NCBI GenBank assembly: GCA_011389745.1
Contig: JAABTQ010000003.1
Span: 11,520-75,519 of the forward strand
DNA length: 64,000 bases
Direction of reading: 5' to 3'
Source of the DNA: Desulfobacteraceae bacterium
GTDB lineage: Bacteria > Desulfobacterota > Desulfobacteria > Desulfobacterales > SKZT01
In this document: piece by piece, positions 1 through 64,000 of the stretch
Position numbering within the stretch: the stretch's first letter is position 1
How the letters are laid out: every line of letters begins with the position of its first letter
Notes under the pieces: model-generated
Told to the model about the DNA's origin: nothing
The model's input: only the letters and a program-made list of their open reading frames with translations
The model's database searches: none
Program-made: the position numbers and the translations under genes

Positions 1-1
1 T

Positions 2-445
2 GACAACCAATTTCCTTTTGCCCGAATGTGGGAAACTCCCGGAGTATGGCCCCATGAAGAACCTCTTTTGGTCATGAAAGACGGCGTTGTTCCGTTTTCC
101 GGCGGAGAAGCCATCTACCGAAGTCTGCCCATGGATCAGATAAGATCGCCGATCCCTCTGGACCATCCGGACCATATTCTGCTGGGTCAAAAAGGATACC
201 ACAATTTCTGCGCACCTTGCCATGGGCCAAATCACGATGGAATAGGGACAGTCGGCCAAAGTTTTGCACCGCTTCCCACCGACCTAAGAAGTGAAAAAGT
301 ACAGGCCTATTCCGAAGGAGAAATGTTTAAAGATATCAGCTATGGTGAGGAAGGAAAACGTCAGCCTCCCCTGGCGACAACCATCGATATGACAACCCGG
401 TGGCAAATCATTGCCTATGTCAGATCTCTCGGGCTCCGCCCCTGA
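2..445 (+). CDS. monohaem c-type cytochrome (class I, ActE-like); 5' end probably upstream of window
   Basis: The protein has a single CxxCH haem site (FCAPCHG) and a C-terminal RWQIIAYVRSL helix. The frame is open from base 2 to the first ATG at 26 with no stop. Confidence 0.75.
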   Translation, partial: DNQFPFARMWETPGVWPHEEPLLVMKDGVVPFSGGEAIYRSLPMDQIRSPIPLDHPDHILLGQKGYHNFCAPCHGPNHDGIGTVGQSFAPLPTDLRSEKVQAYSEGEMFKDISYGEEGKRQPPLATTIDMTTRWQIIAYVRSLGLRP

Positions 446-3095
446 ATATGTTCACCCCTTGAAAAACAATCCGGATACATGCGACCTTTGCGGCCTGAAT
501 CTTGCCTCGGGTATCCGGAGACTAACCCGCAAAGGTCAAGAATATCGGTTTTGTTGCATCGGATGCAAACAGGTATTTCGCATGCTTGCCGATGCCACCG
601 AAAATCCCGACATTTCATCCTTTAAAGATACTGAAATATTCAAACAATGTCAGGCTCTGGGAATTATTCCCCGCAACGACCCGGAAACAGAAAAAAAACA
701 GGCTGATTTTTCTGAAAATCAATCTGAAATATCCGAAGAAATTGAAAATGACCATCTGCTTCAGCTCCGGCTATCGGTGGAAGGCATGTGGTGTCCGGCC
801 TGCGCATGGGTCATCGAAAATTCCCTGTTAAAACACAACGGTGTTTTCAAAGCCTCCTGCAATTTTTCAACAGATCGCATAGCTTTATCATATGACCCGG
901 TTAAAACATCACCTCATCAAATATCCAGGGCCATAAACAGCCTGGGATATACGCTTTCAATTTCCGGTGAAACATCAGAATCAAAACAGCGGAAAAAAGA
1001 ATTTATCCGGTTCGGTATCTCAGCATTTCTGACCATGAATGTCATGATGCTGTCTTTTTCATTATACTCCGGTTTTTTTACCGAGCTTTCCGTCGACAGT
1101 ATCCGCTACATCTCCTGGCCTATATTATTGATGGCTACGGTGGTGCTGGTTTACGGGGGACAAAAAATTCACCAAAAAGGATGGGCCCCGTGGCGATCAT
1201 TCGGATTCGGCATGGAAACATTGATCAGCGCGGGATCTTTATGCGCCTATTTTTTCAGCGTTTATCATTTTTTATCCAACAGCATTCATCTTTATTTTGA
1301 TACATCTTCCATGCTGATTACCCTGGTGCTGCTGGGAAAAATTCTGGAAAGCCGTGCAAAAGAAAGTGTTGTCAAAGATCTGGAAAGCTTTTTTTCTCTG
1401 GTTCCCAACAAGGTTCGGATTACCACACCGGCGTTTCCTGACGGAAAATACGTATCCGCCAGGCAGCTTATAGAAGGTGATTGTTTTATTCTGGAAGAAA
1501 ACGAAATTGCTCCGGCGGACGGGCTGGTTATTGACGGCAGGGGCGCCATGGATGAATCAACTCTGACCGGAGAGGCAGCGCCGAAAAATAAAACAGCCGG
1601 TGACCGTATCACAAGCGGCACACGGATTATTTCAGGCAAACTTATTGTTAAAGCCGAAATCATCGGAGAAAACTCCGTACTGGGCCAGATGATCCTTATA
1701 ATGGAAAAGGCACTTGGGCAAAAGACTCCTTTGGAAGGAAAAACCGATACTGCCTTGAGATGGTTTGTCCCAATGATTTTATTTTTGGCTGTAGGAACCG
1801 GCCTGGTTGGAATTTTAATTGGACTTTCCCCTGAAAAGGCAACTGTGCGTGCCGTCACCGTGATGGTTATTTCCTGTCCTTGTGCCCTGGGAATCGCCAT
1901 TCCTCTGGCCCGTGTGGCTGGAATTTCGCTGGCTGCCCGCCAGGGTATCCTCGTGCGGGATTTTTCCGCATTTGAGTCGGCCCCAAATATTGACACCGTT
2001 GTTTTCGATAAAACCGGCACCCTTACCACCGGAGATTGGCGCATTTTAAAGGTGGACAGCATCCCTCCCTGGACAGAAGATGAGATCATTGCACTGGCAG
2101 CCGGGCTGGAACAAAATTCAGAACATCATATCGGCACGATTATCCGGCAGTACGCCCGGCAAAAAAAAATCATTCTGTCCGGTGTCTCACAAATTTTAAT
2201 TCATGAAAACGGAGTTTTCGGAATTTTTGAAAATAAACAGATCAGAATCGGGTCAGAATCTTTTTGCTCCCTGACCTGTGACGAAATTGCAACCGGTTTG
2301 AACAATTTATCCCTTCATAGTGGAAAAACAGCAGGTAATTTAAACAAGTTATCCCAATCCACCGGGGAACTGGCGGAGGATTCGGACCGTTCCTTTCTCA
2401 TCAGTAGGGAAATGGCGGGTGATGCCGACCTTGACTCCCTCTACCAGCGGGAGAGGGCCGGGGTGAGGGAGTTAAAGTCGCACAATTCAGATGATCAGGC
2501 CATACCCTCATTTGTTTATTTAACTATGGGCAGCAAGATTATCGGCCGGATCATCTTTGGCGATCAAATTAAAAAAGGGGCGATTGAAACGATCCAAAGC
2601 CTTCATGAAAGACGTTATCAAACAGTTATGGTTTCAGGAGACAATCAAAACGCTACCTTGAAAGTCGCCCAAGCTCTTGGCATTCAAAATGCTCACGGCG
2701 AAATGACCCCTGCTCAAAAATCCGATTTTATCAGCAGGTTAAAAGGAAAAGGAAAAACCGTTGCCATGGCCGGCGACGGCATAAATGATGCCCCGGCCCT
2801 TGCAGGAGCGGATCTGGCCATGGCGGTTCACGCAGGAAGCCTTCTGGGAAAAGAAGCCGCCCATCTGACCCTTATGAGAGGTGAGCCATTGCAGATCATC
2901 GATTTTTTAGGCCTGGCCCGAAGGGTCAACAGGAAAATATACCAAAACCTGATTTTTTCGTTACTGTACAATGTTATCGCTATTCCCGTGGCCATGGCCG
3001 GCCTTCTGTCGCCTCTTGTGGCTGTCTGCGCCATGCTTCTGAGCAGCCTGAGCGTTACCGGTAATACATTGTTATTGATGAAAAAAAATCGGTAG
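411..3095 (+). CDS. P1B-type heavy-metal (probably Cu+) translocating ATPase, CcoI/FixI-like
   Basis: P-type ATPase motifs are present: LTGEA (TGE), SCPCALGIA (CPC), DKTGTLT and GDGINDAP. The N-terminus has a CDLCG...FCCIGCKQVF metal-binding domain and one HMA CxxC (GMWCPACAW). The start overlaps the cytochrome gene by 35 nt. Confidence 0.92.
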   Translation: MPMSDLSGSAPEYVHPLKNNPDTCDLCGLNLASGIRRLTRKGQEYRFCCIGCKQVFRMLADATENPDISSFKDTEIFKQCQALGIIPRNDPETEKKQADFSENQSEISEEIENDHLLQLRLSVEGMWCPACAWVIENSLLKHNGVFKASCNFSTDRIALSYDPVKTSPHQISRAINSLGYTLSISGETSESKQRKKEFIRFGISAFLTMNVMMLSFSLYSGFFTELSVDSIRYISWPILLMATVVLVYGGQKIHQKGWAPWRSFGFGMETLISAGSLCAYFFSVYHFLSNSIHLYFDTSSMLITLVLLGKILESRAKESVVKDLESFFSLVPNKVRITTPAFPDGKYVSARQLIEGDCFILEENEIAPADGLVIDGRGAMDESTLTGEAAPKNKTAGDRITSGTRIISGKLIVKAEIIGENSVLGQMILIMEKALGQKTPLEGKTDTALRWFVPMILFLAVGTGLVGILIGLSPEKATVRAVTVMVISCPCALGIAIPLARVAGISLAARQGILVRDFSAFESAPNIDTVVFDKTGTLTTGDWRILKVDSIPPWTEDEIIALAAGLEQNSEHHIGTIIRQYARQKKIILSGVSQILIHENGVFGIFENKQIRIGSESFCSLTCDEIATGLNNLSLHSGKTAGNLNKLSQSTGELAEDSDRSFLISREMAGDADLDSLYQRERAGVRELKSHNSDDQAIPSFVYLTMGSKIIGRIIFGDQIKKGAIETIQSLHERRYQTVMVSGDNQNATLKVAQALGIQNAHGEMTPAQKSDFISRLKGKGKTVAMAGDGINDAPALAGADLAMAVHAGSLLGKEAAHLTLMRGEPLQIIDFLGLARRVNRKIYQNLIFSLLYNVIAIPVAMAGLLSPLVAVCAMLLSSLSVTGNTLLLMKKNR

Positions 3096-3152
3096 GTGTG
3101 AAATTTTCATAACCGCATTGGCGAGCTATTGCTTGATAATGATGAAAATAAG

Positions 3153-3284
3153 ATGGACGTTTGTCGGTTCTTTGGTATTTCTGATGGTTATGTCTGTTGG
3201 CAGGTCATCCTGAAACATTTGTCCCTTTCAATACTATTTTGCCCGGCAGGAGGCGATTGAAACCGTCAGTATGAGATGGAATTT
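3153..3284 (+). pseudogene. degraded DUF4160-family gene stub (multiple frameshifts, truncated)
   Basis: The stub starts MDVCRFFGI, matching the intact paralog at 15203 (MPEICRFFGI). Downstream pieces resembling IFLM, HPETF and FARQEAIET are scattered over three frames. It ends abruptly at the 3' end of the opposite-strand NTase gene. Confidence 0.4.
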
Positions 3285-3656
3285 TCAGCCATCGTTATGC
3301 TGGTACAATAAAACAGCACTCTTTTCGATCTCCTCCGTAAAGCGGCTTTTTCCTTTGGAAAGCTTTGTTATTTCACTCTGAGTATAGACCAATAAATCAA
3401 CAGGAACGGAAATAGCTGAAGTATCATTTGAGCATGCTCTGGAAATGAATGGTACCGTGGTCTTTTTGAGGATGATGACTATATCCAGATCACTGCCCAC
3501 ACCCCACGTGTCTGAGCAAATAGAACCGAAACAATATATCTTGTGGATGTTGTTATCTGCGAGGCCTGTTGATTTGGCCCACACTTTTGCTTCGCTCAAT
3601 ACTTTTTGCTTGTCAGGCCATTTGAGAATGGCAGAATTCAATGATCTCACCGGCAT
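3285..3656 (-). CDS. MNT-type nucleotidyltransferase (antitoxin partner of HEPN)
   Basis: The NTase motif FGSICSDTWGVGSDLDIVII (GSx10-SDxD) is present. The start was chosen at the MPVRSL methionine. The ORF-track start at 3752 would overlap HEPN by 140 nt. Confidence 0.75.
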   Translation of the reverse strand: MPVRSLNSAILKWPDKQKVLSEAKVWAKSTGLADNNIHKIYCFGSICSDTWGVGSDLDIVIILKKTTVPFISRACSNDTSAISVPVDLLVYTQSEITKLSKGKSRFTEEIEKSAVLLYQHNDG

Positions 3657-4002
3657 ATCTGATTGCCTCATCACTTTGCAGTTTTCCGTAATGTTCAAAA
3701 GGCGGCCCGGATGGATGTCCGTTGGCATATCGTGTGGGTATATAAAAAGCATCGATGACCCTGGCTTTATCGAGCAGAATCTCCGGAATCACAATGGTTT
3801 TAGGTAATTCTTCGAGCAATTTTCGGACAACATGGCCCCAGGCTTCCTGCCCGAGAAACAGATGCAAAGATTTAACAGCTTTTTCCGCAGCCTGCTGAGC
3901 AGCAAAACACGCCCATTCATGGCGGCCCGCGGACCGTGAATCCCGTGCCTGCTCTAAATCACGCTCTGCTTGACGCATCCAATCTTTTGATCTATTCGGC
4001 AT
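3613..4002 (-). CDS. HEPN domain protein (putative RNase toxin)
   Basis: An Rx4H motif (RYANGH) and a helical AAQQAAEKAVKSL core are present. The gene is paired with and overlaps the downstream NTase gene. Confidence 0.8.
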   Translation of the reverse strand: MPNRSKDWMRQAERDLEQARDSRSAGRHEWACFAAQQAAEKAVKSLHLFLGQEAWGHVVRKLLEELPKTIVIPEILLDKARVIDAFYIPTRYANGHPSGPPFEHYGKLQSDEAIRYAGEIIEFCHSQMA

Positions 4003-4060
4003 TATAGTTTATCCTTGATAAAACCTAAGTTGAGCGATTTCATTTTATGAATCTTCTAAC

Positions 4061-4133
4061 GTCATACCGGCGAAGGCCGGTATCCAGATTGTTGGGTTCA
4101 CCTCCAGGATTCCAGCCTCCGCTGGAATGACGG
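4061..4133. repeat. inverted pair of REP-like hairpin elements (VIPAKAGIQ-type)
   Basis: Hairpin 1 is ATACCGGC-GAAG-GCCGGTAT (4064-4083). Hairpin 2 is ATTCCAGC-CTCC-GCTGGAAT (4109-4128). Both have perfect 8-bp stems and lie in opposite orientation. Copy 1 reads VIPAKAGIQ and the reverse complement of copy 2 reads VIPAEAGI. Confidence 0.8.
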
Positions 4134-4387
4134 ATAGCTGCTGACAAAATCGCTTCATTTAGGTAAAAGTATTCCGACAAAAAGTCTTGCGTGATGATTG
4201 TCCGTAAAAAATATCCCAAAGCCGATGCATGGTTGTCAACAAACATTTTGAAAAAACCTCCCGGATCTTTCCAAAATCATCTGCGCCCGGAATTTTTTGT
4301 AAGGTTTTAAGCAATATGAAGACCAAGTGATTAATATGTTAAAAAACCTGAATTTGATACTTAAAATAATCCTGAAAGGAAAGTGTA

Positions 4388-5839
4388 ATGAAAAATTATG
4401 ATTTTGATATCGGCATTATCGGAGGTGGAGCCGCAGGATTGACCGTTGCCTCGGGTGCGGCACAGCTTGGAGCCAAAACCCTTCTGATTGAAAAAGAACA
4501 TGAGTTGGGAGGGGATTGTCTCCATTTCGGATGTGTTCCTTCTAAAACCCTGATAAAAACATCCAGGGTATATCATCAGATCAAGCATGCCAAAGACTAT
4601 GGACTTCCGGAAATTGATTTACCGTCTGTCGATTTTAAAAATGTTTCCAATCGGATTCGCTCGGTGATTTCAAAGATTCAAAAACATGACAGCCAGGAGC
4701 GATTTTGTGGTCTTGGCGCAAAAGTGTTGTTCGGTGATCCATCATTTCTTGATCCTCAGACGGTCAAATTGAATGGAACCGAATATTCTTCAAAAAACTG
4801 GGTTATCGCCACAGGATCTTCGGCATCGGTTGCTCCGATTCCCGGACTGGACCACACCCCGTTTATTACTAACAGAGAACTTTTTTATCTCGACAAATTG
4901 CCTGAAAAGCTTCTGATACTGGGGGGTGGACCCATCGGCATCGAGATGGCCCAGGCATTTTCAAGGTTGGGTTCATCGGTGCATGTATTTGACCGCGCCG
5001 ATCAAATTCTTCTGAAAGAAGACAAAGACATGGCTGAGGGCGTCATGCAGGTGCTTCAAAAGGAGGGCGTTCATTTTCACCTGGAAGTCGGTATCAGTGA
5101 AATAAAAAATGTGGGTAGCGCCGGTGAGGTTGTCTATAAGGATTTGAGCGGAAAAATTCATCATGAACAAGGAGACATGTTGCTGGTGGCCATGGGAAGA
5201 CGACCCAATATCGAAGGGCTGGGCCTTGAACAAACAGGTGTTGAGTTTGACCGGTCCGGCATCACTGTCGACAAACGGATGCGTACAAACATCAAACATA
5301 TTTATGCGGCAGGGGATGTGGTCGGAGGTTACCAATTTACCCATGCAGCGGGTTATGAGGGATCAATCGTAATCAGCAATGCGATCTTCAGACTCCCCCG
5401 GAAAACCAACTACACTTTTTTACCCTGGTGTACCTATACCGATCCCGAACTTGCCAGTATCGGGATGAATGAAATGCGGGCCAGGGAAGCCGGTATAAAC
5501 TATTCCGTGATTACGGAAAATTTTGAAAATAATGACCGGAGCCTTGCCGAAGAAAACCGGACAGGCAAGGTCAAGTTGCTTTTAAACGAGAAGGAAAAAC
5601 CAATCGGTGTTCAGATATTCGGACCACATGCCGGTGATTTGATCAGTGAATGGGTAGCTATTTTTGCAGGTGGTACGAAATTGTCAACTCTTGCCGGAGC
5701 TGTACATCCCTATCCCACCTTAGGAGAGATCAACAAGCGCGTGGCCGGCAATTTTCTGTCCACCAAAATATTTTCGGACATCGTTAAAAAAGGACTTAAA
5801 TTCTTTTTTAACCTAAAAGGCAGAGCTTGTGATTTGTAA
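4388..5839 (+). CDS. FAD-dependent pyridine nucleotide-disulfide oxidoreductase (dihydrolipoyl dehydrogenase / mercuric reductase-like)
   Basis: It has a GIIGGGAAG FAD fold, a redox-active GGDCLHFGCVPSK disulfide, a second GGGPIGIE NAD fold and a C-terminal dimerisation HPYPTLGE motif. Confidence 0.88.
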   Translation: MKNYDFDIGIIGGGAAGLTVASGAAQLGAKTLLIEKEHELGGDCLHFGCVPSKTLIKTSRVYHQIKHAKDYGLPEIDLPSVDFKNVSNRIRSVISKIQKHDSQERFCGLGAKVLFGDPSFLDPQTVKLNGTEYSSKNWVIATGSSASVAPIPGLDHTPFITNRELFYLDKLPEKLLILGGGPIGIEMAQAFSRLGSSVHVFDRADQILLKEDKDMAEGVMQVLQKEGVHFHLEVGISEIKNVGSAGEVVYKDLSGKIHHEQGDMLLVAMGRRPNIEGLGLEQTGVEFDRSGITVDKRMRTNIKHIYAAGDVVGGYQFTHAAGYEGSIVISNAIFRLPRKTNYTFLPWCTYTDPELASIGMNEMRAREAGINYSVITENFENNDRSLAEENRTGKVKLLLNEKEKPIGVQIFGPHAGDLISEWVAIFAGGTKLSTLAGAVHPYPTLGEINKRVAGNFLSTKIFSDIVKKGLKFFFNLKGRACDL

Positions 5840-5857
5840 TATTTGAAAGGAGGACAT

Positions 5858-6619
5858 ATGAACAATGCAATCAAAAATGCTGCATTGGAACAATCGGCTC
5901 CGGCAAATAATAATCCAAATAATATACCAATCAATAAACAAAAATCGATCATCAAAGCGCTGGCATTCCTTCTGTTTGTCATCGGCGCCCTGCTGGTTGT
6001 CAACTTTTCACCGCTAAAAGGTTACCTGAAAGCGGATCAACTGGAAACGTTTATTGAAACCGCAGGTCTTTGGGCCCCGGCGCTGTATATTGTTTTATAT
6101 GTGGTGGGTGTCTGCCTGTTTTTACCGGGTACACTTCTGACCGGTTTGGGGGCCGCCATATTTGGAGCATACTGGGGATTTGTATATGTCTGGATCGGAG
6201 CAATGATCGGGGCTTCAGCAGCGTTTTTTATCGGCAGGACCCTTGCCCGGGACTTTGCGGCGTCTTTGATCGGTGACAGGCTTAAGCGCTATGATCAGGC
6301 CATAGAGCGAAACGGATTTGCCACGGTATTGTACCTGAGACTGCTGTATTTTCCGTTTACTCCCATGAATTTCGGGATGGGGTTAACGGCTGTTCGGTTC
6401 CGGGATTACTTTTTTGGCACCGGTTTGGGTATTATCGTAGGCACCTTTATTTTTACTTTTTTTATCGGCACATTAAAAGAAGTCTGGGTCTCAGGTGATT
6501 GGGGACAACTGCTGTCTTTCAAGGTGTTTTTTTCCGTCGGCATTTTTATTTTCTCATTTTTTATTCCCAAAATTATCAAAAGTCTCAAGCATGAATCCGA
6601 ATTGCAGAAAGGAGGTTAA
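5858..6619 (+). CDS. TVP38/TMEM64 (DedA-related) family membrane protein
   Basis: The protein is multi-pass hydrophobic with an FLPGTLLTGLGAAIFG motif. The ATG at 5858 is preceded by AAGGAGG. The ORF-track TTG at 5843 lies inside that RBS. Confidence 0.8.
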   Translation: MNNAIKNAALEQSAPANNNPNNIPINKQKSIIKALAFLLFVIGALLVVNFSPLKGYLKADQLETFIETAGLWAPALYIVLYVVGVCLFLPGTLLTGLGAAIFGAYWGFVYVWIGAMIGASAAFFIGRTLARDFAASLIGDRLKRYDQAIERNGFATVLYLRLLYFPFTPMNFGMGLTAVRFRDYFFGTGLGIIVGTFIFTFFIGTLKEVWVSGDWGQLLSFKVFFSVGIFIFSFFIPKIIKSLKHESELQKGG

Positions 6620-6760
6620 TATGAAAAACAAATCTGCCTGGCGTGGAGCCTACAGGGTAAATAATCCAAAAGAAGTTTTTTTTACTTGATATTAAGTTGT
6701 ATAATTTTTTATTAAAATGATTCGATTGTAACTTTTTCCACATAACAGATTAGGACATTT

Positions 6761-7762
6761 ATGAGCTGGAAAATATCATCTCAAGTGGAAGCCATTCTCG
6801 AAAAAGGTGCCGGCGGTGAAGGTGTCGAGCGTCACCAGGCGCTGAGCCTGTTGGCCCTGCCCTTACATGCCAAAGAGGTTTATGCCCTGATGGAAACCGC
6901 CAACCGGCTTTCCCGGGAGCAGTTCGGAGGAAAAGGTGAAAACCATTTTCACATCGGCATCAATGTGGCACCTTGCCCGTTGAATTGTCTTTTTTGCTCC
7001 CTGACCATGAAAGCCGGTATTTTTAAAGAAGCCGTGGATTTCCCGGAAGACCGGATTCTTGCCTGGGCAAGGCATGCTCAGGAGCATGGCGCCGATGCAT
7101 TGAATCTGATGACCACCGGCAATTTTTCGTTTGAACGGTTACTGGAAATCGGCCGCACACTTAAAAAGTCAGTGAAAGTGCGTTTGGTGGCCAATACAAG
7201 GGATATCAACCACAAAGAAGGTGAGGCTCTTCTGGAGGCCGGGTTTGTGGGAGCGTACCATTCGGTGCGCCTGGGAGAAGGTCGCGATACTCCATTAAAG
7301 CCGGAAAAACGTATCCGGACCATAGGAGTTTTAAAGGATGTGGGGCTTCGCTGGATGAACTGTGTCGAACCGGTGGGACCCGAGCACAAACACGAAGAGA
7401 TCGTGGATCTCATGTTTCTGGCGCGGAAATATGGGGCCACATACAGCGGCATTATGCGCCGTATCAATTTTCCCGGCTCTCCCATGACCGGATACGGCAT
7501 GATCTCAGAGCTGGAAATGGCCAGGATGGTAGCCGTGTCAAGACTGGTTATGGGGAGGGTTCCTCAAGCCCACTGCACCCACGAACCCCACAGTGCTTCC
7601 CTGCTGGCCGGAGCCAATCTTTTTTTTCCGGAAGTGGGGGCTAGTCCCAGGGACGGCAAAGCAGACACTGAAAAAGGGCGGGGCAGCAGTGTGGAACATT
7701 GTCACGCCATTCAAAGGGAAATGGATTGGAAACCGGAGCTGCCCTCCAACTGTTTTAAGTGA
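6761..7762 (+). CDS. radical SAM protein (BioB/HydE/PylB-like clade), function unknown
   Basis: A CPLNCLFCS (CxxxCxxC) cluster motif lies about 70 aa from the N-terminus. The TIM-barrel-like length and a GANLFFPE motif near the C-terminus fit this clade. Confidence 0.8.
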   Translation: MSWKISSQVEAILEKGAGGEGVERHQALSLLALPLHAKEVYALMETANRLSREQFGGKGENHFHIGINVAPCPLNCLFCSLTMKAGIFKEAVDFPEDRILAWARHAQEHGADALNLMTTGNFSFERLLEIGRTLKKSVKVRLVANTRDINHKEGEALLEAGFVGAYHSVRLGEGRDTPLKPEKRIRTIGVLKDVGLRWMNCVEPVGPEHKHEEIVDLMFLARKYGATYSGIMRRINFPGSPMTGYGMISELEMARMVAVSRLVMGRVPQAHCTHEPHSASLLAGANLFFPEVGASPRDGKADTEKGRGSSVEHCHAIQREMDWKPELPSNCFK

Positions 7763-7797
7763 TGGTAACCTGGGTAAAACCAGGAAATGAGGTTTTT

Positions 7798-7854
7798 CCC
7801 CCTTTTATTATTGTGCCATTTGGCATTAATGATTAAGGGGGGCCAGGGGGATTT
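7798..7854. repeat. nested palindromic REP-like element ending in AGGGGGATTT
   Basis: CCCCCTT (7798-7804) pairs with AAGGGGG (7835-7841). The inner palindrome is TGCCA-TT-TGGCA (7814-7825). The 3' tail AGGGGGATTT is shared with the element at 50068-50077. Confidence 0.6.
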
Positions 7855-7871
7855 TAAAGGAAACGTGCCAC

Positions 7872-8807
7872 ATGAAAAAACTATTTCTTTGCGGATTAAT
7901 CATACTATCCTTCACAGGTTCAGTGTTGGGAGACACAGTATTTAAAGTGGGTACCTGGAAAACCCCACAGACCATCCAGCCGTTTTTCTATGATCAGTTT
8001 CTTTCGCAAAAGGTTGAGGTTTTTTCGTTCACCAATCCGGCTGATCAAAAAACCGCTTTGCTGGCCGGAAGTCTCGATATGTGCGGCACTACTCTGGCAC
8101 ACGCCATTCACTCCGCATCCCAGGGCCAGCCGGTTGTAGTGGTGGCCGCCCTGTGCAACAAAAGTTCCGCTTTGGTGGTAAAAAAGGACGGGCCTATCCA
8201 AAGCACCGCCCAGCTCCAGGGCAAACGTATCGGCTATGTTCCCGGCACCATGCATGAAATCCTGCTGCGTGAAACCCTGATCCGTGCAAATCTTTCACCT
8301 GAAAAGGATGTCCATCTGACACGGGTGGATTTTTTCGATATGGGCCTGGCTTTGGCCCGAGGCGGTATCGATGCATTTTTGTCGGGAGAACCTTTTCCCA
8401 CCTTAACGGTTCATGAAGGTTACGGCCGCATTCTGGAATACCCCTACTATGACGATAGTGTGGGAACCATCAATGCCGCTATGCTGGTTACCCGTGGGAG
8501 TATTGAGAAAAATTCGGACAAAATTTTACAACTGGTCAAAGCCCATGCCCAGGCCACCAGATTTTTACATCAGCACCCGGATCAGTGGCTGGGTCGGGCT
8601 GCAACGTTTGGTACGGATCGAATAGTATTGGACAAAGCCGCACACAACATGGAGTTGGCCTGGGAAATGGATGCTTCTTTTGTCGAGCGTGCAAAAGCAC
8701 TGGGTGCACGCATGGAGACTTTAAAAGTCATTGAACGCCGGCCGGATTACGATAAACTGTTTGACCTTCAATTTGTCCAACAGGTCAAAGCGGAGCTGGA
8801 GCCTTGA
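7872..8807 (+). CDS. ABC transporter substrate-binding protein, NitT/TauT (NMT1/SsuA-like) family
   Basis: It has the signal peptide MKKLFLCGLIILSFTGSVLG and a periplasmic-binding-protein-like sequence. It is followed by a cognate permease and ATPase. Confidence 0.8.
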   Translation: MKKLFLCGLIILSFTGSVLGDTVFKVGTWKTPQTIQPFFYDQFLSQKVEVFSFTNPADQKTALLAGSLDMCGTTLAHAIHSASQGQPVVVVAALCNKSSALVVKKDGPIQSTAQLQGKRIGYVPGTMHEILLRETLIRANLSPEKDVHLTRVDFFDMGLALARGGIDAFLSGEPFPTLTVHEGYGRILEYPYYDDSVGTINAAMLVTRGSIEKNSDKILQLVKAHAQATRFLHQHPDQWLGRAATFGTDRIVLDKAAHNMELAWEMDASFVERAKALGARMETLKVIERRPDYDKLFDLQFVQQVKAELEP

Positions 8808-9595
8808 AAAACCTTCATCATTATCACCGGATACTTCCGTGGATCATTCCCGCCATTTTTCTGACAGGCTGGTTTTTTGCCGGAAAATTCAATTGGATAC
8901 CGGAATATTTGCTTCCTGATCCTTTTCGCATCATTAAATCCGGACATGTCTACCTTTTTGCCGAGGCCGGCAGTGGGCCCTACGCGGGCCGATTTCTTGA
9001 AGATGCTGCTGCCAGTCTTCTGCGGGTTGGCTTTGGTTTTTCACTTGCGGTTGTCCTGGGCATTCCTTTAGGGGTTCTTTCAGGGCGTATGAAAATCTGC
9101 CGCCACCTGATAAGCACTACTATCAACGGGCTTCGGGCAGTGCCCGGTATTTGTTGGCTCCCTTTGGCCCTGGTATGGTTCGGTATCGGTATGCAAACCA
9201 CAGTTTTTCTGGTAGCCTTGGCAGCCTTTTTTCCCATTTATATCAATACTGCCGCAGGTACCCGCCAGGTCAGCCCCCTGCTCTACCAGGCAGGCGCCAT
9301 GCTGGGTGTGGGTCGTTTTCGGGGAGTCTTTGCCATTTTGCTTCCGGCAGCTATGCCCCAGATTATCAGCGGCCTTCGCCTGGGGCTGGGACTTGCATGG
9401 GCCTATCTGGTACTGGGAGAACTTACCGGAGTGCCCAGCGGACTGGGTGCTGTGATTATGGATGCCCGGATGCTGGGTCGCATCGACATCATTATTGTGG
9501 GTATCATCATTATTGCCGGCATGGGTCGCTTTAGTGATCTTTTGTTGAACACCATACTGCGTTTATTTTTTAAATCAGCACGGAGAATGGGATGA
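8804..9595 (+). CDS. ABC transporter permease, NitT/TauT family
   Basis: The protein is a six-TM-like hydrophobic protein with an EAA-type loop. The TTG start overlaps the upstream stop, indicating translational coupling. Confidence 0.85.
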   Translation: MKNLHHYHRILPWIIPAIFLTGWFFAGKFNWIPEYLLPDPFRIIKSGHVYLFAEAGSGPYAGRFLEDAAASLLRVGFGFSLAVVLGIPLGVLSGRMKICRHLISTTINGLRAVPGICWLPLALVWFGIGMQTTVFLVALAAFFPIYINTAAGTRQVSPLLYQAGAMLGVGRFRGVFAILLPAAMPQIISGLRLGLGLAWAYLVLGELTGVPSGLGAVIMDARMLGRIDIIIVGIIIIAGMGRFSDLLLNTILRLFFKSARRMG

Positions 9596-10377
9596 ACAAA
9601 CCCTTTCAATTAATCCGGTCCAGGCCGGCCACCACGGAACAGCAGCCGGCATTGTCAATTTGCAAGGTGAGCAAAATCTTTCCCGCGGACAACGGCTTCT
9701 TAAATGTGCTGGATAATGTGAGTTTCGATATGACCTCCGGAGAACTGATTTGCCTTCTGGGACCCAGCGGATGCGGCAAAACCACCCTTCTGAAGCTAAT
9801 TGCCGGATTTATGAAACCCAGTGCCGGAAACATCCGAATACACAACCGGACAGTGTCACGACCCGGACCTGATCGATGTGTGGTCTTTCAGGAGGATGCC
9901 CTGTTCCCATGGCTGACGGTGTCCGAGAATATTGCCTTTGGTGCCAAAGGACTCATGCCGAAAAGCAGGGTTGTCCCTGAAGTCCGTCGCCATCTGGAAA
10001 TGGTGGGACTCACCGCTTTCAAAGATTATCTTCCCAAAGAGATCTCAGGAGGTATGAAACAGCGTGTGGCTTTGGCCCGGGTACTTATTTTACAACCGCA
10101 GTTGCTGCTCATGGATGAACCTTTCGGTGCTCTTGACGCCCAGACCCGGGAAGACATGCAAAATCTGCTGCTATCTCTCTGGGAAAAATTTTCGCACACC
10201 ATTGTTTTTGTAACCCATGACCTTGTGGAAGCCATTACCCTGGCAGACCGCATTCTGGTCATGGGCACCAACCCGGGTCGAATCGAGTCGGAAATTCCGG
10301 TTACTCTCCCTCGTCCGCGTAAAAAAGAGAGCGATGCTTTTCACCATTTTTTTCGAAATCTGCGAAGTCACATGTAA
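9592..10377 (+). CDS. ABC transporter ATP-binding protein, NitT/TauT family
   Basis: Walker A GPSGCGKTT, signature ISGGMKQR and Walker B LLLMDEPFGALD are present. An ATGA overlap links it to the permease. Confidence 0.92.
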   Translation: MNKPFQLIRSRPATTEQQPALSICKVSKIFPADNGFLNVLDNVSFDMTSGELICLLGPSGCGKTTLLKLIAGFMKPSAGNIRIHNRTVSRPGPDRCVVFQEDALFPWLTVSENIAFGAKGLMPKSRVVPEVRRHLEMVGLTAFKDYLPKEISGGMKQRVALARVLILQPQLLLMDEPFGALDAQTREDMQNLLLSLWEKFSHTIVFVTHDLVEAITLADRILVMGTNPGRIESEIPVTLPRPRKKESDAFHHFFRNLRSHM

Positions 10378-10498
10378 ACTTCCTTGGTGAAGACATTCAC
10401 CGTCCGTTAATGTCGGTGTGAGTCCGTGTCAGTCCGTGAGTTCCGCCTGCATTGCCACAAACGGTGCTCTTTCGCTTCTGAATCTTCGCTTGCTTTCT

Positions 10499-10594
10499 TT
10501 ACGTCCGACAGTGGGGGCATACACCAAAAACCTCCAGGTGGTGCCCTTCGATAAGATCCCCGGTTTTGACCAAGACAGGCCCTGGCTTTGATCT
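10499..10594 (-). pseudogene. 3'-terminal stub of a Fur/PerR-family regulator
   Basis: The minus-strand translation ends ...KTGDLIEGHHLEVFGVCPHCRT*. This closely resembles the PerR C-terminus TGFKVSHHRLEIYGVCQEC. No DNA-binding or HHHxC region lies upstream and no start codon is present. Confidence 0.4.
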
Positions 10595-10710
10595 TATCTT
10601 ATTTGCAAGTTTAGACAATGCTCTCTTCGGGTGTAAATCTTTGAATAAGTTCGGTTTTGATGTTAAAGTGTAGTTTGCGATAATTTAATTTAATATAGGG
10701 AGGTCGTTAA

Positions 10711-11733
10711 ATGTATCTGGCTCAAAAAAGAATCAAAAAAACTTTACACTATTTTATCCGGCAATCGGTGAAAGGAGGTAAGGAAAAGGTCCAAACCCTG
10801 GAACTTTTTGATCTTGGCTCTGACCCTTCCAAATATATCATCTATCCCGGTGGACATGCCTTTTATATAGATGAAAAAATACAGCAACGACTTGAAGATA
10901 TCGGAATTGAAGTGACACAGGACGATTTGGAGGAAATTTTCTGGCCGTTCTTAAAACCCGATATCAAGAGGGCGCTGGAACCTTTTCGGAGCCGGGGCAA
11001 TGCCAAAAACAGAAGAAAAATGACCCCCTCCCGGGAAGAAAATCTTCGGGCAAAAACCCACCCATTTGATAAACGAAGGTTACATTACTTAAAATTTGGA
11101 AGAATGAATCAGGGGTATGTCGGAAAAATGTCGGGAAAACTGCTAAGGGATTTGGAAGGAAAATCCAGGGATGAAATTGAGCAATATTTTTGGAGAACGG
11201 AAACACAGATTCTAAAAAGGCATGAACTAAAAACTTATTTATATGTTGTTTTCGATCTCCAGCGGTTTTTCACATCACATTGGGCCAATAACGCTCCTGA
11301 ACTGGTTAATGAAGATTCATTGGATGAATATTTCCTTCAGGAAATTTGCCGTCTGAACAGCTCGGATAATTTCTGGGTGGGTGAATTGCACGATAAGAGA
11401 CTTCATGACTATCTGATCCGTTATTTGATTATGTTTTTTGACAATGATTTTACTCAAAGAAATCTTGCAGGTGAATTTTTCAGGGATTTTGTAAACCAAC
11501 ACAGAACATTCAGGGGATATCCGCAAAAAATAACCGTGGACATTCAAGAGGCAAGCACCATTTTCGGAGTATCGCAGGAGACCTTGAATTCGATCTCCAA
11601 AACCAATCTCATACGGCTATATCGGCGTCTTGCCCAAAAGCATCACCCCGACCTGGGAGGTGAACATGAAAAATTCATAAGGCTTACAGAAGCTTTTCAG
11701 TCAACCATGCGCAAACGGCGATTTATCGCATAA
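10711..11733 (+). CDS. protein of unknown function with C-terminal J-domain (DnaJ-like)
   Basis: The last ~60 aa carry LIRLYRRLAQKHHPDLGGEHEKFIRLTEAFQ with the HPD tripeptide. There is no G/F region or zinc-finger. An AGGGAGG RBS lies upstream. Confidence 0.8.
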   Translation: MYLAQKRIKKTLHYFIRQSVKGGKEKVQTLELFDLGSDPSKYIIYPGGHAFYIDEKIQQRLEDIGIEVTQDDLEEIFWPFLKPDIKRALEPFRSRGNAKNRRKMTPSREENLRAKTHPFDKRRLHYLKFGRMNQGYVGKMSGKLLRDLEGKSRDEIEQYFWRTETQILKRHELKTYLYVVFDLQRFFTSHWANNAPELVNEDSLDEYFLQEICRLNSSDNFWVGELHDKRLHDYLIRYLIMFFDNDFTQRNLAGEFFRDFVNQHRTFRGYPQKITVDIQEASTIFGVSQETLNSISKTNLIRLYRRLAQKHHPDLGGEHEKFIRLTEAFQSTMRKRRFIA

Positions 11734-12748
11734 AATGAAAAAGCGTTTGTTTCGCTTCATCCAGACTGGGTAAAATGTCGTTTTGACGAAGCTGCAAATT
11801 CAATTCCTCGGCTATTGGTTGAAGCAGTGCATAAAGTAAACCAGACCGGACTCGAATTTCACTCGGCAAAATCCCGGTTTTGGAAAATTGGTTAACCAGG
11901 ACACCCGGAACCTTGCCCCACATATCTTCCAGCGACGGATCCGCCAAAAAAGTCTCATGACCCACAACCATGCCGCTTTTGGATTCTACGACCATCAGCA
12001 TATAAGGAAGCGACGGTCTTTGATTTTTTTCACCGATTTTTGCGGGAAAAATGAAAAAATCAATTTCGAACACCATATCGGCATGCAGCATTTTTCTTAA
12101 AGCCTCCAGGTCTGCTTTGTTCACCAGGATAGGAATAGGCTCCGGGTCCGGGGGCGGTATTTCCATAATCTTGTCCTCCCAAATTATGGAGTTTCCTTTC
12201 TTGACAGGAATCCGCATGAGATACATCATATCATCAAGATCCAGAAGATATTCATCCTCTTCAAGCCGGCGACCAACATCAATGACCTGTTCCAATGCAT
12301 ATATAAGAAAACGGACCTCATCTCCGGTAACGTACCATGGAAGATATCCCGGACGGATGCTTCGGAACCTCGGCCAGGCATTTTTCCCTCTGAATTTCAA
12401 ATTCAGTTTCTTTATGTATGAATAGTCTTTTTTATCCAAAATATCCCGATTTTCAAAGGAAACCTGCAATTGTTGAACTTCCATGATCTGTTCTGCTGCA
12501 CCATAACCCACAGCATCCTGGAAATCCCAGAAATCATAAAGTGCTTTGGTCCCCTTGTAGACAGCAATACCAAAATGCAAGCCTTCCATACCCATCACAC
12601 TGACAAATCCAAGTTCTCCGGTTTCCGGATTTTTAAGGCCGAAAACATCTGTTTCACCCATTAGGTTCCACGGGGCCATTTCCTTAATTTTTCCGGCAAG
12701 CCTGAAAAGTTCTCTCAATTCCTCCAACAGCGGTTGTTGTTCCTCCAT
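11723..12748 (-). CDS. conserved hypothetical protein (341 aa)
   Basis: This is a long clean ORF with no motif I can name. Its 3' end overlaps the convergent J-domain gene by 11 nt. Confidence 0.7.
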   Translation of the reverse strand: MEEQQPLLEELRELFRLAGKIKEMAPWNLMGETDVFGLKNPETGELGFVSVMGMEGLHFGIAVYKGTKALYDFWDFQDAVGYGAAEQIMEVQQLQVSFENRDILDKKDYSYIKKLNLKFRGKNAWPRFRSIRPGYLPWYVTGDEVRFLIYALEQVIDVGRRLEEDEYLLDLDDMMYLMRIPVKKGNSIIWEDKIMEIPPPDPEPIPILVNKADLEALRKMLHADMVFEIDFFIFPAKIGEKNQRPSLPYMLMVVESKSGMVVGHETFLADPSLEDMWGKVPGVLVNQFSKTGILPSEIRVRSGLLYALLQPIAEELNLQLRQNDILPSLDEAKQTLFHFMR

Positions 12749-12891
12749 ATTTTCCTTTTCCTATTCAGCAGCCTTGATACAACATTTAAAATGCCAAAAT
12801 CGACGACAATATTAATATGCTCTTGCTTTAATTCAATATCCTTTGAATTTGAAGATATTATTTAAACCCCGCTCTGTGGAGTGGATGATTG

Positions 12892-13539
12892 TCAGGCCGC
12901 ATACCAGAGCACTGCAAAATAATGGCATGCGGTACCTGCTATTACAAACAAATGCCAGATAAAATGACAGTATCTCAGGCGCGAACCAGCGGCATAGAAA
13001 GCTACACCCGTGGTATAAGCTAACCCTCCAGCGACCAGCCATAGCAGGCCGGATCCTGGTAATCGGGTATACAATGGTTTGGCTGCTATCAAAATGAGCC
13101 ACCCCATAAGCAAATAAAAAGCAGGAGAGATAATAGGATGAAACATCTTATTAAAAGCCTTCAGCACCACCCCGGCTATTGCAAGACCCCAGACAAGACA
13201 AAGAAGGGTCCAGCCCCACGCGCCACGAAGTACACCAAGTGCTAACGGCGTGTACGTACCGGCGATCAAAAGAAAGATTGCGGAGTGCTCTATGACCCGT
13301 ACCACACGCTTGGCCTTCCCCGCCGGCAGGGCGTGATAGAGGGTGGAAGAAAGGTAAAGCAACACCATGGTCCCGGCGAAAAGACTCACACCAACAATGA
13401 ACCCTGTATCTCCATGCTCTACCGCATCCATGATAAGAAAAGGGGTACCCACAAGTGCAGCCACCAGCCCTATACCGTGGCTGACACTATTTGCCGTTTC
13501 TTCCCCTCGCGATTGCTCACGAGTAGTTACAGTAATCAT
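12892..13539 (-). CDS. hemolysin III / PAQR family channel protein
   Basis: The protein has seven TM segments, EETANSVSHGIG at the N-terminus, and conserved His residues in HSAIFLLIAGTYTP and HFIWHLFV. The start was moved to MITVTT. Confidence 0.85.
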   Translation of the reverse strand: MITVTTREQSRGEETANSVSHGIGLVAALVGTPFLIMDAVEHGDTGFIVGVSLFAGTMVLLYLSSTLYHALPAGKAKRVVRVIEHSAIFLLIAGTYTPLALGVLRGAWGWTLLCLVWGLAIAGVVLKAFNKMFHPIISPAFYLLMGWLILIAAKPLYTRLPGSGLLWLVAGGLAYTTGVAFYAAGSRLRYCHFIWHLFVIAGTACHYFAVLWYAA

Positions 13540-14041
13540 TTTGCTCACGAAATTCCATCCTTGCGACCCGGTTATCCGACACTTCCATAACGGAATGCCG
13601 TCCCTTGAAGCCAATTAGCTTTTTCAATACTTTCCTTTAGAAAATTGTTTGCTCAATACTATCAAAGGCATTATTCTTTTGTATTGTTAAAAATTCTTCA
13701 TGGATTTTACAAAAAAGAATCGTATCAAATCATGGAAAGGGAGAAAAGGAATTTTCGTTCAGGCTAACTAAAAGTTAACCCCCGATGTAGCATTGGAATT
13801 CCCCTAGCACAATTGGATATGCTGTTATAAAATAGTCAAACTCGCTTTCTGCAACTTTCACAGGACTCCTCCGATTGTGAAGTCCTCAATGAGCGGTTAT
13901 TCAGCACCAGGGTTGTAAAACAATTTATTGCAAATTATGATACGATATCCTATCGTTAATAAAAAAAACAAAAGTGGAAAATTCAATATGAAAACGATCA
14001 ACAAATTAACGAATACCCATGCAGTCAATATTGGATTAAAA

Positions 14042-15091
14042 ATGCGCCGTCTCCTGCCATTTTTCCTGTGCATCATGATAGCCATCGGGATAGCGGCGCC
14101 AACAGCTCATGGGGATATATTCAAGTGGAAAGATGAAGCCGGCAACTGGCGATACTCCGACCAGCCGCCGCCGGAATCTCAGGAGGATTCATGGTGGGAT
14201 GAAAAAGGACAGGTCATTCACACCACAAGTCCGGAACAATCATCCGATGAAAGTCAGGCGTCAAAAATCCCTTCCGCACCTCAGCAATCTTTTTCAGGCA
14301 AGGGGATGCTATGGAAAATCGAACTTCAGGGCCCGGCACCAAGCTATATTTTAGGTACCATTCACACCGAAGATCCTCGGGTTATGAATTTTTCTCCATC
14401 ATTGGAAAAGGCCTTTGCCATGACTGACACATTTATCATGGAAGTTATCCTGGATAAAGCCGCACTTGTTCAAGTGAGCACTTCAATGATTTATATGGAT
14501 GGTCGCACATTAAATTCAATCATCGGACAACAGCTTTTTGACAGAGTAATAAAAGCCATGGCATCCCGTGGTATTGCCGAGATGGCCGTCAATCAAATGA
14601 AACCCTGGGCGGTCATGTCCATGCTGAGTGTACCCATGCCGAAAACCGGCCAATTTATGGATGTTGTACTTTATGAAAAAGCCAAATCTCAGGGCAAAAG
14701 GGTATTCGGGCTCGAATCTGCCGGGGATCAGGTAAAGGTTTTTGACAAGATGCCTCTTAAAGATCAGGTTGCCCTTCTGGAAGAAACGTTAAACCAGATC
14801 GATAAGCTTCCGCAGCTTTTTGAAAAGCTGATTCAGACCTATATCAGTGGAGACCTTGATGGTGTGGCCGCAATTGGTAAACAGTTTATAACCCCGGAAA
14901 ACAAAGCCCTGGCCGAAAGGATGCTCAAGCGTTTAAACGAAGACCGCAACCTGGTCATGGCCGATCAGATGCTTCCTCATCTTCTGGCCGGAAATGCATT
15001 TATCGCCGTGGGGGCTCTTCACCTTCACGGCCCCAACGGCTTAATAGCGCTTCTATCGGATAAAGGATTTAAGGTAACCCCGGTTCAATAA
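14042..15091 (+). CDS. TraB/GumN family protein with N-terminal DUF4124-like segment
   Basis: The signal peptide is MRRLLPFFLCIMIAIGIAAPTAHG. DIFKWKDEAGNWRYSDQPP is DUF4124-like, and GTIHTEDPRV with AVGALHL are TraB/GumN hallmarks. Earlier starts at 13928 or 13988 are possible. Confidence 0.75.
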   Translation: MRRLLPFFLCIMIAIGIAAPTAHGDIFKWKDEAGNWRYSDQPPPESQEDSWWDEKGQVIHTTSPEQSSDESQASKIPSAPQQSFSGKGMLWKIELQGPAPSYILGTIHTEDPRVMNFSPSLEKAFAMTDTFIMEVILDKAALVQVSTSMIYMDGRTLNSIIGQQLFDRVIKAMASRGIAEMAVNQMKPWAVMSMLSVPMPKTGQFMDVVLYEKAKSQGKRVFGLESAGDQVKVFDKMPLKDQVALLEETLNQIDKLPQLFEKLIQTYISGDLDGVAAIGKQFITPENKALAERMLKRLNEDRNLVMADQMLPHLLAGNAFIAVGALHLHGPNGLIALLSDKGFKVTPVQ

Positions 15092-15202
15092 GTTTCTAAA
15101 ATTTGCCATCCAAAAGCATTTTAATATAAGCTGTTTTTAGATTGAAAACACATAAGCATTGGAATATTAATTATTTTAAAACATCAGATAGGGAAGACTT
15201 TA

Positions 15203-15460
15203 ATGCCTGAAATATGTCGTTTTTTCGGAATTATAATATTTATGAACTATAATGACCATGATCCTCCTCACTTTCATGCCAGGTATGAGGATCAGGAAAT
15301 TACTATGGAAATCAAGAGCAGGATCGTTAAAGGCCGGATGTCACAGAGAGCACTTCGAATGGTTTTTGAATGGTCTGAAATCTACCATGAAGAACTACTG
15401 GAAAATTGGCGGCTTGCAAGAGAACGTAAGCAACTTGAAAAAATCCCGCCACTGCCATAG
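15203..15460 (+). CDS. DUF4160 domain protein
   Basis: MPEICRFFGIIIFMNYNDHDPPHFHARY is the characteristic N-terminus of this family. Confidence 0.8.
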   Translation: MPEICRFFGIIIFMNYNDHDPPHFHARYEDQEITMEIKSRIVKGRMSQRALRMVFEWSEIYHEELLENWRLARERKQLEKIPPLP

Positions 15461-15470
15461 GGAGGAATAT

Positions 15471-15725
15471 ATGTTTCTGCACGTTACTAATGTGATTTAT
15501 TTGAAGAACTACCAGTTACGACTGGAATTTGACGATGGGAAAATCAAGGATATAGACTTGAATGATGAATTGTATGGTGAAATATTTGAGCCGCTGAAAG
15601 ATACTGAACTTTTCAAGAAAGTTTATATTAATCCGGATACCGGCACTATCGAATGGCCAAATGGAGCTGATTTTGCACCAGAGTTCCTTTATGAATCAGG
15701 GCGGGAAATAAGGAAAAGTGCTTGA
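15471..15725 (+). CDS. DUF2442 domain protein
   Basis: MFLHVTNVIYLKNYQLRLEFDDGKIKDIDL is family-typical. The ATG at 15471 follows a GGGAGGAA RBS. It is paired with the upstream DUF4160 gene. Confidence 0.8.
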   Translation: MFLHVTNVIYLKNYQLRLEFDDGKIKDIDLNDELYGEIFEPLKDTELFKKVYINPDTGTIEWPNGADFAPEFLYESGREIRKSA

Positions 15726-15753
15726 AAAACTTTGGTAAAAAAGAACGGCTATT

Positions 15754-15830
15754 TAGCGCTTGAACGAAAACTCCCCTCCCAGTGGGAGGTACTGGGGGAG
15801 GGAATTATGGACTTTTCGTTCAAGCACTAT
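15754..15830. repeat. composite nested palindrome (REP/MITE-like), possible terminator
   Basis: The outer arms TAGCGCTTGAACGAAAA / TTTTCGTTCAAGCACTA have 13 perfect bp plus 3 of 4 more. The inner elements are CCTCCC-AGT-GGGAGG and CTCCCC...GGGGAG. Confidence 0.7.
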
Positions 15831-15882
15831 TTAGAATTTTTTTAAGCAATTGCCCTAAAATAGCGGATTACTGATACCGAGC

Positions 15883-17221
15883 ATGAACAAGGAAGCACTG
15901 AAACAGCTTGAAAACGACCTCTGGCGAAGCGCGGACACGCTGAGAGCCAATTCGGATCTCAAATCCACCGAGTATTCCACCCCGGTTCTGGGGCTCATCT
16001 TCTTGAAATTTGCCGACAACCGGTACCGCCGCTTTGAAAAGGAAATTCTTCGGGAATATACCCGGCTCAAAGGCACCCGCCGGGAAAAACCTTTAAGTGA
16101 CATTGCCATTGAAAAGTGCGGTTTTTATATTCCGGAACATGCCCGCTATGATTATCTGCTAAATCTTCCGGAAAAAGAGGATATGGCCAGCGCCATCAAA
16201 AAAGCCATGGAAGCCATTGAAGAATACAAACCCGAGCTTCGCGGCGTGCTTCCATGGGATGAATATTTCCGGCTGACCCGCACGGACAAAACCATTCCTG
16301 CCCAGTTGCTGAAAAACTTCTCCAATATTCCATCAAATGCCGAGGGAGATATTTTCGGCCAGATTTATGAATATTTCCTGGGCAACTTTGCCATGGCCGA
16401 AGGCCAGGGCGGAGGCGAATTCTTTACGCCCCGTTCGGTGGTGCGACTGATGGTGGAGATTATCGAGCCTTTCGGAGGCAAGGTCTTTGATCCGGCCTGC
16501 GGCTCAGGAGGCATGTTCGTGCAGTATGGAAAAGCTGGCTGAAAACAAGGAAAAGATCGGCCCTGTTGCGGAACAGCTTCTGGAAGTGCTGGAAAACGGC
16601 GGCGGCAAACAAGCGGTGGGGGATCTGATGGCACAATGGGGAGGACTCAAAAAACTGACGGCTCAGTATGACCGATATCTTGCCGATGATTTTCATGATC
16701 CGGATATCAGCAGGAAAAACAGCGCCCAGCACTCGCTTCGGGAAGCTTTTGATCCGTTTTTTAAAAGTCTTCATGAGGGAATGAAACAGTTGGGAAAGAT
16801 CATCCGGCACCATGAACGGGAGCAGGCCGAGGCCGCCAAAAAGGAAAACAAAAGGTCGGCTGCGGACCGGAAAACCAAAGCATTGAAAACGGCTCTGGAA
16901 GAACTTCAGGCAGGGATCAAAGATGCTGAAAGTTTTTTCAAACATATCCACTGGCTCCAGGAACGTTTTCCGGAAGCTGAATACGAGGACGTCACCGGGC
17001 TTTGCAAACTGGCCACTATCGAGGAGATCAAAGAGCAGGATTATTCCCTGAATCCGGGAAGGTATGTGGGGGTGGTGATTGAGGAGGATGGTAAGACCGA
17101 GGAGGAATTTATTGAGGAGTTGCTGGGTATGAATGATGAGCTCCAAACCATCGATGATGAAGCCAATATCTTAAATAAAATAATATCCCATAATATCAGA
17201 AAGCTAGTTGGAGAAATATGA
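15883..17221 (+). pseudogene. hsdM: type I R-M methyltransferase HsdM with internal deletion and frameshift
   Basis: The N-terminal HsdM domain runs through motif I (FDPACGSGGMFVQ) and stops 6 codons later. The frame switches near 16524 into a coiled-coil C-terminal tail ending ...DYSLNPGRYVGV. No NPPF/NPPY catalytic motif occurs in any frame. Confidence 0.85.
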
Positions 17222-18432
17222 ATTTTTCTGATAAGAAGAAATGCATCCTTGGCGATTTAGTTACCTTCAAGAGAGGTTATGACTTACCCGTTTCCATGCG
17301 AACGGAAGGCATTTATCCTGTAGTTTCCTCCAGTGGTATAACAGGATTTCACAAAAATTTTAAAGTTGAAGGCCCAGGTGTTGTGACCGGACGATACGGT
17401 ACACTTGGAGAAGTTTTTTATGTTTCGAGTCGGTTTTGGCCTTTGAATACAAGTCTTTATGTTAAAGATTTCAAAGGGAATGACCCTCGTTTCATGAGTT
17501 ATTATCTTCGCACCGTGCTGTCCTCAAGTTTTAACTCCGCTGGCGCTGTTCCTGGTGTTAATAGAAATGTATTACATAAACTTTCAGTACCTATGCCGCC
17601 CAGAGAACAAAAAAAAATCGCCGCGATCCTTACTGCCTATGACGACCTGATTGAAAACAACAAACGCCGGATTGACTTGCTGGAAAAAATGGCCGAGGAG
17701 ATTTACCGGGAATGGTTTGTGCGCTTTCGGTTTCCAGGTTATGACAAGGTAAAGTTTGAGAAGGTTGTGCCGGTGGGGTGGCGAACAGGAAAAATTTCTG
17801 ACGCCGCTTCTTTAAGGTACGGTTTTACAGAATCAGCCCTCGAAAATTCTAAATTACCAAAATATCTGCGTGTAACAGACATCAACAAGAAAAGTTTCAT
17901 TAACTGGTCAAAAGTACCGAATTGTCAAATTGATGAATTCCATTTTGAAAAATATATGCTGAAGAAAGGTGATATTGTAATTGCTAGAATGGCTGATCCT
18001 GGGAAGGTTGCAATCATTGAACAAAATATAAAAGCCGTGTTTGCATCTTATTTGATTAAGATTGAATACGATCCTAAAAAGGTTACACCTTACTTTTTGT
18101 TTTACACATTGAGCTCTAAATATTATCTGGGCCTTTTTTCCGGAGCAGATTCCGGATCAACCAGAAGTTCAATTAACGCTGGTGCAATCGGTAACACCTC
18201 TTTTGTTTATCCAGAAATTGGATTAATGAGATTGTTTGATAAAACAGTTTCTGTTTTGCGGGAACAAATAGTGAATTTGAATATGATTTGTAATAATTCA
18301 GAGAGAAATAAAGGCATGGTTCTTCCCCGCCTCATATCCGGCAAACTATCAGTTGAAGACCTTGACATCCAATTTCCACCAAGTATGCTTGAAGAAACAG
18401 AACCTGAACCACAGGAAACCGCTTATGGCTAA
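17218..18432 (+). CDS. hsdS: type I R-M specificity subunit HsdS (apparently intact)
   Basis: Two target-recognition domains are separated by the central conserved helix EQKKIAAILTAYDDLIENNKRRIDLLEKMAEEIYREWFVRFRFPG. A C-terminal conserved helix ends ...LPRLISGKL. Both ends keep their 4-nt and 8-nt overlaps with the neighbouring genes. Confidence 0.9.
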   Translation: MNFSDKKKCILGDLVTFKRGYDLPVSMRTEGIYPVVSSSGITGFHKNFKVEGPGVVTGRYGTLGEVFYVSSRFWPLNTSLYVKDFKGNDPRFMSYYLRTVLSSSFNSAGAVPGVNRNVLHKLSVPMPPREQKKIAAILTAYDDLIENNKRRIDLLEKMAEEIYREWFVRFRFPGYDKVKFEKVVPVGWRTGKISDAASLRYGFTESALENSKLPKYLRVTDINKKSFINWSKVPNCQIDEFHFEKYMLKKGDIVIARMADPGKVAIIEQNIKAVFASYLIKIEYDPKKVTPYFLFYTLSSKYYLGLFSGADSGSTRSSINAGAIGNTSFVYPEIGLMRLFDKTVSVLREQIVNLNMICNNSERNKGMVLPRLISGKLSVEDLDIQFPPSMLEETEPEPQETAYG

Positions 18433-19872
18433 TTTTATCTCCGAGGATCAGATCGAGCAAGCCATTTTGCAAAAGCTCCATACCCAGTATGGTTTTGAGG
18501 TGCTCAACTGCTTCACCCAGAACCCTGAGGATCTCAATGACCGGTCCAATCGTACCCATAAGCGGGATGTGATCCTGGAAGATCGATTAAAAGAAGCTTC
18601 CATCCGTTTGAACCCTTCCATTCCCGAGCCGGTGGTCGATCTTGCCGTGGCCCGGCTGACCGACAAACGGCAGGCCATGTCCCTTGTTGCAGCCAACCGG
18701 GAAATCGACGCTCTTATCAGGGACGGTATCCCGGTGGAGTATGAAGCCCCGGATGGTAAAAAAGTCAGGGACCGGGTCCGGGTTATTGATTTTTCCGATC
18801 CTTGGGCCAACCGGTTTCTGGCCGTGTCCCAGCTCTGGATCAAAGGCGAAATCTATTTTCGGCGGTCCGGCTGCTGGATGATGCTATCGATCAGGGCATG
18901 GCCTTTTGCCTGGAAAAAAAGATCCATATTGCCGGCATTTTGAAAAACCGGAATATCTTTAAAAATATTGGGTTGTTCAATCAATACGCCGATATTTTGC
19001 TGGGCAATGACGACTGGCAAAAAACTTTTAATGTTTATGAAAATACCATTACTTCACTTTATGAAGCATGCAAGCCCGAGGTGCTGGGAAAAGATACCTG
19101 CCGGGTGGTTGCAGTGTTTCAGTATCTGCGGGGGGTGATCGACAGTATTATTGATCAGCAGGATATCGATGCCGTGAGTTTGCGAATCGGTGAGTTGCTG
19201 GATGAAAGCATTGTCGTGGATAAACCGGAGGAGTTTGTTGCAGCCGGAGGAAAGCCTGAGTATCAAATTGTACAGACCGGAAAAACATGGGATCTGAGTA
19301 AAATCGATTTTGAAAGACTCAAGGAAAATTTTCAGCACGCCCCCTACAAAAATATTGAAATTGCCGACTTGCGTACATTTATCGAAATCAAGATCGAACA
19401 GATGCTCCAACAGAACATGACCCGAACCGATTTTGCCCAGCGGTTGCAGGAGATTGTCAATACTTATAACGCAGGCGGATCGACCAATGAGAATTACTAC
19501 CAAGAAATAGTGAACCTTGCCAGGGACTTGAAAGATGAAGATGAACGGCATATCCGGGAAGGTTTGACCCCGGATGAGCTGGAGCTGTATGATCTGCTGA
19601 AAAAAGACAAAATGACCCATGAAGAAAAGAAAAAGGTCAAGCTGGCCGCCAAATCTCTTCTGCACCGGTTGCTTGAAGAGCACCCAAAAGTGCTGGTCCA
19701 GGACTGGCACAGGGATTCCCAGACCAAAATGATTGTCCGCTCTGCCGTTGAAAAAGTGCTGCATGAAAAATTGCCGGAAAGCTACGACCGCTTTTTGTTT
19801 ATGAAAAAGTGCGACCATATCTTCGATATGATGGTGCAGTATGCCGGCAGCGGGCACAAGTGGGCGGCATGA
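18425..19872 (+). pseudogene. hsdR: type I restriction subunit HsdR with internal deletion and frameshift
   Basis: The N-terminal ~145 aa (MANFISEDQIEQAILQKL...WIKGEIYFRR) are followed by a frame switch near 18865 into a C-terminal DUF3387-like region. No Walker A, DEAD/DEAH box or helicase-C motifs occur in any frame. Confidence 0.85.
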
Positions 19873-19893
19873 ACCCCATAAGGAACAAAGGAA

Positions 19894-20556
19894 ATGGCCA
19901 AACGGATCAACGAACTACCCAGACATGACCGGCCCCGTGAAAAAATCCACAGTAAAGGAGCCGGTGCATTGTCCGATGAGGAACTGGTGGCGATTTTACT
20001 GGGTTCCGGTATCAAGGGGCATGATGTGATGACCGTTGCCGGACGGATTGTCAGGCTGGTGGATGACCATCACGGAAGACCGGCTTTGGCTGATCTTCAG
20101 AGACTGGAAGGAGTGGGGCCCGCCAAAGCGGCTCTGGTATCCGCAGCCCTGGAATTTGCCCGCCGAAGGATTAGACCGGAAAGGATCAAGATTAAAACGC
20201 CAATTGACGTGCTGCCCCTGATCCGCCATTACAAGGACCGCAAACAGGAACACTTTCTGTGTCTTTCCCTCAACGGGGCCAATGAAGTCATCACCACCCG
20301 TGTTGTTTCCATCGGTCTGGTCAATAAAACCCAGGTCCATCCGCGGGAAGTCTTTGCCGACCCCATCACGGACCGGGCTTCAGCCGTTATCCTGGCCCAC
20401 AATCATCCATCAGGCGACCTCACCCCGAGCAAAGAGGATATTGCTCTTACCCGTCAGCTAAAAGAGGCCGGGGAAACTCTCGGCATTGCTGTGCTGGACC
20501 ATATTATTTTCGGCCGGAAAAGCCATTACAGTTTTTTGGAACACGGTTGCCTGTGA
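19894..20556 (+). CDS. radC: RadC-like JAB/MPN domain protein
   Basis: The JAMM motif HNHPSGDLTPSKEDIALT is present, with an N-terminal helix-hairpin-helix-like GVGPAKAA. Confidence 0.9.
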   Translation: MAKRINELPRHDRPREKIHSKGAGALSDEELVAILLGSGIKGHDVMTVAGRIVRLVDDHHGRPALADLQRLEGVGPAKAALVSAALEFARRRIRPERIKIKTPIDVLPLIRHYKDRKQEHFLCLSLNGANEVITTRVVSIGLVNKTQVHPREVFADPITDRASAVILAHNHPSGDLTPSKEDIALTRQLKEAGETLGIAVLDHIIFGRKSHYSFLEHGCL

Positions 20557-20842
20557 TTTGCATTTGTGATCAGAAACCAACAAGGGAATGTGTTATATAA
20601 TTGGTGCAATGACTGAGTGCCAAAGATTAATTTGCTATGCCGGTCTCCTCAGAATGACGGTTTTTAAAACTTGCCGGAAGTTTGTGGCCTTCGCCGATAT
20701 TACTGATACAAGCCGGCAAAATCACTCAGATTGAGGTTAAAAAACTGTTTTCTTACGAATTCAGCACAATGGACGATAAACCGGCGTGATAAAAATTATT
20801 CAAAATCTCAGTTCATAACCTCGCTGCGCAGGCCGGCCGCCC

Positions 20843-23278
20843 CTATAAATCATTTACGGCATGTCGACACTCAAAATGTTTATACATTTCAAAGGTTTGT
20901 ATGTGTGCTTCTTCAAAGGAACGGTTCTCCATCAGTTTTCGGGCATTACTTCCCATACGACGCCTTTTCTCGCAATTTTTCAGCAACATTTCAATGGCCT
21001 TCACCCAGGCTTCCACGCTGTTTTCCGTAACCACCAGACCGGTTTGACCAGGCTGCATATTTTCATGGGGCCCTCCCTGGTTGCTGACAATCACGGGAAT
21101 GCCCGAAGCCTGGGCTTCCAGTACCACATTGCCGAAGGTATCCGTATTGCTGGGAAAAACAAACAGATCACTTGAGGCATAGACTGCCGGAAGGTCATTA
21201 CCTTTCAGATAGCCGGTAAAAGTACATGGCAGCCCTGTCATAGCCTGCTGCATCTCGGTCCGCCATGGACCATCGCCCACCAGCACCAGATGTAAATCAG
21301 CATACTTTGACATCAATGTTTTAAAGACATCCACCAGCAATGGAAGGTTTTTTTCACGGGAGATTCGCCCGACATACAGCAGGCTTATGGCATTTTCGAT
21401 TTTGAGACGGTGTTTCAAAAAACCGTTGCGCTTTGCAGGATGAAACCGGTGAATATCAATTCCCCGGGGGTAGAGAGTGATTTTAGAAGCGTTCAACCCC
21501 TTGGCCGCCAGCTCATTTCCAGTGGCCTGTGAGGGGACATAAATGGTATCCATCTGCGCGTAATACCAGAGGATATATTTCCATGTCAGTTCGGCAATGG
21601 CGGCATCACCGGTCAAAAACTGAGCATACTGGGGTACGGCGGTGTGATATGTGGCGGTAATGGGCAGTTTAAGGATACGGGCAATGGCCAGAGCGGCCAG
21701 TCCGATGGCTCCTGGAGTGGCGCTGTGAATATGGGTGATACCTTTTTCATAACAGTAGTTGAGCATCTCCAGCAAGGGCGGATAAAAGATTTTCTGTTCG
21801 GGGTATTCAGGCAATTCATAAATACCGATGGGAGTAAAATTCTCAATGCCGGGTTGATTTGCGTGTGGCTGGTTATCACAGGTAATAATGGTCAGATTCT
21901 GTTTATTTTTGGCTGCGGTCGCCACCTGTTGCTGAAGGGTAAGGGCGACACCATTGATTTCATAAAAGGTATCGGTAAAATGCGCTACGCGAATTTCCGC
22001 GGATTTGTTCCCACAGTCTTTTGTAGAACTGAACCGTGAAGACACTTCTGACGTAAGACGGCGATCTTTGCTGAAAAGAGAAAAGGCCACAAAATAGGGT
22101 GCGAGCAAGGCATATAGACCGCCGGCCGAACCAATGGTTTGAAACAGGTTAAACACATCAGCACCGGCTATTTGATCCATCAGGGGGTCGGCAAAATGGC
22201 ACAAGGTACGGTTAGAAACCTGATTCACAAATTCAAACCAATGTTTTTCAGGACGTTGGGGTGTATTATCAGGTTTTGCTTCATGAATATGAGGATTTTT
22301 GTGCATAAATCGAAGGGTTTCCTGTTGTAACAATTCCAACAGGGGATGCGGCCATTGATGGGTGTTTCGGCCGCGCAACCGGTAACGCCACAGGCTGTAG
22401 AGACGGGGCAGCAGACGGACGTGGCCTTCGCATCCGGGAGTCAGAGACTTTTCCATAAATCTGAGCAGTTGATTTTCCTGAACACATCCGTTTAAATTCA
22501 GCTTGTTCTTGTAAAACTGAAAAGCGATGCTATAGAGGTTATGAGCCAGAGTGCGTGGGCTGGATGGCCTGCTGATGACTTTTGTATTACCCTGTCGAAG
22601 ACCATTCAATAGCATTTCCAGGGAATCGTCGCCTTCAATTTCTGTAAAGGCATGCGCGATGGTCAGGGCGCTATGATCATCGGACCCGGCCACCAGATAT
22701 TTTTTCCAGGGCTCCGGCATTGATGGCATCCTATCGTGAGTTTCCGCCAAACGGTTTATGTCTTCCGGTGTCAGGTTTTCAAGGATGAGTTGCAGGAAGC
22801 GGTTCTGCTCGGGATTGCGAGCACCATTTATTTCAAAAATGCGGAATAGCAGCAGAAGTTTTTCAAAATGAGTAACCGTCAGACGATCATTGATACTGAA
22901 AAGTGGATGGGCCAAGGCGTGGACAATATGCTGCGAGTTCAGCCAGTTGGTCAGTTCGTAAATATTTTTACGCAATTTCTGAATTTCCCGGTGTTGTGCT
23001 TCATTTATATGATAGGCTAGCACATGTATTTTACAGCCATTTTCCGGAAAATAAGTGGTGATTTCCTCACTTACAAAAGTGCCCGGCAGATGAGCGATCT
23101 CCAGCGCACCATCAATGGTGTTGTGATCCGTGATGGTAACCATGGACATGCCGCGCCGGCGGGCAATGTGATAGATCTGTAATGGATCGGTAAAGCTTTC
23201 AGGGCAGTTGATTTTTTGCAGTACCCACTGTGAAGGTCTTTTGGAGTATTTGGAGTGAACATGCAGATCGACGCGCAT
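20843..23278 (-). CDS. fusion protein: N-terminal PHP phosphoesterase domain + C-terminal GT4 (group 1) glycosyltransferase
   Basis: The N-terminus MRVDLHVHSKYS...ITDHNTIDG...GSDDHS carries PHP metal ligands. The C-terminus carries GRISREKN...VGDGP...FVFPSNTDTFGNVVLEAQASGIPVI (GT-B EX7E region). The ~200-aa linker contains one hydrophobic segment. Confidence 0.85.
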   Translation of the reverse strand: MRVDLHVHSKYSKRPSQWVLQKINCPESFTDPLQIYHIARRRGMSMVTITDHNTIDGALEIAHLPGTFVSEEITTYFPENGCKIHVLAYHINEAQHREIQKLRKNIYELTNWLNSQHIVHALAHPLFSINDRLTVTHFEKLLLLFRIFEINGARNPEQNRFLQLILENLTPEDINRLAETHDRMPSMPEPWKKYLVAGSDDHSALTIAHAFTEIEGDDSLEMLLNGLRQGNTKVISRPSSPRTLAHNLYSIAFQFYKNKLNLNGCVQENQLLRFMEKSLTPGCEGHVRLLPRLYSLWRYRLRGRNTHQWPHPLLELLQQETLRFMHKNPHIHEAKPDNTPQRPEKHWFEFVNQVSNRTLCHFADPLMDQIAGADVFNLFQTIGSAGGLYALLAPYFVAFSLFSKDRRLTSEVSSRFSSTKDCGNKSAEIRVAHFTDTFYEINGVALTLQQQVATAAKNKQNLTIITCDNQPHANQPGIENFTPIGIYELPEYPEQKIFYPPLLEMLNYCYEKGITHIHSATPGAIGLAALAIARILKLPITATYHTAVPQYAQFLTGDAAIAELTWKYILWYYAQMDTIYVPSQATGNELAAKGLNASKITLYPRGIDIHRFHPAKRNGFLKHRLKIENAISLLYVGRISREKNLPLLVDVFKTLMSKYADLHLVLVGDGPWRTEMQQAMTGLPCTFTGYLKGNDLPAVYASSDLFVFPSNTDTFGNVVLEAQASGIPVIVSNQGGPHENMQPGQTGLVVTENSVEAWVKAIEMLLKNCEKRRRMGSNARKLMENRSFEEAHIQTFEMYKHFECRHAVNDL

Positions 23279-23605
23279 CAGATTCCTTTCTTCTTATTGT
23301 TTATGGAAATATGGAATTTACCAAATGTTTCTGCGCGTCAATTATCTCAGGTTGATTAAAAAATGATTACAATTACAATAATATTTGGTTAATTTTTTAT
23401 TCCTGATCCACAGATTGATGAAGGTATTTAACTTTTGTCCCGACGCAAGGGTTTTCTTCCGTCGAAAAGATCACAGGCCAAATAATACCGGATATCTGCC
23501 ATCCAATATTTAAAAAAGTCCCGATCTCTTTTTAATTAAGGCCCCTCCCCATTTGGGTTGAACGCTCCTTCACAGGTTTTTCAAAATCAATGGGTCGTTT
23601 TGAGT

Positions 23606-23875
23606 TCAATCCTCCGTATTTATTTTCAGATAGGTTTTGCATACCGGATATGAAGCGCACCTGAATCGAATTGTATGATTTTCTTTCATATACAGATGCA
23701 TCCTGGCCCCGCATTTTGGACAAGCGGGCCTGTTTTCGATATTTTTTCTTGGTGAATCCGCAACAAATTGTCGACTGCAAACCAGACATTGATATTTTTG
23801 TTTGCCATCGGGAGTCTTTCCGTATTTATAAAGCGCATCATCTTTGCAGCCGGGGCATTTTATGTATTTATTCAA
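23606..23875 (-). CDS. small double zinc-ribbon protein (IS1/IS1595-type N-terminal Zn finger + topoisomerase-type C4 finger)
   Basis: The first finger is CPGCx17-YQCLVCSRQF and the second is CPKCGARMHLYMKENHTIRFRCASYPVCKTY. No transposase catalytic ORF is adjacent. Confidence 0.65.
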   Translation of the reverse strand: MNKYIKCPGCKDDALYKYGKTPDGKQKYQCLVCSRQFVADSPRKNIENRPACPKCGARMHLYMKENHTIRFRCASYPVCKTYLKINTED

Positions 23876-24084
23876 AAGATACCACGTGACTTAACTGAAT
23901 AAATTTCAAACGGTTTTTATCACGGAAAAAATTATTTGCCGTATTTCGACTTACCTGAGGGAAAATATGGTCCGATTGTTTAAAAAATATTAGGGGAAAA
24001 TGAATTTTTGGTTTACTGAAGATGAAGTGAAAAAGTTTTTCAGGCACTGTATGGTTTCAAAAAAAGTATAAAAGAGTTACACAT

Positions 24085-24190
24085 GAAGACATCATTTTGG
24101 TGACAGGATCTTCGGGATTTTTAGAATCAGGGCTTTGTGCAGAGCTGTCCCAGAGACCATCAAGTTATTGGCGTAGATTTAGGATATTCC
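24085..24190 (+). pseudogene. N-terminal stub of an NAD-dependent epimerase/dehydratase (frameshifted, truncated)
   Basis: The translation EDIILVTGSSGFLESGLCAELSQR (Rossmann VTGxxGFxG) is followed by a +1 shift to HQVIGVDLG. No in-frame start codon exists and nothing beyond ~35 codons remains. Confidence 0.5.
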
Positions 24191-24269
24191 GGTTATGCAT
24201 TATGACATGCTGCCCCCGGTGTTCTTCGCTCCAAACCTTGAAACCCGTTTCGAATATGACCCCCTTGTG

Positions 24270-24935
24270 TTAACCCACTTTTTTTTCAACCTGCTTTTTT
24301 AGCCAGAGGATCCATGCGGGAAAGCCATCCTGGGTTTTTGCGGATACTTCAAAAACCGGCATATCCGAATGAATCTGCCGTATATTATTGATCACGGCTT
24401 CCCTGTCAAAATCCAGATACGGAAGCAAATCGGTTTTGTTTAAAAGCGCCGCATCACAGACCCTGAACATGAGAGGATATTTTAAGGGTTTATCTTCACC
24501 TTCCGTCACGCTCAATACCACGACCCGGGCATCTTCTCCAATATCGAATTCTGCCGGGCAGACCAGGTTTCCCACATTTTCCACAATCAACAATTGTACA
24601 CCATCCAGATCAAGGTCAGACGCTGCATTGCCCACTATATGAGCTGCCAGGTGACAATCTCCTCCGAAATCATCAGTACAGATCTGAATGACCGGAACCC
24701 CGGTTTTGGCCAATCGATCGGCATCATTGGTGGTGCATATATCTCCTACGATGATGGCGCTGTTAATCTCCGGCAAAAGTCTTCCGACTGTTTTTTCCAG
24801 TATGCTGGTTTTGCCTGAACCCGGAGAACTCATCATGTTTAAAACAAAAACTTTTTTATCCGAAAAATATTTCCGGTTTTGGTGAGCCATGGTATCATTG
24901 ACGCTTAAAACTTTTTTGACAACTTTGACTTCCAT
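24270..24935 (-). CDS. hypB: hydrogenase nickel incorporation GTPase HypB
   Basis: The P-loop SSPGSGKTS, ENVGNLVCPAEFDIGE and LNKTDL G-motifs are present. There is no His-rich N-terminus. Confidence 0.92.
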   Translation of the reverse strand: MEVKVVKKVLSVNDTMAHQNRKYFSDKKVFVLNMMSSPGSGKTSILEKTVGRLLPEINSAIIVGDICTTNDADRLAKTGVPVIQICTDDFGGDCHLAAHIVGNAASDLDLDGVQLLIVENVGNLVCPAEFDIGEDARVVVLSVTEGEDKPLKYPLMFRVCDAALLNKTDLLPYLDFDREAVINNIRQIHSDMPVFEVSAKTQDGFPAWILWLKKQVEKKVG

Positions 24936-24979
24936 AGGAACATTCCTTTATTTTTTATCGGCTATCCATTCCCACAAAC

Positions 24980-25333
24980 TCAGGCACCCTCTTCAACCTC
25001 GATGGAGACAATATCAAGTTCACGCCCGGATAGCAAATCAACCTGGCCGCTGTCACATTTTTCGCAAATAAACACCGGTTTTATTGCAGTCCAGGAGTTT
25101 CCACAATTTATACACCGGGCGGTAACCGGAATTTCTTCGATGTGGAGCAAGGAACCTTCTAAAGCTGTATCCTTGGAGGCCACCTCAAAACAGAATTTAA
25201 GGCTGTCAGGAACCACTGCGGCAAGTTTGCCTACTTTCAGGTTGATCCTTTCCACCTTAGGATTTTTCAAATTCGCAGGAATTGAATCCACAGCAATTTT
25301 AATAATTTCTAAAGCAATTCCCATTTCGTGCAT
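24980..25333 (-). CDS. hypA: hydrogenase nickel insertion protein HypA
   Basis: The N-terminus is MHEMGIA, and two CxxC pairs (CINCG, CEKCDSG) are present. Confidence 0.92.
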   Translation of the reverse strand: MHEMGIALEIIKIAVDSIPANLKNPKVERINLKVGKLAAVVPDSLKFCFEVASKDTALEGSLLHIEEIPVTARCINCGNSWTAIKPVFICEKCDSGQVDLLSGRELDIVSIEVEEGA

Positions 25334-25336
25334 AAA

Positions 25337-26080
25337 TCACCGATGATCCTCATGCCCATGGGGCATTCTTCCGGCCGGATGGCTGTGATAATGAGTGTGA
25401 AGATCCTCTGAATTGCAGCAATATTCCACTTTTCCATTATTGAGCGTATATATGGTTTGGGTCGTGCGTGCCAGGTAATCGTATTCATGGGAGACCATCA
25501 CAATAGTAATATCAAGCCTGTTCAAAATATCGATAATGTGTTCCCGCGTGCTTTCATCCAAACCGGTGGAAGGTTCATCCAGAAAAAGCACCTTGGGCTC
25601 CATAACCAGAACTGTTGCCAGGGCAACAAGCTTTTTTTCTCCTCCGGAGAGTTTATACGTAATCCGATTTTCAAAACCGTTTAGATTTAGCTCGTTAAGG
25701 ATGCGAACCGACATCTCGCTAGCCTGGTCCGGGGACATTCCCATGTTCAAAGGGCCGAAAGCCACGTCTTCCAGAACCGTGGGGGAAAAAAGCTGATCAT
25801 CGGCATTCTGAAACACCAGCCCCACTTGTCTGCGGATCGAACGAAAATCTTTTTCGGTTTCAGGTCTTTGTCCGAGAAATTCCACATGACCGGAATCGGG
25901 CCTTAGAAGCCCCATAACAATATGAAGCAAAGTCGATTTTCCACTGCCGTTGGGTCCGATCAGCCCAACTTTTTGACCCACATGGATTGAAAAATTCAAA
26001 TGATCCAGGACTTTTTTTCCTGCGCCGGGATAACCGAAACAAATATTATCCAGTCTTAAAATAATGTTGTTTTCATCCAT
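25337..26080 (-). CDS. nikO: ECF-type Ni/Co transporter ATPase (NikO/CbiO) with His-rich C-terminal tail
   Basis: Walker A GPNGSGKST, signature LSGGEKK and Walker B LFLDEPSTGLD are present. The start was chosen at MDENNIILRL. The tail is CCNSEDLHTHYHSHPAGRMPHGHEDHR. Confidence 0.85.
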   Translation of the reverse strand: MDENNIILRLDNICFGYPGAGKKVLDHLNFSIHVGQKVGLIGPNGSGKSTLLHIVMGLLRPDSGHVEFLGQRPETEKDFRSIRRQVGLVFQNADDQLFSPTVLEDVAFGPLNMGMSPDQASEMSVRILNELNLNGFENRITYKLSGGEKKLVALATVLVMEPKVLFLDEPSTGLDESTREHIIDILNRLDITIVMVSHEYDYLARTTQTIYTLNNGKVEYCCNSEDLHTHYHSHPAGRMPHGHEDHR

Positions 26081-26820
26081 TCCAGATATCCCATAAACAT
26101 AAGACCGGCGCTCAATGTAAAAGCCCACACCAGATCCGATTTGGTAAAGGAAAATTGCCGCAGGGTGTGAAACTTTCCGGCAAATCCCCTGCATAGCATG
26201 GCATGATAGACTCGCTCGGCCCTGGCCGAGGCCCTCACAAAAAGCATACCGACAAGATAAGCATAAGTTCTGTAAGTGTGAAGATTGGTTCCCGGTTCAA
26301 AACACCTGACACGGGCTGCGCGAATCAGTCGCTGATATTCCTGTTCAATAACAAAAATATATCGATAAGTAATTAGAAACAAATATATAATTTTATCGGG
26401 TATCTTGAGCTGATTCAATGCATACCCCAGGGTAGCGAGGTATGACGTTCCTGTCAGAGCAATCAGGGACAGGAGAATCGCATTGGATTTCAGAGTGATT
26501 CTGGCTGATAAAATCACCCCTGAAAGCGTATAATCCAAGGGTCCCAGGGAAAAAATGGCCTCTCCGGGAAATGTTAAAGGAAGAACAAGCCACAAAAAGA
26601 AAATAAAACCATTGACTATCAGCAGTCTTTTTAAAACCAGGAAAAATTTCAGGCGCGCTAGAATAACCATGGCAACACCGAGAATAAGCGCCGTGATTAA
26701 TGTCAAAAAATGATCTGAAATTGCTGTCTGAACAGAAAATACAGTTGCCGCAACGATCTTGAGACGGGGATCCATCCGGTGCATGGGAGATGATCCGATG
26801 GCAAAAGTTTCCTGAATCAT
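26056..26820 (-). CDS. nikQ: ECF transporter transmembrane (T) component NikQ/CbiQ
   Basis: The protein is a 254-aa polytopic membrane protein. It sits between the M/L genes and the O gene, and its ends overlap both neighbours. Confidence 0.8.
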   Translation of the reverse strand: MIQETFAIGSSPMHRMDPRLKIVAATVFSVQTAISDHFLTLITALILGVAMVILARLKFFLVLKRLLIVNGFIFFLWLVLPLTFPGEAIFSLGPLDYTLSGVILSARITLKSNAILLSLIALTGTSYLATLGYALNQLKIPDKIIYLFLITYRYIFVIEQEYQRLIRAARVRCFEPGTNLHTYRTYAYLVGMLFVRASARAERVYHAMLCRGFAGKFHTLRQFSFTKSDLVWAFTLSAGLMFMGYLEWMKTTLF

Positions 26821-27443
26821 CGGGTTTCAGAGTCTGTTTTTTTACGGTTATTAAAATAGGCCCCGATACCTGCCAAACCAATGATGTATCCGATTCCTCC
26901 CAAAATATCGGAGATCCTGGGTCCCGGATCGCTCATATCTGAAAGTATTTGCATAACCGGTTTCAATTTCTTTTCCAAGGCCTGGTCAACAGCCTGTTCG
27001 ATGTCCTCTCTTGTCAATCCGGGCGCTGCAACCGGTTCGCTTCTTGTTTCCGCAGCTTCATTAACATCTTCGGATCGATCAGATGCCACGAAGCTGTCTT
27101 GCTGCAATGCCTCGATTTCTTCTGCATGGACAATCCACTCGTTTTGATGCCCCATTCCTGCTTTAAGCTCAATTTTCAGAGATGTTTTTTTAGGAAGTTT
27201 AAATGAAAAATCACCATTCTCATCGGTATTGCCTTTTAAAAGGAGATTTCCCTCCAGGTCAAAAACGCTGATTTCGCCATTATTGACCATCTTTCCGCCT
27301 CCGAATTTGCTTTGGGTATGCACGGTGTCGCCATCGACCCAGGCAAATATGGTCACCCGATGGGCATTGGCGTCAGATGCTGCAAATGTGCCGATAATTA
27401 TCAGAAACAGATGAATGATGAACATTTTTTTTATGCTGTTCAT
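26817..27443 (-). CDS. nikL: NikL-like accessory component (signal peptide, periplasmic beta-sandwich-like domain, C-terminal TM anchor)
   Basis: A signal peptide is followed by AHRVTIFAWVDGD, a GNTDENGDFSFKLP motif and a C-terminal hydrophobic ILGGIGYIIGLAGIGAYF. Its position matches the nikKMLQO gene order. Confidence 0.55.
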   Translation of the reverse strand: MNSIKKMFIIHLFLIIIGTFAASDANAHRVTIFAWVDGDTVHTQSKFGGGKMVNNGEISVFDLEGNLLLKGNTDENGDFSFKLPKKTSLKIELKAGMGHQNEWIVHAEEIEALQQDSFVASDRSEDVNEAAETRSEPVAAPGLTREDIEQAVDQALEKKLKPVMQILSDMSDPGPRISDILGGIGYIIGLAGIGAYFNNRKKTDSETR

Positions 27444-27463
27444 TTATGTTTCCTTGAAATTTT

Positions 27464-28069
27464 TCAATTAAGTGAACCAGGAAGAAGCGATGGCTGAACC
27501 TTTTTCAGGAAAGATACACAAAAAACCGTAACAAAACCTTCGATAATCATTATCGGAATATGCGCCGCTACGACAAGCCCGGCCACTTCGAAAAAATTCT
27601 TTTCTGTAAACATCAATGCAAGTCCCACAACGATCCCACCCAGCAACACGGAGAAAAAGCCTACGGCAAAAGCTGCAAAAACGGCAATTCGGGGCTTTTT
27701 CGAAATCATGGGCGCGAATACCAGGTAGCAGATTACCGCGGGTCCGGCCATGATCACCGTATTGACGCCAAGGGTGGTAATACCGCCATATTGAAATAAA
27801 ACCGCTTGTAAAATCAGAGCTACAACAATAGCGGGAACAGCCGCCCATCCCAATAAAAGCCCCACCACACCATTTAAGATAAGATGTACGTTCGACGGAC
27901 CTAATGGGACATGAACCAGAGAAGCTACAAAAAAAGAGGCTGACAGGATTCCTGCCTGGGCAATGCGATCATAATCGAGTTTTTTCAGCCCTACAGCAGT
28001 ACCCGCCGCAGCCAGTGCCGCTCCGGAAGCCAAAACCGGCCATGACAAAACACCTTCTGAAATGTGCAC
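27464..28069 (-). CDS. nikM: Ni/Co ECF substrate-capture component NikM/CbiM
   Basis: The N-terminus MHISEGVLS is the canonical metal-ligating start of CbiM/NikM. The protein is polytopic. Confidence 0.88.
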   Translation of the reverse strand: MHISEGVLSWPVLASGAALAAAGTAVGLKKLDYDRIAQAGILSASFFVASLVHVPLGPSNVHLILNGVVGLLLGWAAVPAIVVALILQAVLFQYGGITTLGVNTVIMAGPAVICYLVFAPMISKKPRIAVFAAFAVGFFSVLLGGIVVGLALMFTEKNFFEVAGLVVAAHIPIMIIEGFVTVFCVSFLKKVQPSLLPGSLN

Positions 28070-28111
28070 GCTAATGCTCCTTATTGTGATTCAAATTGAA
28101 TGACAGAGGAA

Positions 28112-28900
28112 TCATTTGCTTTTCCATTCATGAAAGCGGACCCAGATGACCGCACCCAATTCCACATCCTTGTCCTCGCCCTCATGTTTGAGCTTGAAAT
28201 CAGCGGTGTTCAAGGCAGAAAATCCCCACCATCCGGCAACAGGAACCGCATAGGTAAAAACCCCGTTCCGGTCGGCTTTGATTGTCTGAGTGATCATATA
28301 TTCCGTGGGGGCTTCCGCTTTTTTATCCTGGTTATAATATTCGATTTCCACTTCGGCAAACGGCACAGGTTTTCCATCGAATTTGACAATTCCCTGAAAC
28401 ACATTTCCGGCATATAACCCAAAAGGTTTGGAAAGGGGAACGATCTCGGTTTTTAAACCGGCTTCGGCATCCCACCCTTCATCATCTCCAAAGGCGGTGA
28501 TAATGGTTTTGGTATAATGAACGATAAAGCAGTCTTCAGCCGGCTCCCAATAGGGCACTGGTTCCATGCTGAAAATATAAACACCGGGTCGCTTCACAGA
28601 AAAATCCGTCTCCCAGGCGGTGTGCCCCATGACCTGGGTATTTTTTAATGTTTTCAGAAGATCGGTTTTTTGCCCGTCAAAAAAAACATCAAATTTACTG
28701 GGCTTTTCCAGTTCCATTCCCTTCATTTCAAAAGGATGGGAAAACGAAAGGGTCACACGAACATTTCTTTTGTCTTCCTGCATAATCATGGAATCGGATG
28801 GAATCACCATACCGAAATGGGCAAAAACATGATAAGGTAAAACCAATATGATACAAAACAAAACCAGCATCCCGCAATAAAAATTGATCATATTTTTCAT
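28112..28900 (-). CDS. nikK: periplasmic NikK/CbiK-like component (DUF4198 family)
   Basis: A signal peptide is followed by AHFGMVIPS and a beta-rich periplasmic domain. The ATG at 28900 follows GGAGGCGATT. Confidence 0.7.
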   Translation of the reverse strand: MKNMINFYCGMLVLFCIILVLPYHVFAHFGMVIPSDSMIMQEDKRNVRVTLSFSHPFEMKGMELEKPSKFDVFFDGQKTDLLKTLKNTQVMGHTAWETDFSVKRPGVYIFSMEPVPYWEPAEDCFIVHYTKTIITAFGDDEGWDAEAGLKTEIVPLSKPFGLYAGNVFQGIVKFDGKPVPFAEVEIEYYNQDKKAEAPTEYMITQTIKADRNGVFTYAVPVAGWWGFSALNTADFKLKHEGEDKDVELGAVIWVRFHEWKSK

Positions 28901-29001
28901 AATCGCCTCCAATAAAAAAAACCACATAAAGATCAGCACCTTCCTGGCGCATTTACCTTCGTGGCTTTTTCCTGATTAATCTTGCTATTATTATTTTTAA
29001 A

Positions 29002-29017
29002 GCGGGCTTCTGCCCAC
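29002..29017 (-). terminator. weak hairpin + U-run, possible terminator of the CBS gene or leader structure of the nik operon
   Basis: The minus-strand RNA GUGGGC-AGAA-GCCCGC forms 6 bp including one G-U pair. It is followed by UUUAAAAAUAAUAAU. Confidence 0.3.
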
Positions 29018-29083
29018 CGGATTGATTTGTTTTCGTATCTGAATTCTTTTGCGATGTCAACAGTTAATCCAGTGGGTTCCAGT

Positions 29084-29770
29084 CTATGGGATTTCATAAA
29101 TGGTGCGTTTGTTTTGTCTGTGATCCACAACGTAAAGAAGTGTTCCGATGTTTTCCAGTTTCTTTAGCAGATCCGGCAAAATTTCCCGGTCTATATCATA
29201 GATACGAAAATACACATGAAGATATCCCTCGGGCGCATTTTCAGCAGAACTTAAGATGCCGGCGGTTCGGCCTCCCCGGTTGTGTATAAGCTCACGAACT
29301 TCTTTGATGGGACCCGGGGTGTCTTTGAAACGAATCCCAATCTGAATTCCCTTTTTTCCCAAACCGGTGATGGCAATGAGTGCCCTGAAAATGTCACTCT
29401 TGGTAATAATACCTACTAATTTGCCTTTTAAGTCCAATACCGGAAGACCGGATATTTTATGTTCCAGTAATAATTGAGCGGCCTCTTCGATGGTGCAATC
29501 GGGAAGTACCGTGATTGGATTTTTGATCATCAGGTCACTGATTTTTATCCTGGAAATCAAATACAAAAGTTCATGCATGTCGAGTGTTGTGGCATCAGAC
29601 GGTGAAGCTTTTTTAAGGTCACGGTCACTTACAATGCCCACCAGCTTTCCCTCTGATGTAGCCGGCAGCAGTGTGATTTTATTGTCCCGCAATGAATAGA
29701 TGGCCGATTGCATGGAGTCATTGACATCGACTGCAACCACATTTTTGCTCATCCAGTTTTTGACAAGCAT
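29084..29770 (-). CDS. CBS-pair + ACT-like domain protein (AcuB-like)
   Basis: Two CBS repeats (VVAVDVNDSM...GIVSDRDL and PITVLPDCTI...GIITKSDI) are followed by a C-terminal ACT-like region. Confidence 0.85.
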   Translation of the reverse strand: MLVKNWMSKNVVAVDVNDSMQSAIYSLRDNKITLLPATSEGKLVGIVSDRDLKKASPSDATTLDMHELLYLISRIKISDLMIKNPITVLPDCTIEEAAQLLLEHKISGLPVLDLKGKLVGIITKSDIFRALIAITGLGKKGIQIGIRFKDTPGPIKEVRELIHNRGGRTAGILSSAENAPEGYLHVYFRIYDIDREILPDLLKKLENIGTLLYVVDHRQNKRTIYEIP

Positions 29771-30102
29771 TTTAATACCTCCTGTGTGTGATCAATTGTT
29801 GTCTGTTTAATGTTTTTCCAATTTTTCACAACCGTTTTTTGATAGTTATGTCACAATTGACAATGGGTTTCAAGCATACATACGAATGACAATCGGATAA
29901 AAAATAATCTCGGGATTTATCAGGAATTTAAAGTTCGGGTAAAGTTTCTTGACTTGAACTTTAAAAAAATTTAAAAACCAAAATAAATTTGGATTAATGG
30001 ACATCAAAGGTAAACTAACAATTTTCCTCTGCACAGAAAAATCACTATCGTGACAGGTTTTTTCTAAAATATTATTAAATTAATGGTAAGCCAATAAAGC
30101 TT

Positions 30103-30855
30103 ATGGCAACAAAAGAAGAAAATAATACCGAAGAATCTACAGAGTGTAAAATTTCCAAACCGTCAAAAAAACGCGGGTGGCCGTTCTGGGTTGTTTTTTT
30201 TATTAGTGCCTGGATGTTCTTTTTAGGGGTTATCGTAGGTCGGGGGACTTCTCCGATAACCTTTGATATCAACGAACTGGAAAAAAAAATTGCCGAACTT
30301 AAAAAATCAGCTTTACAATCCGAAGAATTGAGGGTTCAAGAGGCAAGCCCGGTTTCGCCTGATGTTAAATCCGAACTGGAATTTTATGAAGCACTTAAAA
30401 TGGCCGAACAAACTGATCCTATGGATTTTACAGAGCAAAAACCCAAAGCTGCTGTAAAACCCGAATCTCCTGCTGAACCTGAAAATACCGCGAACCCGGA
30501 ACCTGCTGTAAAAACCAAAAGTGTGGCAAAACCTGAGAAAATGCAGGAAGTAAAAAAAAATGAGGTAAAAGCCATTCCCCCGGTTTCGGAAACCAGAAAA
30601 ACCAACGAAAAAAATGACAAGCACTATTCCATCCAGGTGGCTTCGTTAAAAGATTCCAAAGAAGCTGACCGGCTGGTTGAAATATTCAGAAAAAGAGGAT
30701 ATCCTGCTTATCGTGCCAGCGCGGAAGTTCGCAATACCGGTATCTGGCACCGGGTCAGAATCGGACCATTTATAAAACAATCAGAGGCTCTTCGAATTCT
30801 GGGGCCTGTCAGCCGGGAAAGTAAAGGTGCATTGATCATCGAGCATTCTCCCTGA
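30103..30855 (+). CDS. SPOR domain protein (septal peptidoglycan binding)
   Basis: The protein has an N-terminal TM segment and a Pro/Glu/Lys-rich linker. The C-terminal region HYSIQVASLKDSKEADRLVEIFRKRGYPAY...WHRVRIGPF is a SPOR fold. Confidence 0.88.
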   Translation: MATKEENNTEESTECKISKPSKKRGWPFWVVFFISAWMFFLGVIVGRGTSPITFDINELEKKIAELKKSALQSEELRVQEASPVSPDVKSELEFYEALKMAEQTDPMDFTEQKPKAAVKPESPAEPENTANPEPAVKTKSVAKPEKMQEVKKNEVKAIPPVSETRKTNEKNDKHYSIQVASLKDSKEADRLVEIFRKRGYPAYRASAEVRNTGIWHRVRIGPFIKQSEALRILGPVSRESKGALIIEHSP

Positions 30856-30884
30856 AGGCCCATTTAATCAAAAGGACTAAACTA

Positions 30885-31193
30885 TTGAACCAGAAGCAAA
30901 ATCAGGTAATAATTTCCAAAGAAGAAGTCAAACATGTGGCAGATCTTGCCCGCTTAGATATGGATGACACCAGCATTGAATTGTTTTCAAAACAGATTGG
31001 AAATATCCTTCAGTATATCGATACGTTAACAAGTGTGAATACTGAAAAGGCAGCCTCGACCTCCCATGCCGTTTTTTTACCCAATGCTTTTCGAGAGGAT
31101 GAGGTCAAAAACCATATGGACAGAAATCTTGCCCTTTCCAATGCCCCGGAAAAAGAAAATGGCAATTTTATAGTCCCCAAAGTTATCGGATAG
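30885..31193 (+). CDS. gatC: Asp/Glu-tRNA amidotransferase subunit C
   Basis: ISKEEVKHVADLARLDMDD...IGNILQYIDTL is the typical GatC sequence. The start is TTG, and gatA follows. Confidence 0.9.
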   Translation: MNQKQNQVIISKEEVKHVADLARLDMDDTSIELFSKQIGNILQYIDTLTSVNTEKAASTSHAVFLPNAFREDEVKNHMDRNLALSNAPEKENGNFIVPKVIG

Positions 31194-31221
31194 AAAGAAA
31201 ACCTAAAACCAAGGTAATTTT

Positions 31222-32682
31222 ATGCAATTATACGAGCTGACCATACATGAGGCCGGACGGCTTTTAAAAAACAGGGAAATCACATCCGAACAACTTACAA
31301 CAGCTGTATTGGAGCGTATCGAACAAATTGATGACAAAATCGGCGCTTATTTAACGGTTTGTGCCGATTTGGCCATGGAACAAGCTAAAGCCGCGGATCT
31401 GGTCATTGCAAAAGGAGACGGCTCACCATTGACAGGAATTCCAATGGCCATAAAAGACTTAATTTGCACCAAAGGCATACGAACCACCTGTGCATCTGCC
31501 ATGCTCGATCAATTTGTTCCGCCTTTTGATGCCACGATTATGGAAAAACTGAACCAGCAGCATGCGGTCATGATCGGCAAAACCAATATGGATGAATTTG
31601 CCATGGGATCTTCCACCGAACATTCGGCATTCAAACCGACACGAAATCCATGGGATCCGGAACGGATTCCGGGAGGTTCCAGCGGAGGATCGGCAGCAGC
31701 AACTGCTTCGGATATGTGCACAGGAGCAATCGGTTCGGACACCGGTGGTTCAATTCGCCAGCCGGCCTCTCACTGTTCGGTAACCGGTTTAAAACCAACC
31801 TATGGACGTGTATCCCGATTTGGCCTGGTCGCTTTTGCATCTTCTTTAGACCAGATTGGACCCATTGCCAAGGATGTCACCGATACCGCCATTATATTGA
31901 ATGCCATCGCAGGGTATGATCCTAAAGATTCCACATCTCTTCCCGAACCAGTCCCGGACTACACCAGTGCTCTTGAAAAAGGACTCAAAGGGGTCAGAGT
32001 CGGCATTCCCAGGGAATATTTTGAAACTGAAGGTGTGGATCCATCGGTGTTGGAATCCGTCGAAAAAGCCATTTCCACTATATGCGACACAGGGGCTGAA
32101 CGCGTTGAAATTTCCCTTCCACAATCAAAATATGGCGTTGCCGCCTATTATGTCATTGCACCCTGTGAGGCCAGCTCCAATCTTGCCCGTTATGACGGTG
32201 TTAAATACGGGTTCAGAGCGTCCGGAAAAACCGACATCATCGACATGTACAGAGCCACGAGATCAAAAGGATTCGGCGCTGAGGTCAAGCGAAGAATCAT
32301 TATCGGCACCTATTGCCTTTCATCCGGATACTATGATGCTTATTATGGTAAAGCCTCTCAGGTGCGGACTTTGATCATGGAAGACTACAAAAATGCTTTT
32401 GAATCATGCGATGTCATCCTGGCTCCTGTTGCGCCCACACCCGCATTTAAAATCGGGGAAAAGGTTGATGATCCATTAACCATGTATCTAAGCGACATAT
32501 TCACACTTTCAGTCAACCTGGCCGGAATACCCGGTATTTCGGTGCCTTGTGGATTTTCTCCGGAAGGACTTCCCATCGGACTCCAAATTCTGGGAAACCA
32601 TCTTTGTGAGGAAAAAATCCTGAAAGTGGCCTACAATTTCGAACAGGCCACAGAATTTCATAATAAAAAACCAGCGGTCTGA
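31222..32682 (+). CDS. gatA: Asp/Glu-tRNA amidotransferase subunit A
   Basis: The amidase signature [12 protein letters not shown]...[12 protein letters not shown] is present. The length is 486 aa. Confidence 0.95.
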
Positions 32683-32713
32683 AAACTGCACCGCTATTAA
32701 AGGAAATAAATCC

Positions 32714-32890
32714 ATGAGTATTCAACCCAAAGGCGAACATATTCGCAATGTAATCAAATGGGTTTCCGAAGAACGAACCTACCACCCGGAAACCCCGATA
32801 AGTGAAATGGTGGCAAAGGCTTCCGTCCGCTTCAATCTTTCCCCTTTGGAAGTCGACTGGCTTGAACGGTTTATCAAAGAAAAAGAATAA
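32714..32890 (+). CDS. small hypothetical protein (58 aa), below ORF-track cutoff
   Basis: The ORF reads ATG...TAA and encodes MSIQPKGEHIRNVIKWVSEERTYHPETPISEMVAKASVRFNLSPLEVDWLERFIKEKE. A purine-rich AAAGGAAA lies upstream. It fills the gatA-mutL gap exactly. Confidence 0.45.
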   Translation: MSIQPKGEHIRNVIKWVSEERTYHPETPISEMVAKASVRFNLSPLEVDWLERFIKEKE

Positions 32891-32897
32891 AACAATC

Positions 32898-34733
32898 GTG
32901 ACTAAGATAAGGATTCTTCCGGATATTCTCTCCAACAAAATAGCCGCTGGTGAAGTTGTTGAGCGTCCCGGTTCGGTGGTTAAAGAGTTGGTGGAAAACG
33001 CCCTGGATGCTCAAAGCACTCAGGTATTGGTGGAAATTGAAAACGGGGGTAAATCCCTGATTCGAATTTCCGATAACGGTTGCGGTATGGGTCATGATGA
33101 TGCTCTTCTGGCCATCGAGCGGTTTGCAACAAGCAAAATTTATAGTGATCATGATCTTTTTAATATCAGCACGCTTGGTTTCAGAGGAGAAGCCATCCCA
33201 AGCATTGCTTCGGTGTCTCGCTTTACCCTGATCACCCGTGAAGGTCTTTCCGAATCCGGAATTTCAATCAAAATCGATGGTGGAAAAATCATAAACGTCT
33301 CTGAAACAGGTGCTCCAATCGGAACCATGGTTTCAGTCGGGCAACTATTTTATAATACCCCTGCACGGAGAAAGTTTTTAAAAACCACCAACACCGAAAT
33401 GGGCCACATTGCCGATACGGTATCTTCAATGGCCATGGCCCATCCTGGGGTACAATTCAGGCTGACCCACAACGGCAAAGAAGTAAAAAGGCTTTCATCA
33501 GTATCGGATCCGCTCGATAGAATATCCAAGGTAATCGGTGATACCCTGAAAAAAGACCTTTATCCTGTAAATTTTACCAATGATACCGTCAGTATCTCGG
33601 GGGCCATAGCATCACCCCGAATCAACCGTACCACCTCCAGAGCGATATTTATCTATGTCAACGGCAGGTATATCAGGGACCGGATGATTCAACACGCCAT
33701 TTTCCAAGGCTACGGCCAGCGGCTGATGAAAGGACAATTTCCGGTAGCGGTCTTGTTTTTAAAGGTCCCGACGCAAACCGTGGATGTCAATGTTCACCCG
33801 ACCAAGCATGAAGTGCGATTTTCCGAACAAAAAAAAATACATGATTCGGTTCAATACGTTATCGGAGAAACATTGAAAATATGGGAAAATTCCGTTAAAT
33901 GGCCGTTGCATCAGGGGGATCAATCAGATCCTGTCCGTATCCTTGAGTCTTCCGACACATTTGTTCAGGCCATTGATCAACAGCCAACCCCGGATCCTGT
34001 TTCAAGACCGTACACAAATCCTGACAGGCCAAAAAATACCCCGAACATTGCTGCTTTACCCAAGACCGTTCCTGTCTCCCAATTGCGGGAAATCGAGCCG
34101 AAACAAAGTGATCCGCTACCAAAACAGCAAGTCTTATGGCAAAAGAAACAATTTTCCGATTTGAAAATCATCGGACAATGCCATCATACCTACATTCTTC
34201 TTGAGTATGATCAAGGCATAATCCTGCTGGATCAGCATGCCGCTCATGAACGAATCTTGTATGAACGTATGAAAAAAAGATCGTCTGAAGTCCAAAACGG
34301 CTCCCAGCAGCTCATTGTCCCGGAGACCTTTGATCTGGGATTTTCTGAACGCGATATATTAGAAAAGATCATGCCGTTGTTTGAAAGGATCGGCCTTTAC
34401 ATAGAACCCTTTGGCGGAAATACTTTCGTTGTTAAAGCTGTACCGGCACTTCTCGAAGGAAAAGAAATACAGCCCCTGATTCGTGACATTATCGAAAAAA
34501 TTCTTGAAACAGGCATCTCTCAGGATTTAACTTCGGCAATGGACACAAGCTATAAGCTGATGGCTTGTCATGGAGCAATCAGAGCAGGCCAAAAACTTTC
34601 CGAACTGCAAATCAAAGGACTTCTTCAACAACTGGATGAATGTGAAACCCCTTCCAATTGCCCTCATGGACGTCCTACCTGGATTCGATGGGAGCTGAAA
34701 TTCCTTGAAAAATCCTTTCACAGAATTGTTTAA
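32898..34733 (+). CDS. mutL: DNA mismatch repair protein MutL
   Basis: The GHKL N-terminus IRILPDILSNKIAAGEVVERP...DNGCGM is present, with the C-terminal endonuclease-type region ACHGAIRAG...CPHGRP. The GTG start at 32898 was chosen over the ORF-track start at 32802. Confidence 0.93.
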   Translation: MTKIRILPDILSNKIAAGEVVERPGSVVKELVENALDAQSTQVLVEIENGGKSLIRISDNGCGMGHDDALLAIERFATSKIYSDHDLFNISTLGFRGEAIPSIASVSRFTLITREGLSESGISIKIDGGKIINVSETGAPIGTMVSVGQLFYNTPARRKFLKTTNTEMGHIADTVSSMAMAHPGVQFRLTHNGKEVKRLSSVSDPLDRISKVIGDTLKKDLYPVNFTNDTVSISGAIASPRINRTTSRAIFIYVNGRYIRDRMIQHAIFQGYGQRLMKGQFPVAVLFLKVPTQTVDVNVHPTKHEVRFSEQKKIHDSVQYVIGETLKIWENSVKWPLHQGDQSDPVRILESSDTFVQAIDQQPTPDPVSRPYTNPDRPKNTPNIAALPKTVPVSQLREIEPKQSDPLPKQQVLWQKKQFSDLKIIGQCHHTYILLEYDQGIILLDQHAAHERILYERMKKRSSEVQNGSQQLIVPETFDLGFSERDILEKIMPLFERIGLYIEPFGGNTFVVKAVPALLEGKEIQPLIRDIIEKILETGISQDLTSAMDTSYKLMACHGAIRAGQKLSELQIKGLLQQLDECETPSNCPHGRPTWIRWELKFLEKSFHRIV

Positions 34734-34737
34734 ACAT

Positions 34738-34756
34738 ACCATTCTTGATGAATGGT
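34738..34756 (+). terminator. intrinsic terminator candidate after mutL
   Basis: ACCATTC-TTGAT-GAATGGT has a perfect 7-bp stem. It is followed by CCTTAATGTTTTATTAT. Confidence 0.5.
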
Positions 34757-34826
34757 CCTTAATGTTTTATTATAGTTAGACTTAAAATTTAATTTAGATC
34801 GCCTGAAAGTGTGTGGAGGAAAATAC

Positions 34827-35255
34827 ATGTCCTTAAAAGAGACTATTGCCGACGATGCATTGGCCGAAAAAATTGTTAGATATTATGGATACACTGAAGA
34901 AGTTTCTTTAAAAAATGTGGCAAAGACAGTGGCAAAGCTTATGATTAACGAGTATTTCGACAACATATGCTCAGGTAATTTTAAAAATCTGACCGATGAA
35001 GAGATGCGTCAGTGGGTAACAGAAGAACTCAATCAGCGTTTTGATGAAAAAGTTGTGGCTGCCGTGGAACAATCATACCCTCATTTAAATGAGGAGGAAA
35101 TCGACGCCAAACTGGCAACCATTGAATCACTTTACCAAAAAGAGCATGAAGCTCAGGTGGAAGCGGTCACAAAAGCTGCATTCAAGGAGCTCAGAAGCCG
35201 TGTGGTGAGCCTACAAAAAGAGGTTAAAGCCCTAAAGAAAAAATATACGACTTAG
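34827..35255 (+). CDS. hypothetical protein, acidic with coiled-coil C-terminus
   Basis: This is a clean ORF whose ATG follows GTGGAGGAAAATAC. I see no recognisable motif. Confidence 0.6.
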   Translation: MSLKETIADDALAEKIVRYYGYTEEVSLKNVAKTVAKLMINEYFDNICSGNFKNLTDEEMRQWVTEELNQRFDEKVVAAVEQSYPHLNEEEIDAKLATIESLYQKEHEAQVEAVTKAAFKELRSRVVSLQKEVKALKKKYTT

Positions 35256-35280
35256 AACAATTCAGGAACTTATTTAAAAA

Positions 35281-36162
35281 ATGAATTCGACATCCGACAA
35301 TTATTTTTATCATCAAAAGACCTTGGCGAAATCGGCATCCTGCTCCGGAATCGGGGTTCATTCAGGAAGAAAAGTTCAACTGAACATTCATCCTGCACCG
35401 ACAAATCATGGAATAAAATTTAAACGAACCGACCTTTCTGAAGGTCAAGCCATTCCTGCTTTATTCAGCCGGATTGTTGATACGAGCCTGGCAACCGTCA
35501 TTGGCCAGGATGGTTGTATCGTGTCCACCATAGAACACCTGATGGCTGCGTTTTCAGGTCTTTCCATCGACAATGCTCTTGTGGAACTGGATTCATACGA
35601 GCTTCCTATCATGGATGGAAGCGCCGGTCCGTTTACACAATTGATAAAAAGTGCCGGCATTAAAAACCAGAACGCTCCGCGTTTTTTTTTCGTAGCAAAA
35701 GAGCCCATAATACTTGAAGAAAATGGGAAATCCGTGGGGGTATACCCGGGTTCCGAGCGAAGAATTACTTATACCATCTCCTTTAACCATCCATTGGTTC
35801 AAACACAGTCGCTTTCAGTTGATTTATCCGCTGATGAATTTGAAAATGAAATTGCACCGGCCAGAACATTCGGTTTTTATCATGAAATAGAATACCTGAA
35901 AAAATTCGGACTTGCCAGAGGAGGGTCTTTGGATAATGCTGTTGTATTGGACCGGGAAAAAATTTTAAACCCCGGGGGATTGCGATATCCTGATGAATTT
36001 GTTCGTCACAAAATTCTGGATTGTATCGGTGATTTCTCGCTTCTTGGAATGCCGATCATGGGGCATATCAAAGTGTACAAATCCGGACACGCATTCAATC
36101 ACGAATTTTTAAAGGAATTCCTTACACGAAAAGGCTCTTGGGAAACCTGTTCTTTGCAGTAA
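35281..36162 (+). CDS. lpxC: UDP-3-O-acyl-N-acetylglucosamine deacetylase
   Basis: GIGVHSGRKV, TTIGQDG-like, EHLMAA and HAFNHEFL motifs are present. Confidence 0.93.
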   Translation: MNSTSDNYFYHQKTLAKSASCSGIGVHSGRKVQLNIHPAPTNHGIKFKRTDLSEGQAIPALFSRIVDTSLATVIGQDGCIVSTIEHLMAAFSGLSIDNALVELDSYELPIMDGSAGPFTQLIKSAGIKNQNAPRFFFVAKEPIILEENGKSVGVYPGSERRITYTISFNHPLVQTQSLSVDLSADEFENEIAPARTFGFYHEIEYLKKFGLARGGSLDNAVVLDREKILNPGGLRYPDEFVRHKILDCIGDFSLLGMPIMGHIKVYKSGHAFNHEFLKEFLTRKGSWETCSLQ

Positions 36163-36325
36163 ATATCGGATGTCGACAATTCGTCCTCAAAATAACTTGT
36201 CATTTAACCCGCCATTGTTTATGAATTAGTTTTTTTAAGGAGTTACAAACATGGGATCGTCGGATTGAGGTCAAAAATTATTTTAATTATCTAACTATTC
36301 ATTGGCTTTTAGTTCAGGGTTTGGG

Positions 36326-36892
36326 ATGGCAATTATTTTTAACCGAAAAAGCGTTGTCGCTTTTTTTTGTTGGGCAATTTTATTTGCAACTCCAGGATAT
36401 TCCCAGCAGGCGCGACTGACAAACTTTCTAGTAACCAGCACCCGCGACGATCTCTTAATATTTTTGACCATCGAGGGAGCATTCACTGAAAATATGAAAG
36501 CAGCCATATTAAGCGGTGTTCCCACCACGGTTTCTTTTAATATATCCATTGATAAAATCAAAAACTTCTGGCTTAATCGAAAAATCGTCGACAAAAAAAT
36601 TAATCATACCATCAAGTACAACCCATTAAGAAAAGAGTTTACGGTTAAACGCTCATGGGAAAGTGACGCAATTATTACGGATTCTATTACTGAGGCCATA
36701 CATCTCATGGCCGATGTCGACAGTTTAAAAGTAGTTTCCCTAAGCATGTTAGAAAAAGGAGTACAGTATCAAATCAGAGCAAAGGCCAGGTTGGATAAAC
36801 TCACCCTTCCTTTTTATCTTCACTACGTGTTTTTCTTTTTATCAATGTGGGATTTTGAGACCGATTGGTATACTGTAAATTTTTATTATTGA
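36326..36892 (+). CDS. DUF4390-like periplasmic protein preceding ntrYX
   Basis: A signal peptide is followed by LTNFLVTSTRDDLLIFLTIEGAF. The synteny with NtrY/NtrX is typical for this family. Confidence 0.6.
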   Translation: MAIIFNRKSVVAFFCWAILFATPGYSQQARLTNFLVTSTRDDLLIFLTIEGAFTENMKAAILSGVPTTVSFNISIDKIKNFWLNRKIVDKKINHTIKYNPLRKEFTVKRSWESDAIITDSITEAIHLMADVDSLKVVSLSMLEKGVQYQIRAKARLDKLTLPFYLHYVFFFLSMWDFETDWYTVNFYY

Positions 36893-36920
36893 GCATATCA
36901 ACATTTTTATTGTTTCTTCA

Positions 36921-39158
36921 ATGACAATCGAAAGTAAATCAGAAAAATTCAATTCCCTTGCCTCGCTTCAGGACCATAAACGTCGAAAACGGGAGTTCAT
37001 ATTCGTTATTGCTATTTTAATTGTGGTAGCTATCCTGACCTTTGTCGTGAATCGGATAGTCAGCTTTGGACCCGATTTTCCGATATCCAATACCATTTTG
37101 ATGTTTGTTCTGATCAACGTGAATCTTTTGCTTCTTCTTTTACTCATTTTTCTGGTTTTCCGAAATCTGGTAAAACTGTTATACGACCGAAAACGTAAGG
37201 TGATCGGTACCAAACTTAGAACCCGACTGGTGGTATCATTTATTACACTGACGTTGCTGCCGACCACCGTGCTTTTTTTCTTTTCAATACATTTTATCAC
37301 CAAGAGCATTCAATTCTGGTTCAATGCGCCTGTCGAACAGGCCCTGGAAAACTCTCTTAAGGTTGGCAGACTTGTTTACAGCCACCTGGAGGATAACAAT
37401 CGTTTCTTTCTTGAACGAATCACTTATCAGGTAAAAACAAAAAATCTTCTTTTACCTGAAAAGATTGAGGACCTTAACAATTACATCCAGGTGGTTCAAC
37501 GCGCATTTAACCTTCACGCCGTTGAAATTTATGCGATCAATTCCAATAGGCTCGCTCTTTGTGTGGATAAAGATTTTGAAACCCAGATACCGGCAAAAGT
37601 CACTGCAAACAATTTACAAAAAGTGCCGGCTTCAGGAGGCATTCGCAGCATATCGGAAGAATTTAACGGTGGCGAAATTTTCAGGACTATCGGTACGGTT
37701 CCGTTCAAAGCCCAGGGAATGCAAGCCGAGGCTTTTGTGGTGCTGAGTGTCCTTATTCCTCCTGAACTTTTTAGGGACATGCAATCTATATCCGATGGTT
37801 TTCAAGAGTATCAACAGATTAAACTCTTAAAAGAACCCATACAGCTTACCTATTATGTAGCGCTTTCTATTGTTGCTTTGCTGGTTGTATTTTGTGCCAT
37901 ATGGATAGGCTTATATCTGGCAAAGACCATCAGTATTCCAATCATGCAACTTTCCGAAGCAACCGTGCGTGTTGCCGAAGGCGATCTGGATGTGGAAATT
38001 AATGTGGTAGCCGATGATGAAATCGGAAGCCTTGTAGATGCGTTTAACCGCATGACAAGAGATCTTCGAACCGGAAGAGAACAACTGGAACTTTCCGCAA
38101 GTATGCTCCGGGAAAGAAGCGTGGAAATCGAAAAGCGCCGAAAGTATATGGAAATAGTGCTTAAAAATGTCTCCACAGGTGTTATTACCATTGATGCCGA
38201 CGGCAATATTTCTTCTGTTAACAAGTCAGCCGAAAAAATGCTCCTTTTGAATTCAAAAAAACTTATCAATAAAAGCTTTAAGAGGCTTCTCAAAGGGCAG
38301 GATATTCAATGGGCGAGGCAAATACTGGAAGATCTGCGCATGTCTCGAAATAACGTTGCGGAAGTTTCCTTAAGAGTTGTTATAAACGGTAAGCCAAAAT
38401 CTTTTTTAGTCAATATCAATGCGTTAAGTGATGACATGAGCCAGCAAATAGGATTTGTGATTGTTCTCGATGACCTGACAGAGCTTGAAAAAGCGCAGCG
38501 AATGGCCGCTTGGCGTGAAGTTGCGCGAAGAATCGCGCATGAGGTAAAAAACCCTCTGACACCGATAACTCTTTCGGCCCAAAGGCTTCGACGCAAATAT
38601 GTCGACCATCTTGAAAGCCCGGTTTTCAATGAATGCACCCAGACCATTATCGACCAGGTGGCCCAAATTCGAAATCTGGTCAATGAATTTTCTCTGTTTG
38701 CAAAATTTCCAACAGCCAACCCCAAGCCGAGTGAGCTTGTTCCAATCATTAAGGATTCAATGGCGCTCTATCGGGAAGGCTACGAACTAGTCGAATTTAT
38801 ACTGGAAATTAAGGATATTATTCCGGTCCTCAACCTGGATGCCCAACAGATCAAGCAGGCCATGATCAATCTTGTGGATAATGCCATTGCCGCCATCAAA
38901 GAACACGGACATATATGGGTGACACTAACTCACGACCCGATTTTAAAACGAGTTCGTATCGAGGTGGCCGATGACGGAACAGGTATTTCCGATTTGAACA
39001 AAACCCGCTTGTTCGAACCGGATTTTTCAACTAAGAAGGCCGGCATGGGTCTTGGGTTGACAATTGTCAGCTCTATCATTGCCGATCACAATGGTGTTAT
39101 AAGTGTTCAAAGTAACAAACCCCATGGTGCAAAATTTGTTATTGAATTGCCGACATAG
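36921..39158 (+). CDS. ntrY: sensor histidine kinase, NtrY-like (TM-HAMP-PAS-HisKA-HATPase)
   Basis: It has N-terminal TM segments, a HAMP domain (VRVAEGDLDVEINV), a PAS region, the H-box HEVKNPLTPI, an N-box LVDNAI and the G-boxes DDGTGI and GMGLGL. Confidence 0.85.
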   Translation: MTIESKSEKFNSLASLQDHKRRKREFIFVIAILIVVAILTFVVNRIVSFGPDFPISNTILMFVLINVNLLLLLLLIFLVFRNLVKLLYDRKRKVIGTKLRTRLVVSFITLTLLPTTVLFFFSIHFITKSIQFWFNAPVEQALENSLKVGRLVYSHLEDNNRFFLERITYQVKTKNLLLPEKIEDLNNYIQVVQRAFNLHAVEIYAINSNRLALCVDKDFETQIPAKVTANNLQKVPASGGIRSISEEFNGGEIFRTIGTVPFKAQGMQAEAFVVLSVLIPPELFRDMQSISDGFQEYQQIKLLKEPIQLTYYVALSIVALLVVFCAIWIGLYLAKTISIPIMQLSEATVRVAEGDLDVEINVVADDEIGSLVDAFNRMTRDLRTGREQLELSASMLRERSVEIEKRRKYMEIVLKNVSTGVITIDADGNISSVNKSAEKMLLLNSKKLINKSFKRLLKGQDIQWARQILEDLRMSRNNVAEVSLRVVINGKPKSFLVNINALSDDMSQQIGFVIVLDDLTELEKAQRMAAWREVARRIAHEVKNPLTPITLSAQRLRRKYVDHLESPVFNECTQTIIDQVAQIRNLVNEFSLFAKFPTANPKPSELVPIIKDSMALYREGYELVEFILEIKDIIPVLNLDAQQIKQAMINLVDNAIAAIKEHGHIWVTLTHDPILKRVRIEVADDGTGISDLNKTRLFEPDFSTKKAGMGLGLTIVSSIIADHNGVISVQSNKPHGAKFVIELPT

Positions 39159-39188
39159 TCTCTTTAACCATTTATGGAGTAAAATTAA

Positions 39189-40544
39189 ATGTTTCCATCC
39201 ATTTTAATTGTTGATGACGAACCCTCTATACTAAAGTCTCTTGTAGGAATTCTTTCCGATGAAGGATTTGAGGTGACAACGGCCCTGAACGGTTATGAAG
39301 CTCTAAAGATTATTGATACCGAATCACCTGACCTCGTGCTTTTAGACATCTGGATGCCTGGTATTGATGGAATTGAAACCCTGAAACAAATCAAAAAGGA
39401 TAATCCATTTATCCAGGTAATCATTATCACCGGCCATGGAACAATCGAAACCGCGGTTCAGGCTACCAAACTGGGCGCTTTTGATTTAATCGAAAAACCG
39501 CTTTCCATAGATAAAATTATCCTTGGGATTAACAATGCCCTGAATTTCAGGCGTCTGGAGGAAGAAAACAAATACCTTCGTAAAAAAACCATGGAAAAGC
39601 ATTCAATTACCGGCATCAGCCATCCTATCCAAGAATTAAAAAAACAGATTGCAACAGCGGCGCCGTCAGACACCTGGATTTTAATCACAGGCGAAAACGG
39701 CTCCGGCAAAGAGTTGGTGGCCAGGAATATACATCAGTTCAGCACTCGTGTGGAAAATCCTTTGATAGATGTCAGTTGTGCGGCCATTCCCGAAGAACTA
39801 ATAGAAAGCGAGCTTTTCGGGCATGAAAAAGGAGCTTTTCCAGGGGCAACCACCAAAAAACGCGGCAAATTTGAGCTGGCTGAAAAAGGAACTCTTTTTC
39901 TTGATGAAATTGGTGATATGAACTTAAAGACCCAGGCCAAAATCCTGAGAGTCTTGCAGGAAAAACAGTTCCAGCGGCTCGGGTCTGACAGAATCATCGA
40001 GGTGGATGTCAGGGTGATCGCCGCTACCAACAAAAACCTTGAAAATGAAATCGAAAAGGGAAATTTTCGTAAAGAACTTTTTTACAGGCTTAATGTGCTT
40101 CCCATTCGGGTACCACCCCTAAGGGAGCGTGTCGAGGATTTAAGCCTTCTTGCAGATATTTTTTTTGATGAATACTCCCAAAAAAATCGAAGCAATAAAA
40201 AAAATATTTCCCAGTCCGCACTGGATGTGCTTTCCGGATATTCCTGGCCTGGAAATGTCAGAGAATTAAAAAACCTGATAGAGCGACTGACCATTATGGT
40301 TCAAAAAGATACCATTGAAGTGGAAGATCTTCCGGTAGTATACCATCCCCAAAACAAAAATCCGCTCATCGGCATTTCCGAGACGGACCTGTTTCAAATA
40401 CAGAGCTTGAAAGAAGCACAGATAGCATTCGAGAGAGAATTTATCCGGCGCAGGATGAAGGAAAACAATAACGATATTGATCAAACAGCTAAAAACCTTG
40501 GTAGTGATGTAAAGTACCTGAAAAAGAGGTTGGGAAAAAGGTAG
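39189..40544 (+). CDS. ntrX: REC-AAA+-HTH response regulator, NtrX-like enhancer-binding protein
   Basis: The receiver domain has DLVLLDIWMPGIDG. The AAA+ domain has Walker A GENGSGKE, Walker B LFLDEIGDM and a GAFPGA loop in place of GAFTGA. A C-terminal HTH is present. Confidence 0.85.
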   Translation: MFPSILIVDDEPSILKSLVGILSDEGFEVTTALNGYEALKIIDTESPDLVLLDIWMPGIDGIETLKQIKKDNPFIQVIIITGHGTIETAVQATKLGAFDLIEKPLSIDKIILGINNALNFRRLEEENKYLRKKTMEKHSITGISHPIQELKKQIATAAPSDTWILITGENGSGKELVARNIHQFSTRVENPLIDVSCAAIPEELIESELFGHEKGAFPGATTKKRGKFELAEKGTLFLDEIGDMNLKTQAKILRVLQEKQFQRLGSDRIIEVDVRVIAATNKNLENEIEKGNFRKELFYRLNVLPIRVPPLRERVEDLSLLADIFFDEYSQKNRSNKKNISQSALDVLSGYSWPGNVRELKNLIERLTIMVQKDTIEVEDLPVVYHPQNKNPLIGISETDLFQIQSLKEAQIAFEREFIRRRMKENNNDIDQTAKNLGSDVKYLKKRLGKR

Positions 40545-40566
40545 ATATTTAAAAGGATACTATTTT

Positions 40567-41127
40567 TTGAGAATTATTGGCGGAAAATTTAAAGGAAGGC
40601 GGCTTTTTTCAGTAAAAGGCTTCAGGGTACGTCCCACAAAAGACAAGCACCGGGAATCCATTTTCAACATGATTTCTCAGGATATTGCAGGGACAACGGT
40701 TCTGGATCTTTTTGCAGGGACAGGCGCGCTCGGCATTGAAGCGCTAAGCCGGGGAGCGGATTTTGCCGTATTTGTCGATAGCTATCCTTATGCCTTGTCA
40801 GCTATTTCGAAAAATATACAAGCGTGTCACCTGGAATCCAGAGCAAAAATTTTTAGATGGAACATATTGAAAAATTTAAATTGTTTAAATCCATACAAGT
40901 TTGATCTGGTTTTAATGGACCCTCCCTATAACATTGCAGCTGTGGCCCACTCGCTTTTAAATCTTCAGCAAAGTGAATGTCTGAAAAATGAAGCGGTGGT
41001 TGTTGTTGAGCATGCTTTGGATGAACCTTTTCCTGATCAACTTATAAGTTTTAAGCAATATGACCAGCGACGCTACGGAAAAACCCTTGTTTCTTTTTTC
41101 AATTTTATGCTAATGGAATCCGCTTGA
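40567..41127 (+). CDS. rsmD: 16S rRNA (guanine966-N2)-methyltransferase
   Basis: RIIGGKFKGRRL, DLFAGTGALGIEALSRG and DPPY motifs are present. The start is TTG. Confidence 0.88.
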   Translation: MRIIGGKFKGRRLFSVKGFRVRPTKDKHRESIFNMISQDIAGTTVLDLFAGTGALGIEALSRGADFAVFVDSYPYALSAISKNIQACHLESRAKIFRWNILKNLNCLNPYKFDLVLMDPPYNIAAVAHSLLNLQQSECLKNEAVVVVEHALDEPFPDQLISFKQYDQRRYGKTLVSFFNFMLMESA

Positions 41128-41207
41128 TGAGGTATAAAAATGAGACATGAATTGGATTTTGTTTAACTTTTTTTATCAATTTACATGAAGCCGGAATAAA
41201 ACAATCT

Positions 41208-41699
41208 ATGAACAGTGCTGCCATATACCCCGGATCTTTTGATCCCGTAACAAACGGACATCTGGACATTATAGAAAGAGGTCTTAAACTATTTGACAAG
41301 GTCATCGTAGCCATATTGATCAATCCGGCCAAACAGTCCCAGGCACTTTTTAGTGTTGAAGAGCGAATTGACATGCTGGCAATCAGCTTGAAAGGAATTC
41401 CAAATGTGGAAGTCGATTATTTCGACGGACTTTTGGTTGATTATGCGGCAAAAAAAAATGCCACTGCGATTTTGCGGGGCATGCGGGCTGTTTCGGATTT
41501 TGAATATGAATTTCAGCTGGCTTTGATGAATAGAAGGCTCAATCGCGATATTCAAACTGTATTCTTGATGACCGGATTTCGATGGATTTTTACCAGCTCA
41601 TCAATTATCAAGGAAGCCGCCAGATTTGGAGGAGATGTAACCAGTATGGTGCCGGATGTTGTCAATCAAAAGTTAAAAGAAAAGTTTAGCAAATTCTGA
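41208..41699 (+). CDS. coaD: phosphopantetheine adenylyltransferase
   Basis: AIYPGSFDPVTNGHLDII (HxGH) is present, together with an ISSS-type SSSIIKE motif. Confidence 0.95.
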   Translation: MNSAAIYPGSFDPVTNGHLDIIERGLKLFDKVIVAILINPAKQSQALFSVEERIDMLAISLKGIPNVEVDYFDGLLVDYAAKKNATAILRGMRAVSDFEYEFQLALMNRRLNRDIQTVFLMTGFRWIFTSSSIIKEAARFGGDVTSMVPDVVNQKLKEKFSKF

Positions 41700-41715
41700 T
41701 CAGATTAGGAAAAAG

Positions 41716-42639
41716 ATGGATCTCTGGCAGTTGAATATTTTTTGTAAAGTCGTGGAACTGAAAAGTTTCTCCCTGGCCGGAAAAACGGTCCATCTTTCTC
41801 AACCTACGGTTAGCAGCCATATCAAAGATTTGGAGGACCACTTCAGTTGCAGATTAATCGACCGTTTGGCCAAAGAGGCGGTTCCTACAAAGGCTGGTGA
41901 AATTCTTTATCGCTATGCCACACGCCTTCTATCACTGAAAGATGAAGCTGAAATCGCTTTGGCTGAATTTCACGGAAAAATTAAGGGCCGGCTTATGGTT
42001 GGAGGGAGTACCATTCCCGGAGTTTATATTTTACCTAAAATGATCGGTGCTTTTATCCAGCGCTACCCGGACGTTACCGTATCTCTGGTTAATGGAGATA
42101 CTGAAGAAATCAACAAACATATTCTCGAAGGATATCTTGAGTTTGGTGTGGTCGGTGCAGTTGCCGGCGACAAAAGAATTTTACAGGAAAAACTTCTCGA
42201 AGACGAACTTCGTCTGGTGGTGCCTGCAGGACATAAATGGAAAAATAGAAGAACAATAAGGCCGGATATGCTTTTGAAAGAACCTTTTATCTCCCGGGAA
42301 GCGGGTTCAGGTACACTCCTTTCTATCCAGGAAAGTCTCCACAAAATCGGATACAATTTAAGCGATTTAAATATCGTCTCGGAAATGGGCAGTACTGAAG
42401 CGGTTATCCAGGGGATCAAAAGCCAAGTGGGCGTATCCATTTTATCTCCGGTAGCAATTACGGAAGAACTTCGTACAGGAATGCTAAAGGCACTGGCCAT
42501 AGATAACCTTAATTTGAAACGAAATTTTTTTCTCTCTTTTCATAAGCACCGCAGTGGTTCTCCATTAGGCCAGGTCTTTATGCAATTTTTAAAAGATGAG
42601 TGTAATGGATCTTTTCTTGGATTGCCGGAGAGCATCTGA
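41716..42639 (+). CDS. LysR-family transcriptional regulator
   Basis: The N-terminal wHTH FSLAGKTVHLSQPTVSSHIKDLE is followed by a LysR substrate-binding domain. Confidence 0.9.
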   Translation: MDLWQLNIFCKVVELKSFSLAGKTVHLSQPTVSSHIKDLEDHFSCRLIDRLAKEAVPTKAGEILYRYATRLLSLKDEAEIALAEFHGKIKGRLMVGGSTIPGVYILPKMIGAFIQRYPDVTVSLVNGDTEEINKHILEGYLEFGVVGAVAGDKRILQEKLLEDELRLVVPAGHKWKNRRTIRPDMLLKEPFISREAGSGTLLSIQESLHKIGYNLSDLNIVSEMGSTEAVIQGIKSQVGVSILSPVAITEELRTGMLKALAIDNLNLKRNFFLSFHKHRSGSPLGQVFMQFLKDECNGSFLGLPESI

Positions 42640-42659
42640 TATCTGAAACAATAAAAACT

Positions 42660-44828
42660 ATGATCATACCATTTTCTGAAAATGCCAAAATCGTTTTAAG
42701 GCGACGATATTTAAAAAAGGATTCCGAGGGGAACCCTATTGAAAGTCCTGAACAAATGTTTGAAAGGGTTGCTAAGGCGGTTGCTTTTGCGGACATCCTT
42801 TTTGACCCGAAGGCGGATATCCGGAAAACCCGGGAAAAATTTCTAAATATGATGACCTCCCTTTGGTTTCTTCCCAACTCCCCTACACTCATGAATGCCG
42901 GAAGGGAAATCGGACAACTTGCGGCCTGTTTTGTACTCCCTATTGAAGATTCCATGGAAGGAATCTTCAATACGCTGAAAAATACCGCTATCATACATAA
43001 AAGCGGAGGGGGAACCGGTTTTTCCTTTTCCCGCATCCGACCTGCTAACGATATTGTCAGATCTACCGCTGGAGTTTCCAGCGGCCCCATATCTTTTATG
43101 GCTGTTTATGATGCCTCTACCGAGACAGTCAAACAGGGAGCAACACGTCGGGGAGCTAACATGGCGGTGCTTCGCGTGGATCATCCTGATATCGAATCTT
43201 TCATCACTGCAAAAAATGATCTGACACGTTTAAACAATTTTAATATTTCCGTTGCGGTAACAAGACAATTTATGGATGCCTTGAAAAAAGGGAAAGATTA
43301 CGAACTGATCAATCCCAGGACAGGTAAAACGGTTAACAATATTTCATCTGAAAAAATATTCGATATGATCGTCACCTCCGCCTGGCAAACCGGAGAACCC
43401 GGCATCATTTTCATAGATCGAATCAATGATAACAACACTACCCCTGGACTTGGAGAAATCGAAGCCACTAACCCATGCGGCGAACAACCCCTTCTTCCCT
43501 ATGAATCCTGCACTTTAGGCTCCATTAATCTTTCCCTTATGGTAAAGGATCACGCCATTGACTTTTCACGGCTTAAAGAAGTCATTCATGACGCTGTTCA
43601 TTTTCTTGATAATATCGTGGAAATCAATAAATATCCTTTAAGCACCATTGAAGAGATGACCAAAAAAAACCGTAAAATCGGACTGGGAGTTATGGGCTTT
43701 TCAGATATGCTTATCCGGATGAATATTGCTTATGACTCTGAGAAAGCAGTTGAACAGGCGGAAAGTGTTATGTCTTTTATTCGGGAGGAATCCAGGGCAG
43801 CATCAGAAACCCTCGCCAAAACCAGGGGAAATTTTCCTGCTTACAATAAGAGCATTTTCGATTCTTCATCAACTCCTTATATGAGAAATGCTACCACTAC
43901 GACTATTGCCCCCACAGGTAGTATTAGTATTATCGCGGGTACTTCCAGCGGAATTGAACCGTTGTTCGCAATTGCCCATATGCGACGGATTCTGGAAGGC
44001 GAAACCCTTTTTGAAATGCATCCCATTTTCATTCAAATGGCTCATGAACAAGGATTTTACAACGACGAACTGGCAGCAGAGATTGCAAAAACCGGCTCCA
44101 TTAAAGATATCCTCCTGATTCCTGAATCCACTCGAAATATTTTTAAAACCTCCCATGACATCTTGCCCGAATGGCATATCAGAATTCAGGCTGCTTTCCA
44201 GAAATTTACCGACAATGCAGTTTCAAAAACGATTAATTTTTCTTCGGAGGCTACCCGCGAGGATGTAAAACAAGCTTACTTGTCAGCCTATAAAAGCGGA
44301 TGCAAAGGATTGACCATTTACCGTGATGGAAGCCGTCAGGATCAGGTTCTTTGTTTAAGCAAAGAAAAGACGGACGCTGAAAAAATTGTACCCCGTCCGC
44401 GACCTAAACGTACTTTTGGGTTTACTGAGCGCATTCGAACAGGATGCGGCAATCTTTATGTCACCATCAACTCCGATAATGAAGGCATATGCGAAGTGTT
44501 CGGGAAAATGGGAAAAACCGGCGGTTGCGCGTCTTCCCAGATTGAATCCGTGGGCAGGCTCATTTCTTTAGCCCTTCGCTCCGGTGTGACGACCGAGGCT
44601 ATCATTAAGCAACTTGTGGGAATCAGATGCCCTTCTCCGGCATGGGAAAACGGTCAAATGGTTCACTCCTGCCATGATGCGATCGCCCTAGTGTTGAAAA
44701 ATTTTATCGGATCGAATCTTATCGTGAAACAGTCAGCAATGGGGGTGTGTCCGGAATGCAGCGGTCCGCTGGTCCATGAGGAAGGGTGTCTCATCTGCCA
44801 CTCATGCGGCTATTCCAAGTGCAACTAA
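42660..44828 (+). CDS. nrdJ: class II (adenosylcobalamin-dependent) ribonucleotide reductase
   Basis: The active-site segment is NPCGEQPLLPYESCTLGSINL. TIAPTGSISI is present, and a C-terminal Cys cluster CPECSGPLVHEEGCLICHSCG. The length is 722 aa. Confidence 0.92.
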   Translation: MIIPFSENAKIVLRRRYLKKDSEGNPIESPEQMFERVAKAVAFADILFDPKADIRKTREKFLNMMTSLWFLPNSPTLMNAGREIGQLAACFVLPIEDSMEGIFNTLKNTAIIHKSGGGTGFSFSRIRPANDIVRSTAGVSSGPISFMAVYDASTETVKQGATRRGANMAVLRVDHPDIESFITAKNDLTRLNNFNISVAVTRQFMDALKKGKDYELINPRTGKTVNNISSEKIFDMIVTSAWQTGEPGIIFIDRINDNNTTPGLGEIEATNPCGEQPLLPYESCTLGSINLSLMVKDHAIDFSRLKEVIHDAVHFLDNIVEINKYPLSTIEEMTKKNRKIGLGVMGFSDMLIRMNIAYDSEKAVEQAESVMSFIREESRAASETLAKTRGNFPAYNKSIFDSSSTPYMRNATTTTIAPTGSISIIAGTSSGIEPLFAIAHMRRILEGETLFEMHPIFIQMAHEQGFYNDELAAEIAKTGSIKDILLIPESTRNIFKTSHDILPEWHIRIQAAFQKFTDNAVSKTINFSSEATREDVKQAYLSAYKSGCKGLTIYRDGSRQDQVLCLSKEKTDAEKIVPRPRPKRTFGFTERIRTGCGNLYVTINSDNEGICEVFGKMGKTGGCASSQIESVGRLISLALRSGVTTEAIIKQLVGIRCPSPAWENGQMVHSCHDAIALVLKNFIGSNLIVKQSAMGVCPECSGPLVHEEGCLICHSCGYSKCN

Positions 44829-44838
44829 AAATAAAGCG

Positions 44839-45495
44839 TTAATCCTGCCATCCATATTCTCCCACCAGCTTTACAAAACGGCATCCACCCAGCGTGGTCT
44901 GATGAATACCCTTTTCATCCCGATAAATTTTGATCAGCTCTTGTGTGTGCTGATCCCCAACAGGAATGACCATTCTTCCACCCATAGCCAACTGATTGAC
45001 CAGGAGGTAAGGAACATCGGGTGATCCTGCGGTAACCATGATGGCATCAAAAGGGCTATGTTCTTTCCAGCCAAGTGTGCCGTCGGCCAGTTTTGTCACA
45101 ATATTATGATATCCAAGTTCAGAAAAAATTTTCCGGGCGCGAATCAAAAGTTTATGAATTCTTTCAACGGTGAAAACTTTATAAGCAATTTCTGCCAGGA
45201 TGGCAGCCTGGTATCCTGATCCGGTACCTATCTCCAGCACCCGATCGTTTTCCGTAAGCGCAAGAGCCTGAGTCATTTCGGCAACAATGAAAGGTTGTGA
45301 AATAGTCTGCTGTTCGCCAATGGGAAGGGGAAAATCACTGTAAGCCTGATCCATGAGTGCTTCACTGACAAACAGGTGCCGTTTTACTTTTAAAAAAGCG
45401 GCAAGGACTCTGGGATCTTCAATACCACGACTTTCAATATGTTCCTTTACCATGCGCTCCCGAAGGCGCTTGTATTTCAAATCCTCCTGTTCCAT
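44839..45495 (-). CDS. pcm: protein-L-isoaspartate O-methyltransferase
   Basis: ISQPFIVAEM and the SAM motif VLEIGTGSGYQAAILA are present. Confidence 0.93.
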   Translation of the reverse strand: MEQEDLKYKRLRERMVKEHIESRGIEDPRVLAAFLKVKRHLFVSEALMDQAYSDFPLPIGEQQTISQPFIVAEMTQALALTENDRVLEIGTGSGYQAAILAEIAYKVFTVERIHKLLIRARKIFSELGYHNIVTKLADGTLGWKEHSPFDAIMVTAGSPDVPYLLVNQLAMGGRMVIPVGDQHTQELIKIYRDEKGIHQTTLGGCRFVKLVGEYGWQD

Positions 45496-45603
45496 AAAAT
45501 AATCACCTATTAAAACTTTAAGCTCAAAATTAAGCAGAAAATGCCGACATAACGGGGGTAGTCATCACACCGCAATACCATTGTGTCAATCCCTATCCGT
45601 TAA

Positions 45604-46197
45604 CTATATTTTATAAATAATTCGTTTCTCAGTGATAATGATATCCACATGCTTGTCATGTGATTCCATGGGTACTTGCGGCAAAATTTGATCTTCAAAT
45701 GCAAGGGCCACTTTTCTAGTGGTGATGGGGATTTTCGGAATGAACCGATCGTAGTAGCCTTCACCGGACCCGATCCTGCCCCCTTTTTCATCCAGGGCTA
45801 CAGCTGGAATCAGGGCGATATCCAGGCAATCCATTGGAACCACCTTACATTTTGCCGGGTTTGGTTCCGGAATTTGCCTCGGTCCGAGAATTATGTCCAC
45901 AGAAGGATTTTCTATTTTGTAAAGCTTTATTTTATATCGTGTAGTTTCGAATGCCGGAAGTACTACAATTTTATTGTAGTCAAAACACCTTCGTAAGATG
46001 CCTTCGGTGCGAACCTCATTTTTTGATGCCACGTAAAGGAGGACGACCTTTGCTTCGAGAAAATTCGCAAATTCAAACACCCGATTTTCAATTCCTCGTG
46101 TTTTTTCTGCTTTTTCTTCCGTGGAAAGGGTTTCAAGGCTGTTTGTTATGCCTTGACGAATTTCCTGCTTTTTTTCGAAAATTTCGTCCATACGCAT
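45604..46197 (-). CDS. 5-formyltetrahydrofolate cyclo-ligase
   Basis: The C-terminal GGRIGSGEGYYDRF motif is present and the length (197 aa) fits. Confidence 0.88.
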   Translation of the reverse strand: MRMDEIFEKKQEIRQGITNSLETLSTEEKAEKTRGIENRVFEFANFLEAKVVLLYVASKNEVRTEGILRRCFDYNKIVVLPAFETTRYKIKLYKIENPSVDIILGPRQIPEPNPAKCKVVPMDCLDIALIPAVALDEKGGRIGSGEGYYDRFIPKIPITTRKVALAFEDQILPQVPMESHDKHVDIIITEKRIIYKI

Positions 46198-46241
46198 TCT
46201 CCCTCTGATGATTTCCTGTCACCTTTTACGCTTTTTAATAC

Positions 46242-46256
46242 AGCATTGTCAATGCT
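46242..46256. promoter_or_regulatory. 15-nt perfect palindrome in divergent serS / cyclo-ligase control region
   Basis: The palindrome is AGCATTG-T-CAATGCT. On the minus strand it contains TTGACA, about 50 nt upstream of the cyclo-ligase start. Confidence 0.35.
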
Positions 46257-46449
46257 CATTAATTATTGACGAAACACCATGATCATGTTACAAGCCAAGC
46301 CTTGGTCAAACCCTGATGAGTACCTGAAACATCAAATATTTATATTTTTTTTAACAGCATTCGAATAATAGTCATATAGTTTTTCATCCATACATTTTTT
46401 TATACCCTAATAACAAAAAATAAATTAATTGGGTATTATAGGATTTATT

Positions 46450-47730
46450 ATGCTGGAAATCAAGTTTGTTAGGCAAAATTTGTCTTTGGTTCAGGAAGCC
46501 TTAAAAAATCGAAATACAAGTGCGGACCTGGAAATATTTCAAAAAAGTGACGAAGATCGCCGTGAAATCCTTGCACAAGTTGAAAGTTTAAGGCATCGCC
46601 GTAATGTGGTGAGCCAACAGATTGCCGAAATGAAAAAGTCAGGGGACGATGCCGATGATCTTGTCAAAGAAATGCGAGAGGTTGGAAACACCGTCAAAGA
46701 ACTAGAAAACAGCATGACCAAACTCGGTGATGTCCTGAGAAAGCTGTTATTGAGAATTCCCAACATTCCTCACAATTCGACCCCTATTGGAAAAGATGAA
46801 AAAGATAACAGGGTCGTCCGGGTCATTGGAAATCCGACCAATTTTGATTTTGAAGTTAAAGCTCATTGGGATATCGGCGAAGATTTGAAAATTCTGGATT
46901 TTGAACGCGCTTCCCGGATTACCGGTGCGAGGTTTCCACTTTATTTTGGTGCCGGTGCAAAGCTTGAACGATCTTTAATCAATTTTATGATAGATATACA
47001 TACCACTAAACACGGTTATAAGGAGGTCCTTCCACCATTTATCGTCAATCGTGAATCCATAACAAATACCGGCCAATTGCCGAAATTTGAAGAAGATTTG
47101 TTTAAATTGCAGGGTTGGGACTTTTTTTTAATCCCCACGGCCGAGGTGCCCGTAACCAATATTCATCAGAACGAAATTCTGGATGAAGATATCCTTCCTG
47201 TTTATTACGTAGCATATTCTCCCTGTTTTCGTTCCGAAGCGGGGTCATATGGGAAAGACACACGGGGACTGATTCGTCAGCACCAGTTCAACAAAATTGA
47301 GATGGTGAAATTTTCAAAGCCGGAAAATTCATACGATGAGCTGGAAACATTGACGGATAATGCTGAAACCATATTGAAAGCACTTGAACTGCCTTACCGG
47401 GTAATAGCTCTTTGCACCGGCGATCTGGGTTTTTCCGCAGCCAAAACCTATGACCTTGAAGTATGGATGCCTGCGCAGGGGGTGTATCGCGAAATATCAT
47501 CCTGTAGCAATTTTGAAGATTTTCAAGCCAGACGAGGTAATATTCGACTTAAACGAAAGGGGCAAAAAGGAACGGAACTGGTTCACACGCTAAACGGTTC
47601 CGGATTGGCTGTAGGTCGCACGGTGGCCGCCATACTGGAAAACTACCAGCAAATTGACGGCTCCGTTAAAGTTCCCGAGGCTCTAAAACCTTATATGGGC
47701 GGTATGGAAGTAATTCGAGATGAAAATTGA
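46450..47730 (+). CDS. serS: seryl-tRNA synthetase
   Basis: The coiled-coil N-terminal arm is present. Class II motifs [21 protein letters not shown] and [16 protein letters not shown] are present. Confidence 0.95.
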
Positions 47731-49222
47731 TGATTTTCCTGAAAATATAAGACCCTTTATTTTACCGGAACTTAAAGGGCACCTGGTTTACAGGTGCTTG
47801 GGTTGCGGCCTTGAACATAATATCAAAAAACTGCTTTACACCTGTCCGGAATGTGGGAAAGTCCTTTTAATTTATGACCTGAATTTCGACAGACTAAAAC
47901 AAATACCAGGAGAAACATGGCGTCGGATTTTTGATTATCGGAAAATGGTCAGCATTCCGGCTTTAAAGGGGATTTTTCGATATCACGAATTCATTGGCCC
48001 GGTTATTCCTCTGGATTCCATTATTTATCTGGGCGAAGCACATACCCCCATGGTAGAGGCAAACGCCGCCATGCAGGAAAAAGCCGGAATAAAGTTTTAT
48101 TTTAAAAATGACGGCCAAAACCCAAGCGCATCCTTTAAAGACCGTGGAATGGCCAGCGCTTTGAGCTATATCAACCATCTTGTGAAAAATGGCCATATTT
48201 CGGACGTTCTGGCCATCTGTGCTTCTACAGGAGACACTTCGGCTGCGGCCGCCCTTTATGGTGCATACCTTCAACCTCATATCAAATCCGCTGTATTGCT
48301 TCCCCATAAGAAAATAACGGCGCAACAATTGTCCCAGCCATTGGGGAGCGGTGCCAGGGTATTTGAAATTCCGGGAGTATTTGACGACTGTATGAAGGTT
48401 GTGGAAGCGCTTTCCGAACGTTATAATGTAGCACTTCTCAATTCCAAAAATGCCTGGCGAATTCTGGGCCAGGAGTCTTATCCATACGAAATTGCACAGG
48501 ATTTCGAATATGATCTTTCCAACAAAGTAGTGGTTGTACCCATTGGAAATGCCGGCAATATTTCCGCGATTATGAGCGGATTTTTAAAATTTTTCGAAAT
48601 AGGCATCATTGAGACGCTGCCCAAAATAATCGGCGTTCAATCCGAACACGCCAACCCGGTTTTCAAATATTTTCTGGAACCGGATGTTACTAAAAGGAAG
48701 TTTTTCCCGGTAGTCGTAAAAAGCAGTGTCGCCCAGGCAGCCATGATTGGCAATCCTGTATCCATGCCCCGAGTGATACATCTCGCGGAGCAATACAATC
48801 GGTTGGCGGAAAAAGTTAGTGTGTTTGTCGTTCAGGTCACCGAAAAGCAAATTATGGACTGGGAGCTAATAGCCAATAGAAACGGTCATATAGCTTGTCC
48901 CCACGGGGGAGAATGCCTTGCCGGAATTATAGAAGCAAAAAAAGGAGGGCTTATTACTTCCCAGGATGTCGCTGTCCTGGATTCCACAGCCCATACACTA
49001 AAGTTCGCAGGCTTTCAGGAAATGTACTTTTCACGGTCATTTCCGGATGAGTATGAAATATCCTATGATGATACCCTTATAAACGTGCCGACACTGGTAA
49101 ACCCCCAGGATCTTGAAAAACTGCCGGCTCCCGGCAAACCTCTTATTGGTGATGATTTTCAGATATTTGTGGATCGTATTGCCGAGGAAATCGCCAAAAA
49201 TCTCGATCTCAAAAAGGTTTAG
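47720..49222 (+). CDS. thrC: threonine synthase (long form with N-terminal zinc ribbon)
   Basis: The PLP-lysine motif [10 protein letters not shown] is present. The N-terminal CLGCG...CPECG ribbon is present. The gene overlaps serS by 11 nt. Confidence 0.85.
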
Positions 49223-49271
49223 GTAGCTAATATCATTAACTTAATGAATAAACATCAAAACAGATTAAAAA

Positions 49272-50039
49272 ATGAAAAATATACGACTTTTGAATATTGT
49301 TGCTTTGATTATAATATATTTGGGCATTTCCATAATATCCTGCGCTCCTAACAGTGAGATTTTAAAAGCGCAGGCGGAAGCCTCCAGAAACCTTGGCGAA
49401 GCCTATATGAATCAAGGGCAATACACAGCAGCTCTGAAAGAACTACTGGAAGCCGAACAAAAATTTCCAAATGACCCGATGATCCATAACGCTCTTGGTT
49501 TAGCTTACATCGCCAAGGAAAGACCAGACCTGGCGGTAGATCATTTTAAAAAAGCCATTAAGCTACAACCCGACCTTTCAATCGCTATAAATAACCTTGG
49601 AAATGCTTATCTTCGATTAAATCAATGGGATGCCGCCATTGAACAATTTCAATCCGTCACCGACGATCTTATCTATGCCACACCACACTTTCCAATGACA
49701 AATCTGGGATTCGCATATTATAATAAGGGTGAATTTGCAAATGCCGAAAAATACTATCAGGAAGCGCTTAAGCTTCAGCCCAAATTCACCATGGCATTAA
49801 GAGGGTTAGGGCGAACCTATTTGAAAATGGGAGAGGTTACCAAGGCGCAGGAAGCATTAAATGAGGCTGTTTCAATTGAACCTGATTTTGCTCCTGCTTA
49901 CATGGATCTGGCCCAGATTTACCTGATGTCGGGGGATATAGAAAAAGCCAAAAATGCATATCAACAAGTGATAAAGATTGCACCTGAAAGTTCCTTTGCC
50001 ATACAAGCCCAAAAAGATTTGGAACAATTGTCCCTTTGA
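49272..50039 (+). CDS. TPR-repeat lipoprotein
   Basis: The lipobox is ISIISC, followed by about six TPR units (e.g. AYMNQGQYTAALKELLEA). Confidence 0.85.
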   Translation: MKNIRLLNIVALIIIYLGISIISCAPNSEILKAQAEASRNLGEAYMNQGQYTAALKELLEAEQKFPNDPMIHNALGLAYIAKERPDLAVDHFKKAIKLQPDLSIAINNLGNAYLRLNQWDAAIEQFQSVTDDLIYATPHFPMTNLGFAYYNKGEFANAEKYYQEALKLQPKFTMALRGLGRTYLKMGEVTKAQEALNEAVSIEPDFAPAYMDLAQIYLMSGDIEKAKNAYQQVIKIAPESSFAIQAQKDLEQLSL

Positions 50040-50046
50040 AAAGTTT

Positions 50047-50079
50047 CCCTTTGGCAAAAGGGGATTTAGGGGGATTTAG
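50047..50079. repeat. hairpin plus tandem GGGGATTTAG x2 (REP-like; probable terminator of the TPR gene)
   Basis: The hairpin is CCCTTT-GGCA-AAAGGG (50047-50062). An exact tandem 10-mer GGGGATTTAG follows at 50060-50069 and 50070-50079. It sits directly upstream of the rsmI ATG. Confidence 0.7.
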
Positions 50080-50082
50080 ATT

Positions 50083-50982
50083 ATGGAGCATACCGATTCC
50101 ATTGCAACCCAAAAAAATACGACCGGCAAACTTTTTGTTGTCGCCACCCCTATTGGGAATATGGAAGATATTACTCTCAGGGCATTAAGGGTTCTATCTG
50201 AAGTTGACCTGATTGCTGCCGAGGATACAAGACACACGGGTAAATTTTTAAAACATCATCAGATTGAAGCTCACTTAATGTCCTGCTACGAGCACAATGA
50301 AGATAAACGTTCCGAAGAACTGATCCATCGTCTTAAAAAAGGGCAAAACATTGCCCTGGTATCGAATGCAGGCACACCATCGGTATCTGATCCCGGATAT
50401 CGAATCATTCAAAAAAGCATTTCCGAAGGCATTCAGGTTATCCCTATTCCGGGTGTTTCAGCCGCCATTGCTTCTCTTTGCGTATCGGGCCTTCCCACGG
50501 ACTCTTTTATTTTCATTGGTTTTGCTCCCAGAAAACAGGGTAAACGCCAAACCCTTTTCCAAAGTCTATCAACAGAAACACGCACGTTGATTTTTTATGA
50601 ATCCCCCCGAAGAATTTTAAATCTTGTGGAAGACCTGCTGATAAACCTGGGCGAACGAAAAGCTGTCCTTGCCAGGGAAATCACCAAGCTTCATGAAGAA
50701 TTTATCCGAGACAGTCTGTCGCAAATCATAAATCAGATAAAATTTAAAGGGGAAATTAAAGGCGAATGTACACTTATAGTAGAAGGACTCACATCTGAAA
50801 TACAAATTTCCGAGGATGACCTTCAGCAGGACATCCTTAAGGCCATGGATCAAACCGGGAAAAAACTTTCCGAAGTTGTAAAAAAAATTGCCGAGCGCCA
50901 TGGAATATCCCGAAAAAAGGTATATGATTTAGCCCTTAAAATAAAAAAAACAAATATGCAAACCAGAGATAATTTTCATTGA
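50083..50982 (+). CDS. rsmI: 16S rRNA (cytidine1402-2'-O)-methyltransferase
   Basis: The tetrapyrrole-methylase fold sequence LFVVATPIGNMEDITLRALRVL...AEDTRHT is present. Confidence 0.92.
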   Translation: MEHTDSIATQKNTTGKLFVVATPIGNMEDITLRALRVLSEVDLIAAEDTRHTGKFLKHHQIEAHLMSCYEHNEDKRSEELIHRLKKGQNIALVSNAGTPSVSDPGYRIIQKSISEGIQVIPIPGVSAAIASLCVSGLPTDSFIFIGFAPRKQGKRQTLFQSLSTETRTLIFYESPRRILNLVEDLLINLGERKAVLAREITKLHEEFIRDSLSQIINQIKFKGEIKGECTLIVEGLTSEIQISEDDLQQDILKAMDQTGKKLSEVVKKIAERHGISRKKVYDLALKIKKTNMQTRDNFH

Positions 50983-51563
50983 ATACGATTTTTCCTGTCT
51001 TGCTGACCGTACCCGATCATGCCAAAAGTTTAAAAGGACGTGAAAAAGTCATGTTCCTGAGCCGACATGCCCGCAAAGCACTCACAATATCCGCTGAGTA
51101 CAAAGGCCTTGCATTTTTCTCATTTCCAAAGGATGGCAATGGTGTCCCGGTTCCTTTTCAGGACCATTTCTGGTCTGTGACCCACAAACCTTTATATGTC
51201 GGAGGAATCGTTGCACCGGAAAATATTGGAATAGATATCGAGAAAATAAGAACCTGTTCAGATGGATTATTTGAAAAGACCGCCCATGATTCCGAATGGA
51301 ATCTTAGCGCCCATCCAAGGTCGTGTGAACTGTTTTTCCGGTTCTGGACAGCCAAGGAAGCTGTCCTGAAAGCCACTGGTGTCGGTATCTCAGGCTTGCT
51401 GAAATGCAATATTGTTGAAATTCCCGATACCCTGCATCTGATTCTAAATTATCAAAACCGATTATGGGTCATTGAGCATCACTTCTTTGACGGGCATATA
51501 GCCACCGTGGTCAAAAATGATTTTGATATCCAATGGATCACACCTTCATCTTTTAATCATTGA
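50979..51563 (+). CDS. 4'-phosphopantetheinyl transferase (Sfp-type)
   Basis: GIDIEKI and WTAKEAVLKATG motifs are present. The TTG start overlaps the rsmI stop, but the true start is uncertain. Confidence 0.8.
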   Translation: MNTIFPVLLTVPDHAKSLKGREKVMFLSRHARKALTISAEYKGLAFFSFPKDGNGVPVPFQDHFWSVTHKPLYVGGIVAPENIGIDIEKIRTCSDGLFEKTAHDSEWNLSAHPRSCELFFRFWTAKEAVLKATGVGISGLLKCNIVEIPDTLHLILNYQNRLWVIEHHFFDGHIATVVKNDFDIQWITPSSFNH

Positions 51564-52148
51564 ATTTCTATGAGGAAATCGAATCTCTTTATACCGATTA
51601 TTGATACCCGCCTTTGCAAAAATCATTTCCGAATTTTCATTGATTGCCCCCCAAAAAGACTCTTTGGACTCAATCGACCCTCTTTCAATGGACGGCGTGA
51701 CGTTTTGCCCGGGATAAGATGATGGAGGGTGAACAACCACAATGTGGTCGTTTTCCATTTTAACGATAGTGCCATTGAAAATTGAATACCATATGCCGAT
51801 TTTTTGCCCATGAGGGCCGAAAATATAGCTTCCGCCGGGAGAAAACCCTAAAGTCCCCTGCATTCCAAGATCAAGCCACATTTTTAAATGCTCGGAGGTC
51901 AGATCGACTTTTTTCCATAAGCTGGTTTTTAAGTTATAATCCTTGTGGATTCCTATGATGGCATAGGGGATGTTTGCGGGGCCACTAAAGTAATAGTTGT
52001 GATCGGGATATACCTGGAAGTTTTCAAAAGATCTTCCTGCCTCACGGCTTTTTTGTATAATCCCGTAATTTCCCGAACAACCCAAAAACATGATGATAGT
52101 CAACAACAGGATTGTGATGATCGAAAAAGACCTATAAAATCTATTCAT
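51546..52148 (-). CDS. hypothetical lipoprotein
   Basis: The signal and lipobox are LLLTIIMFLGCSG. The 3' end overlaps the convergent PPTase gene by 18 nt. The start may be at 52169. Confidence 0.65.
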   Translation of the reverse strand: MNRFYRSFSIITILLLTIIMFLGCSGNYGIIQKSREAGRSFENFQVYPDHNYYFSGPANIPYAIIGIHKDYNLKTSLWKKVDLTSEHLKMWLDLGMQGTLGFSPGGSYIFGPHGQKIGIWYSIFNGTIVKMENDHIVVVHPPSSYPGQNVTPSIERGSIESKESFWGAINENSEMIFAKAGINNRYKEIRFPHRNSMIKR

Positions 52149-52428
52149 ATTACACACTTTTATCATCATGGGTTACCGTCCTTAAAGTTACGTCTGCTTT
52201 AAATTTTAATAAAATATCTGATAAATTAAATTTAATTCCAATTAAAATTGTGTCAATGATTCCTCGACAATCCAAAGTTTCGGAAATTTGAAATTAATCC
52301 AATGGTATTCGTTCTTGATTTTTAGTTCAACTTAACTTTATTATCGGATTTAATTTTTTCTTAATCATTGTGGTCATTCCAAAATGGAATATCCACTGTA
52401 ATGAATTTATCCAAACAAGGAGTAATGT

Positions 52429-55400
52429 ATGCCCAGGCGAAACGACATTAAAAAAATATTAATTATTGGTTCAGGACCGATTATTATCGGTCAAGCATGT
52501 GAATTCGACTATTCCGGAACTCAGGCCTGTAAGGCATTGCGATCTTTAGGTTATGAAATCGTATTGGTCAATTCCAACCCGGCAACGATCATGACGGATC
52601 CGGGTATGGCCGATTTTACTTATATTGAACCGTTAAATGTAAAGGTTATCACTGAAATCATTGCAAAAGAACGCCCTGATGCCATTTTGCCCAATTTAGG
52701 CGGACAAACAGGATTGAACCTTACTTCGGAATTACACCAGGCAGGGGTGCTTAAAAAATATGATGTTAAAGTGATTGGAGTGAGTGTGGATGCCATCCAG
52801 CGTGGTGAAGACCGTACGGCTTTCAAAGAAACCATGAATCGTTTAGGGATTGAGATGCCCGAAAGCACGGCTGTCAACACGGTTGAGGATGCCGAAGCAG
52901 TTGCCAGGGACTTAGGGTATCCGGTGGTGATTCGTCCGGCTTACACCATGGGAGGAACCGGCGGGGGTCTTGTCTACAATGTCGAGGAACTTCGGTTGGT
53001 GGCGGCTCGAGGTCTTGCAGCCAGCCTGGTCAATCAGGTGCTTGTGGAAGAATCCGTGCTCGGGTGGGAAGAACTTGAGCTTGAAGTTGTCCGCGATCCA
53101 AAAAACCAAATGATCACCGTTTGTTTCATTGAAAATGTCGATGCCATGGGAGTGCATACCGGCGATAGTTTCTGCACCGCACCTATGTTGACCATATCGG
53201 CTGAACTTCAACAAAAACTTCAGCAGTATTCATATGCCATTGTAGAGGCTATCGAAGTGATCGGCGGTACCAATATCCAATTTGCCCATGATCCTAAAAC
53301 CGGACGAGTGGTCGTGATTGAAATCAATCCCCGTACTTCAAGGTCATCGGCTTTGGCGTCCAAAGCGACAGGCTTTCCCATTGCCAGGGTCTCCACCTTG
53401 CTTGCAGGCGGTTTGACCCTGGATGAAATCCCTTATTGGCGTGACGGCACATTGGAAAAATATACACCATCAGGAGATTATGTGGTGGTGAAATTTGCCA
53501 GATGGGCTTTTGAAAAATTTGAAGGCATTCAAGACAAACTGGGAACCCAGATGCGCGCGGTCGGAGAAGTGATGAGCATAGGAAAAACCTACAAGGAGGC
53601 TTTTCAAAAAGCAATCCGAAGTCTTGAGATCGGCCGGTACGGTCTTGGATTTGCAAAAAATTTCAATTCACTTTCATTAAACCAGCTTGTGGACAAAATC
53701 AGAGAGCCTAGCAGTGAAAGACATTTTATCATGTACGAAGCTCTTAGAAAAAGAGCAGACATTCAGGAGCTCTATGAAATTACTCATATAAAACCATGGT
53801 TTATTGAACAGATGAAGGAGTTGGTGGATCTCGAAGAAAAAATCCTTGCCTTTAAAGGAAAAACTTTATCTGATGATCTTCTGGTTTGCGCCAAAAAGGA
53901 CGGATTTGCCGATAAATATCTGGCCATGCTGCTGGATCTTAGTGAAAAAGAAATCCGTGAGCATCGTATAAAAATGGGTATTCTGGAAACATGGGAACCC
54001 GTGCCGGTCAGTGGGGTCGAAAATACTGCTTATTATTATTCCACTTATAACGGCCAAGATAAGGTGGACGTCAGTGGTAAGAAAAAAATTATGGTTTTAG
54101 GCGGAGGACCAAACCGGATCGGCCAAGGCATAGAGTTTGACTATTGCTGCGTGCATGCAGCCCTTGCCATCAGAGATGCGGGATTTGAATCGATTATGGT
54201 CAATTGCAACCCCGAAACCGTATCCACCGATTATGATACATCAGACAAGCTTTATTTTGAACCTCTCACAGTAGAGGACGTTCTGAGCATTTATCATAAG
54301 GAAAAGCCTGAAGGTATCATTGTTCAGTTTGGAGGTCAGACACCTTTAAATATCGCCAATGAACTAGCCGAGGCAGGTGTGAATGTTTTAGGAACAACTC
54401 CCGACACCATTGATCTGGCCGAGGATCGGGATCGTTTCAGGCAAATCATGCGCAAACTGGGGATACCCCAGCCTGACTCCGGAATGGCGAAAACCTATGA
54501 AGAAGCCTTTGAAATCGCCAAAAAAATCGGCTATCCGCTGATGGTCAGGCCTTCATATGTGTTAGGTGGAAGGGGCATGGAGATTGTTCACGATGATAAT
54601 ATGCTGAAACGTTATCTTACAGTTGCGGTTGAAGTGACTCCGCAACGACCGATCTTAATTGACAAATTTCTGGATAATGCCATCGAGGCTGAAGCCGACG
54701 CCATTGCCGACGGTTCGGATGCCTTTGTTCCCGCAGTAATGGAACATATCGAACTTGCCGGAATTCATTCAGGAGATTCCGCCTGCGTCATACCCCCCAT
54801 CAGTATCCCTCCTAAACATATCGATACCATCAACGAATATACGCGAAACATGGCCATTGCCTTAAATGTGGTGGGACTGATGAATGTACAATACGCTATT
54901 TTCGAAAACACCGTATATGTGTTGGAAGCCAATCCCAGAGCTTCGCGAACGGTTCCGATCGTTTCCAAGGTGTGCGGAATATCCATGGCCCGTCTGGCAA
55001 CTCAGGTCATGCTTGGCAAAAAGCTTACGGAACTTGGTCTTAAACATAAGCAGATCGCTCATTTTGGTGTAAAAGAGGCGGTTTTTCCTTTTAACATGTT
55101 TCATGAAGTCGACCCGGTGCTGGGACCGGAAATGCGCTCAACCGGAGAAGTCATGGGTATTTCCCATTCCTTTGGTAGGGCCTTTTTCAAAGCTCAGGAA
55201 GCTACCCAAACCACTTTGCCGCTGGAGGGTTCCGTCCTCTTTACTGTAGCGGACAGAGATAAAAATGCCGCACTGGAACCTGTCAGAAGATTTCGGGACC
55301 TGGGATTTATCATTTATGCCACAGAGGGGACCCATGATTTTTTAAAAGAAAACGGTGTCGAGGCCCTGTCGGTTCGAAAGCTCAAATATGGACGCCCCAA

Positions 55401-55629
55401 TCTTGTTGATGCCCTTAAAAACGGAGAAATTCAATTAATTATCAATACGCCCAGTGGAAAGCAAAGCACCGAGGATCATGCGGACATACGCAAGGCTGCC
55501 ATCAAGTACAAAATTCCTTATATCACAACCACTGCCGCCGCAATTGCGGCAGCCAAAGGCATTGCCGCAAGAAGAGAGGGCGCGCCCATTGTCAGATCAA
55601 TTCAACATTACCATGAGCAAATTAAATAA
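52429..55629 (+). CDS. carB: carbamoyl-phosphate synthase large subunit
   Basis: The protein is 1066 aa with a duplicated ATP-grasp halves architecture. It starts MPRRNDIKKILIIGSGPIIIGQACEFDYSGTQA and has a C-terminal MGS-like domain. Confidence 0.97.
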   Translation: MPRRNDIKKILIIGSGPIIIGQACEFDYSGTQACKALRSLGYEIVLVNSNPATIMTDPGMADFTYIEPLNVKVITEIIAKERPDAILPNLGGQTGLNLTSELHQAGVLKKYDVKVIGVSVDAIQRGEDRTAFKETMNRLGIEMPESTAVNTVEDAEAVARDLGYPVVIRPAYTMGGTGGGLVYNVEELRLVAARGLAASLVNQVLVEESVLGWEELELEVVRDPKNQMITVCFIENVDAMGVHTGDSFCTAPMLTISAELQQKLQQYSYAIVEAIEVIGGTNIQFAHDPKTGRVVVIEINPRTSRSSALASKATGFPIARVSTLLAGGLTLDEIPYWRDGTLEKYTPSGDYVVVKFARWAFEKFEGIQDKLGTQMRAVGEVMSIGKTYKEAFQKAIRSLEIGRYGLGFAKNFNSLSLNQLVDKIREPSSERHFIMYEALRKRADIQELYEITHIKPWFIEQMKELVDLEEKILAFKGKTLSDDLLVCAKKDGFADKYLAMLLDLSEKEIREHRIKMGILETWEPVPVSGVENTAYYYSTYNGQDKVDVSGKKKIMVLGGGPNRIGQGIEFDYCCVHAALAIRDAGFESIMVNCNPETVSTDYDTSDKLYFEPLTVEDVLSIYHKEKPEGIIVQFGGQTPLNIANELAEAGVNVLGTTPDTIDLAEDRDRFRQIMRKLGIPQPDSGMAKTYEEAFEIAKKIGYPLMVRPSYVLGGRGMEIVHDDNMLKRYLTVAVEVTPQRPILIDKFLDNAIEAEADAIADGSDAFVPAVMEHIELAGIHSGDSACVIPPISIPPKHIDTINEYTRNMAIALNVVGLMNVQYAIFENTVYVLEANPRASRTVPIVSKVCGISMARLATQVMLGKKLTELGLKHKQIAHFGVKEAVFPFNMFHEVDPVLGPEMRSTGEVMGISHSFGRAFFKAQEATQTTLPLEGSVLFTVADRDKNAALEPVRRFRDLGFIIYATEGTHDFLKENGVEALSVRKLKYGRPNLVDALKNGEIQLIINTPSGKQSTEDHADIRKAAIKYKIPYITTTAAAIAAAKGIAARREGAPIVRSIQHYHEQIK

Positions 55630-55893
55630 AGATAATTATCTCACCAGGTTATTGAATTACGGAAATACTGTTCCTGATGTCATTTCGCGGGAACAGTATC
55701 TCCATGATTATCCATTTGAATGGTAAAAAACCTCCAGTCATCAATTTTCTGTATCATCCAAATAAAATTTAATAGGTTGTAAATCCTCCAAACAAATGAA
55801 ACAAGGGCATTGAAAATCTCAAAAACAACACAATGTTATTGATATGTAAAAATTACAGATCACCCTTTCGTGCAAAAACCAGGAGCCAAAACC

Positions 55894-56247
55894 ATGTTTG
55901 CCGAGTTATCTGAAATACTATGGCCTGCGATTTACCTGCTGGGTTCGCTAATATATTTTATTTTTCTCCAAATGCTGGCTCGTTTGGAATATCGATACAA
56001 AAATAAGATTGATCTTTTATCTGATGAGATCTGCGTGGAAAAACTGGCCGGAATTTACGGCATTAGTGAATATGCACTTTTTCGTGCGGCTGCGGACAAA
56101 TGGCATATCTCTGAAAAAAAAACGGAAGCAGCCTTTAGAACTTACCTGAAATGCGGCGATATTCCCCATTACGTAAGAGATCTTGTGCGGAATCATAAAA
56201 CAGAGATAGCCAAACATGATACACCCAATTTCCATCTTCTCCTGTAA
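55894..56247 (+). CDS. hypothetical membrane-anchored protein
   Basis: It has a single N-terminal TM segment (ILWPAIYLLGSLIYFIFLQML). The ATG at 55894 lies within the ORF-track GTG ORF. Confidence 0.5.
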   Translation: MFAELSEILWPAIYLLGSLIYFIFLQMLARLEYRYKNKIDLLSDEICVEKLAGIYGISEYALFRAAADKWHISEKKTEAAFRTYLKCGDIPHYVRDLVRNHKTEIAKHDTPNFHLLL

Positions 56248-56315
56248 TCCCATAAACTAACCTTTTATAAACATACAACAATCTGTGTGCGTGGCATCAT
56301 GCTTTTAAAAAAGAT

Positions 56316-56345
56316 TTGACAAAGAGTTTTGTACAAATATATGAT
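56316..56345 (+). promoter_or_regulatory. sigma70-like promoter candidate for the liv/acyl-CoA ligase cluster
   Basis: TTGACA (56316-56321) and TATGAT (56340-56345) are separated by an 18-nt spacer. This promoter would give a ~315-nt leader. Confidence 0.35.
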
Positions 56346-56667
56346 ATTTAAACTTTTTATTAAAATGATTTCTGTCTATTAATAATTACTTGACTCATTC
56401 AGGCAAATGGAAATCTACAATCTGTTTTCTGAATCAAATTCAACAAATTACCAATGTGCACTTTATGAAAGATCGCCAGAAAAGATGGTTTTCATTTTTT
56501 AATCCCCATCGGGACCGATTTCCGAAAAAATGCCGGGGGAACCTTAACATTTTTTCTTTAATATTTGACTTATGACTCATATTTTGCAATGTATTCCATT
56601 TTGCCCTGCTTATGATGACAAACCGGTGGCATCCGGAGGAACCATACGTGGAAAGGAGGCCTGACTG

Positions 56668-57489
56668 TTGGGCGAAACAAATACGAAAACTGAATCTGAT
56701 TTTCTGTTGGAGATTGAAGACCTCCATATGTACTTCGGGAAAGTGCGGGCACTTCAAGGGATTAATCTAAAAATCCATAAAGGCGAAATTCATTCTGTCA
56801 TTGGTCCTAATGGAGCCGGTAAAACGGTTATGATGAATTGCATTAACGGCCTGTATTCACCTCAAAAAGGAACCATCACCTACGAAGGCCGAAAAATCAA
56901 CAGACTCAGGCCTTATCAAAGGGCAGCCCTGGGTATGGCCAGAACATTTCAGAAAGTTGAAGTTTTTGGTGGATTGACGGTTCTGGACAACATTCGCCTG
57001 GGGCGACACCTTCATTACAAATCCGGAATTTTATCCGGTTCCATTTATAAGGGCAAAACCTCAAAAGAAGAAATCGAGCACCGGGGTTTTATCGAGGAAC
57101 AAATCATTGACCTTCTTGAAATTCAACATATCCGCCATAAACCGGTAGGCATGCTTCCTTATGGCCTTCAAAAACGTGTTGAACTGGCCCGGGCCCTTGC
57201 ATTGGAGCCTAAGCTTTTGATACTGGATGAGCCCTTAGCAGGGTTAAACCTGGAAGAAGTCGAAGACATGGCGCGGTTTATTTTGGATATTAATGAAGAA
57301 GAACGGTGGAAAGTTACCTGTCTTTTGGTGGAACATGATATGGGGGTGGTCATGGATTTATCCGACCATGTATTTGTACTCAACTTCGGAAACTTGATCA
57401 TCGATGGAACCCCTGCCGAGGTTCAGAACCATCCTGAAGTCATCAAGGCATACCTTGGCGAAGAAGACCTTTACGCAACACGGAGATAG
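56668..57489 (+). CDS. livG: ABC transporter ATP-binding protein, LivG-like
   Basis: Walker A GPNGAGKT, signature LPYGLQKR and Walker B LILDEPLAGLN are present. The TTG start lies 8 nt after AGGAGG. Confidence 0.88.
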   Translation: MGETNTKTESDFLLEIEDLHMYFGKVRALQGINLKIHKGEIHSVIGPNGAGKTVMMNCINGLYSPQKGTITYEGRKINRLRPYQRAALGMARTFQKVEVFGGLTVLDNIRLGRHLHYKSGILSGSIYKGKTSKEEIEHRGFIEEQIIDLLEIQHIRHKPVGMLPYGLQKRVELARALALEPKLLILDEPLAGLNLEEVEDMARFILDINEEERWKVTCLLVEHDMGVVMDLSDHVFVLNFGNLIIDGTPAEVQNHPEVIKAYLGEEDLYATRR

Positions 57490-57505
57490 AGGCATAAGAC
57501 ACGGC

Positions 57506-59413
57506 ATGGAAATTACGGAAGAACTGACAATTCCAAAGCTTTTTTATGAAAAGGCAACCTTTTACGGTAAAAACAAAGTCGCTTTGCGCGAAAAAGAATT
57601 CGGCATCTGGCGGCCCATCACCTGGCAGGAATACCTGGAAAAAGTAAAATATATCGCTCTTGGCCTGCTTAAATTGGGGCTGAAACCTGAAGACAAGGTT
57701 TCTATGATCGGAGACAATCGACCCGAAGGTCTCATGGCGGAAATAGCCGCCTTGTGCGCAAAAGGCATCGGGGTCTGGCTTTTTCAGGATTGCCTTATGG
57801 AAGAGGTCAAATACATTATCGACCATTCCGATACGAGGTATCTGTTCGGAGAGGGCCAGGAAGAAGTTGATAAGGCCATATCCATTATCCACGAATGCCC
57901 TAAGCTGGAAAAAGTGATTTGGGATGATCCCAAAGGAATGCGGAACTATGATCAGGATTTTTTAATCAGTTTGGAAGAAGTAATTGCGCTTGGAAAAGAC
58001 CTCGACAGCCGGCAGCCAAACCTGTTTAAGGAGCTTACCGAACAGGGCCATGGAAATGATACAGCACTTCTTTTTTATACCTCCGGCACCACATCTCTTC
58101 CTAAAGGAGCGCTGCTGACTCACAACAACATGCTCACCATGGGCAAAAACCTTATGGCCGTTGATCCATGCTTTGAAACCGACGATTATGTTTCCTATCT
58201 GCCTTTTGCATGGATCGGTGAACAAATGATGTCCATCTCCTGCGGTCTTCAGGTCGGGTTTACCATCAACTTTCCTGAGGCTACCGAAACAGCTCAGGCA
58301 AATATCCGCGAAATCGGACCCCATGTCATGTTTGCTCCGCCGCGTATGTATGAACAAATGACAAGAACTGTCCAGGTAAAATACCTGGATTCCTCATGGC
58401 TCAAGCGCACGTGCTATTGGCTTTCTCAGAAAATCGGCTACAGAGCCGCCAATCGCAAATTCAACAAGCAGTCTTCTGCAGGCTTTATGAAAATACTGGA
58501 ATGGATAGCTTATATCACCGTACAGAAAAAACTTAAAGATCATCTTGGGCTTTCCAGAGTGCGTCATGCATATACCGGCGGTGCTGCAATGGGTCCTGAC
58601 CATTTCAGATTTTTTCACTCATTGGGCGTCAACCTTAAACAAATCTACGGTCAGACCGAAATTGCAGGAATTTCGGTTGTTCACAGAGATGGGGACATCA
58701 AGTTTGACACTGTGGGAAAACCCATTCCGGATACCGAAATAAAAATAGCCGAAGACGGTGAAATACTTGCCAAGAGTCCTTCCGTATTTATCGGCTACTA
58801 CAAAAATCCCGAAGCAACGGAAAAAACCCTAAAAGAAGGCTGGCTTCATTCCGACGACAAGGGCTTTATTGACGAGGATGGGCACCTGGTGGTTTTTGAT
58901 CGTTCAAAGGATGTCATGACCCTAAGTGATGGGCGGCCCTTTTCTCCCCAGTATCTTGAAACCCGTCTTAAATTCAGTCCCTATATTAAGGATTCCTGGA
59001 TCATTGGCGACAAGAAAAAATATATTACCGCCGTTATTTGTATTGATTATCAGGTGGTGGGCAACTGGGCCGATGAAAAAAAACTTAATTATACCAGTTA
59101 TATGGAGCTTTCTCAAAAACCCGAGGTTTATGACCTGGTGGAAAAAATGGTCCGCCAGGCCAATATGGATCTTCCGGAACCCGCACGGGTCAAAAAATTT
59201 GTAAACCTTTACAAGGAATTTGATCCGGATGACGATGAATTGACCCGAACCCGCAAACTTAGAAGAGCCTTTGTGGAAAACCGTTACAAAGTCATTATGG
59301 CCGCCCTGTATTCTGAAAGTGACATGGTGCATATCGATACTTCCATCACTTATGAGGATGGCCGTCAATCTCATATCAAAATCGATCTTCAAATACGTAA
59401 TGTTCCGGATTGA
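57506..59413 (+). CDS. AMP-dependent acyl-CoA synthetase/ligase (long-chain-fatty-acid-CoA ligase-like)
   Basis: The AMP-binding motif LLFYTSGTTSLPKGALLTH, YGQTE and GWLHSDDKG are present. The start was set at MEITEELT. Confidence 0.88.
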   Translation: MEITEELTIPKLFYEKATFYGKNKVALREKEFGIWRPITWQEYLEKVKYIALGLLKLGLKPEDKVSMIGDNRPEGLMAEIAALCAKGIGVWLFQDCLMEEVKYIIDHSDTRYLFGEGQEEVDKAISIIHECPKLEKVIWDDPKGMRNYDQDFLISLEEVIALGKDLDSRQPNLFKELTEQGHGNDTALLFYTSGTTSLPKGALLTHNNMLTMGKNLMAVDPCFETDDYVSYLPFAWIGEQMMSISCGLQVGFTINFPEATETAQANIREIGPHVMFAPPRMYEQMTRTVQVKYLDSSWLKRTCYWLSQKIGYRAANRKFNKQSSAGFMKILEWIAYITVQKKLKDHLGLSRVRHAYTGGAAMGPDHFRFFHSLGVNLKQIYGQTEIAGISVVHRDGDIKFDTVGKPIPDTEIKIAEDGEILAKSPSVFIGYYKNPEATEKTLKEGWLHSDDKGFIDEDGHLVVFDRSKDVMTLSDGRPFSPQYLETRLKFSPYIKDSWIIGDKKKYITAVICIDYQVVGNWADEKKLNYTSYMELSQKPEVYDLVEKMVRQANMDLPEPARVKKFVNLYKEFDPDDDELTRTRKLRRAFVENRYKVIMAALYSESDMVHIDTSITYEDGRQSHIKIDLQIRNVPD

Positions 59414-59472
59414 TTCGATTTTGCTTTTTTTAATCAGAAAAGGATTACGAAAGCCTTGCTTTTGTATCCGTT

Positions 59473-59493
59473 TACGAAAATAAGATTTTCGTA
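59473..59493. promoter_or_regulatory. 21-nt perfect palindrome, candidate operator
   Basis: The palindrome is TACGAAAAT-AAG-ATTTTCGTA. An additional direct half-site TACGAAAG lies at 59446-59453. Confidence 0.45.
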
Positions 59494-59533
59494 CTCCCAA
59501 TACCCGAGCAGATAAAATTCAAAGGAGTCGACT

Positions 59534-60418
59534 ATGGAACTTTTTTTGATGACCATAACAACAGGAGTTATGGTTGGCGGTATTTATGCTTTGGTGGCCC
59601 TGGGATGGGTGCTTATTTATAAATGTTCCGGGGTACTGAACCTGGCCATGGGTGAGTTAACCCTGATCGGGGCATATGTATCTCTAACTTTTTATCAGAT
59701 GGGGGTCCCGTTTCTTTTAGCGTTGTTACTTTCACTGATCATCGGCTTTATACTTGGGATTTTAACCGAAAGAATCTTTTTGGATCGCCTCATTGGCCAG
59801 CCTGTCTTGACCGTCATCATGGTCACTGTAGGACTTTCATTTTTCTTCAAGGGAATCGTTCAACTCATCTGGGGCACTGACACCCGAGTTTTTGATCCGC
59901 CGGTTTTTCCATTAAAACCTATTATCATCGGCCCTCTTATCGTTGGGCAGGTATATTTATGGAGCTTTATCGCCGCCATTATTCTGTTATGCGTATTTGT
60001 GTGTTTTTTTAAATACACCCGATGGGGTCTTGCAATGCAGGCTACGGCAGATGATGAAATGGCTGCGTTATCCCTTGGTGTCAGTGCGCGGTTTGTTTAT
60101 GCCGCGGCATGGGCAATCGCTTTTATGGCAGCAGGAGTGGGCGGCACGCTTCTGGGTAATATCAACGGCCTGAATATCTCTGTGGGATATCTTGGACTTC
60201 TTGTTTTACCTGCCGTTGTTTTGGGAGGCCTCAATTCGGTTCCCGGTGCCATTTTGGGAGGTATTATTATCGGTATCCTTCAAAATTTAAGCGGTGCGTA
60301 TCTGGATCGTTATTTTCCCGGAGGTGTGAAAGAAGTGGCCCCATTTGTATTCATGGCCATCTTTTTGCTTTTTAAACCCCATGGCATTTGGGGATGGGAG
60401 CGGATTGAACGAGTTTAG
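59534..60418 (+). CDS. livH: branched-chain-amino-acid-type ABC permease, LivH-like
   Basis: This is a 294-aa polytopic membrane protein in a Liv-type operon context. Confidence 0.88.
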   Translation: MELFLMTITTGVMVGGIYALVALGWVLIYKCSGVLNLAMGELTLIGAYVSLTFYQMGVPFLLALLLSLIIGFILGILTERIFLDRLIGQPVLTVIMVTVGLSFFFKGIVQLIWGTDTRVFDPPVFPLKPIIIGPLIVGQVYLWSFIAAIILLCVFVCFFKYTRWGLAMQATADDEMAALSLGVSARFVYAAAWAIAFMAAGVGGTLLGNINGLNISVGYLGLLVLPAVVLGGLNSVPGAILGGIIIGILQNLSGAYLDRYFPGGVKEVAPFVFMAIFLLFKPHGIWGWERIERV

Positions 60419-60463
60419 CCTGGTTATTATCTTTTACCGAGATTAAAAAAGGCGGAGTATTCT

Positions 60464-61564
60464 ATGTCAACAAGCTGGTTACCCTGTGGCACATATCATC
60501 AGAATTATGCTGAGGACCAATCCCTTTGGCAGACAAAGTTTATTAAAGGCAAAATGATTCTTCTTTTTGCCATCTTATTTATAGGTATTCCTCTTTGGGC
60601 CGATAATTACTGGATGAGTATCTTAAACACCATCGGCTATACCATTCTGGGAGCATTGGGTGTACAGCTTCTAATCGGTTTCTGCGGACAAGTAACTCTC
60701 GGCCATGCGGCCTTTATCGCCGTGGGTGCTTACACAAGCACACTGCTGATACTTGAGGTTCCATGGCCTCAGGCACTGATGGATTTTGGAATCGCTTATC
60801 CGGTCAGCATTGTCATTGCCGCCATTACCGCAGGTGTTGTATCTGTAATTTTTGGCCTTCCTTCAGCACGGGTCAAAGGATTTTATCTGATTCTGACCAC
60901 CATGGCCGCACAATTTATCATTGTTGATTTTATCATCACCCAATATGTCAGCCAGATCGGAGGAAGAGGTCAGGCATTTTCCATACCCCCTGAAGCAATC
61001 AAAGTGGGTCCTTTTACAATCGACAGTGACACCAAAGTTTACTTTATGATGCTAATAATAGTCATTCTAAGTGTCACCATAGTTGTCAATTTGTTGAGAT
61101 CTCGCGTCGGAAGGGCATGGGTTGCTATCCGCGACAACGACATATCCGCCGATGTCATGGGTATTAATGTGATAAAATACAAGCTGTTGGCTTTTTTTGT
61201 AGCCGGATTTATCGGTGGTTTGGCCGGGGCTTTCTGGATCAGCAACCTGGCGGCGATCAGTCCCGAGCATTTCCCATGGTTTTGGTCCTTATGGCTGGTA
61301 GGTGTCATTTTAATCGGCGGTGTAGGTTCTATTCATGGAACCATTTTCGGTTCTATTTTCATGGTCGTGGTGATGGAGCTTTTGCAGCTCGGAGTAATGC
61401 CGTTGGCTGATATTTACCCCAAGCTTTTGATGGACTTTTTGTTCATTAAAGAAGCCGCCTTTGGTCTTGCCATCTGCGCATTTATGATTTTTGAGCCCAA
61501 TGGCCTGGCCTACAGATGGTGGCAGTTAAAAAATTATTTCAATCTGTGGCCGTTTTCATATTAG
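60464..61564 (+). CDS. livM: branched-chain-amino-acid-type ABC permease, LivM-like
   Basis: This is a 366-aa polytopic membrane protein with a GQVTLGHAAF motif. Confidence 0.88.
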   Translation: MSTSWLPCGTYHQNYAEDQSLWQTKFIKGKMILLFAILFIGIPLWADNYWMSILNTIGYTILGALGVQLLIGFCGQVTLGHAAFIAVGAYTSTLLILEVPWPQALMDFGIAYPVSIVIAAITAGVVSVIFGLPSARVKGFYLILTTMAAQFIIVDFIITQYVSQIGGRGQAFSIPPEAIKVGPFTIDSDTKVYFMMLIIVILSVTIVVNLLRSRVGRAWVAIRDNDISADVMGINVIKYKLLAFFVAGFIGGLAGAFWISNLAAISPEHFPWFWSLWLVGVILIGGVGSIHGTIFGSIFMVVVMELLQLGVMPLADIYPKLLMDFLFIKEAAFGLAICAFMIFEPNGLAYRWWQLKNYFNLWPFSY

Positions 61565-61657
61565 AAAGCCCAAGGAGGTGATGTTACTTTTAACAACTGT
61601 TTTTCGTGAATTTAATTTTGTACAGCCAGCTTTCAAACACAAAAGGGGAGAAAAGCG

Positions 61658-62905
61658 ATGAGTATAAAAAATGGGATTGGAAAGTACTTGGTAATTTCTC
61701 TATCGGTCACTTTGCTGACTTTATTTTCAGGCACAGCCGGGGCGGATGTTATCAAAATCGGGTCTCTCAACGACATGACCGGCGCCACATCGGATGTGGG
61801 TAAGGATTATGCATTGGGAATCGCCGAAGCGATTCATTATGTTAACGAAAATGGTGGGGTCAACGGAAAGCAAATCAAGCTGTATCAGTTTGATTATGGA
61901 TATCGGGTTCCTGAAGCCTTGACCAAGTATAAACTTTTTCAGCGCCTTGGATGTGTTGCCGTTCTCGGTTGGGGTACAGGCGACACCGAAGCACTTTCGC
62001 CCACCGTCACCAAGGATAAAATACCCTATGTATCTGCTTCGTATTCAGGGCATCTCACCGATCCAACAAAAACTCCCTATAATTTGTTCTTTGCCACGGA
62101 CTATTCAAGCAATGCACGAGCAGCTATTACGGCATGGTATGACAAAAAATGGCCCCAGCACAAAGACTATGGAAAGCGAAAACCAAGATTTGTTAGCTCC
62201 TATATGTTTGCCTCTCCTTATTGTAGCGCACCAATCAAAGCCATAAAGGACCAGGCTGAAATTTTAGGTTTTGATGTCGGACCTGACCAGGATGTTTCTC
62301 TGTTTGCCGTCGATACCAAGAGTCAGGTTCTGGGCATGAAAGATTTTAAACCGGATCTGGTCTGGCATGGCAATACCACCATGTCAGTGGCTGCCACGTT
62401 AAGGGATGCCTTCTCATTGGGCCTTGAGGCCTCACATATTATCAATGTTTGGGGTTTTGATGAAAACCTTCCAAAACTTGCAGGTGAAGCAGCGGAAGGT
62501 GCTATCGGCACAACGGTTTGCGCATTTTTCGGAGAAAAGGTCCCCAACATGGAACATGTGGTGGCCTATGCAAAAAAATATAATCCAGGTGTTCCAGTAG
62601 AAAAACGCATGATCAGGACAGTTCAGGGATGGGGAGCCGTCATGGTCCTATGGGAAGCTTTGAACAGAGCTGACGCTGCAGGGGATTTAACCGGCGAAGG
62701 CATCCTGAAAAAAGGGTTTGAAACGTTCAGGGATTTTGATATCGGCTTGGGTGCAGCGCCGATTACCTATACCTCAACAGATCATCGTCCTGCAGGTGTG
62801 GTGCCTATCTACGAGTACGTGGGTGGAAAATTCCAGATCGTTGACAAAGTCGACCTGAAAAGTCGTTGGCCTGAAAAATGGGAGAAGGAATGGATCGGCT
62901 GGTAG
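61658..62905 (+). CDS. ABC substrate-binding protein, LivK/type I PBP family (ligand unknown)
   Basis: A signal peptide is followed by GADVIKIGSLNDMTGATSDVG, the typical start of this family. Confidence 0.85.
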   Translation: MSIKNGIGKYLVISLSVTLLTLFSGTAGADVIKIGSLNDMTGATSDVGKDYALGIAEAIHYVNENGGVNGKQIKLYQFDYGYRVPEALTKYKLFQRLGCVAVLGWGTGDTEALSPTVTKDKIPYVSASYSGHLTDPTKTPYNLFFATDYSSNARAAITAWYDKKWPQHKDYGKRKPRFVSSYMFASPYCSAPIKAIKDQAEILGFDVGPDQDVSLFAVDTKSQVLGMKDFKPDLVWHGNTTMSVAATLRDAFSLGLEASHIINVWGFDENLPKLAGEAAEGAIGTTVCAFFGEKVPNMEHVVAYAKKYNPGVPVEKRMIRTVQGWGAVMVLWEALNRADAAGDLTGEGILKKGFETFRDFDIGLGAAPITYTSTDHRPAGVVPIYEYVGGKFQIVDKVDLKSRWPEKWEKEWIGW

Positions 62906-62938
62906 AAACTTTTATTCCCCCAAGGAGGTCCAAAAGCG

Positions 62939-63751
62939 TTGAGTGAACAAGAAACAATTTTAAATATCAATAACATTGAAGTTAAATATCACGAAGTCAT
63001 TCTGGTCATAAAGGGTGTTTCAATTAATGTTCCCAAAGGTGGAATTATTGCTCTTTTAGGGGCAAACGGCGCCGGTAAAAGTACTACATTAAAGGCCATA
63101 TCCGGTCTTCTCAAGCATGAGAACGGGCAAGTCACCGATGGTTCCATAGAATTCATGGGAGAACGCATTGATAAGATGGGCCCTGAAAAAATTGCCAAAA
63201 TGGGAATCGTTCAGGTCATCGAGGGGAGACGTGTGTTTGAGCACCTTACGGTGGAACAGAACCTGAAGGTGGGTGCACATATGAAAAAATTCGGGCGATC
63301 CATCAAGGAAGGCCTGGACATGGTCTATCACTATTTTCCGCGGCTCAAGGAAAAACGCAATGAAACTGCCGGATTTATCAGCGGCGGAGAACAACAGATG
63401 ACCGTGGTGGGCCGGGCATTAATGACCAACCCGAAATTGATCCTTCTGGATGAACCCTCCATGGGGCTTGCGCCATTGTTGATCCATGAAATCTTTAAAA
63501 TCATCATCAAGCTCAATCAGGAAGAGAAGATTTCTATTCTATTGGTGGAACAAAATGCCAAACTCGCCTTAAATGTGGCACCCCATGCCTATGTTATGGA
63601 AAATGGGCGAATCGTTATGGATGACTCCGCTGAAAAGCTTTTGCAAAACCCGGATATCAAGGATTTTTATCTGGGACTGACCGATGTGGGGGGACGAAAA
63701 AGTTTTCGCAATGTGAAGCATTATAAGCGCCGTAAAAGATGGATTACTTAA
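62939..63751 (+). CDS. livF: ABC transporter ATP-binding protein, LivF-like, with basic C-terminal extension
   Basis: Walker A GANGAGKST, signature ISGGEQQM and Walker B LLDEPSMGL are present. The start is TTG. The tail is RKSFRNVKHYKRRKRWIT. Confidence 0.88.
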   Translation: MSEQETILNINNIEVKYHEVILVIKGVSINVPKGGIIALLGANGAGKSTTLKAISGLLKHENGQVTDGSIEFMGERIDKMGPEKIAKMGIVQVIEGRRVFEHLTVEQNLKVGAHMKKFGRSIKEGLDMVYHYFPRLKEKRNETAGFISGGEQQMTVVGRALMTNPKLILLDEPSMGLAPLLIHEIFKIIIKLNQEEKISILLVEQNAKLALNVAPHAYVMENGRIVMDDSAEKLLQNPDIKDFYLGLTDVGGRKSFRNVKHYKRRKRWIT

Positions 63752-63782
63752 ACCCCAAACCTTACTTCATAAGGGAGCAAAT

Positions 63783-64000
63783 ATGAGCAAAACATCATCT
63801 TTTGTAAAGACATTTTTTGTGGTTTTGGTTGGAAGCATTCTGTTATTGGGATGCTCCGGTATGGCGACCAAGCCAACCCCGAGCAAGTTCAAGGAGCCGG
63901 TCGTAACACTATCCCACGCCGAAGTGGCCAATTACTGGGGATGGTGGTACTTCGCCAAAAGTGTTGAACCCACGGCGGGAGAAGCCGGCGACTACGGAGC
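63783..64000 (+). CDS. hypothetical lipoprotein, 3' end outside window
   Basis: The ATG follows GGGAGCAAAT. The lipobox is ILLLGCSG, and the frame is open to the window end. Confidence 0.6.
   Translation, partial: MSKTSSFVKTFFVVLVGSILLLGCSGMATKPTPSKFKEPVVTLSHAEVANYWGWWYFAKSVEPTAGEAGDYG

What the first reader, a model, noticed from the sequence alone, without database searches (positions are those of the whole stretch)
10711..12748. Orphan C-terminal J-domain protein overlapping tail-to-tail with a conserved hypothetical of the same size
The 340-aa ORF has a bona fide J-domain signature only at its extreme C-terminus (LYRRLAQKHHPDLGGEHEKFIRLTEAFQ). It has no G/F linker, Zn-finger or DnaJ C-terminal domains. 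Its first ~280 aa match nothing I recognise. The N-terminus MYLAQKRIKKTLHYFIRQSVKGGKEKVQTLELFDLG weakly recalls the N-terminal segment of IS1634-type transposases.

Its stop codon region overlaps by 11 nt the 3' end of a convergent 341-aa ORF of unknown function. Such overlap gives potential for antisense or transcriptional interference.

The pair sits at the edge of the decayed accessory patch, next to the Fur stub. A J-domain fused to an unknown targeting domain implies recruitment of DnaK/Hsp70 to a specific client. This is the least explained protein-coding content in the window.
Basis: partly seen in the sequence, partly recalled or inferred. Interest (0 to 1): 0.55.

Follow-up and report, generated by a model that had tools for sequence, protein, structure and literature searches.

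The report
Lineage-specific J-domain co-chaperone beside unrelated gene
The 340-aa gene is a real member of a conserved, Desulfobacterales-centred family of Hsp70 co-chaperones (a J-domain fused to an uncharacterised targeting domain), and its tail-to-tail overlap with the neighbouring gene is local synteny, not a general gene pair.

Summary
ORF A (10711-11733, +, 340 aa) and ORF B (11723-12748, -, 341 aa) converge and share 11 nt. Both are real genes under purifying selection.

A is not an orphan. It belongs to a family with one fixed architecture: a ~275-aa N-domain plus a C-terminal J-domain with an invariant HPD. The family was found at 532 places in species-representative genomes, and the best 80 are nearly all Desulfobacterales MAGs. 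The N-domain has no Pfam, NCBIfam, PHROG, PDB-sequence or Foldseek match and was seen only in this architecture. A is therefore a class C J-domain protein with an unknown client.

B is a DUF7309+DUF6930 protein with a weak RNase H-like fold signal and a much broader distribution.

The pairing idea largely fails. B lies next to A in 3 of 80 A loci, and A next to B in 4 of 80 B loci. All of these are close relatives, and two close relatives lack B. Neither gene has a conserved neighbour, and neither occurs on phages, plasmids or in PADLOC.

The IS1634 recollection holds only for a ~30-aa N-terminal module, and weakly. A divergent subfamily sits directly behind a P-type cation ATPase.

Verdict: an ordinary new member of a known kind, of modest interest.

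The parts
10657..10684 (+). Promoter-like site upstream of A (TTGATG-16-GATAAT, with TG)
   Evidence: Consensus scan only; 9 of 12 matches. Weak evidence. It is compatible with A being transcribed on its own, after a 333-nt gap from the ABC-transporter ATPase gene.
10698..10703 (+). Ribosome-binding site GGGAGG, 7 nt before the ATG of A
   Evidence: Read directly from the sequence.
10711..11733 (+). Gene A: 340-aa class C J-domain protein (coordinates include the stop codon)
   Evidence: ORF. Full-length homologues of 330-345 aa. AF2 model with mean pLDDT 85.8. dN/dS 0.11-0.14.
10711..10869 (+). A residues 1-53: N-terminal beta module (five strands)
   Evidence: AF2 secondary structure. Residues 2-38 of the family consensus match a 98-aa Priestia/Bacillus plasmid protein (tblastn E 3e-5; 33.4 bits). 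Residues 15-42 align weakly with the N-terminus of one IS1634 transposase subgroup.
10873..11505 (+). A residues 55-265: helical part of the family-specific N-domain. It carries the invariant motifs FDKRRxHYL (residues 119-127, nt 11065-11091) and KSRDEIEQ (residues 151-158, nt 11161-11184) and a basic segment at residues 93-131.
   Evidence: Alignments. Charge profile: net +7.7 for residues 93-131, family median pI 9.3. No Pfam, NCBIfam, PADLOC, PHROG, PDB or Foldseek match.
11542..11715 (+). A residues 278-335: J-domain (helices I-III; HPD at residues 312-314, nt 11644-11652)
   Evidence: H312, P313 and D314 are invariant in 120 sequences.
11723..11733 (.). 11-nt tail-to-tail overlap of the 3' ends of A and B
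   Evidence: and the sequence. The same overlap is seen in L003, L005 and L081-L084, but not in L002.
11740..11758 (.). Short hairpin just after the stop of A and inside the last codons of B; scored as terminator-like on the minus strand
   Evidence: Consensus scan only; 6-bp stem with 3 GC pairs. Weak evidence.
11723..12748 (-). Gene B: 341-aa protein with DUF7309 (residues 12-179, nt 12212-12715) and DUF6930 (residues 214-336, nt 11741-12109)
   Evidence: Pfam E 9.4e-51 and 1.4e-22. AF2 mean pLDDT 93.3. Weak Foldseek matches to RNase H-like transposase and integrase cores, best E 2e-4. dN/dS 0.09-0.21.

Best explanation
Gene A encodes a soluble, basic class C (type III) J-domain protein. It belongs to a family found mainly in Desulfobacterales.

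Shown:
- The architecture is fixed across the family: a ~275-aa family-specific N-domain, a short flexible linker and a C-terminal three-helix J-domain with an invariant HPD.
- The N-domain was seen in no other architecture and resembles no characterised family or solved fold.
- The gene usually stands alone among housekeeping genes.

Inferred from what is established for J-domains:
- The HPD loop and helix II dock on the resident DnaK and trigger ATP hydrolysis. DnaK is thereby brought to whatever the N-domain binds.

Inferred more weakly:
- The partner is one specific client rather than bulk misfolded protein.
- Its nature may be nucleic-acid-associated or membrane-proximal. The hints are the basic charge of A, the short N-terminal module shared with a transposase N-terminus, and the position of one subfamily behind a P-type ATPase.

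Gene B is an independent gene (DUF7309+DUF6930, tandem alpha/beta domains with RNase H-like topology) and has a much broader distribution. The convergent 11-nt overlap with A is an arrangement inherited within one sub-lineage, not a conserved two-gene system.
For: Family and architecture:
- One search gives 1220 hits, and the top 120 are full length.
- Searches show invariant HPD, FDKRR and KSRDEIEQ motifs.
- the N-domain profile finds only 292 clusters among 1.84 billion representatives, and every full-length one listed is about 305-370 aa.
- nine of the ten distant members examined keep the HPD; the tenth has a scrambled C-terminus.
- 532 genome loci, and the best 80 are nearly all Desulfobacterales MAGs.

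J-domain:
-.
- The equivalents of DnaJ K26/R27 (R305/R306) are conserved. The DnaK-contact residues are taken from PMC8215388.

No known family for the N-domain.

Independence of A and B:
- B is adjacent in 3/80 A loci. A is adjacent in 4/80 B loci, of which 44 have at least 1 kb beyond the 3' end of B.
- L001 and L188, close relatives of A, lack B.
- No neighbour cluster is conserved for A (best 16/80) or for B (best 5/80).
- No J-protein lies beside B anywhere else.

Both genes are under purifying selection.
Against: - The window protein itself scores below Pfam's J-domain gathering score (20.2 vs 27.8 bits).
- The equivalents of DnaJ R22, K48 and K51 are not basic, so the Hsp70 partner and the strength of the interaction are unverified.
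- Nothing computed here identifies the client.
- Within the sub-lineage, the A-B pair persists in at least five different flanking contexts. DNA homology ends within about 15-165 nt outside the two genes. This is more persistence than chance adjacency would predict and leaves room for a local functional link.
- Only the best 80 of the 532 A loci and of the 405 B loci were inspected.
Confidence: 0.7

Rival explanations
1. A and B form a functional two-gene module in this sub-lineage. Either B is the client or adaptor that A hands to DnaK, or the two genes regulate each other through their overlapping 3' ends.
For: - The pair is kept in at least five different flanking contexts while all other neighbours differ, and homology stops just outside the two genes.
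- A and B diverge in step: 80/81%, 83/81% and 63/68% identity.
- The 11-nt overlap is conserved in 7 of 8 pairs.
- A is basic (pI 9.5) and B is acidic (pI 4.9).
Against: - Outside the sub-lineage the two genes were never found adjacent in the loci inspected.
- Two close relatives of A (64% and 72% identical) have other genes downstream.
- The convergent orientation excludes an operon.
- No J-protein lies next to any other B homologue.
- B occurs in many environments where A was not seen.
- No repeats bound the pair as a cassette.
Confidence: 0.15
2. The N-domain binds nucleic acid. Its first ~40 residues would be a module shared with IS1634-type transposase N-termini and with small Bacillus plasmid proteins, so A would bring DnaK to a DNA- or RNA-protein complex.
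For: - hhalign of the A N-domain against nine IS1634 N-termini gives P 4.8e-4, aligned in register (columns 15-42 vs 16-43).
- Four of the nine score 11.7-15.1 bits with the A N-terminal HMM, above all 9800 shuffled decoys (maximum 9.9 bits).
- The Priestia 98-aa protein scores 33.4 bits. Its family is found on 302 plasmids, most of them Bacillus.
- The family is basic, with a +7.7 segment at residues 93-131.
- Bacterial class C J-proteins with DNA- and RNA-binding domains are known (PMC8215388).
Against: - The hhalign probability is only 32%.
- A second IS1634 subgroup gives nothing.
- Pfam and NCBIfam, which should include an IS1634 transposase model (my own recollection), report no hit.
- To my knowledge the function of that transposase N-terminus has not been determined, so DNA binding is an assumption.
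- Foldseek found no DNA-binding fold.
Confidence: 0.15
3. The family assists the biogenesis or regulation of membrane transporters. The position of a divergent subfamily directly behind a P-type cation ATPase would reflect the ancestral or general role.
For: - Three members that are 41-53% identical to each other (P0334, P0312, P0319) lie 12-80 nt downstream of a P2-type cation ATPase on the same strand, with otherwise different neighbours.
- Two other divergent members lie just behind a TauE gene and a DedA-like membrane-protein gene (the DedA-like call was made by eye).
- The window gene follows an ABC transporter.
Against: - Among the 80 Desulfobacterales loci there is no transporter cluster at position -1.
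- Other divergent members follow SelB or an outer-membrane-like gene.
- In the window the gap to the transporter is 333 nt and contains a minus-strand gene fragment.
- A has no predicted membrane segment.
- Membrane-protein genes are common, so some adjacency is expected by chance.
Confidence: 0.1
4. The J-domain is degenerate and no longer works with Hsp70, so the protein has another function.
For: - The window protein scores below Pfam's threshold.
- The domain has three helices only and a shortened HPD-helix III loop.
- The equivalents of DnaJ R22, K48 and K51 are not basic.
Against: - H312, P313, D314 and F322 are invariant in 120 sequences, and HPD is kept in nine of ten examined relatives, some as low as 28-35% identical.
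- The equivalents of K26/R27 are conserved.
- dN/dS is low.
- Tim14, a working J-protein (my own knowledge), is the best structural match for this short form.
Confidence: 0.05

Closest known systems
Class C (type III) J-domain proteins of bacteria with a C-terminal J-domain, e.g. DjlA
   Same: The J-domain is at the C-terminus with an HPD loop, and a non-DnaJ N-terminal part is presumed to give localisation or client specificity. Class C is defined as sharing only the J-domain with DnaJ (PMC8215388, PMC10410713).
   Different: No TerB-like domain or membrane segment is present. The NCBIfam DjlA model scores 15.8 bits against a cut-off of 162, over a short C-terminal stretch only (residues 260-314). 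The N-domain has no recognisable relative outside the family.
Tim14/Pam18 J-domain (PDB 2guz)
   Same: It is the best Foldseek match. Both are compact J-domains of helices I-III without a long helix IV.
   Different: Tim14 is a mitochondrial membrane-anchored import-motor subunit. The resemblance is limited to the ~60-residue J fold (E 0.23, TM 0.68 on the target).
DnaJ/CbpA (class A/B J-domain proteins)
   Same: J-domain similarity: BLASTP E 2e-7 to the E. coli DnaJ J-domain and profile hits to solved DnaJ J-domains.
   Different: In A the J-domain is C-terminal rather than N-terminal. There is no G/F region, no Zn-finger and no DnaJ_C client-binding domain.
IS1634-family transposases (subgroup starting MYIERVPNRNSPPAxLLRESYREG...)
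   Same: A ~30-residue N-terminal stretch, xIRESYRDGxxxRSRxLxxLG, aligns in register from the initiator Met.
   Different: There is no DDE transposase domain, and nothing beyond residue ~45 is similar. The similarity is statistically weak, and a second IS1634 subgroup shows none.
Pfam DUF7309 / DUF6930 proteins (for gene B)
   Same: B matches both models strongly over their full length, and 85 of the 89 listed homologues carry both domains.
   Different: Nothing distinguishes B from the rest of the family. Both domains are uncharacterised, and no paper in the searched library mentions either name.

Membership tests
J-domain proteins (Pfam PF00226; Hsp70 co-chaperones) | His-Pro-Asp motif between helices II and III | tested here: met
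   H312, P313 and D314 are invariant in 120 family members. HPD is kept in nine of ten examined distant members.
J-domain proteins (Pfam PF00226; Hsp70 co-chaperones) | Sequence match to the J-domain model above the curated threshold | tested here: inconclusive
   The window protein scores 20.2 bits against a gathering score of 27.8. Many homologues carry a precomputed PF00226 hit. The family profile hits solved J-domains at E 4e-5. BLASTP to the E. coli DnaJ J-domain gives E 2e-7.
J-domain proteins (Pfam PF00226; Hsp70 co-chaperones) | J fold: antiparallel helices II and III with helix I | tested here: met
   The AF2 model has helices 278-285, 297-311 and 319-335 at pLDDT 85-92. Foldseek top hits are J-domains only: 2guz, 4j7z, 2dn9 and phage J-proteins.
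J-domain proteins (Pfam PF00226; Hsp70 co-chaperones) | Basic helix II/III residues that contact DnaK (DnaJ R22, K26, R27, K48, K51; PMC8215388) | tested here: inconclusive
   The K26/R27 equivalents R305/R306 are conserved (99% and 84% K/R). The R22, K48 and K51 equivalents are not basic.
J-domain proteins (Pfam PF00226; Hsp70 co-chaperones) | HPD-dependent stimulation of Hsp70 ATPase | not testable with these tools
   This needs a biochemical assay.
Class A/B DnaJ (Hsp40) | N-terminal J-domain, G/F region, DnaJ_C beta-sandwich domains, with or without a Zn-finger | tested here: not met
   The only Pfam hit is a partial DnaJ domain at residues 295-330. NCBIfam DnaJ equivalog models score 11-13 bits against cut-offs of 377-502.
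DjlA | N-terminal membrane segment plus a TerB-like domain before the C-terminal J-domain | tested here: not met
   NF006948 scores 15.8 bits against a cut-off of 162, over residues 260-314 only. The model shows a soluble beta-plus-helical N-domain.
IS1634-family transposase | DDE transposase catalytic domain | tested here: not met
   No Pfam or NCBIfam transposase hit at E up to 1 for the full protein, or up to 10 for N-terminal fragments. No tblastn match to plasmid-borne transposases.
IS1634-family transposase | Shared N-terminal module | tested here: inconclusive
   Against subgroup b, hhalign gives P 4.8e-4 and probability 32%, and 4 of 9 sequences score above all 9800 decoys. Against subgroup a, the probability is 3.6%.
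Conserved two-gene system A+B | Homologues of the two genes co-occur as neighbours across lineages | tested here: not met
   3/80 and 4/80 loci, all close relatives. The pair is absent in L001 and L188.
Anti-phage defence system or mobile element cargo | Match to a known defence protein model, or presence on phages or plasmids | tested here: not met
   PADLOC gives no hit for A or B. Neither is found in 2.9 million viral contigs or 72,556 plasmids. No flanking repeats.
DUF7309/DUF6930 family (gene B) | Both Pfam domains above threshold in the usual order | tested here: met
   172 bits and 80.6 bits against a cut-off of 27 for each.
RNase H-like / DDE nucleases (gene B) | RNase H-like fold with a conserved acidic catalytic triad | tested here: inconclusive
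   Foldseek hits to TnsB, retroviral integrase cores and the Prp8 RNase H-like domain are weak (E 2e-4 to 1e-2). Each half of B has a beta-beta-beta-alpha-beta-alpha-beta-alpha order. Only scattered conserved acidic residues are seen (E32, E99, D108, D192, E228, D230), and I could not assign a triad.

The most novel reading that the evidence does not exclude
The ~275-aa N-domain would be a new fold that directs DnaK to a nucleoprotein or membrane-transporter client. Its first ~40 residues would be a small portable module shared with IS1634 transposase N-termini and with small proteins of Bacillus virulence-type plasmids. In the sub-lineage of this window the RNase H-like DUF7309/DUF6930 protein would be its dedicated partner. 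That would make a previously unrecognised chaperone-targeting pair.
Probability: 0.07. Interest if true: 0.6.

Novelty: new member of a known kind. Interest (0 to 1): 0.3.

Why it matters
Class C J-domain proteins decide where Hsp70 acts, and most bacterial ones have no known client. This family is a clean example. It has one fixed architecture, is conserved across many Desulfobacterales genomes, is well modelled (pLDDT 86), and its targeting domain is absent from current domain libraries.

It is therefore a reasonable candidate for a new domain-family entry and for a client hunt in a cultivable sulfate reducer. It does not change any general picture. Thousands of class C architectures are already catalogued (PMC10410713), and the gene pair that drew attention is not a system.

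Tried and rejected
- **Known family for the N-domain.** I searched Pfam, NCBIfam, PADLOC and PHROGs, PDB sequences with a profile, and Foldseek against PDB and BFVD. Apart from the J-domain matches there were only chance-level hits (best E 0.23).
- **Other architectures of the N-domain.** A profile search of 1.84 billion representatives listed only family members and fragments among the best 150. The weaker 142 hits are not visible to me.
- **A-B as a conserved pair.** Rejected on neighbourhood counts.
- **A-B as a mobile cassette.** There are no bounding direct or inverted repeats, and no phage or plasmid copies.
- **IS1634 homology.** The first test used the wrong transposase subgroup and gave nothing. 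A second subgroup, reached through a Priestia small protein, gave a weak positive. I keep this only as a short-module resemblance.
- **RNA element in or near the overlap.** No Rfam match at E up to 1.
- **Exact look-up of the window protein's contig.** Nothing was found.
- **Hsp70 gene in the window.** Ten of the larger ORFs were scanned and none is a DnaK; the 643-aa ORF at 32802-34733 is MutL.
Full report
**1. The observation**

One search confirms two convergent ORFs. A runs 10711-11733 on the plus strand (340 aa). B runs 11723-12748 on the minus strand (341 aa). They share 11 nt.

A has a GGGAGG site 7 nt before its ATG and a promoter-like site further upstream. It is separated by 333 nt from an ABC-transporter operon at 7872-10377. 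B has a purine-rich stretch before its ATG and lies 143 nt downstream of a HlyIII-family gene on the same strand.

Both ORFs are real genes. They have many full-length homologues. Their dN/dS against relatives is 0.09-0.21.

**2. What A is**

Pfam sees only a partial DnaJ domain, below threshold (20.2 vs 27.8 bits, residues 295-330). The family context settles the matter:

- The best 120 homologues are all 322-429 aa, and most carry a precomputed PF00226 hit.
- H312, P313, D314 and F322 are invariant in 120 sequences.
- The family profile matches solved J-domains, including E. coli DnaJ, at E 4e-5 to 1e-3.
- The AF2 model (mean pLDDT 85.8) has three helices at 278-335.
- Foldseek against PDB and BFVD returns J-domains and nothing else of note.

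The contacts described for the DnaJ-DnaK complex are R22, K26, R27, K48, K51 and HPD (PMC8215388). Of these, HPD and the K26/R27 equivalents are conserved here and the others are not. I therefore call the J-domain genuine. Its Hsp70 partner and potency remain untested.

There is no G/F region, Zn-finger or DnaJ_C domain. The DjlA model matches only a short C-terminal stretch. A is a class C J-domain protein.

**3. The N-domain**

The model shows the following:

- Residues 2-53 form five strands.
- Residues 55-265 are helical.
- Residues 266-277 are a low-confidence linker.

The alignment shows striking invariant charged motifs: FDKRRxHYL at 119-127 and KSRDEIEQ at 151-158. Further invariant residues include C213, Y238 and D244.

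The protein is basic. The family median pI is 9.3, and a variable segment at 93-131 has a net charge of +7.7.

No library recognises the N-domain. Foldseek finds no similar fold.

A profile of the N-domain alone found only 292 clusters among 1.84 billion representatives. All full-length ones listed are about 305-370 aa. Nine of the ten distant members I read keep a C-terminal HPD J-domain; the tenth has a scrambled C-terminus. As far as I could see, the N-domain exists only fused to this J-domain.

**4. Distribution and neighbourhood of A**

Two N-domain peptide patterns retrieved 532 confirmed loci from one-genome-per-species contigs. The best 80 are nearly all Desulfobacterales or 'Deltaproteobacteria' MAGs, and some genomes have two copies.

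Clustering of all ORFs in these 80 loci found no conserved neighbour. The best clusters occur in 16 of 80 loci and are an aminotransferase-like and an aldo/keto-reductase-like gene. Other neighbours include genes that look like FtsK, RNase J and biotin-synthesis genes (recognised by eye from the sequences), as well as SelB and pyruvate-dehydrogenase components (Pfam).

A is absent from 2.9 million viral contigs and 72,556 plasmids and has no PADLOC hit. It behaves as a chromosomal, lineage-specific housekeeping-type gene. It is not an orphan and not island cargo.

**5. What B is**

B matches DUF7309 and DUF6930 strongly, as do 85 of its 89 listed homologues. The model is very confident (pLDDT 93.3).

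Each half has the strand-helix order of an RNase H-like fold. Foldseek gives weak hits to TnsB, retroviral integrase cores and the Prp8 RNase H-like domain (E 2e-4 to 1e-2). I could not assign a catalytic triad from the conserved residues.

B homologues come from many kinds of metagenome. They have no conserved neighbour and are never next to another J-protein. B's function is unknown. No paper in the searched library mentions either DUF.

**6. The pairing**

B is adjacent to A in 3 of 80 A loci: L002, L003 and L005, where A is 62-80% identical to the window protein. A is adjacent to B in 4 of 80 B loci: L081-L084, where B is 80-82% identical. Of the 80 B loci, 44 have at least 1 kb beyond B's 3' end. 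Every locus with a more distant homologue of either gene lacks the other.

Within the sub-lineage the picture is less trivial:

- The pair survives in at least five different flanking contexts: the window, L005, L082/83, L081/84 and L002/03.
- DNA homology to the window ends within about 15-165 nt outside the two genes.
- The two proteins diverge in step.
- The 11-nt overlap is the same in 7 of 8 pairs.

Against a tight link:

- L001 (A 64% identical) and L188 (A 72% identical) have other genes downstream.
- L002 has a spacer instead of an overlap.
- No repeats bound the pair.

I read this as inherited synteny, possibly stabilised by the lack of neutral intergenic DNA. I give a residual 15% to a sub-lineage-specific functional link.

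Short convergent overlaps are a common feature of compact bacterial genomes (my own knowledge, not tested here). The generic 'potential for antisense' cannot be assessed without transcript data. No Rfam element lies in the region.

**7. The IS1634 recollection**

Full-length A has no transposase hit in any library.

A tblastn of the consensus N-terminus against plasmids found a 98-aa hypothetical protein of Priestia megaterium (E 3e-5, residues 2-38). Its family is on 302 plasmids, 291 of them Bacillus, including ~181-kb B. anthracis plasmids that I take from their size to be pXO1. That protein in turn touched an annotated IS1634-family transposase (E 0.2).

I collected nine such transposase N-termini. 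They begin MYIERVPNRNSPPAxLLRESYREGxxVKKRTLANLS. A begins MYLAxKxIKGKxHYFIRESYRDGxxLRSRDLFDLG.

- hhalign gives P 4.8e-4 and probability 32%, in register.
- An HMM of A residues 1-55 scores four of the nine at 11.7-15.1 bits, above every one of 9800 composition-matched decoys.
- Another IS1634 subgroup (MFVRKKKNKSGS...) shows nothing.

The recollection is therefore right at the level of a ~30-residue module and no further. What that module does in transposases is, to my knowledge, not established.

**8. A second local association**

Three divergent members (P0334, P0312, P0319) are 41-53% identical to each other and about 35% identical to the window protein. They lie 12-80 nt downstream of a P2-type cation ATPase on the same strand, in otherwise different surroundings. 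Other divergent members do not.

Like the A-B pair, this is a subclade-specific adjacency. It is a lead, not a finding.

**9. Mechanism and verdict**

Best supported: A is a specialised co-chaperone. Its J-domain activates DnaK, and its private N-domain selects a specific, still unknown partner. B is an unrelated neighbour.

The steps shown are the architecture, the conservation, the J fold and the lack of a conserved partner. The steps inferred are DnaK stimulation and client specificity. The steps only hinted at are nucleic-acid association and transporter association.

Given that thousands of class C architectures are already catalogued (PMC10410713), this is a new member of a known kind. 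Interest is modest (0.3).

Noticed in passing
window 10499-10618 (-): A 39-aa ORF ending ...GDLIEGHHLEVFGVCPHCRT looks like the C-terminal end of a Fur-family regulator with no N-terminal part. I recognised it by eye only.
   Followed up: no
window 15883-17221 (+): The type I restriction-modification methylase HsdM appears split into two overlapping ORFs: 15883-16542 (HsdM_N plus the start of N6_Mtase) and 16487-17221 (the end of N6_Mtase). This suggests a frameshift or pseudogene.
   Followed up: partly
window 15203-15725 (+): Adjacent small DUF4160 and DUF2442 genes lie between a TraB/GumN-family gene and the split hsdM.
   Followed up: no
L161:3974-4270 (Priestia megaterium plasmid NZ_CP069403.1) and 301 other plasmids: A 98-aa hypothetical protein shares the N-terminal module of the J-protein family (33.4 bits with the A N-terminal HMM). 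Its own family is on 302 plasmids, 291 of them Bacillus, including ~181-kb B. anthracis plasmids that are pXO1-sized. It has no Pfam, NCBIfam or PHROG hit.
   Followed up: partly
L177:3352-6996, L180:3357-6993, L179:1-1716: In a divergent subfamily, the J-protein gene directly follows a P2-type cation-transporting ATPase gene on the same strand, with gaps of 12-80 nt and otherwise different neighbours.
   Followed up: partly
protein P0209 (homologue of B): One distant relative of B combines DUF7309 with a SEC-C motif (PF02810) in place of DUF6930.
   Followed up: no
L081:2726 vs L083:3495: Two metagenome contigs are 97% identical in DNA across the A-B pair, but they lose all similarity about 140 nt beyond the start of B. 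This could be a recent rearrangement next to the pair or an assembly chimera.
   Followed up: partly
genome loci L012/L014 and L065/L077: Two MAGs each carry two copies of the J-protein gene on different contigs, so paralogues exist in some genomes.
   Followed up: no
window 411-3095 (+): A heavy-metal (HMA-domain) P-type ATPase lies 7.6 kb upstream of A. It is only 21% identical to the ATPases linked to the divergent subfamily, and seven genes lie in between, so I treat it as coincidence.
   Followed up: partly

Follow-up and report, generated by a model that had tools for sequence, protein, structure and literature searches.

Why does a Type I restriction-modification (R-M) locus keep a whole specificity gene between two catalytic genes that have lost their cores? 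The hsdM-hsdS-hsdR operon remnant at positions 15883 to 19872 on the forward strand of the window (the 64-kb stretch of DNA that we analyzed) has exactly this arrangement: the cores of hsdM and hsdR are gone, and hsdS is whole (Table 1). We consider it quite likely that the remnant belongs to a horizontally mobile hsdM-hsdS-hsdR-radC cassette that was recently inactivated and is in the early phase of decay by deletion.

TABLE 1 Features of the hollowed R-M locus and its surroundings
Feature	Position	Strand	Remarks
DUF4160/DUF2442 gene pair (context)	15203..15725 (DUF4160, 15203-15460; DUF2442, 15480-15725)	+	Directly upstream of hsdM
Cassette homology block	15773..20567	+	BLASTN, ~91-92% nucleotide identity to the intact hsdM-hsdS-hsdR-radC of JGI contig L174
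hsdM 5' fragment	15883..16525	+	Codons 1-214 plus 1 nt; stops just past SAM motif I (FDPACGSGGMFVQ)
hsdM deletion junction	16525..16526 (16525/16526)	+	734 nt lost, intact-gene nt 644-1377
hsdM 3' fragment	16526..17221	+	Codons 460-690 plus stop
hsdS, intact	17218..18432	+	404 aa, two target recognition domains (TRDs); own GGAG Shine-Dalgarno; overlaps hsdM stop (ATGA)
hsdR 5' fragment	18425..18867	+	Codons 1-147 plus 2 nt; ends ...IYFRRS just ahead of nuclease D...ExK residues
hsdR deletion junction	18864..18870 (taken as 18867/18868)	+	1,783 nt lost
hsdR 3' fragment	18868..19872	+	Codons 743-1076 plus stop; T1RH-like_C / DUF3387 domain
radC, intact	19894..20556	+	Last gene of the conserved cassette; UPF0758_N and RadC JAB domains

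Extent of the deletions

The breakpoints were fixed by intact relatives at ~92% nucleotide identity (JGI contigs L003, L004, and L174), which encode an HsdM of 690 amino acids (aa), an HsdS of 404 aa, and an HsdR of 1076 aa. The fragments remaining in the window are orthologous to this intact operon (91 to 92% nucleotide identity, same order, same overlaps) and align with it ungapped except for two deletions. The first-pass annotation had recognized two separate deletions emptying the cores of hsdM and hsdR and leaving hsdS whole, and this structural reading was right; its guesses of ~0.8 kb lost near position 16524 and ~1.7 kb near 18865 compare with actual losses of 734 and 1,783 nucleotides (nt), with junctions within a few bases of those positions.

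The hsdM deletion spans residues 215 to 459, including NPPF at residue 285, and shifts the reading frame (734 is 2 modulo 3), such that the 5' open reading frame (ORF) continues out of frame to a stop at 16540 to 16542, yielding a 219-aa product. The 5' fragment shares 96% amino acid identity with residues 1 to 217 of the intact 690-aa HsdM and matches HsdM_N and N6_Mtase positions 3 to 64 of 311 in Pfam and MTase_I positions 7 to 213 of 653 in PADLOC. The 3' fragment opens exactly on the codon for native Met460, 13 nt downstream of an AGGAGG, for a putative product of 231 aa, and it matches N6_Mtase positions 263 to 308 and MTase_I positions 499 to 651. The N6-adenine methyltransferase domain is incomplete: motif I (FDPACGSGG) is kept, and N6_Mtase positions 65 to 262 are missing. 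A tblastn search with the intact HsdM found no trace of residues 218 to 458 anywhere in the 64-kb window, whatever the frame, and NPPF was not found in any frame, so that profile and translated searches agree with the initial description of an HsdM readable to SAM motif I whose core is absent in all frames. A methyltransferase cannot be made from this gene, which has lost NPPF along with most of the catalytic domain. A weak tblastn match to HsdM at positions 40690 to 40953, considered as a partner methyltransferase, is an RsmD-like rRNA methyltransferase.

The hsdR deletion, whose size was set by gene-length and frame arithmetic, removes residues 148 to 742 of 1076, and with them PD...IELK, GSGKS306, DEAH407, TGTP434, and QTIAR683 (motif VI). 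It too is frameshifting (1,783 is 1 modulo 3), and the 5' ORF continues out of frame to 18943 for a 172-aa product. The 5' fragment matches HSDR_N positions 2 to 123 of 198; the 3' fragment matches T1RH-like_C positions 42 to 304 of 329, and its first in-frame ATG lies at 18898, for a putative product of 324 aa. Across all frames of the 64-kb window, HsdR residues 161 to 731 left no trace (tblastn, intact HsdR as the query), and no ResIII or helicase Pfam domain was matched, such that HsdR has neither a PD-(D/E)xK nuclease nor an SF2 motor. The Pfam and tblastn results bear out the earlier view of an HsdR N terminus followed by a C-terminal DUF3387-like region without Walker A, DEAD, or helicase motifs. 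With the codons for the nuclease catalytic residues and the entire SF2 motor lost, the gene cannot yield a restriction subunit.

HsdS contains two Methylase_S stretches and matches PADLOC Specificity_I positions 6 to 397 of 405. It aligns colinearly with the HsdS of L003, also 404 aa long, and is identical to it at 370 of 404 residues, which together with the domain profiles upholds the claim that the protein is whole and has both TRDs. An exact-protein lookup of the window HsdS returned no match. The overlaps proposed to couple translation are preserved in the sequence, ATGA at 17218 to 17221 (hsdM/hsdS) and ATGGCTAA at 18425 to 18432 (hsdS/hsdR), with a Shine-Dalgarno-like sequence ahead of each.

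Domain searches confirmed the flanking DUF4160/DUF2442 pair and radC. A DUF4160 relic of 30 nt occurs at the same position in relatives. Beyond the homology block, the flanks are unrelated to those of JGI contig L174 (BLASTN and boundary sequences), and the hsdMSR-radC cassette is mobile, its genomic context differing between genomes. A promoter and terminator scan of positions 15100 to 21000 gave counts equal to the shuffled expectation. Antisense ORFs at 16460 to 17146, 19054 to 19857, and 18448 to 18843 have no Pfam match and were rejected as shadow ORFs.

Judged by its sequence, the locus is a dead R-M system, neither HsdM nor HsdR having what a functional Type I enzyme calls for. In annotation, hsdM and hsdR are best given as pseudogenes and hsdS as intact and probably functionless, and neither this Type I restriction barrier nor the methylation motif that goes with it is expected in the organism.

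Origin of the junctions

An assembly collapse had been offered as one reading, in which a collapse or misjoin produced both junctions and the true genome has intact hsdM and hsdR genes. The source is apparently a draft assembly (a 164.8-kb contig), and the Logan contigs of SRR29700001 break within the hsdM 3' fragment (16927 to 16956), indicating some graph branching in the locus. Both junctions, however, are crossed without a break and at 100% identity in this unitig-based assembly, which is independent in method and may share reads with the source assembly: one Logan contig equals window positions 15805 to 16956 at 100%, and the other equals 16927 to 23634 with 1 mismatch. A repeat search in the genes of the intact relatives found no direct repeat whose position matched the breakpoints, where there is only 0 to 5 nt of microhomology, and two independent repeat-less collapses within 2.3 kb are implausible. 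Given a second assembly that spans both junctions, and no such repeat in the intact genes, we regard an artifact as extremely unlikely.

Microhomology, suggested at the outset as a possible feature of the junctions, is at most slight in hsdM (0 to 2 nt) and is present in hsdR (2 to 5 nt, TC/TCCG), as indicated by a breakpoint that floats over a few nucleotides. There is also an imperfect repeat of 21 to 23 nt, with one copy at the right hsdM breakpoint and its partner ~85 nt from the left one.

The two frameshifting deletions would have arisen by illegitimate recombination, putatively through slippage or template switching or through microhomology-mediated end joining. Loss of hsdR first, or of both genes at once, would be the viable order of events, because loss of modification under active restriction is harmful. 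When genome and metagenome contigs were scanned with HsdS for closer relatives with only one of the deletions, the best matches were only 59 to 64% identical.

Chance, recency, and selection

To the first-pass annotation, deletions removing exactly the catalytic cores seemed unlike random decay. The catalytic core is lost with any large internal deletion in hsdM or hsdR, and in Monte Carlo placements of two random deletions of these sizes, hsdS was spared in ~20%, and one deletion fell in hsdM and one in hsdR in ~17%. With deletions that are recent and similar hollowed loci elsewhere (both below), the claim is unsupported.

Pairwise dN/dS values of the fragments against an intact relative range from 0.04 to 0.22, the highest belonging to hsdS. 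When changes were assigned to branches with an outgroup, 17 nonsynonymous and 55 synonymous ones fell on the window branch, and 34 and 78 on that of the intact relative. There was no signal of relaxed selection in the fragments on the window lineage, which bear the same signature of purifying selection as the intact relative, from which we conclude that the deletions are recent. The neutral period occupies at most ~10% of the window branch, corresponding to at most ~0.5 expected nonsense hits in hsdS. Given so recent an origin of the deletions, a whole hsdS is the default expectation without selection; the gene would be whole for want of time to be hit. The hsdR 3' fragment has 2 nonsynonymous against 19 synonymous changes on the window branch, a very low nonsynonymous count that persisting constraint on the fragment would also explain.

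Selection could instead have kept hsdS as an orphan specificity subunit that adds a second methylation/restriction specificity to the HsdM and HsdR of a same-family system elsewhere. The gene has kept its full length, both TRDs, and a Shine-Dalgarno sequence of its own, and subunit sharing is known from Staphylococcus aureus, in which one hsdR serves two hsdMS pairs (PMC12554148). But tblastn located no other hsdM or hsdR within the 64-kb window, recency already accounts for a whole hsdS, and the gene tops all segments in dN/dS. Moreover, the window and the Logan contig differ by one single-nucleotide polymorphism only, which is nonsynonymous and lies within hsdS (the private variant I10 in the window versus N10 in the contig). 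We therefore find a selectively retained subunit improbable, and we rate as very improbable a related reading in which hsdS, possibly with the open C-terminal fragments of HsdM and HsdR, is retained as a specificity donor for such a system. With regard to a donor role, the fragments open on ATGs that are native or nearly so, and selection on them shows no sign of relaxation.

It is also possible that loss was favored, restriction going first and modification second, by relief from cassette cost or self-restriction or by the admission of foreign DNA, or that one complex template-switching event made both deletions. Two large deletions within at most ~10% of the lineage branch accord with this, as do the mobility of the cassette and the higher transformability of natural hsdR-deleted strains (PMC12554148). 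However, copies of the cassette decayed by deletion occur across many unrelated genomes, and their breakpoints differ; moreover, once hsdR is dead, the loss of hsdM brings no obvious gain. We think selected disarming or a single complex event unlikely; deliberate disarming is possible and is not needed. Two large deletions in a 6.5-kb operon over a short neutral period are somewhat more than a clock-like neutral model predicts, an excess for which selected loss or one complex event could account.

Decayed relatives and known systems

Recent deletional decay, our preferred reading, has parallels in other loci of the same HsdM/HsdR family, in which the HsdR N terminus is joined to the C-terminal domain, hsdM is shortened, or lone C-terminal relics persist. 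A Nitrotoga metagenome-assembled genome (GCA_030645845.1; locus L008, protein P0121) has deletions in M, S, and R; JGI L173 has lost M and S, and its hsdR and radC are split; L175 (P0295) encodes M, S, and R proteins of 442, 330, and 446 aa; and L089 and L091 are lone C-terminal relics. Breakpoints vary by locus, and several of these copies are in frame, whereas those of the window are out of frame. The hsdS gene is damaged in L008 and L175 but intact in the window.

A whole-library phmmer search combined with Pfam yielded motor-less proteins consisting of HSDR_N and T1RH-like_C (P0261, P0295, P0380, and P0382). Their C-terminal domains begin at profile positions 30, 139, 193, and 207, and because these starts differ, the proteins represent independent deletions. 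In a broader form of the very improbable donor reading, such recurrent remnants might act as assembly-competent, restriction-dead subunits. No conserved short-HsdR family with a fixed breakpoint emerged, the examined L008 and L175 being decayed and the window version out of frame, and no short HsdM family occurs among the best 120 HsdM homologs, all of 671 to 751 aa. The short architecture was thus not seen in many intact homologs, the finding that would have told against deletion. A deletion hotspot was rejected as the main reading: the right hsdR breakpoint lies 3 to 5 codons from that of the Nitrotoga protein, but the other motor-less variants break elsewhere.

The locus is a clean, datable case, with exact junctions, of early deletional decay in a mobile R-M cassette. 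A whole hsdS between a hollowed hsdM and hsdR is what chance and recency predict, and it raises no new question.

The locus shares with Type I R-M systems the order hsdM-hsdS-hsdR, overlapping stops and starts, HsdM_N, motif I of N6_Mtase, a two-TRD HsdS, HSDR_N, and T1RH-like_C, and it differs in an HsdM without motif IV. The family as a whole also departs from them: at 690 aa, its intact HsdM is of unusual length and has a coiled-coil tail, and the operon includes radC as a conserved fourth gene. Among solved structures, the closest relatives are EcoR124I HsdR (PDB 2W00, family IC), which the intact relatives match over residues 122 to 707 (E ~1e-27), and the M subunit 3KHK (E 2e-66). The EcoR124I-alignable part of HsdR (122 to 707) is almost exactly the region deleted in the window (148 to 742).

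Degradation of R-M systems into solitary components has been described (Oliveira, Touchon & Rocha 2014, PMC4176335), and in S. aureus, strain JSNZ has a natural internal hsdR deletion (delta705-876) and RN4220 has an hsdR W197* truncation (PMC12554148). As in the window, an internal deletion or truncation of hsdR kills the Type I system in these strains, and the other subunit genes are readable. The locus in the window differs in that its two deletions are much larger and both break the reading frame, and because hsdM is deleted as well, no M2S methyltransferase can form from the locus. In Lactococcus lactis, plasmid-borne hsdS genes combine with chromosomally encoded HsdM and HsdR. Like the window hsdS, these genes are without a functional adjacent hsdM or hsdR, but they are stand-alone and functional and have demonstrated partners, whereas the hsdS of the window, with no known partner, lies between fresh pseudogenes.

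The hsdMSR locus and its two deletions

The Type I restriction-modification operon of the window consists of five co-directional ORF pieces on the plus strand (15883-19872), with hsdM and hsdR each broken in two around a complete hsdS. PADLOC profiles agree with the Pfam picture, the hsdM fragments covering positions 7-213 and 499-651 of the 653 in MTase_I and the hsdR fragments positions 5-129 and 743-999 of the 1029 in REase_I. The hsdR pieces gave no Pfam match to ResIII, DEAD, or helicase-C, and tblastn with intact homologs as queries found neither the missing HsdM and HsdR middles, in any frame, nor a second hsdM or hsdR in the 64-kb window. A weak tblastn match with HsdM stems from an RsmD-like (Cons_hypoth95) small methyltransferase gene at 40567-41127 that is unrelated to this locus. 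Short overlaps persist between hsdM and hsdS (ATGA, 17218-17221) and between hsdS and hsdR (ATGGCTAA, 18425-18432), both with Shine-Dalgarno-like sequences upstream, and the locus lies between a DUF4160/DUF2442 pair and radC. The first-pass annotation, which had described hollowed-out M and R subunits lacking NPPF and helicase motifs, an intact S subunit, preserved overlaps, and these same flanking genes, is thus borne out in every detail.

Coordinates and profile matches of the locus, radC, and stand-alone HsdR relics
Feature	Location	Strand	Basis
hsdM 5' half	window 15883-16525	+	ORF; HsdM_N + N6_Mtase profile 3-64 of 311 (Pfam)
hsdM 3' half	window 16526-17221	+	ORF; N6_Mtase profile 263-308 of 311 (Pfam)
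hsdS, complete, 404 aa	window 17218-18432	+	ORF; Specificity_I 6-397 of 405 (PADLOC)
hsdR 5' half	window 18425-18867	+	ORF; HSDR_N 2-123 of 198 (Pfam)
hsdR 3' half	window 18868-19872	+	ORF; T1RH-like_C 42-304 of 329 (Pfam)
radC	window 19894-20556		UPF0758_N + JAB
radC	L005 17356-18018		UPF0758_N + JAB
radC	L173 8071-8733		UPF0758_N + JAB
radC	L174 13244-13915		UPF0758_N + JAB
P0238, 392 aa	L091 8001-9179		stand-alone HsdR C-terminal ORF; recurs on 5 contigs
P0205, 399 aa	L089 8001-9200		stand-alone HsdR C-terminal ORF

When the joined HsdM fragments were used as the query, all homologs obtained were ~690-aa proteins (671-751 aa among the best 120, the best match being 97% identical). The best match comes from JGI contigs L003 and L004; these two and L174, a 1.4-Mb JGI contig from the same lineage, encode HsdM of 690 aa, HsdS of 404 aa, HsdR of 1076 aa, and radC, and align with the window at 91-92% nucleotide identity, ungapped except for two deletions. 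The hsdM deletion comprises 734 nt (nucleotides 644-1377 of the intact gene), with its junction exactly between 16525 and 16526 and 0-2 nt of microhomology, and it removes residues 215-459, NPPF at 285 among them. The hsdR deletion, sized from gene lengths and reading frames, comprises 1,783 nt; its junction can be placed anywhere in 18864-18870, corresponding to 2-5 nt of microhomology (TC/TCCG), and residues 148-742 are lost, including the nuclease PD...IELK, GSGKS306, DEAH407, TGTP434, and QTIAR683. Because the deletions are 2 mod 3 (hsdM) and 1 mod 3 (hsdR), both shift the frame, leaving predicted stubs of 219 aa for HsdM and 172 aa for HsdR. At 16508-16528, the hsdM deletion has brought an AGGAGG from the motif-I codons to within 13 nt of the downstream native Met460 ATG (16526), from which a 231-aa HsdM C-terminal fragment could conceivably be translated, keeping the coupling to hsdS.

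Two Logan contigs from run SRR29700001 each pass unbroken through one junction, the first matching window 15805-16956 at 100% and the second matching 16927-23634 at 6707/6708 positions. Unitig-type assembly cannot cross a junction without k-mer support in the reads, and an appreciable share of intact alleles with identical flanks would make it break there. The fragment proteins are recorded as well from an NCBI contig of 164,812 bp, presumably the one from which the window derives. Since, in addition, the relatives' intact genes contain no direct repeat that coincides with the breakpoints and could cause a collapse, the assembly collapse raised in the first-pass annotation is unlikely. Across 7.8 kb, the window and Logan differ at a single position, 17246, where T in the window specifies HsdS I10 and A in Logan specifies N10, the residue also seen in the relatives.

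Cassette boundaries and surroundings

Homology with the relatives is confined to window 15773-20567 and the flanks are unrelated; the cassette is far more similar to that of the relatives than are neighboring housekeeping genes. radC follows hsdR in the window, in contigs L005 (Desulfoferrobacter suflitae) to L007, L173, and L174, and in the contig of protein P0122. The unit is therefore a mobile hsdM-hsdS-hsdR-radC cassette. Wherever a copy is reasonably complete, radC lies directly 3' of hsdR, which suggests that the mobile unit includes it as a conserved fourth gene.

The 3' half of hsdS in L174 (9310-9909) is unrelated to that in L003 (12638-13185, equivalent to window 17786-18333), despite the two strains being near-identical (99% at the nucleotide level in the flanks). 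The window has the L003 version, and the difference looks like a TRD2 swap within one cassette lineage. Within L174 6674-10008, hsdM is split by a 1-nt frameshift (499 + 143 aa) and hsdS falls into two pieces (167 + 239 aa), with hsdR intact; indel errors in long reads could account for these splits, or the strain may be decaying along a path of its own.

Upstream of hsdM, the relatives carry a 30-nt DUF4160 relic (DHDPPHFHAR and a stop; L174 6503-6532, L003 9830-9859) at the site occupied in the window by the complete DUF4160/DUF2442 pair (15203-15725). The relatives thus lost this pair by deletion, while what the window lost was the hsdM and hsdR cores. Between DUF2442 and hsdM, straddling the point at which cassette homology starts on the left (15773), is an imperfect 35-nt inverted repeat (15740-15843; 77% complementary, 34-nt spacer, then a T-run) that contains a CCTCCCAGTGGGAGG hairpin. 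L174 also has a ~106-bp repeat (87-88% identity) in two intergenic regions (1950-2051 and 6214-6319), which may be a small dispersed repeat element.

Chance, recency, and decay of the cassette

Other copies of the cassette have decayed along similar lines. In a Nitrotoga MAG (GCA_030645845.1; contig L008), hsdM keeps residues 72-339 and 504-689, hsdS only its C-terminal third, and hsdR is an in-frame 525-aa gene lacking residues ~183-737. The right breakpoint of this in-frame deletion (P0121, L008 10001-11578; ..YK/AELFILLDDA versus ..FRRS/RLLDDA in the window) is only 3-5 codons from that of the window (18864-18870), where the C-terminal domain begins, a nearness that may reflect coincidence or a weak hotspot. 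Contig L173 no longer has hsdM or hsdS, and its hsdR and radC are split; in L089, a piece of hsdM is joined to an HsdR C-terminal relic, and L091 has a lone relic. Such stand-alone T1RH-like_C/DUF3387 ORFs (~340-400 aa) are embedded in long contigs that have no full R-M system. With the Nitrotoga protein as the query, a search of 1.84 billion representatives yielded further motor-less HSDR_N + T1RH-like_C proteins (P0261, P0295, P0380, and P0382), all with different breakpoints, and the P0295 locus is shortened throughout (M, 442 aa; S, 330 aa; R, 446 aa). Internal deletion is therefore a common decay route for this HsdM/HsdR family, and motor-less HsdR has no conserved short architecture.

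When two nonoverlapping deletions of the observed sizes were placed at random in a 6.5-kb hsdMSR operon, 20% of placements left hsdS untouched, and 17% put one deletion entirely within hsdM and the other entirely within hsdR. An internal deletion this large necessarily takes the catalytic core because the core fills most of each gene. Pairwise dN/dS against an intact relative is 0.04 and 0.14 for the hsdM 5' and 3' segments, 0.22 for hsdS, and 0.16 and 0.07 for the hsdR 5' and 3' segments. Polarized with D. suflitae as the outgroup, the fragments show 17 nonsynonymous and 55 synonymous changes on the window branch, as opposed to 34 and 78 on the intact-relative branch. Pseudogene status throughout the branch would predict ~127 nonsynonymous changes in the first three segments alone, versus 15 seen. 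The fragments are estimated to have evolved neutrally for ~1% of the branch and for no more than about 10% (at most ~0.009 substitutions per site). Over so short a period at most ~0.5 nonsense substitutions are expected in hsdS, and its intactness is therefore the null expectation. Given these chance frequencies, this recency, and the similarly decayed copies, the earlier claim that the pattern is unlike random decay is not supported.

Retention of an orphan hsdS serving a remote M/R pair is conceivable but has no positive support in the 64 kb; dN/dS is highest in hsdS, and the only window/Logan SNP is a nonsynonymous change in that gene. Continued function of the fragments would also fit the very low nonsynonymous count of the hsdR 3' segment (2 versus 19), but recency is the simpler account. 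Selected disarming, or a single complex event, fits two large deletions in a short time and is compatible with the data, though not required. We propose instead that a mobile hsdM-hsdS-hsdR-radC cassette was recently killed in the window's lineage by two illegitimate-recombination deletions. The short or absent microhomology would fit slippage or template switching, or microhomology-mediated end joining. Loss of modification is harmful in a Type I system that can still restrict, so hsdR was presumably hit first or both deletions occurred in one complex event.

The locus is a recently pseudogenized Type I R-M cassette, real, accurately described, and ordinary. The solved HsdR of EcoR124I aligns with residues 122-707 of HsdR in this family, nearly exactly the part deleted in the window. 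Degradation of R-M systems into solitary components has been described (PMC4176335), as has a natural internal hsdR deletion in S. aureus JSNZ (PMC12554148).
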